NCBI GenBank assembly: GCA_965371755.1
Contig: CBDUZQ010000001.1
Location: forward strand, 1-26,698
Direction: 5' to 3'
Origin: an uncultured bacterium
Lineage (GTDB): Bacteria > Zixibacteria > MSB-5A5 > GN15 > FEB-12
Length of the DNA: 26,698 bases
A model generated the notes under the pieces. That model saw nothing but the letters and a program-made list of their open reading frames with translations. It made no database searches and was not told the DNA's origin. Position numbers and translations under genes: made by a program. Below are positions 1-26,698 of the stretch, one piece after another (the first letter of the stretch is position 1; every line of letters starts with the position of its first letter).

Positions 1-2286
1 TACGGTTTGGGTGCTGACGGCACCGTGGGCGCCAACAAGAACTCGATCAAAATCATCGGCGAGAACACCGATAATTTCGCCCAGGGATACTTCGTTTATG
101 ACTCCAAGAAGGCGGGCGCCATCACGGTCTCGCACGTGCGTTTCGGTAAGGAACTTATCCGCAAACCGTACCTGATCACGTCTTCACAGTTTGTCGCTTG
201 TCACAACTTCTCGTTCCTTGAGAAATACGACATGCTCTCTAAGCTCATCGAGGGCGGAACTTTCCTGTTGAACGCACCATTCGGACCGGATAAGATCTGG
301 GATCAGATGCCGATGGAGGTGCAACAGCAGATCATCGACAAGAAGGCTCAGTTTTATGTGATCGACGCTATCGCGCTGGCCAAGGAGCTTGGTCTCGGGG
401 CGCGGATCAACATGATTATGCAGACAGCCTTCTTCTTGATCTCCGACATTCTGCCCAAGGACGAAGCCGTCAAGGCGATCAAGGATGCAATTCTCAAGAC
501 CTATGGCAGCAAGGGTGAGAAAGTCGTCAACATGAACTATTCCGCTGTTGACGGAGCGATGGGCGCGTTGCACAAAGTCGCCTATCCCGACAAAGTGACC
601 AGCACGAAAAAGATGCCTCCGATCGTGCCGGAGTTTGCGCCGGAGTTTGTGCAGAATGTCACCGCCGAAATCATCGCCGGTCGCGGCGAGCAATTGCCGG
701 TCTCCGCTTTTCCCGTAGATGGCACCTATCCAACCGGCACGACCCAGTATGAGAAACGCAACATCGCCGTCGAGATTCCAGTATGGGAGACTGAGGCATG
801 TATCCAATGCAATATCTGTTCGATCGTCTGCCCGCATGCGGCCATTCGTCCCAAGCTGTTTGAGAAGGAACACCTGGCTAAGGCGCCGGCGGAATTCAAG
901 TCGATGGAGGCGTTGAAACCGCACAAAGGGCTGTACTACGCGCTTCAGGTGGCGCCTGAGGACTGTACCGGGTGCGAGATGTGTGTCCATGCCTGTCCGG
1001 CTTACGTGAAGGACGAGAACAAGAAGAAGACTGACCGCAAAGCGATCAATATGGCGCCCCAGGCGCCGTTGCGTAAAGTCGAGGCAAAGAACTGGGACTT
1101 CTTTGTCAATCAACTGCCCGAAACCGATCCGGCGCTGTTCAAAATCGCGACCACCAAGGGTTCACAGTTCGTCAAGCCGCTCTTTGAGTTCTCCGGCGCC
1201 TGCGCCGGATGCGGCGAGACACCTTATGTCAAACTGATGACGCAACTGTTCGGTGATCGCGCCATCTGCGGCAACGCCACCGGTTGCAGTTCCATCTATG
1301 GCGGTAACCTCCCGACCACGCCGTACACGGTGCGCGCCGACGGCCGCGGCCCGGCCTGGTCGAACTCGCTGTTCGAGGACTGCGCCGAGTTTGCTATGGG
1401 GATGCGGCTCACCGCCGACCGTCTCAAAGAGTACGCTCAGGAACTGGTGAAGGAACTCGTTCCGGAGATGTACGACGACTTGTCAACGGCCGACCAGTCG
1501 ACGCAGGAAGGAATCGAGTCGCAACGCGGACGGGTCGCGGCGCTGATGGACAAGCTGAACGGTATGCCCGCAAGTGATCGTGTCACGGCGCTCAAGAACG
1601 TAGCCAACTTCCTGGTCAACAAGTCGATCTGGGGCATTGGTGGCGACGGTTGGGCCTACGATATCGGCTTCGGCGGAGTTGACCACGTCATGGCCTCCGG
1701 CAAGAACGTCAACCTGTTGGTCCTTGATACCGAAGTTTACTCCAACACCGGCGGGCAGATGTCGAAGGCGACGCCGCGCGGTTCGACGGCCAAGTTTGCC
1801 GCCGCCGGCAAGCCGCTGGCCAAGAAAGATATGGGGTTGATGTTGATGTCGTACGGGTCTGTCTACGTGGCCCAGATTGCTATCGGCGCCAGTCATAACC
1901 AGACGGTCAAGGCGTTTGCTGAAGCCGAGGCATACGATGGTCCCTCGTGCATCCTTGCCTACAGTCACTGTATCGCTCATGGCATCAACATGGCGCTGGG
2001 TCTGGAGGCCGAGGATCGCGCTGTCAAGTCCGGTCACTGGTTGTTGTACCGCTACAATCCGGATCGTATCGCTGAAGGTAAGAACCCGCTGCAGCTCGAC
2101 AGCAAGAAACCGTCGATACCATTCGAGGAATACTCTTACGCTGAGAACCGCTTCCGCACATTGAAGGCGCAGAATCCGGAACGGGCGCGGATGCTTCTCA
2201 AACTCGGCCAGCAGGATGTCGACCGTCGCTGGAACCTGTACTCGCAACTAGCTGCGATGGACTGGTCCGCAGCGAAGGTTGAATAG
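1..2286 (+). CDS. nifJ: Pyruvate:ferredoxin (flavodoxin) oxidoreductase, 5'-truncated
   Basis: Frame is open from base 1 (YGLGADGTVGANKNSIKIIG). Two ferredoxin motifs (CIQCNICSIVCP, CTGCEMCVHACP), FEFSGACAGCGETPY, TPP-binding GGDGWAYDIG and LDTEVYSNTGGQ. Confidence 0.97.
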   Translation, partial: YGLGADGTVGANKNSIKIIGENTDNFAQGYFVYDSKKAGAITVSHVRFGKELIRKPYLITSSQFVACHNFSFLEKYDMLSKLIEGGTFLLNAPFGPDKIWDQMPMEVQQQIIDKKAQFYVIDAIALAKELGLGARINMIMQTAFFLISDILPKDEAVKAIKDAILKTYGSKGEKVVNMNYSAVDGAMGALHKVAYPDKVTSTKKMPPIVPEFAPEFVQNVTAEIIAGRGEQLPVSAFPVDGTYPTGTTQYEKRNIAVEIPVWETEACIQCNICSIVCPHAAIRPKLFEKEHLAKAPAEFKSMEALKPHKGLYYALQVAPEDCTGCEMCVHACPAYVKDENKKKTDRKAINMAPQAPLRKVEAKNWDFFVNQLPETDPALFKIATTKGSQFVKPLFEFSGACAGCGETPYVKLMTQLFGDRAICGNATGCSSIYGGNLPTTPYTVRADGRGPAWSNSLFEDCAEFAMGMRLTADRLKEYAQELVKELVPEMYDDLSTADQSTQEGIESQRGRVAALMDKLNGMPASDRVTALKNVANFLVNKSIWGIGGDGWAYDIGFGGVDHVMASGKNVNLLVLDTEVYSNTGGQMSKATPRGSTAKFAAAGKPLAKKDMGLMLMSYGSVYVAQIAIGASHNQTVKAFAEAEAYDGPSCILAYSHCIAHGINMALGLEAEDRAVKSGHWLLYRYNPDRIAEGKNPLQLDSKKPSIPFEEYSYAENRFRTLKAQNPERARMLLKLGQQDVDRRWNLYSQLAAMDWSAAKVE

Positions 2287-2315
2287 CGGTCGCTGCTACA
2301 ATTTATGAATATAAT

Positions 2316-2350
2316 AAGCGGGTCGCCTGAAGGCGGCCCGCTTTTGTATT
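2316..2350 (+). terminator. Intrinsic terminator after PFOR
   Basis: aagcgggtcgcc-tgaa-ggcggcccgctt, a 12-bp stem with one U.G pair, followed by ttgtatt. Confidence 0.8.
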
Positions 2351-2387
2351 GTGTGTCGTGGTGGGCAACACCGGGCAAGGGTTAGGC

Positions 2388-2416
2388 TTGTGCGCCCGAC
2401 GCTTAATAGCTATAAT
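2388..2416 (+). promoter_or_regulatory. Putative sigma70 promoter of xrtH
   Basis: TTGTGC-17 bp-TATAAT. Confidence 0.6.
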
Positions 2417-2520
2417 AACAGCACGCAGGCGTATGCGACGCCGGAGCAGTACCGACGGCGCATTGGGAAGTACGGACAGAAGTGTGCAGAACAGGCGTTG
2501 GAAATGAGAGGAAGACGTCC

Positions 2521-3054
2521 TTGTCGATAACAAACCGTTTGAACTTGAACAAGCCGGTCCTGAAAACGCTGGTGCGTCTGTATCTTTCGTTCGCGGCCGT
2601 GCTGGCGTTGTTTATTGGAGGCTTTAACGTTAAGTGGGTCCATCTGCATGTAGTGGCCCCGTTCACGGGCCTGGTGGCCGGTGCGGCAAGTCTCCTGATG
2701 AACCTGTTCGGCGCTGGATCTCATGTCTCAGAGAACATCTTGTCGACATCGAGTTACAGCATCAGTATCGTTGACGGCTGCAACGGCATCTATGCCACAG
2801 CGATTCTCATCTCCGGCGTGGTCGCCTACCCGTCCAGCGTCAAGGAGAAGGGTCTCGGCATTCTACTCGGGATCACAGCCGTTTTCGCAATGAACCTTGT
2901 CCGGGTAATCAGCCTGTTCTACCTTGGTCAGCATTATCCGGGCATTTTTACCGAGGCTCATGTTTATGTTTGGCAGCCGGTCATCATCCTCTGGGCGATC
3001 TTCGTCTGGGACTACTGGTCACGGCAAGTCCATGACACAAGAGAAGCGAAGTAG
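2521..3054 (+). CDS. xrtH: Exosortase H (IPTL-CTERM-specific exosortase family)
   Basis: Multi-TM protein with the exosortase triad: Cys in VDGCNG (codon 2779-2781), Arg in MNLVRV, His in AHVYVWQ. An IPTLxxWG substrate lies next door. Start placed at TTG 2521 behind gagagga; the track start at 2482 is the alternative. Confidence 0.88.
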   Translation: MSITNRLNLNKPVLKTLVRLYLSFAAVLALFIGGFNVKWVHLHVVAPFTGLVAGAASLLMNLFGAGSHVSENILSTSSYSISIVDGCNGIYATAILISGVVAYPSSVKEKGLGILLGITAVFAMNLVRVISLFYLGQHYPGIFTEAHVYVWQPVIILWAIFVWDYWSRQVHDTREAK

Positions 3055-3622
3055 ATGGTTGTTTCTCGGTCGCTTTGCGATATACTTTGTTGTCGCTTTC
3101 GTGGTCTGGGTAGTTACTACGCCGGTGATGGCCGAACTGTTCGCCTTTGGCTGCGAGAAGCTTCTGTTCTTGCTTGACAGTTATGATTTAACACAGTCAG
3201 TGGTGGCGTCCGGCCGTACAATCGGGCTGATTTACTCACCGTCCCCCGATGGCGAGCCGTTGCTGATGAATTACCGCAATATATCCTACAGCACGCCGTT
3301 TCTCGTGGCGTTGATAATGGCGGTGCCGAGTGTTAATCCGAGAGTCAGAGCGAGGATCCTCCTAATTGGATTGCTACTGCTCATACCTTTCCAGGTGTTC
3401 AGGCTGGTGATCTTCGTGTTCCACTACTACAGCCAATACATGACAATAGGTGACCATGCGCTCTACTCGGCGTTCTGGCGTCAAGTACTGCTGTATGCCG
3501 ACAGAGTTCTGGGTCGAACCGATGGTACACTAGTCCCGTTGGCGATTTGGGCCGGGCTCTATTTCTACTATAAATGGCATTACAAGTTCATCAAGAGATC
3601 AGCCAAGCCTGTCGCACGGTGA
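3032..3622 (+). CDS. Exosortase H-associated membrane protein (exosortase-like, catalytic Cys absent)
   Basis: ATG 3032 (MTQEKRSRWLFLGRF) overlaps the xrtH 3' end by 23 bp. Several TM segments. YRNISYSTPFLVALIMAVP...FQVFRLV aligns by eye with XrtH DGCNGIYATAILISGVVAYP...MNLVRVI. Confidence 0.7.
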   Translation: MTQEKRSRWLFLGRFAIYFVVAFVVWVVTTPVMAELFAFGCEKLLFLLDSYDLTQSVVASGRTIGLIYSPSPDGEPLLMNYRNISYSTPFLVALIMAVPSVNPRVRARILLIGLLLLIPFQVFRLVIFVFHYYSQYMTIGDHALYSAFWRQVLLYADRVLGRTDGTLVPLAIWAGLYFYYKWHYKFIKRSAKPVAR

Positions 3623-3643
3623 CATACCGCCGGCAACAGCCGG

Positions 3644-3677
3644 AAAAAAAACGAGGGACCGCTGTTAGCGATCCCTC
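3644..3677 (-). terminator. Intrinsic terminator of the IPTL-CTERM gene
   Basis: Minus strand gagggatcgct-aac-agcggtccctc (11-bp stem), then g and T8. Confidence 0.85.
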
Positions 3678-3712
3678 ATTATTGCCGATATGGCTTGCGC
3701 AGCAGTCTGTGC

Positions 3713-3958
3713 CTACATCTGTATGTCGGCCGGCCTCCGCCTGCGTACAATAACCCATGCCATCCAGCCAACAAGCAAGACACTGAAGATAATCAGTCCC
3801 CATTCGCCGAGCGTCGGGATCGTGTCCGGCGAGGCAGCCTTAGCCTGCGGGTTGTCAGGTTTGGTTGGGGTCTCAGCAGCGGCGAAAGCGCTGGTTGCCA
3901 ACATCGCAACCATGAACAGTACTGCCATCACACTCATGATGCTAGATCTGTGGAACAT
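3713..3958 (-). CDS. Minimal IPTL-CTERM sorting-domain protein (81 aa)
   Basis: RBS GAGGAGG 5 nt before ATG 3958. Signal peptide ending SAFA, about 20-aa Ala/Pro/Thr/Ser/Lys linker, IPTLGEWG, TM helix, RRRR, and its own terminator. Confidence 0.92.
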   Translation of the reverse strand: MFHRSSIMSVMAVLFMVAMLATSAFAAAETPTKPDNPQAKAASPDTIPTLGEWGLIIFSVLLVGWMAWVIVRRRRPADIQM

Positions 3959-3984
3959 CAAAACCTCCTCATTCTACATGTTGT

Positions 3985-4013
3985 GTTATAGGAGCCTGTA
4001 GCAAAATCGTCAA
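3985..4013 (-). promoter_or_regulatory. Proximal sigma70 promoter of the IPTL-CTERM gene
   Basis: Minus strand TTGACG-17 bp-TATAAC, just upstream of the RBS. Confidence 0.7.
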
Positions 4014-4233
4014 ATTGGGTACAATATTTGGTGGTGCCGGCAGTAAGACAGTCGCTCGGGTAATAACCTGCCGTCAATGTCTCAACCCGACACCGGACGA
4101 CGGTTCTAACCCCCTTTACAGTCCACTCAAGTGCCTGTTTCATCGCAATCAGAACCCTAATATCGTCGCACACATTTGTACTCGGCTTCAGGAGCCAGCG
4201 AGATGTCTGTCGATGGTGCACTAAACTTATCTA

Positions 4234-4262
4234 AATATAGTCTCAGAATTCCCCGATGTCAA
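4234..4262 (-). promoter_or_regulatory. Distal sigma70 promoter facing the IPTL-CTERM gene
   Basis: Minus strand TTGACA-17 bp-TATATT. Confidence 0.65.
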
Positions 4263-4348
4263 CCCCAAAATCCCCACAACTTGTTGACTCTACTGCTACC
4301 GCCGCACGGCGGCGTACGCCGCGCACGAGAGAAGAAGCGATTCATCGC

Positions 4349-5101
4349 CTACTTCCGTGCCACGACGGCCAGTCGCTGCGCCTTGTGATCGTACGGTGAG
4401 CCGTCGATGCCGCCATAAGCCTTGGCGGTTTTGAATCCGCAGTCCAACAGCAGCGTCGTCAGTTCCGCGGCGGAGAATGGCCGGTGCTCGAAATGAAACT
4501 CCTTGCGCTCGGTGCCCTTCAGGATGATCCATCGGTTTTCCATCCAACCCCATTCGTGACTGACTTTGCGCTCCTCCAGAACGATGGTCCCATCCTCCGT
4601 TTCGTGCCAGTCGCGTTCCTGGAATATGCGCGCTAGAATTTCTTTGCCGATCGTTTCCATAACCAGCACGCCACCCGGCTTCAGAGACTCGTACAGATTG
4701 GTTACTGACCTGCGGTCATCTTTGGGGTCCTCGAAGTAGCCGAACGATGTGAAAAGATTGATGGCCACATCGAACGTCGCAGGGCGACAGAACTTCCGCA
4801 TATCCTCCCGGACAAACTCGATATCGAGGTCTTCAGATTCTGCCAGGGCCGCTGCTTTCTGCAAGTATCGTTCGGTCCGATCAACGGCCGTAACTCGATA
4901 GCCACGGCGGGCCAGCTCATGCGAGTGACGTCCCACGCCACAACTCATATCAAGGACATGCATATCGGATTTCAGTCCAAGCAGAGTCTCTATCTTGCTG
5001 ATCTCATCAACCGCGTCTTCGACTCGCTTCGGAGTGAACATCAGCGACTCGGTCTCACTCCAGAAATCGTCTTGTTCGTGCCAGGGCCGGTCGTTCGTCA
5101 T
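4349..5101 (-). CDS. Class I SAM-dependent methyltransferase
   Basis: Motif I VLDMSCGVGRH, VTAVD, FVREDMR, FDVAINLFTSFGYF, LKPGGVLV. Confidence 0.92.
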   Translation of the reverse strand: MTNDRPWHEQDDFWSETESLMFTPKRVEDAVDEISKIETLLGLKSDMHVLDMSCGVGRHSHELARRGYRVTAVDRTERYLQKAAALAESEDLDIEFVREDMRKFCRPATFDVAINLFTSFGYFEDPKDDRRSVTNLYESLKPGGVLVMETIGKEILARIFQERDWHETEDGTIVLEERKVSHEWGWMENRWIILKGTERKEFHFEHRPFSAAELTTLLLDCGFKTAKAYGGIDGSPYDHKAQRLAVVARK

Positions 5102-5111
5102 GACGTCACCT

Positions 5112-5891
5112 CTATTGCACGTTCCTCGTCGGACGATTGGGATCGATGTTATCGTAGTACAGTTCTACGCCCAGGTCGTCCATGAGTTGTTCAAATCCTT
5201 CGAATACGGCGGTGACTGTATCCTCCAGCCGGCTGAGGTTTCGATAGTCGCCCTCGATCATAATGGCAGCAAACTCATCGAAGCCGTCTGGATTCATGGG
5301 AAACTGTTTGGCCTGAGTAACAAAGCGGGAGAATGTCACGTACGGCGTTTGGTTCAGGAACGACAGCACCACCAGCATGTGCATAAACGTGTCGAAGGTT
5401 ACCAGGCCGATGTTCTCAAGGTTGTCGTCCTCGATAGCGTTAAGCAGTTTGGTCGTGCTCTCCTGCAGTTCGTAGAAGCGCTCAGCGGCATGCTTGAGGC
5501 AGTTTTCCTTGACCCGTTTGGCCTGGTAGGTACCGATATTGCGGACGTATTCCTTGTTGATAATGGGCAGCAAAACATCGGAACCGGAGAGATACCAATC
5601 CGCATTCACATCAATTGTTCGCTGCAAGTATTTCTCGCGCGTTGTCCAAAGCAGTTCCACCAGCATGCCGTCGCGAATCTTAGCCATGCCGCTGACCATC
5701 TCGCCTTTGGGTTTTTTTTTCAGGAAGGCAATCAACTCGAGATCGGAGTAAGGACCATCCTCACCACGAGCATAGGAACCCTGGGCTGCAAGTCCAAGCA
5801 GGTTGTCGCCGAATTTCTTCCTGACAAGGGGGATCATCTCCTCTACCGCCCTCGTTCGATCCTCATGTGTGTGTGCTTTTATGCCTTTCAT
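5112..5891 (-). CDS. Kanamycin nucleotidyltransferase / ANT(4')-I-like protein
   Basis: GSYARGEDGPYSDLE matches the KNTase GS..R..DGPYSD.E motif. ELQESTTKLLN matches ELFEYAGKWRN as I recall the staphylococcal enzyme. C-terminal P.GFD helix bundle. Start placed at ATG 5891 (MKGIK). Confidence 0.8.
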   Translation of the reverse strand: MKGIKAHTHEDRTRAVEEMIPLVRKKFGDNLLGLAAQGSYARGEDGPYSDLELIAFLKKKPKGEMVSGMAKIRDGMLVELLWTTREKYLQRTIDVNADWYLSGSDVLLPIINKEYVRNIGTYQAKRVKENCLKHAAERFYELQESTTKLLNAIEDDNLENIGLVTFDTFMHMLVVLSFLNQTPYVTFSRFVTQAKQFPMNPDGFDEFAAIMIEGDYRNLSRLEDTVTAVFEGFEQLMDDLGVELYYDNIDPNRPTRNVQ

Positions 5892-5919
5892 AATGCATCC
5901 TAACCTGCGATTCTTAGAC

Positions 5920-6564
5920 TCATAGTTGACTGACTCCCGCTGCACGTATGACCCATGAAACCGGCGTGTATTGATGACAGTCCAGAGTCATGCCTAACCG
6001 ACTGAACTCTGCGCGCAGTTCATCGAGGCGTGAGAACGGTTCCTCATCCAGCCAATCGTATTTCTGCAAGGCTTCCTGCTCCGCCCGTGCGTCCTCAAAT
6101 ATCAGATCACCGATAGCGATCACGCCCCCGGGTTTGAGAACACGCGCCATCTCACGCACGGCCTCCGGTTTCGTTTCGTGCTCCACATGATGAAATGCGT
6201 AAGTACTGACTACGGCGTCGAAGGTGTCGTCGGGGTAGCCGGTCGACAAGAACGGCCGAGCCGACTGGATCAACTGGAGGTTGGCGTTTTCGTCGACCTT
6301 CTCGCGTGCTTTCACCAGCATTCCTGCCGAGGGATCCAGCCCGATCACATCAGCGCCACGTGCAACACAACGCAAGGCCAGGTTGGCTGTGCCGACGCCG
6401 ATGTCAAGAACCCGCATGCCCGGTTGAACTCGCGCCGCCTCTACGACCGCATCCAGTACTTCCTCATAGCGACCAAAACAGCCGTCGTCGGACGCGATGC
6501 TGTCGTCATAGTTCTCGGCCCATTTGTCAAACGAGCATTCATGTCGGTCTACATGGTCACTCAC
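5920..6564 (-). CDS. Class I SAM-dependent methyltransferase (UbiE/YrrT-like)
   Basis: FDKWAENYD, VLDIGVGTANL, GLDPSAGML, FDAVVSTYAFHH, LKPGGVIAIGD. RBS ggaggg upstream. Confidence 0.9.
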   Translation of the reverse strand: MSDHVDRHECSFDKWAENYDDSIASDDGCFGRYEEVLDAVVEAARVQPGMRVLDIGVGTANLALRCVARGADVIGLDPSAGMLVKAREKVDENANLQLIQSARPFLSTGYPDDTFDAVVSTYAFHHVEHETKPEAVREMARVLKPGGVIAIGDLIFEDARAEQEALQKYDWLDEEPFSRLDELRAEFSRLGMTLDCHQYTPVSWVIRAAGVSQL

Positions 6565-6623
6565 AAACAGGAACCCTCCGGCTTAAACAGCGAGGTAAGA
6601 AATGGTGGTCGGTGTCTGAACCG

Positions 6624-7301
6624 CTACACCTCCAGGGTGTCGCCCGGCTTTAGTATGACCACCTCAGAACCGGTTACTTTGGCCGCGAAATCCTCCGGCT
6701 TGCTGTCGATAACCGGCCAGGTTCCATAGTGGAACGGGACTACTTTCTTCGCCTGAAGGAACTCCGCTGCTTTGACAGCGTCGTCGACACCCATAGTAAA
6801 ATTGTCGCCGATCGGCAGGAAAGCCAGATCGATCTTGTGCAAATCACCGATCAGCTTCATGTCGTAGAAAAGCCCGGTATCTCCGGGATGATAGATAACC
6901 TTGCCGCCGATAGTCACCAGGAATCCGACCGGCGGACCGGTGTAGCGCGAAGCATCCTCACCATACCCACCGCCGTGATGAGCGATAGTCAACTTGACGC
7001 TGCCGAAATCGAAATCAAATCTTCCACCGATGTGCATCGGATGGATGTTGCATCCCTCCTTGGCGCACATATTGGCCAACTCGAAATTGGCGATCACGGT
7101 CGCGCCGGTACGTTTGGCGATAGCGATACCGTCGCCGACATGGTCGCCGTGGCCGTGCGTGATCAGCACGTAGTTAACATCGATCTCGTCCGCCTTCACC
7201 GAGGCCTGCGGGTTGTCGGTCAGAAACGGATCTATTATCAGCTTGTGCTCGCCTTCCGTGATTGTAACGCAGGAATGGCCGAGAAATCTAACTTGAGGCA
7301 T
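6624..7301 (-). CDS. Metal-dependent hydrolase, metallo-beta-lactamase fold (UPF0173-like)
   Basis: FLGHS, IIDPFL, THGHGDH, YHPGDT, LPIGDNFTMG, PFHYGTW. RBS ggagga before ATG 7301. Confidence 0.92.
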   Translation of the reverse strand: MPQVRFLGHSCVTITEGEHKLIIDPFLTDNPQASVKADEIDVNYVLITHGHGDHVGDGIAIAKRTGATVIANFELANMCAKEGCNIHPMHIGGRFDFDFGSVKLTIAHHGGGYGEDASRYTGPPVGFLVTIGGKVIYHPGDTGLFYDMKLIGDLHKIDLAFLPIGDNFTMGVDDAVKAAEFLQAKKVVPFHYGTWPVIDSKPEDFAAKVTGSEVVILKPGDTLEV

Positions 7302-7460
7302 TGTTGGTTCCTCCAAATTGTACACCGTGTTGTATCTTCCGTTTCGTCAAGAAAACCTGCCCAGACTCATTTGTCAACGATTCACTGGCTGATGATCTCA
7401 GCCTGCGATGATTGCCGCTGCGAGTCTCGGTGCAAAGGCGCTCCCCGCGTTTTCGCGAGG

Positions 7461-8486
7461 CTATTCAATGCGTTCGGCTCCAGCTTCCTCAATGGTGGCC
7501 GGGCTGACCACGATCTTGCGCTCGGTTTCGCCTTGTGATACGATCACTTCGACCTGCGATTCTTTGCGGGCAGCGCTATAGCGGGCGGTAATCATCGCGG
7601 CCTTCTCAATGGCATCATCCCCGGCCTCACCTATTAACAAGGTGATCGGCGAGCCGACGTCGGCTGCTTCCAGGCAAACGAATTCCGGTTGCCGGTAAGA
7701 TTCGATCTTGCGGTTGTCGCTCTCGTGCCGCCCGACAATGATCTTGGTCCGCTCGTCGAGGCGAAAATGTCGTCCCAGCCGCAGGAGGTTCAGATCGTCG
7801 AAATTGATATGCTCCGAATGCGCCAGCAGATCCCGCAGCCGACCCGAATAGGCGGCGTCGGTCAGCAAGCAGCCCGAAGCCGGCGACGGGTAGTCATCAA
7901 GGCCGAATTCCTCGGCCAGTTCCATCTGTCTCTTGCGGCTGCGGCCGTTGATTGCCTCCAACTGATCGCGATCGACCATTCCGCTCAACTCCGGCTCAGT
8001 CGGCGGTAACAGTTTGGCTGACAGCGGCCTGAGTAGTTTGCCCATCAGGTTGGAATGTTTGATGGTGAGGTTTAGTTTGTCCTTCAGTTGCGACATCGGT
8101 CGTTGCCCCATCACTTCGCCGGTGACCACAAAGTCGGCCCCCGACATCTCCATGAATTCGCGGGCCTCATTGAGCATCAGTATCCGACAGTCGGTGCAGG
8201 GGTTCATGTTCTTGCCGTAACCAAATCGCGGGTTGCGAACGATATCGACGAACTTCTCGCCCAAGTGCATCAGTTTGACATTGAACCCGAACTTCTTCGC
8301 CGCAGGAAACGGATCGGAGCCGCAAGAGGATCGGTCCCCAAGGTCGCATCCGAAATGTGTCATGAAGGTGATGGCGGTCACCTCGATGTTCTGCTTCAAC
8401 ATCAACAATATAGCCAGAGCCGAGTCCAGCCCCCCGGAAAACAGGGCTATGGCGTGGCCACGTTTTTTTTCAGTCGGACAATTCAT
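7461..8486 (-). CDS. PP-loop tRNA thiolase-like protein (ThiI/MnmA-related) with C-terminal DUF814/NFACT-R-like region
   Basis: SGGLDS PP-loop, NMNPCTDCR, TGEVMGQRPMSQ, LLRPLSAK, PASGCLLTD, GRHFRL. Start placed at ATG 8486; the upstream 66 codons in the track look spurious. Confidence 0.75.
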   Translation of the reverse strand: MNCPTEKKRGHAIALFSGGLDSALAILLMLKQNIEVTAITFMTHFGCDLGDRSSCGSDPFPAAKKFGFNVKLMHLGEKFVDIVRNPRFGYGKNMNPCTDCRILMLNEAREFMEMSGADFVVTGEVMGQRPMSQLKDKLNLTIKHSNLMGKLLRPLSAKLLPPTEPELSGMVDRDQLEAINGRSRKRQMELAEEFGLDDYPSPASGCLLTDAAYSGRLRDLLAHSEHINFDDLNLLRLGRHFRLDERTKIIVGRHESDNRKIESYRQPEFVCLEAADVGSPITLLIGEAGDDAIEKAAMITARYSAARKESQVEVIVSQGETERKIVVSPATIEEAGAERIE

Positions 8487-8618
8487 TATCAAGCTTCCAG
8501 TCTGCTGTCTCAGGCGGCTTCGAACAGTGTCCGTTCGCGAATGTATAACGGAAAACCGTCCCACCACTATTGGGACTAATATAGGAGTTTTGTTCCCGAG
8601 CGACAGTCCGTTTTGCCC

Positions 8619-8647
8619 TTGACTTGCCTGGCCGTACCCGGTAGACT
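8619..8647 (+). promoter_or_regulatory. Putative sigma70 promoter of the mlaEFD operon
   Basis: TTGACT-17 bp-TAGACT, 22 nt upstream of ATG 8670. Confidence 0.65.
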
Positions 8648-8669
8648 GTCCTCCGAAAGTATAGATACT

Positions 8670-9458
8670 ATGACCGTTTTCCAACTTGTTAACAACTGGT
8701 TCAAGAATTTCGCGTACGAGACGCAGAACCTGTTCTTCTTCAGTCTCAGGTTAGTAGGGGCGTTTTTCTCGCGGCGTTGGTATGTAACCGAAACCATGGA
8801 ACAAATGTACCTGATCGGGGTGGGATCGCTCTATCTGGTGGTGCTCACAGGTATCTTTGCGGGGCAGGGGTTTGCTTTTGCCTTCTCGATGGAGTTGGCT
8901 GATTTCGGCGCCAAGAACTATCTCGGTCGGATACTGGCCATTTCCATTATCCGCGAACTGGGACCGGTGCTGACCGGTCTCATGTTTGCCGCGCGTGTTG
9001 CGGCCGGCATCACCGCTGAGATCGGCGCCATGAAGTCGACCCACCAAATCGACGCTATGGTGGCCTTCGGAATCGATCCCATTAAGAAAATCGCCGTTCC
9101 TCGAACGATTGCGCTGATCGTGATGCTGCCGATGCTGACCATAATTTGCGACGCTATCGCCCTATTGGGTGGGTGGGTCATAGCTGTTCTTGTGGCACAC
9201 GTAACTTCCACCATGTACTGGTCGGCCGTCAGAGAACGTCTAATTTTCGGTAATATTTTCGTCGGCCTTATGAAGCCGGTGGTTTTCTCATTTGTCATTG
9301 CCTTCATTGCCTGCTACAAAGGCTTTGCCTCCAAAGGCGGAACTAAAGGGGTTGGCCAGGCCACGACGCAGTCGGTCGTGATGGCCTCGATTACCATATT
9401 GATCGTCAACTTCTTCATCACGCGCGTCGTTTTCAGTTGGCTTAAGGGTTACCTATGA
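8670..9458 (+). CDS. mlaE: MlaE-family ABC permease
   Basis: IGVGSL, IIRELGPVLTGLMFAARVAAGITAEIGAMK, QIDAMVAFGIDP, KGGTKGVGQATTQSVV. Confidence 0.93.
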   Translation: MTVFQLVNNWFKNFAYETQNLFFFSLRLVGAFFSRRWYVTETMEQMYLIGVGSLYLVVLTGIFAGQGFAFAFSMELADFGAKNYLGRILAISIIRELGPVLTGLMFAARVAAGITAEIGAMKSTHQIDAMVAFGIDPIKKIAVPRTIALIVMLPMLTIICDAIALLGGWVIAVLVAHVTSTMYWSAVRERLIFGNIFVGLMKPVVFSFVIAFIACYKGFASKGGTKGVGQATTQSVVMASITILIVNFFITRVVFSWLKGYL

Positions 9459-10243
9459 TCGAACTGCGGCATGTTCATTTTGCTTACGGCACCCAAACGG
9501 TGTTGCGTGATGTGTCGTTCCTGGTCGACGATTCCGAGGCCGTGGTTATTATGGGACCATCCGGGTCCGGCAAGTCCACGATTCTGCGATTGATCCTCGG
9601 TCTTGATTGCCCAGAAGAGGGGGAGATTTTCATCGATCACAAGGACGTCTGTCGGATGCGACAGAGACAGTTGCGGGAAATTCGCAAAAAGATCGGAATG
9701 GTCTTTCAGGATGGAGCGTTGTTTGATTCCCTCACGGTGGGGGAAAACGTCGGCTACTATCTGATCGAACACACTAAACTGAAGTGGGATGAGATCGAAC
9801 ATCGGGCTCGAACCATGCTTGGTTTTGTGGGTCTTGAGGCCGATGAAGTTATTGATAAGCTTCCCGACCAACTTTCCGGCGGGATGCGTCGGCGGGTGGC
9901 AATCGGTCGCGCTTTGTTGTCAACCGACCCGCAGATCATGCTGTATGACGAACCGACCACCGGGTTGGACCCCTACGCCACGCGCAACGTTATTAATCTG
10001 ATCAACAAGCTGCACCGGGAGCGATCTGTCTCGTCCATCGTGGTGACCCATCAGATAGCGGACGCATTCGCCATGGCCAAACGGTTCATTGTCATATACC
10101 GAGGGGAAGTGGCGTTTGACGGTTCTCTGGAGGAGTTGCGTGAATGTCGAGACGAGAGGGTGGAGGATTTCCTGGCGCCGTTCCAGGCGTCGATGAAAGG
10201 TGTGTTTGAGAGGAAATTTGTTGATGGCGCCGCGCCGGAATAG
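9455..10243 (+). CDS. mlaF: MlaF-family ABC ATP-binding protein
   Basis: Walker A GPSGSGKS, IGMVFQDGALFDSLTVGENV, LSGGMRRR, Walker B MLYDEPTTGLDP. ATGA overlap with mlaE. Confidence 0.93.
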   Translation: MIELRHVHFAYGTQTVLRDVSFLVDDSEAVVIMGPSGSGKSTILRLILGLDCPEEGEIFIDHKDVCRMRQRQLREIRKKIGMVFQDGALFDSLTVGENVGYYLIEHTKLKWDEIEHRARTMLGFVGLEADEVIDKLPDQLSGGMRRRVAIGRALLSTDPQIMLYDEPTTGLDPYATRNVINLINKLHRERSVSSIVVTHQIADAFAMAKRFIVIYRGEVAFDGSLEELRECRDERVEDFLAPFQASMKGVFERKFVDGAAPE

Positions 10244-10306
10244 CATCTTTGGAATGATGGCGGTGATCAAAATAGGAAACCAGATGAATACTGAAGGCTG
10301 TAATAG

Positions 10307-11242
10307 ATGAAACGATCAACATCGACACGCTGGGGATCTCTGAAAGTGGGGGCGGTCTTGACCGCGGCTATCGCGGTAGCCCTGTGGGCGTCGCTCACCG
10401 GCGGCGGCACCTCGATCTTCGACCCTAAGGGCAATTTCGTATGCTACTTTCACAACGTCAACGGGTTGGTCAAAGGTTCGCCGGTCTGGATGTCGGGAGT
10501 TGAGATCGGGAACGTGCGCAGGGTCAAGTTCGTCAACATCGATTCCCTGCGCCAGGTGGAAGTGACCTGTCGCGTCAAGAAGTCGGTTTGGAACATGCTC
10601 ACCGGCGACGCTCGTGTCCAACTTGGGTCTATCGGTTTTCTGGGGGACAAGTATGTCGAGATCGACCCGGGTGGTGCCACTGGAGCGCCAATTGAGGAAG
10701 GAGCTGTCGTACAGACGCGTGACGCCGGCAGCGCGGAGGCAATGTTTCTCGAGGGGGAGCGAGCTCTATCGGAGGCGGGCGACATGGTGCACAACCTCGA
10801 CGAAGTCCTGGCCCGCATGAATCGCGGCGAGGGTACGTTGGGACGCATGGCCACCGATGAGGAACTGTACACCCAGATGACCAACCTGCTGGCCAACCTG
10901 ACGAAGTTGACAGCATCCCTGCAGAAGGGTCAGGAGCGTATCATAACGTCGATCGAGCAGACCTCGGACGCTGTCACCGGTTTGGCTGATCGAGTCGACT
11001 CCAACAGCGGCACACTGGGGCGTCTCATGTCCGACCCGGCGCTGTATGACAATCTAGCGGCCACGTCGGCGCGGTTGGACAGCGTTATGTCGAAGATCAG
11101 CAGGGCTGAGGGGACGCTTGGTTTGTTCGTCTCTGATACCTCTCTCTACACCGAGACGGTGAACCTCATGGCACGCATCAACAACCTCGTCACCGATATC
11201 GAGAACAACCCGAGGAAATATTTCAAGTTCTCGGTGTTTTAG
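10307..11242 (+). CDS. mlaD: MlaD/MCE-domain protein
   Basis: N-terminal TM anchor, NVNGLVKGSPVWMSGVEIGNV, GFLGDKYVEIDPG, three GTLG...D..LY helical repeats, C-terminal DIENNPRKY. Confidence 0.92.
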   Translation: MKRSTSTRWGSLKVGAVLTAAIAVALWASLTGGGTSIFDPKGNFVCYFHNVNGLVKGSPVWMSGVEIGNVRRVKFVNIDSLRQVEVTCRVKKSVWNMLTGDARVQLGSIGFLGDKYVEIDPGGATGAPIEEGAVVQTRDAGSAEAMFLEGERALSEAGDMVHNLDEVLARMNRGEGTLGRMATDEELYTQMTNLLANLTKLTASLQKGQERIITSIEQTSDAVTGLADRVDSNSGTLGRLMSDPALYDNLAATSARLDSVMSKISRAEGTLGLFVSDTSLYTETVNLMARINNLVTDIENNPRKYFKFSVF

Positions 11243-11250
11243 GGGGAGTT

Positions 11251-11940
11251 GTGGCTCACGTCAGCAAAAGGAAGGCTCTGAAAGAGCTTCAGTGCAATCT
11301 GGATCGTGGTGAAAAGATCATAGCCACTGAGGAGGGCACTGATGCAATTATCCGGTGGCGGCGAGATACAGAAGTACTTATGAGGGAAGTCCTGTCCGAG
11401 AATAGCGAGTTATACAAGGGTTTTCACGAAATCGCATCTTTCACGTCGCTGACGATGGTGAAGCAGGGTGTTTATCTCCTGGGAGAGTCTATACAGCAGA
11501 TCGAAGAATACGGGTTGATCTCGGAAAGGACGCAGGTACACCGACTATGGCGCCAGTTGGGAATCCAGTTCGCCGTGGTAGTTGTCACAGTAGTTGCCAC
11601 AGTAGTTGCCACCTTGTTTTTGCCACCTGTTCAACGTTTGCTTGGCATTACTCTTGGAAGCAACAGTGAGTTGACAGAAGCACAGCGAGAGATGAAGTGT
11701 AAAGAGCTACAGGTTCTGTTTGATAATAGGTTAGAGGAGTTCGATGCCGATTCTTGGGCTAGCAGAGATTCTCTCAAGACATGGCTTGCAGCTAATTTCT
11801 CCGGACGAATACCCGAGATCAGATGGAAGAAACGGGCGTTCGCACAGCGGATAACTATGCGCAGGAAGAACATCGTTGATTCGTTTATGGTGGCCTTTCA
11901 GACCTACGGTTGTGATACCACATCTCTTCGCAACCGGTGA
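11251..11940 (+). CDS. Hypothetical single-TM membrane protein
   Basis: 229-aa ORF with GTG behind a ggggag RBS, 8 bp after the mlaD stop. Central hydrophobic helix. Composition looks more AT-rich than its neighbours. No family recognised. Confidence 0.6.
   Translation: MAHVSKRKALKELQCNLDRGEKIIATEEGTDAIIRWRRDTEVLMREVLSENSELYKGFHEIASFTSLTMVKQGVYLLGESIQQIEEYGLISERTQVHRLWRQLGIQFAVVVVTVVATVVATLFLPPVQRLLGITLGSNSELTEAQREMKCKELQVLFDNRLEEFDADSWASRDSLKTWLAANFSGRIPEIRWKKRAFAQRITMRRKNIVDSFMVAFQTYGCDTTSLRNR
11578..11613 (+). repeat. 12-bp tandem repeat x3 inside the hypothetical gene
   Basis: gtagttgtcaca / gtagttgccaca / gtagttgccacc, encoding VVVT-VVAT-VVAT in the TM helix. Confidence 0.8.
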
Positions 11941-11970
11941 ACGGCCTTGCTGCGAACAAAAACTATTGCT

Positions 11971-12192
11971 GCGTCATACTGAGCGGAGTCGAAGTATGAC
12001 GTTTTTCCTGCGACAAGTACGCCGCCCTTCGACTCCGCTCAGGGTGACGTTTGGGATGCGCTCAGGGTGACGTTTGGGATGCGCTCAGGGTGACGTTTAG
12101 ATGCGCTCAGGGTGACGTTTTGGTGGGCTCAGGGTGACGTTTGGATGCGCTCAGGGTGACGTTTGGATGCGTTCAGTATGACGTTTTGGTGG
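11971..12192. repeat. Repeat cassette A: inverted REP-like doublet plus 7-unit tandem array
   Basis: cgtcatact-gagcggagtcga-agtatgacg (11972-12001), inverted copy cgccgccct-tcgactccgctc-agggtgacg (12020-12049), and tandem units gctcagggtgacgttt(N6-7) at 12037, 12060, 12083, 12105, 12127, 12149 and 12171 (last one degenerate). Confidence 0.95.
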
Positions 12193-12277
12193 GCATCTGA
12201 CCGTACTGCATGAGCCGCCTTCACTGCTTCTGTAACGCCAATCAGATACTATCAGGAACTTGATCGTCCGCGCGGTA

Positions 12278-12586
12278 CTATTCGTTCTGCTTACCGTGAG
12301 AGGTTTCATTCCGGCACTTGGCGAGTTCGTGCAGTAGATCAAAATCCCCGGCAACGAGAGCAGACTTCTTGCTCCGAGACCAGCCTTTGATCCTGCGCTC
12401 TGCTGCAACTGCTTCTTCTGCTTCCGCAAACTCCTGACAGAATACCAAGTGGACCGGTCGACGCGATGCGGTGTACCCTCCAAACGAGCCTTGTTCGTGC
12501 TGTGCAAGCCTCGTTTCCAGATCGCTTGTACTTCCGGCGTAGTAGCTACCGTCCGCGCAGTGAAGTATGTACACGCAATATGCCAT
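12278..12586 (-). CDS. Small stand-alone GIY-YIG nuclease (UPF0213/YhbQ/SLX1-like)
   Basis: CVYILHCADGSYYAGSTSDLETRLAQH, GGYTASRRPV, AERRIKGWSRSKK. The Tyr/Gly/Arg/His/Glu core is intact. Confidence 0.93.
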   Translation of the reverse strand: MAYCVYILHCADGSYYAGSTSDLETRLAQHEQGSFGGYTASRRPVHLVFCQEFAEAEEAVAAERRIKGWSRSKKSALVAGDFDLLHELAKCRNETSHGKQNE

Positions 12587-12622
12587 GTCTATCCGTTTTA
12601 GATTCTCGCTAGACCTACCTAA

Positions 12623-12768
12623 GCGTCATGCTGAGCGAAGTCGAAGTATGGCGCTTTTTCTACGATAACTATGCCGCCCTTCGACTCCGCTCAGGGTGAC
12701 GTTTGGAAGCGCTCAGGGTGGCGTTGGGATGCGCTCAGGGTGACGTTTGGATGGGCTCACGGTGACAT

Positions 12769-12770
<2 letters not shown>
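12623..12770. repeat. Repeat cassette B: inverted REP-like doublet plus 3-4 unit tandem array
   Basis: The 66-bp head 12623-12688 aligns ungapped to 11971-12036 (57/66 identical by hand count). Units at 12689, 12711, 12733 and a partial unit at 12755 that abuts the pcrA stop codon. Confidence 0.95.
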
Positions 12771-14964
<2,194 letters not shown>

Positions 14965-15034
14965 CACAGTGGGGTTGAATATACACGCGTTCGGGCGTTT
15001 GGCAATGACATAGCTGGAAGTTTCCGCCGGAAAC

Positions 15035-15066
15035 GAAAAAACCCCCAGCCAAACGGCCGGAGGTTG
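15035..15066 (-). terminator. Intrinsic terminator of rpmA
   Basis: Minus strand aacctccggcc-gttt-ggctgggggtt then tttt. The G.U pairs work only on this strand. Confidence 0.8.
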
Positions 15067-15093
15067 TTCTAAACCTTGAGGCGTACGTAAGTA

Positions 15094-15345
15094 TTACTCG
15101 TACACGGACACCTGTTTACGATCTTTGCCGACCCGTTCGAACTTGACGACGCCGGTTACTTTGGCAAACAGGGTACAGTCTTTGCCTATCCCGACATTGT
15201 AGCCGGGCTTGATCCTGGTGCCGCACTGACGCACGATAATCGATCCGGCCGGGATTGCCTGGCCGCCGTATACTTTGGTTCCCCGTCGTTGACCGTTGGA
15301 GTCGCGGCCGTTCTTGGAAGAACCGACACCTTTCTTATGAGCCAT
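15094..15345 (-). CDS. rpmA: 50S ribosomal protein L27 (bL27)
   Basis: [22 protein letters not shown]...[10 protein letters not shown]...G.NVGIGKD.TLFA. Confidence 0.98.
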
Positions 15346-15426
15346 TCTAACCTCTATCTACTGAGCGTTCTTTTCTCAATACCTTTAGTAGTCTATCGCC
15401 GGATTTTCCAGCTACTACAGCCATGT

Positions 15427-15454
15427 ATAATAACAATTCGGCGACCAAAGGCAA
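15427..15454 (-). promoter_or_regulatory. Possible promoter of rpmA
   Basis: Minus strand TTGCCT-16 bp-TATTAT with an extended TGn before the -10. Confidence 0.4.
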
Positions 15455-15532
15455 GCGAAATATGCAAGTGGTTGGGACTCAATTCGTTGCCTATTTCCCA
15501 GTTCCATCGCCGGAGCAGTCGACTGCCCAAAT

Positions 15533-15561
15533 AAAAACGGCCGGGCTGATGGCCCAACCGT
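15533..15561 (-). terminator. Intrinsic terminator of clpC
   Basis: Minus strand acggttgggc-catca-gcccggccgt then ttttatt. Confidence 0.8.
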
Positions 15562-15591
15562 CTGCAGAATAAGCTATCGAATCACTCTCGT

Positions 15592-18063
<2,472 letters not shown>

Positions 18064-18138
18064 AACCTGTAATCCTTCCTCTATATGCTAAACAAGAAAC
18101 TTCTTCTTACTTTAACGGCAACAACGCAGCAAAACCAA

Positions 18139-19203
18139 TCAGTTTTCCACCTGGCGCAGTTTTTCGCGCACCATCTGCGCTCTCACAAAGTCACGACGAT
18201 TCGAATCCATCTCGTGTCCATAGTATTTTTGTAGATGCGACGGTTGAGACAAAAGCAGAATATCGTTAATGAGGGCGACGTCAAGAAAATCGATTATCTT
18301 CATGGCATGACCCAGTCGCACCGCTGACAGGAGATTCATGACTTCCTCGGAAGTAAGAACGCGGGCGTGCTTTAGGATTCCGTAGGCGCGCCATATTTTG
18401 TCTTCGATCATGTCGGCCGCTTCGTCGATCAACCGCTGACGGGCGGCGGCTTCGCTCTCAATAATCTCTTCGGCTACGCGGGTGATCTGACGCAAGGTTT
18501 CTTCCTCGGTAACGCCCAGCGTTGTCTGATTGGACAACTGGAAGAGATTCCCCAGAACGTCGCTGCCCTCGCCGTAGAACCCTCGCACGACCAGACCGCT
18601 GTGGGTGATGCGTGAAATCACTTTGTCGATCTCGCGAGTCAGGACCAGGCCGGGCAAATGTATCAGCACCGAGGCCCGCATCCCGGTGCCGGCGTTGGTC
18701 GGACAGGCGGTCAAGAATCCGAAGTCGGGATCATAGGCGTACTCAAGATGCGCTGAGATCTCAGCGTCATACCGGGTGGCCAGCATGTACGCGCCCTCCG
18801 GGTCAAGACCGGGGGCCAAAGCTTGAATACGGAGATGGTCCTCCTCGTTGACCATTATGGACAGGCGCTCCCGAGGGTCGATGTAGAGCGCCTTGTTGTT
18901 TTCACCGTTGAGAAAGCCGGGCGAGATCAGATGTCGTTCCACCAGGAAATCCTGGTCGAGGGGGCTCAAGTCCGTGGACTTGTAATACAGTCCCTCGGCC
19001 AGCAATTTCGAGCGAGTTCGCGTCGAGTCAAAGTAGCCCACAATACGCTCACGGGTGGCGGCATCGGCCGAGGCCGGAAAGAGACATCCGGCGACGTTGC
19101 GAGCCAAACGCACCCGGCTGGAGAGGACCACCAGCGCTTCCTTTCCCTGTCCGGACAACCATGCAGCCGGCGATTTTGCCATCTCTTCAAACATCGTATC
19201 CAC
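18139..19203 (-). CDS. mcsB: Protein-arginine kinase McsB
   Basis: SSRVRLARN, LVERHLISP, MVNEEDHLRIQ, LTACPTNAGTGMRASV, RGFYGEGS, FQLSNQTTLG; lies between mcsA and clpC. Start could instead be ATG 19194. Confidence 0.94.
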   Translation of the reverse strand: MDTMFEEMAKSPAAWLSGQGKEALVVLSSRVRLARNVAGCLFPASADAATRERIVGYFDSTRTRSKLLAEGLYYKSTDLSPLDQDFLVERHLISPGFLNGENNKALYIDPRERLSIMVNEEDHLRIQALAPGLDPEGAYMLATRYDAEISAHLEYAYDPDFGFLTACPTNAGTGMRASVLIHLPGLVLTREIDKVISRITHSGLVVRGFYGEGSDVLGNLFQLSNQTTLGVTEEETLRQITRVAEEIIESEAAARQRLIDEAADMIEDKIWRAYGILKHARVLTSEEVMNLLSAVRLGHAMKIIDFLDVALINDILLLSQPSHLQKYYGHEMDSNRRDFVRAQMVREKLRQVEN

Positions 19204-19217
19204 TTCCTATCCTCTCA

Positions 19218-19748
19218 TTAGCTTTCGACTGATAAGGAATCGCGCATTGCCTTAAGCTTGTCGCGAATCTCGGCGGCGCGTTCAAAGTCTTCCGCCTCGA
19301 TCGCTTTTTTCAATTCCGTCTCAAGGCGTTCTTCCTCTTTGACGGGAATAGTGCTATCGTTGTCAGTAACAGGCGATTCGCCAACCGGCGCCCGACCGCG
19401 GTGCAGGGAGGCGCCGTGGATTTTTCGCATAACTATTTCGAGTTTCGAACGGAAGGCCTTGTAGCATTCGCCACACCCAAAGCGACCATGACGTGCGAAT
19501 TCCTCAAACTTCAGACCGCAGCCAGGGCACGACAACGAATCTTCAGACTTGGCGGTACTTGCCTGCGGCAAGCTCTCGGCCAGTCCGGAGAGAATTTCCG
19601 CCAACTGAAACGGCGCGTTCTCCAGGGGAGAATGAAAACCTCTGGCAGCGGCGCACTCTTTGCACAGCGACAGCGTTGTCTTTTCGTTGTTCACTATCTG
19701 AGTAATCTGAACATGTGCTTCGCGTTTGCGGCAATCCTGACATAACAT
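19218..19748 (-). CDS. mcsA: McsA, activator of McsB (UvrB/UvrC-motif protein)
   Basis: Four CXXC motifs (CQDC, CKEC, CPGC, GCGECY), IHGASLHRGRAP, C-terminal UVR AIEAEDFERAAEIRDKLK. Confidence 0.94.
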   Translation of the reverse strand: MLCQDCRKREAHVQITQIVNNEKTTLSLCKECAAARGFHSPLENAPFQLAEILSGLAESLPQASTAKSEDSLSCPGCGLKFEEFARHGRFGCGECYKAFRSKLEIVMRKIHGASLHRGRAPVGESPVTDNDSTIPVKEEERLETELKKAIEAEDFERAAEIRDKLKAMRDSLSVES

Positions 19749-19755
19749 AGCTTAG

Positions 19756-20454
19756 TTACCTGCGCGTTATATGGTCGAAAACCTTGCCATCCACAATTTG
19801 TGTCTCACTATCGCATCGTTCGGCCAGTTCCCGGTTATGTGTGGCGATCAGAAATGTGGTGTCATTCTCGGCGTTGAGTTGGAAGAGCAAATCGTGGAGC
19901 CGGCGGCCGGTGGATGTATCGAGATTCCCCGAGGGTTCGTCGGCCAGAACAATCGGAGGGTCATTGGCCAGGGCTCGCGCAACCGCCACCCGTTGCTGTT
20001 CACCGCCCGACAACTGTCTCGGACGATGACTTGTCCTATCTCTTAAACCCACCATCTCCAACAGATGTTCCGCCTTGTCGGCAGCTTCGTTTTTCTTTTT
20101 CCCCGCTACCAACAGTGGTATAATCACATTCTCAAGGGCTGTGAAGTCGTTCATCAGGTAGTGGAACTGAAAAACGAAACCGATTGTCTCATTGCGAAAG
20201 GCGGCTAACTGAGTCTCACTCTTATCACCAAGTGGTACCCCGGCTACAGTCACTGCTCCTTCGGTCGGTCGATCCAATCCGCCCATAATGTGCAACAAGG
20301 TCGACTTGCCAACGCCGGAGGCGCCGGTCACAGCCGCCGTCTTCCCGCGCTGAATCCCCAGCGAAAGCCCCTTGAGAACCGGGAGGACACTGTTGGCCGT
20401 TTTGAACTGCCGATGTATGTTCGTGGCCGACAAAATCAACTCGTTGTTATCCAT
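19756..20454 (-). CDS. lolD: LolD-type ABC ATP-binding protein
   Basis: [63 protein letters not shown]; follows a lolC/E-type gene. Confidence 0.88.
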
Positions 20455-20555
20455 CTTTAAGCGTCTGCCGTCCTATGTGTTAACCCTTCGCGGGTATACT
20501 ACTGTTTTCGCCACTTTTGGCCAAAGGTTTAGTCAAGCACAACAAAACCATCGAC

Positions 20556-21782
20556 TTATTGCCTCACGATCTCGATTACCGACATGCGGGCCGCCTGCGT
20601 CGCCGGATACAGCGCGGCCAGGTAACAGATGACTACTGCGGCGCTACCAGCGGCGACGAAATCGACCAGTCGCGTTTCGATCGGCAGGTAGCTGATGAAA
20701 TAGATATCCGGCGGCAGCGACACGATCTGATAACTGTTCTGCACCCACGCGGCCAGCAAAGCCAACCCCCAGCCGGCCAGCACACCTATGATGGCGATCG
20801 TCAGCCCATTGAACACGAATATCTTGCGCACCGACGAGGGCGTCAGTCCGATTGTTTTGAGAATCCCAATGTCGGATCGTTTCTCCATGGTCAACATCAC
20901 CAGGGTAGAGATTATCGAAAACGCTGCAACTACCACGATCAGGATAAATCCCAGAAAGAGAATCTTCTTCTCGATGGCAATCCAGGAGAACAGATTCTTG
21001 TGCAGAATGTTCCACGGCACTACGTCGTAGCGATAGTCGAGAAGAGAATCAATGATCGGCGCCATGCGTTCGGCCTCATAGATGTCCACCAGCTTGAGAT
21101 GCGCCGCAGTGACGGCGTCACCGGTCTTGAACAGTTTTTGCGCATCGACAAGCGCGATATAGGCCATTTGGGCATCGAATTCGTACATCCCCGTCTCTAT
21201 TATCCCGGAGATATGAAATTTGGCCACCCGCGGGCGGGTCCGTTTCTGCAAGTCCTCGCCGCGGATCGAGTAAAGCACTACCGGCTCACCGAGGTAGACA
21301 CCTAATCGTTCGGCGAGGTTGCTGCCGATGATTATGCCGGGAATGGTATCATTGTCGAGCACTACCGGTTCAAAAGAACATTCACCGACCTTCAGATCGT
21401 TGGCGAGATTGGAAGTGCGCTTCTCCGCCTCCAGATCGACGCCACGCAGTATGATACCATCGCCGGCCGACGCTGAAGAGATGGCGGCCTTGTAGTAAAT
21501 GAATGGCGACGCCGCGACCACGCCTTCGATTGACTCCAACTGCTCTACCAACTGCCGATAGTCTTCAATAAACTCGCCACGGAAGGGGAAGATCGTCACA
21601 TGTGAAGTAGTGCCGAGTAAACGCGAACGGATCTCAGCCTCGAAGCCGTTGTGCAACGACATTACAAAACAGACAACCGCTACTCCCAGTGACACGCCCA
21701 CCATCGTTATCCAGGTGGAAACGGACAAGAAGGCACGCCCGGACCTGAGGTATCGTCCTGCTATGAATGTTTCGTAGCTCAT
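20556..21782 (-). CDS. lolE: Lipoprotein-releasing ABC permease LolC/E family
   Basis: FIAGRYLRS, GVSLGVAV, SLHNGFEAEIRSRLLG, ETGMYEFD, NLFSWIAIEK, EKRSDIGILKTIG, LPPDIYFISYLP, LYPATQAARM. Start placed at ATG 21782. lolC versus lolE cannot be resolved by eye. Confidence 0.88.
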   Translation of the reverse strand: MSYETFIAGRYLRSGRAFLSVSTWITMVGVSLGVAVVCFVMSLHNGFEAEIRSRLLGTTSHVTIFPFRGEFIEDYRQLVEQLESIEGVVAASPFIYYKAAISSASAGDGIILRGVDLEAEKRTSNLANDLKVGECSFEPVVLDNDTIPGIIIGSNLAERLGVYLGEPVVLYSIRGEDLQKRTRPRVAKFHISGIIETGMYEFDAQMAYIALVDAQKLFKTGDAVTAAHLKLVDIYEAERMAPIIDSLLDYRYDVVPWNILHKNLFSWIAIEKKILFLGFILIVVVAAFSIISTLVMLTMEKRSDIGILKTIGLTPSSVRKIFVFNGLTIAIIGVLAGWGLALLAAWVQNSYQIVSLPPDIYFISYLPIETRLVDFVAAGSAAVVICYLAALYPATQAARMSVIEIVRQ

Positions 21783-21961
21783 GCGATCTATCATCTCTCG
21801 ATCTAACAGGGCTACGGCTGCCCTGGTTCCAAGTCACCGACGGACGCAAGATAGCGTGCGTATGAACCCAAAGGCAACAACTTTGGCAGAACGATCACGA
21901 CCACCGAAAGCGACTGAATTGGAAACCGGTCAAAAGAGGACGAGTATAGTGATGTCAAAGC

Positions 21962-21996
21962 TTGACGCCTCGGTAGCGACAACTATCTTGTCGCTA
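21962..21996 (+). promoter_or_regulatory. Putative promoter overlapped by a 9-bp inverted repeat (candidate operator)
   Basis: TTGACG-16 bp-TATCTT (21962-21989). TAGCGACAA-ctatc-TTGTCGCTA (21974-21996) spans the -10. Confidence 0.5.
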
Positions 21997-22034
21997 GTGC
22001 AGTTCGAGAAAGTTCTCAGGAAAGGAGCCCTTCA

Positions 22035-22331
22035 ATGTGGCAGATCGACCAACAGAAAGTGATTGTAAGCGGAACTCAGGAGCGATCCGTCAGGATTCGT
22101 ATCGATACCCTGGCATGGAATTCCGCCGATGAACGGAGCCGGCAGGCGGCTCAGCGCATCCTTGGAGGTCTTACCATCCAGCATGGCCGCCTTGGTGCGA
22201 TCCAGACTGACTTACAGTTCAATGTCACGCAGCATCGGTGGATGTTAAACACGGGCGAGGGTCATCTGTTTGAGACCACGACCTACGATCGTGCCGACGC
22301 CGACGAGATGGATTTTACTTACTGGCGATAG
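22035..22331 (+). CDS. Small hypothetical protein (98 aa)
   Basis: Strong RBS aggaaaggag before the ATG. Fills the gap between lolE and proS. No family recognised. Confidence 0.65.
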   Translation: MWQIDQQKVIVSGTQERSVRIRIDTLAWNSADERSRQAAQRILGGLTIQHGRLGAIQTDLQFNVTQHRWMLNTGEGHLFETTTYDRADADEMDFTYWR

Positions 22332-22496
22332 CGCCTAACACCCAAAGCAAGTGCAGGTCAGGAGTCTTGTGCCGAAGGTCCGCCGTTGGCGGGCTCCCGG
22401 CTCTTGCTGTGTCAGGTCCACACGAGACCCGGCTTTCAATGATCCGTAGCAGATGTGGATATCTGCCGCGCACAAACAGATGGATACTAACATACG

Positions 22497-24023
22497 ATGA
22501 GCGCAAAGAAGTTTCAGAATGCGATTGCACCGACAAGACAGGAAGACTACCCCGAATGGTACCAACAGGTCATCAAGGCTGCGGACATGGCCGAGATGTC
22601 CAGCGTGCGCGGATGCATGGTTATCAAGCCATGGGGTTACGGCATCTGGGAGAAAATTCAGCGAGGTATGGATGACCTTATCAAAGAAACCGGTCACGAG
22701 AACGCATACTTCCCGCTGTTCATTCCGCTGAGCTTCATGGAACTTGAGGCGGGACACGTCGAAGGTTTCGCCAAGGAATGCGCCATTGTTACTCACCACC
22801 GACTGGTCGAAAAAGACGGACACCTGGTGCCTGCCGGCGAGCTTGAGGAACCGTTGATTGTGCGACCGACTTCCGAGACGATCATCGGGCGATCATTCGC
22901 CAAGTGGATCCAGTCCTATCGTGACCTGCCACTTCTGATCAACCAGTGGGCCAATATCGTCCGCTGGGAGATGCGGCCAAGGATATTCCTGCGTACGACT
23001 GAGTTCCTCTGGCAGGAGGGCCACACTGCGCATTCGACGGAAAAAGAGGCGATGGAAGAGACGTTGATGATTCTCGACAAGGTGTATCGTACCTTTGTCG
23101 AAGAAACGCTGGCTATTCCGGTGATTGTAGGCGAGAAGACACCAGCCGAGCGGTTCCCCGGCGCGGTAAATACTTACTGTCTCGAGGCGATGATGCAGGA
23201 CCGCAAGGCGCTTCAGGCCGGTACCTCCCACTATCTGGGCCAGAATTTTTCGCGCGCCTTTGAGGTTCAGTTTTCCAACCAGGCCGGTGAGCAGGAACTG
23301 GCCTACACCACCTCGTGGGGTGTCTCCAGTCGTTTGATCGGCGCCTTGGTCATGGTGCACTCCGACGATGACGGTTTGCGGCTGCCGCCCAAAGTGGCGC
23401 CGAAACAGGTGGTGATTATTCCGATGCTCAACAAGCCGGGTGAGGAAGAGGCCATTATGGCCTACTCCAACGCCGTTGCAGACGATATTCGCAAGCAGAG
23501 TTGGGCCGGTGCGCCGGTGTCGGTGTTGGTTGATAAGCGCGACATACGCCCGGTCGACAAGAAGTGGCAGTGGGTCAAGCGCGGCGCGCCGATCCGGCTG
23601 GAGATTGGTGCTCGCGACATGGAAGCCAACGCTGTCTTCATGGGTCGCCGCGACCGTAGTCTCAAAGCGGCTGAGTCGATCAACAGAGATCAAGTCGCCG
23701 ATCTCGTGGTTTCATCCTTGACGGAGATTCAGAACAATTTGTATACCCAGGCCAAGGCGCTGCTTGACGAATACACCTATACCAATATCACCGACTACGC
23801 TGCTTTTGAATCGTTCTTTACGCCGGAGAATGCGGAAAAGCCGGAGATCCATGGCGGCTTTGTCCGCGCCAAATACTGCGACAACCCCGACTGCGAAGAT
23901 AAAGCTGCGGCGCTGAAAGTAACCATCCGCTGCCTGCCACTCGACCAGAGCGGCAGCGAGGGCAAGTGCGTCATCTGCGGCGGTTCAGCCACCACCGACG
24001 CTGTATGGGCCAAGGCGTACTGA
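22497..24023 (+). CDS. proS: Proline--tRNA ligase, archaeal/eukaryote-like type
   Basis: DYPEWYQQV, VRGCMVIKPWGY, GFAKEC, RPTSET, SYRDLPLLINQWAN, EFLWQEGHT, QAGTSHYLGQNF, TSWGVSSR, C-terminal Cys cluster; no INS editing insertion. Confidence 0.97.
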   Translation: MSAKKFQNAIAPTRQEDYPEWYQQVIKAADMAEMSSVRGCMVIKPWGYGIWEKIQRGMDDLIKETGHENAYFPLFIPLSFMELEAGHVEGFAKECAIVTHHRLVEKDGHLVPAGELEEPLIVRPTSETIIGRSFAKWIQSYRDLPLLINQWANIVRWEMRPRIFLRTTEFLWQEGHTAHSTEKEAMEETLMILDKVYRTFVEETLAIPVIVGEKTPAERFPGAVNTYCLEAMMQDRKALQAGTSHYLGQNFSRAFEVQFSNQAGEQELAYTTSWGVSSRLIGALVMVHSDDDGLRLPPKVAPKQVVIIPMLNKPGEEEAIMAYSNAVADDIRKQSWAGAPVSVLVDKRDIRPVDKKWQWVKRGAPIRLEIGARDMEANAVFMGRRDRSLKAAESINRDQVADLVVSSLTEIQNNLYTQAKALLDEYTYTNITDYAAFESFFTPENAEKPEIHGGFVRAKYCDNPDCEDKAAALKVTIRCLPLDQSGSEGKCVICGGSATTDAVWAKAY

Positions 24024-24074
24024 TCAAACACCAGGCGTCTTCCGGCTGTAACGTAGGAGCGTGAATCAAGCATC

Positions 24075-24103
24075 AAAAAGGCGAGCCTTGCGGCTCGCCC
24101 TTT
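24075..24103. terminator. Bidirectional terminator between proS and the convergent membrane-protein gene
   Basis: aaaaa-ggcgagcc-ttgc-ggctcgcc-cttt. Confidence 0.8.
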
Positions 24104-24149
24104 CAAGTTTACTGCGAACTTCGATTCGCTAAAAGAACTGGTCTACCCG

Positions 24150-24569
24150 TCACCCCACGTGCGTTGGTTCGCGAGTGTCGATCTGGTCGGAGGTGGGAAG
24201 AGGGCCGGATGATCCACCGCTGAAAGCCATCACGCCGATAGCCACGAAATTCAAGAACGGCAGCAGCATCAGGACACCCCAAATGCCGGAATGCCCGGCC
24301 GCTTTTGCTACTTCAACCCACAAAAGAGCCCAGGCGGCCAGGGAGATGATCGGGATGAAGCAAAGCAGAGCCCAAAACCACGCCTTACCTGCCATCCTAG
24401 TCAGCAGGAACAGGTTCATGATTGGGATCCATGACCACCATGCCTGGTCGGCACAGCCAACCTTCTGAGCGATCTTATACTGGGCGTAGGCGAAGTAGCA
24501 GTAGATGGCCAGGATAGCCAACACCGCGGCTATACTTATTCCACCGCCGTCATAGCCAGGTTCGTACAT
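24150..24569 (-). CDS. Small integral membrane protein (DUF5684-like)
   Basis: RBS aggagg. KIAQKVG...AWWSWIPIMNLF...AGK, with repeated IP..N motifs at helix boundaries. Confidence 0.75.
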   Translation of the reverse strand: MYEPGYDGGGISIAAVLAILAIYCYFAYAQYKIAQKVGCADQAWWSWIPIMNLFLLTRMAGKAWFWALLCFIPIISLAAWALLWVEVAKAAGHSGIWGVLMLLPFLNFVAIGVMAFSGGSSGPLPTSDQIDTREPTHVG

Positions 24570-24839
24570 AACGTCCTCCTGTGTTAGAAAAACACGGTTG
24601 AGACTGTTGGGATTTCTTTCGATCTGCTATCTAATCCTATGTCGACCGATCCGGCCATTTTCTTTACAATTATGTGAAGGCCTAAGGTGCTGGTGGGCAA
24701 GAGCTTGTGTATGTGGTGGCTCGAAGGGCCGGCCTGTGGGCGAAATCGAAGGGTATTCGCTCCTTACTTGGTGCCGCGCGTCCAGTTGGCATCTGCTTTC
24801 CTCTTGTAAATAGCCACGGTGTGGCCTATCTTGGCCGCC

Positions 24840-26009
24840 ATGAATATCGTCAAAGACAAGATTCAGCAAGTCAACCGGCTGCTGGAGGAGCTTCAAATAG
24901 ATATGTGGCTGGTTGCCGTGCGCGAGACGTCAATCATGGCCGACCCGGTGCTGGCCCTGGTGATCGGCCATGATGTCACCTGGCAGTCGTTTTTCTTCTA
25001 CACGCGCAAGGGCGACGCCATTGCGCTGATCGGGAATCTCGACGAAGAGAATTTCAAGCGTAGCGGCTGTTTCACCGAGGTGGTGACTTACACCGAGGGA
25101 GTGCGCGAGGATTTCCGCAGGCTGGTCACGCGGCTGGACCCGAAGTCGATAGCCGTCAATTATTCCCAGGACAATCCCGCCGCCGATGGTCTGACTCACG
25201 GCATGTATTTGACATTGCTCGACTATCTATCCGACACACCCTACGTCGATCGGATAATATCTGCCGAAACTGTCTGCACCAAACTTCGCAGCCGCAAACT
25301 CGATTCTGAAATCGAGTTGGTTTCCCGCGCCACTGTGTTGGCGGACGACGCGTTCAAGGCAGCTACTGATAAGATCACACTCGGCATGACCGAGAAAGAG
25401 ATCGCGGCTGTGATCGACTCAGAGATCGCCAACCGCGGCGTCGCGAATTCATTTGATACTATCGTCAACGCCGGCGACAAGACTTCACCCGGGCACGGCT
25501 TACCGACCGAGGCCAAACTTGAGGCCGGGGATCTCCTCCATGTCGATTTCGGAGCGCAGGTCGAGGGATACTGTTCCGACTTGCAGCGGTTGGTTTACTT
25601 CCTCAGACCGGGGGAGAGCGCGCCACCGCAAAACCTGAAAGATGCGTTCGAGACAGTGCGCGATATCATCACCGAGGCAGCCGGATGTACCCAGCCCGGT
25701 GTCAGAGGTTTTGAGATCGATGCCGTTGCACGGGAGATGCTGCTCGACAATGGTTATCCTGTGTACCAGCACGCGCTTGGTCACCAGTTAGGCCGCGGGG
25801 TGCATGACGGCGGCGCGCTCATCGGGCCCAAGTGGGAACGCTATGGCAGGTCGCCGACGATCGAACTTGAAGCGGGAAACATATTCACGTTGGAACTGGA
25901 AATCAATCTGTCCGGTATCGGCTGTGTCGGGTTGGAGGAAGATGTACTGATCACGCAAGGCGAAGCGAGGTTCTTGTGTCCGCGACAGATGGAGCTAACT
26001 GCGAAATGA
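24840..26009 (+). CDS. M24 family Xaa-Pro peptidase
   Basis: GHG, LLHVDFGA, YCSDLQR, HALGHQLGRGVHD, FTLELE, VGLEEDV: the pita-bread metal ligands. Start placed at ATG 24840. Confidence 0.92.
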   Translation: MNIVKDKIQQVNRLLEELQIDMWLVAVRETSIMADPVLALVIGHDVTWQSFFFYTRKGDAIALIGNLDEENFKRSGCFTEVVTYTEGVREDFRRLVTRLDPKSIAVNYSQDNPAADGLTHGMYLTLLDYLSDTPYVDRIISAETVCTKLRSRKLDSEIELVSRATVLADDAFKAATDKITLGMTEKEIAAVIDSEIANRGVANSFDTIVNAGDKTSPGHGLPTEAKLEAGDLLHVDFGAQVEGYCSDLQRLVYFLRPGESAPPQNLKDAFETVRDIITEAAGCTQPGVRGFEIDAVAREMLLDNGYPVYQHALGHQLGRGVHDGGALIGPKWERYGRSPTIELEAGNIFTLELEINLSGIGCVGLEEDVLITQGEARFLCPRQMELTAK

Positions 26010-26698
26010 GAACGGTTGCCTCGATAATTCTGATGATCCTTTTGGCGAGCTTCGGCTGCGGACCGCCCCAGCCCGGAGTGGAGCAACGGGCGACGTGTCG
26101 GCCAGAGGCTCCGACTATTGAGGCCGGCGATGGAGCTATGACGATAGCTTGGGAAGTGGAATGTCCGCGGTTGATCAGCGGATATAATATCTACATAAAT
26201 GAACAGCCGCTGTCAGGAGACGACTCCCAGCCGTTCAACGCCACGGTATACCCCGGTGACACTGATCCCGACGACGGTGTCGTGCAGTATGATGCTCAGG
26301 GACTCGACAACGGTGTAAGGTACTATGTCTCGGCGCGCGTAGTCTTCCCGGACCAATCCCTGTCGGCGCCGTCAGTCGAGGTGGCGGCCGTCTGTGGACC
26401 GCGCGGCGAGATTGAGTTGGCCACGCGATACAGTTCCGAGCAGGATGGTTATTCGTTTGCTCAAAACCAGTATGTGCGCGCCGATGATCTGAACAACGAT
26501 CTGTATTTCTATTCTAAGGACGGGACCGACTATCTCGCTTCACCCATCCGACTGGACGGCTTCCTGCGCAACAACCGATTCATGCGACTCTCGGTCAACG
26601 GAGATCTGGAGACGGCAAAACATCAACTGGCCTCAATCGACAGCGAACCCAGGGACGACCGAGTGGCTGTCCGCGAAGGAGATTGGGTCTGGATCGTC
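26006..26698 (+). CDS. Lipoprotein with FN3-like domain, 3'-truncated (absent from the ORF track)
   Basis: ATGA overlap with the M24 stop. My translation MRTVASIILMILLASFG|C gives a lipobox, then TIAWEV..GYNIY..GLDNGVRYYVSARVV. Frame is open to the window end (231 codons). Confidence 0.8.
   Translation, partial: MRTVASIILMILLASFGCGPPQPGVEQRATCRPEAPTIEAGDGAMTIAWEVECPRLISGYNIYINEQPLSGDDSQPFNATVYPGDTDPDDGVVQYDAQGLDNGVRYYVSARVVFPDQSLSAPSVEVAAVCGPRGEIELATRYSSEQDGYSFAQNQYVRADDLNNDLYFYSKDGTDYLASPIRLDGFLRNNRFMRLSVNGDLETAKHQLASIDSEPRDDRVAVREGDWVWIV

Follow-up and report, generated by a model that had tools for sequence, protein, structure and literature searches.

A small GIY-YIG nuclease gene between tagged hairpin modules: a candidate Ssn-type cassette on a sister enzyme branch

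The nuclease gene and its flanking repeat modules

The window analyzed here, a stretch of 26,698 nucleotides, is contig C1 of a metagenome-assembled genome (assembly G000; 442 contigs, 2.69 Mb). The region 11971-12770 is a gap between convergent genes, bounded on the right by pcrA/uvrD on the minus strand (12769-14967, with its stop codon at 12769-12771) and on the left by a plus-strand open reading frame of 229 amino acids and unknown function (11251-11940), which comes after mlaD. A sequence-only reading of this DNA had recognized the convergent setting, but the left neighbor is this frame and not mlaD itself. Within the gap, a minus-strand gene (12278..12586) encodes a single-domain GIY-YIG nuclease of 102 amino acids, which we place on a UPF0213-like branch, sister of the Ssn nucleases. 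The gene is bracketed by two repeat modules, one downstream in the gene sense (11971..12054) and one upstream (12623..12706).

The modules form a direct repeat of 84 nt (11971-12054 versus 12623-12706), identical at 75/84 positions (89%), with all 9 mismatches falling within the first 52 nt. The intact 102-aa gene between direct repeats described by the sequence-only reading was confirmed, and its count of 57/66 identities is correct for the first 66 nt of a repeat that extends to 84 nt. Each module is an inverted pair of hairpins. The downstream pair comprises units at 11972-12003 and ~12020-12049, and its inverted arms (11972-11994/12027-12049) are 91% complementary; the upstream pair comprises a unit at ~12624-12655 with the CGTC tag on the plus strand and one at ~12672-12701 with the tag on the minus strand, and its arms (12621-12646/12679-12704) are 85% complementary. 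A hairpin unit opens with the CGTC tag and a short stem; the loop that follows, 12 nt long and conserved (GAGCGnAGTCGA, GAGCGrAGTCGA), is closed by the return stem. In the window, 4 occurrences of the core CTGAGCGNAGTCGAAG were counted, compared with 0.12 expected by chance, and a fifth occurrence, with 2 mismatches, lies at 24480. When each module was folded as a single strand, the best structure on either strand was one long REPIN-like hairpin, with energies of -24 to -27 kcal/mol and z values of -4.4 to -6.1 for the two modules together (upstream, -24 to -25 kcal/mol, z -4.4 to -5.0; downstream, -26 to -27 kcal/mol, z about -6). Like REPINs, both modules are inverted doublets capable of forming one long hairpin. 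An Rfam scan of positions 11000-13500 (E up to 10) returned just two chance microRNA-like matches and no known RNA family.

The gap also contains two tandem arrays of 22-nt half-hairpins in minus-strand orientation (Tandem Repeats Finder, period 22). The first (12036..12194; 6.8 copies with 91% matches, at 12036-12186) lies on that side of the full hairpin (~12020-12049) which bears the tag (5'). The second, of 3.6 copies with 87% matches (12688..12766), ends in a degenerate unit that adjoins the pcrA stop codon, bearing out the earlier remark that the right end of the repeat unit touches this codon. Each half-hairpin comprises the tag, the 5' stem and the start of the loop, and reads CGTCACCCTGAGCG plus ~8 nt on the minus strand.

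The 102-aa protein carries the features that define the GIY-YIG superfamily: a match to Pfam PF01541 (GIY-YIG; E=2e-17) of 63.7 bits against a cut-off of 22.6, the GIY and YIG tyrosines, and the catalytic Arg, His and Glu. Residues Y6, Y16, G18, R26, H30 and E63 are invariant across 16 homologs. The one Pfam domain spans residues 3-74, giving the protein the single-domain size seen in Ssn (~94 aa). The closest solved structures in phmmer searches were 1ZG2 (E=4.8e-14) and 1YWL (E=1.4e-11), making UPF0213 (YhbQ/BH0048-like) proteins its nearest sequence relatives. An AlphaFold model (pLDDT 83.8) predicts the beta-beta-alpha-beta-alpha core (E3-9, E15-20, H23-32, E46-53, H56-67) with two C-terminal helices added to it, and the top Foldseek matches of this model were 1ZG2, 1YWL, Slx1 and UvrC. 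NCBIfam holds no model for the nuclease or for the neighboring 229-aa frame. The assembly contains two GIY-YIG matches, of which the 102-aa gene is the sole small one; the other is a 663-aa open frame on contig C56 that we take to be UvrC. Comparison with the ortholog in the related genome G006 revealed 18 synonymous and 2 non-synonymous codon differences, a ratio indicative of purifying selection on the nuclease gene.

The hairpin family in the genome and at the pcrA junction

The genome-wide copy count proposed in the sequence-only reading yielded ~117 copies of the core CTGAGCGNAGTCGAAG in the assembly at no more than 1 mismatch. The copies frequently lie near contig ends, intermixed with other repeat classes, and the dispersed units occur singly, as inverted REPIN-like pairs, or accompanied by half-unit arrays. 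The densest cluster in the assembly is the GIY-YIG locus, with 16 units per kb compared to 7 at the runner-up. Stems are mostly 4-10 bp long around the loop, and co-vary among copies (CCCT/AGGG in 42, TGCT/AGCA in 16, TCCT/AGGA in 13). The tags include CGTC in 32, CCTC in 26 and TGTC in 24 of the 117 copies (82 together). Half-units are polar across the genome, lying on the tag side at 28/117 hairpins (37 units) versus 5 on the other side; their modal spacing is 22 nt, and the units end mid-loop. Three substitutions in the first stem of the modules had been taken as a sign of selection on single-stranded structure. They do keep pairing on the plus strand, but the plus-strand argument begins and ends with these three, as stem pairs of the G.T kind (138) are not clearly commoner genome-wide than mismatches of the A.C kind (121). 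With no clear bias between the two, we dropped strand-specific folding as a line of evidence.

A RAYT or IS200-type gene elsewhere in the genome had been considered as an alternative partner for the repeat, and no such link was found in the assembly. Its two Y1/HUH (PF01797) matches, on contigs C70 and C324, have other repeats alongside: a different repeat, 60 nt long, flanks the C70 gene, and the C324 gene, located at a contig end, comes after a GTAG-tagged hairpin. We therefore rejected a RAYT link for the GAGC..GTCGA hairpin. A GTAG-type REP start (GTAGGTY) was present within 45 nt upstream of 10/117 copies, most of them nested in the loop of that REP, and these ten copies could travel with that other repeat class.

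Examination of the pcrA junction in close relatives revealed variation in both the arrays and the gene. In G006, the nuclease is 98% identical, the cassette is the same, and a single half-unit lies next to pcrA; array length thus varies, since the window has 3.6 copies at this position. At the G008 junction (PcrA 97% identical), a hairpin and spacer come first, then one half-unit, then a full doublet, and the 229-aa gene lies beyond them as it does in the window; the repeat modules are thus present at this junction and the nuclease gene is absent from it. This structure is the product expected from a deletion between the gene-proximal hairpin tag and the downstream half-unit tag, and equally the starting state expected for an insertion just 5' of a tag. 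By deletion or insertion alike, there is a presence/absence polymorphism at the pcrA junction that is bounded by tags, which supports the earlier suggestion that the gene can be lost or gained by way of the direct repeats. The G002 junction holds a RAYT-like HUH gene accompanied by hairpins of another type that belong to it, and the G004 junction is a mosaic of repeats. Clean insertion sites could not be read in the orthologous intergenic blocks of G000 compared with G002, G006 and G008, these blocks being too diverged or reshuffled.

Nuclease clades and hairpin types in related genomes

Small GIY-YIG genes were present in 87 of 116 genomes of the same order that were at least 90% complete. 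We performed a proximity test on one locus each from 60 other genomes, counting as hairpins the GAGC-N2-4-G(T)CGA motifs that are enclosed by a stem of 4 bp or more. Hairpin density was 1.99/kb within 150 bp of the gene versus 0.02/kb beyond 1 kb, and the enrichment near the gene was ~15-fold over a non-coding proxy of 0.12/kb (nominal Fisher p=3e-17, with counts that are non-independent because hairpins cluster). Such enrichment in the flanks of homologs had been set beforehand as a test of the sequence-only reading, and none of the outcomes named there as refuting was observed. A hairpin lay within 300 bp of the gene in 20/60 loci. The remaining loci were not bare; most belong to a second protein clade that is bracketed by inverted TGTCATTCCCGCGAAAGCGGGAATCCAG units, and in a third clade the nuclease gene follows a tRNA gene, presumably tRNA-Ser, and has CCCTGAGCGAAGCGAAGGG-type hairpins.

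Phylogenetic analysis of 80 small GIY-YIG proteins encoded in related genomes yielded three clades, corresponding to the three types of flanking hairpin, and the flank-type labels required 2 changes on this tree, the minimum, versus 19-25 in shuffles. The clade of the window's protein (SH-aLRT 98) stands apart from the NTS-flanked proteins, and 21/22 of its members have a GAGC..GTCGA hairpin within 250 bp, the exception being a gene at a contig start. G053 and G081 share the window's arrangement of one doublet to each side of the gene; at other loci, an inverted pair whose tags point outward encloses the gene. On the basis of the tree and the proximity tests we rejected coincidence in a repeat hot spot. 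The central claim of the sequence-only reading, that nuclease and hairpins belong together, held in the flank densities and in the clade alike, giving strong support to a gene-hairpin link.

The second clade is, judging from its flanks, the published Ssn system, because the SRM pattern matches 17/21 of them; true Ssn-type genes with NTS-like repeats are present in the same bacterial order. By comparison, the pattern matched 1/14 flanks in the window's clade and 0/6 in the tRNA-linked clade. It had 0 matches anywhere in the window, with the NTS positive control recognized, and 37 matches in G000 versus 20-28 in shuffles. A protein of the Ssn type from this order matched 1ZG2 at E=2e-3 and 1YWL at 0.24, whereas the window protein gave 5e-14 and 1e-11, and a tRNA-linked protein matched 1ZG2 at E=2e-18. 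The window protein shared 33% identity with one NTS-flanked protein (single-pair E=9e-15). As proxies, its separate clade and the pairwise comparison point outside the Ssn family (cd10448), and its closeness to the UPF0213 structures suggests that its activity could differ from that of SsnA.

A general structure-specific repair nuclease of the SLX1/YhbQ kind, acting on hairpins or cruciforms of any sequence and lying near repeats only through a variable intergenic spot, would account for a fold and sequence nearest to UPF0213 and Slx1. It would also agree with the behavior of the region downstream of pcrA as a repeat sink in relatives, as in the RAYT-like gene of G002 and the mosaic of G004. 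However, protein clade and repeat type match almost perfectly, the gene lies beside a GAGC..GTCGA hairpin at many unrelated locations and in several phyla, and the hairpins are enriched ~15-fold over the non-coding background, making this explanation very improbable. The SLX1-like cutting of cruciforms envisaged in the sequence-only reading is likewise less likely than binding of a single-stranded hairpin, as measured for SsnA. We consider an Ssn-type cassette, in which a nuclease from a sister branch of the enzyme is paired with its cognate hairpins, the probable identity of the locus.

A clade-specific profile identified 19 genomes with a clade member. Counts of repeats per genome, read as nominal statistics uncorrected for shared ancestry, showed a median of 45 copies (minimum 8) in these 19 and a median of 6 in 57 same-family genomes that lack a clade member. 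Some genomes carry two copies of the window-clade gene. Repeats are also abundant in genomes without the gene, including G004 (358 copies, the richest, 99% complete), G048 (136), G082 (71) and G016 (59), and the gene is absent from 12/26 repeat-rich genomes (30 or more copies).

These counts bear on the suggestion that the enzyme spreads the repeats, as an analogue of RAYT that makes and disperses gene-less copies by cutting hairpins, with host repair or replication completing the process. Such a role would fit the single-copy gene flanked by its own repeats, the ~117 gene-less copies dispersed through the genome, the constant presence of repeats with a clade member (median 45, minimum 8) and the differences in array length between close relatives. 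The half-unit arrays, strongly polar (37 versus 5) and broken mid-loop, are consistent with repeated processing at one place and are the best hint that the enzyme spreads repeats, a possibility that is live but unproven; however, hairpin-induced replication slippage could produce arrays without any nuclease, and explains them as well. GIY-YIG enzymes hydrolyze DNA without a covalent intermediate, and strand transfer is impossible for such an enzyme alone. The 12 of 26 repeat-rich genomes without the gene also count against dispersal by the nuclease: the gene-hairpin link that the suggestion builds on stands, but G004 and G048 are rich in repeats in its absence. For the Ssn enzyme, too, repeat spreading is a hypothesis only (Chenal et al. 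2025, PMC11893778). On balance, a RAYT-like role is unlikely. We would give similarly little credence to a more ambitious proposal, in which the UPF0213-like branch would be a second family of hairpin-specific single-stranded DNA nucleases using a code of 12-nt loop and tag, the arrays would be footprints of cutting and repair, and the enzyme would spread the repeats as a GIY-YIG counterpart of RAYT.

A scan of the genome contigs with the single protein matched only the near-identical G006 copy. Homologs with 56-70% identity occur in Alphaproteobacteria and Cloacimonetes. Those of Novosphingobium, Parerythrobacter and Cloacimonetes (56-62% identity) have CCTGAGCYTGTCGAAGG-type hairpins on both sides, and the Zavarzinia homolog (67% identical) has a variant hairpin with an expanded loop, upstream only. 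The four homolog loci fetched from other phyla lie in unrelated gene neighborhoods throughout; the Zavarzinia gene, for example, sits between two carboxylase genes, and the Cloacimonetes gene between two FtsX-type permease genes.

This distribution invites comparison with selfish cassettes of the homing type, in which the nuclease would cut abundant hairpins that pre-exist and spread by other means, and repair would copy the gene into the cut site. The repeats would then act as landing pads and as homology, in keeping with close homologs that have the same hairpins in unrelated neighborhoods, and an identity of 56-70% across phyla suggests horizontal transfer. The presence/absence polymorphism bounded by repeat tags at the pcrA junction and the two clade copies in some genomes would also be expected. 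Yet, with over 100 places where it could land, the gene normally exists in one copy; strong purifying selection and an unchanged position in both G000 and G006 suit a function that has been retained; and the target-site signature is unreadable in orthologous intergenic blocks that have diverged too far. Homing thus seems doubtful to us as the explanation of the locus.

For the favored Ssn-type cassette, recognition of the hairpin in single-stranded DNA by an Ssn-like nuclease is the most likely mechanism, by analogy with SsnA. The flanking units would be the DNA sites of the nuclease, each composed of a tag (CGTC, TGTC or CCTC), a stem of variable sequence with co-varying arms, and the conserved 12-nt loop GAGCGnAGTCGA. 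The 102-aa protein would bind the hairpin on DNA that has become single-stranded, as can happen in replication, in repair or when DNA is taken up, and, if it behaves as SsnA does, would read the tag for orientation and nick close by on the tag side. Binding and cutting of single-stranded DNA, the place of the cut and any part in making new repeat copies are inferred, whereas the anatomy, the genome-wide repeat family, the agreement of protein clade with repeat type, the purifying selection and the presence/absence polymorphism were observed directly. Gene and hairpins come and go as a unit at the tags: the G008 junction has the repeats without the gene, and homologs with the same hairpins sit in unrelated neighborhoods of other phyla.

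Comparison with known systems

The general idea of a GIY-YIG nuclease with flanking tagged hairpins is already published as the Ssn/NTS system. SsnA of Neisseria meningitidis is a 94-aa single-domain GIY-YIG protein (CDD cd10448) that binds the NTS hairpin (CGTCATTCCCGCGMAVGCGGGAATCYRG) solely as single-stranded DNA, on one strand only, and cuts just upstream of it; 71% of Ssn homolog genes have such a motif nearby, and the authors likened the NTS-ssnA-NTS arrangement to IS elements and RAYT/REP (Chenal et al. 2025, Nat Commun 16:2388, PMC11893778). The window system shares with Ssn a stand-alone GIY-YIG protein of ~95-100 aa, oriented and tagged (HGTC) hairpins flanking the gene, tens to hundreds of dispersed gene-less repeat copies, and a branch of the enzyme that tracks the repeat variant, within an IS- or RAYT-REP-like architecture. 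It differs in its hairpin loop, which is a conserved 12 nt rather than the 4-5 nt of the Ssn system. The Ssn paper makes no mention of UPF0213, cd10456 or the GAGC..GTCGA hairpin (PMC11893778).

The UPF0213 structures 1ZG2 and 1YWL, the best matches of the window protein in both sequence and fold, have its size and active-site residues in common with it; the literature on these proteins, as far as it could be searched, reports neither a function nor a repeat partner. If these hairpins are tied to a UPF0213-like nuclease, the Ssn discovery of 2025 would reach beyond its own protein family to a second one, and a function open to testing could be assigned to the UPF0213 group (relatives of BH0048 and EF2693). 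The Ssn authors proposed a toolbox of single-stranded DNA cutters (PMC11893778), and the same link would add new sequence specificities to it. For annotation, it accounts for the frequency with which such small genes are met in repeat-rich gaps or at the ends of contigs. Hairpins of the GAGC..GTCGA type are widespread among bacteria: besides this uncultured lineage, we saw them in Alphaproteobacteria and Cloacimonetes, and we found no paper assigning a partner enzyme to them.

Among described repeats, CGTC-tagged REPs have 8-9-bp stems, 4-5-nt loops and a CCA tail, and were stated to lack a dedicated transposase (Di Nocera, De Gregorio and Rocco 2013, BMC Genomics 14:522, PMC3733652). The window hairpin has the same one-sided CGTC tag, with TGTC and CCTC variants (82/117 copies together), a stem that begins with A, and frequent inverted dimers, and both types are intergenic, lie between convergent genes and have no linked transposase. 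In contrast to the 8-9-bp stem and 4-5-nt loop of the CGTC-tagged REPs, however, the window hairpin has stems of 4-10 bp and a loop of 12 nt; unlike in those REPs, this loop is its most conserved part, and polar half-unit arrays are common.

The REP/REPIN-RAYT systems (PMC3116915, PMC3337134) differ from the window system in their enzyme and their tag. RAYT is an HUH tyrosine transposase (PF01797) and the window enzyme a hydrolytic GIY-YIG nuclease, which places the locus outside REPIN/RAYT proper, and the tag is GTAG in REP/RAYT and CGTC-like here. The architecture is nevertheless shared: in both, a single-copy enzyme gene is flanked by its own repeats, inverted doublets fold into a long hairpin, many copies of the repeat are gene-less, and the enzyme is sometimes lost while the repeats persist.

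RAYT-type genes and composite repeats in the source genome

Outside the window, the source assembly (G000) contains two HUH/Y1 (PF01797) genes, on contigs C70 and C324. The C70 gene (with flanks, C70:100-1200) has one repeat copy of about 60 nt on each side, which differs from the window hairpin and ends in CCCACAGCAAGCTGTGGGCCACC, while the C324 gene (with hairpin, C324:2950-3274) is preceded by a GTAG-tagged hairpin (GTAGGTCAGGAGC...GCTCCTGAC). Because both genes have repeats of their own, classical RAYT/REP systems and the GIY-YIG/hairpin system coexist in this genome. Ten of the 117 copies of the window hairpin in G000 have a GTAG-type REP start (GTAGGTY) no more than 45 nt upstream, on contigs C6, C12, C20, C56, C111, C370, C396 and others. 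The majority of these ten are nested in the REP loop (GTAGGTCGAAACC...GGTTTCGAC or GTAGGTCAGGAGC...GCTCCTGAC); the resulting composite repeats recur in G000.

Hairpin abundance in a related genome

The highest hairpin count, 358 copies, was found in G004, a 99% complete genome of the same genus in 40 contigs. The nuclease clade of the window is not represented in G004, where the small GIY-YIG genes belong to the Ssn/NTS type.

The pcrA junction and the neighbouring ORF

The gap between convergent genes at the pcrA 3' end repeatedly serves as a landing site for genes associated with repeats. At this junction in G002, another genome of the genus, a RAYT-like gene with the HUH motif ...MPEHVHLL... 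lies directly downstream of pcrA (locus L034, contig C87), flanked by its own hairpins of the CCGAGTCTGAAGACTCGG type. A 12-nt tandem repeat, GTAGTTGCCACA, present in 2.9 copies at 11578-11612 of the window, falls within a neighbouring 229-aa ORF and encodes a repeated VVATVVAT stretch in a hydrophobic segment.

Repeats at the other small GIY-YIG clades

Genes of a third small GIY-YIG clade in relatives (loci L009-L013, L030, L059, L063, L072, L073, L083 and L090) lie directly behind a tRNA gene, which we take from its sequence to be tRNA-Ser. They have upstream hairpins of the CCCTGAGCGAAGCGAAGGG type and, downstream, a conserved element of about 85 nt with a copy of the tRNA 3' terminus at its end; this arrangement resembles a cassette that inserted at the tRNA tail. 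At the Ssn-type loci L082, L110 and L112 of relatives, the classic NTS-like repeats beside the gene also bear, on their tag side, arrays of half-units, such as repeated GGAATGACA... or TGTCATCCCC..., and polar half-unit arrays are thus common to the window hairpin and the NTS-like repeats.
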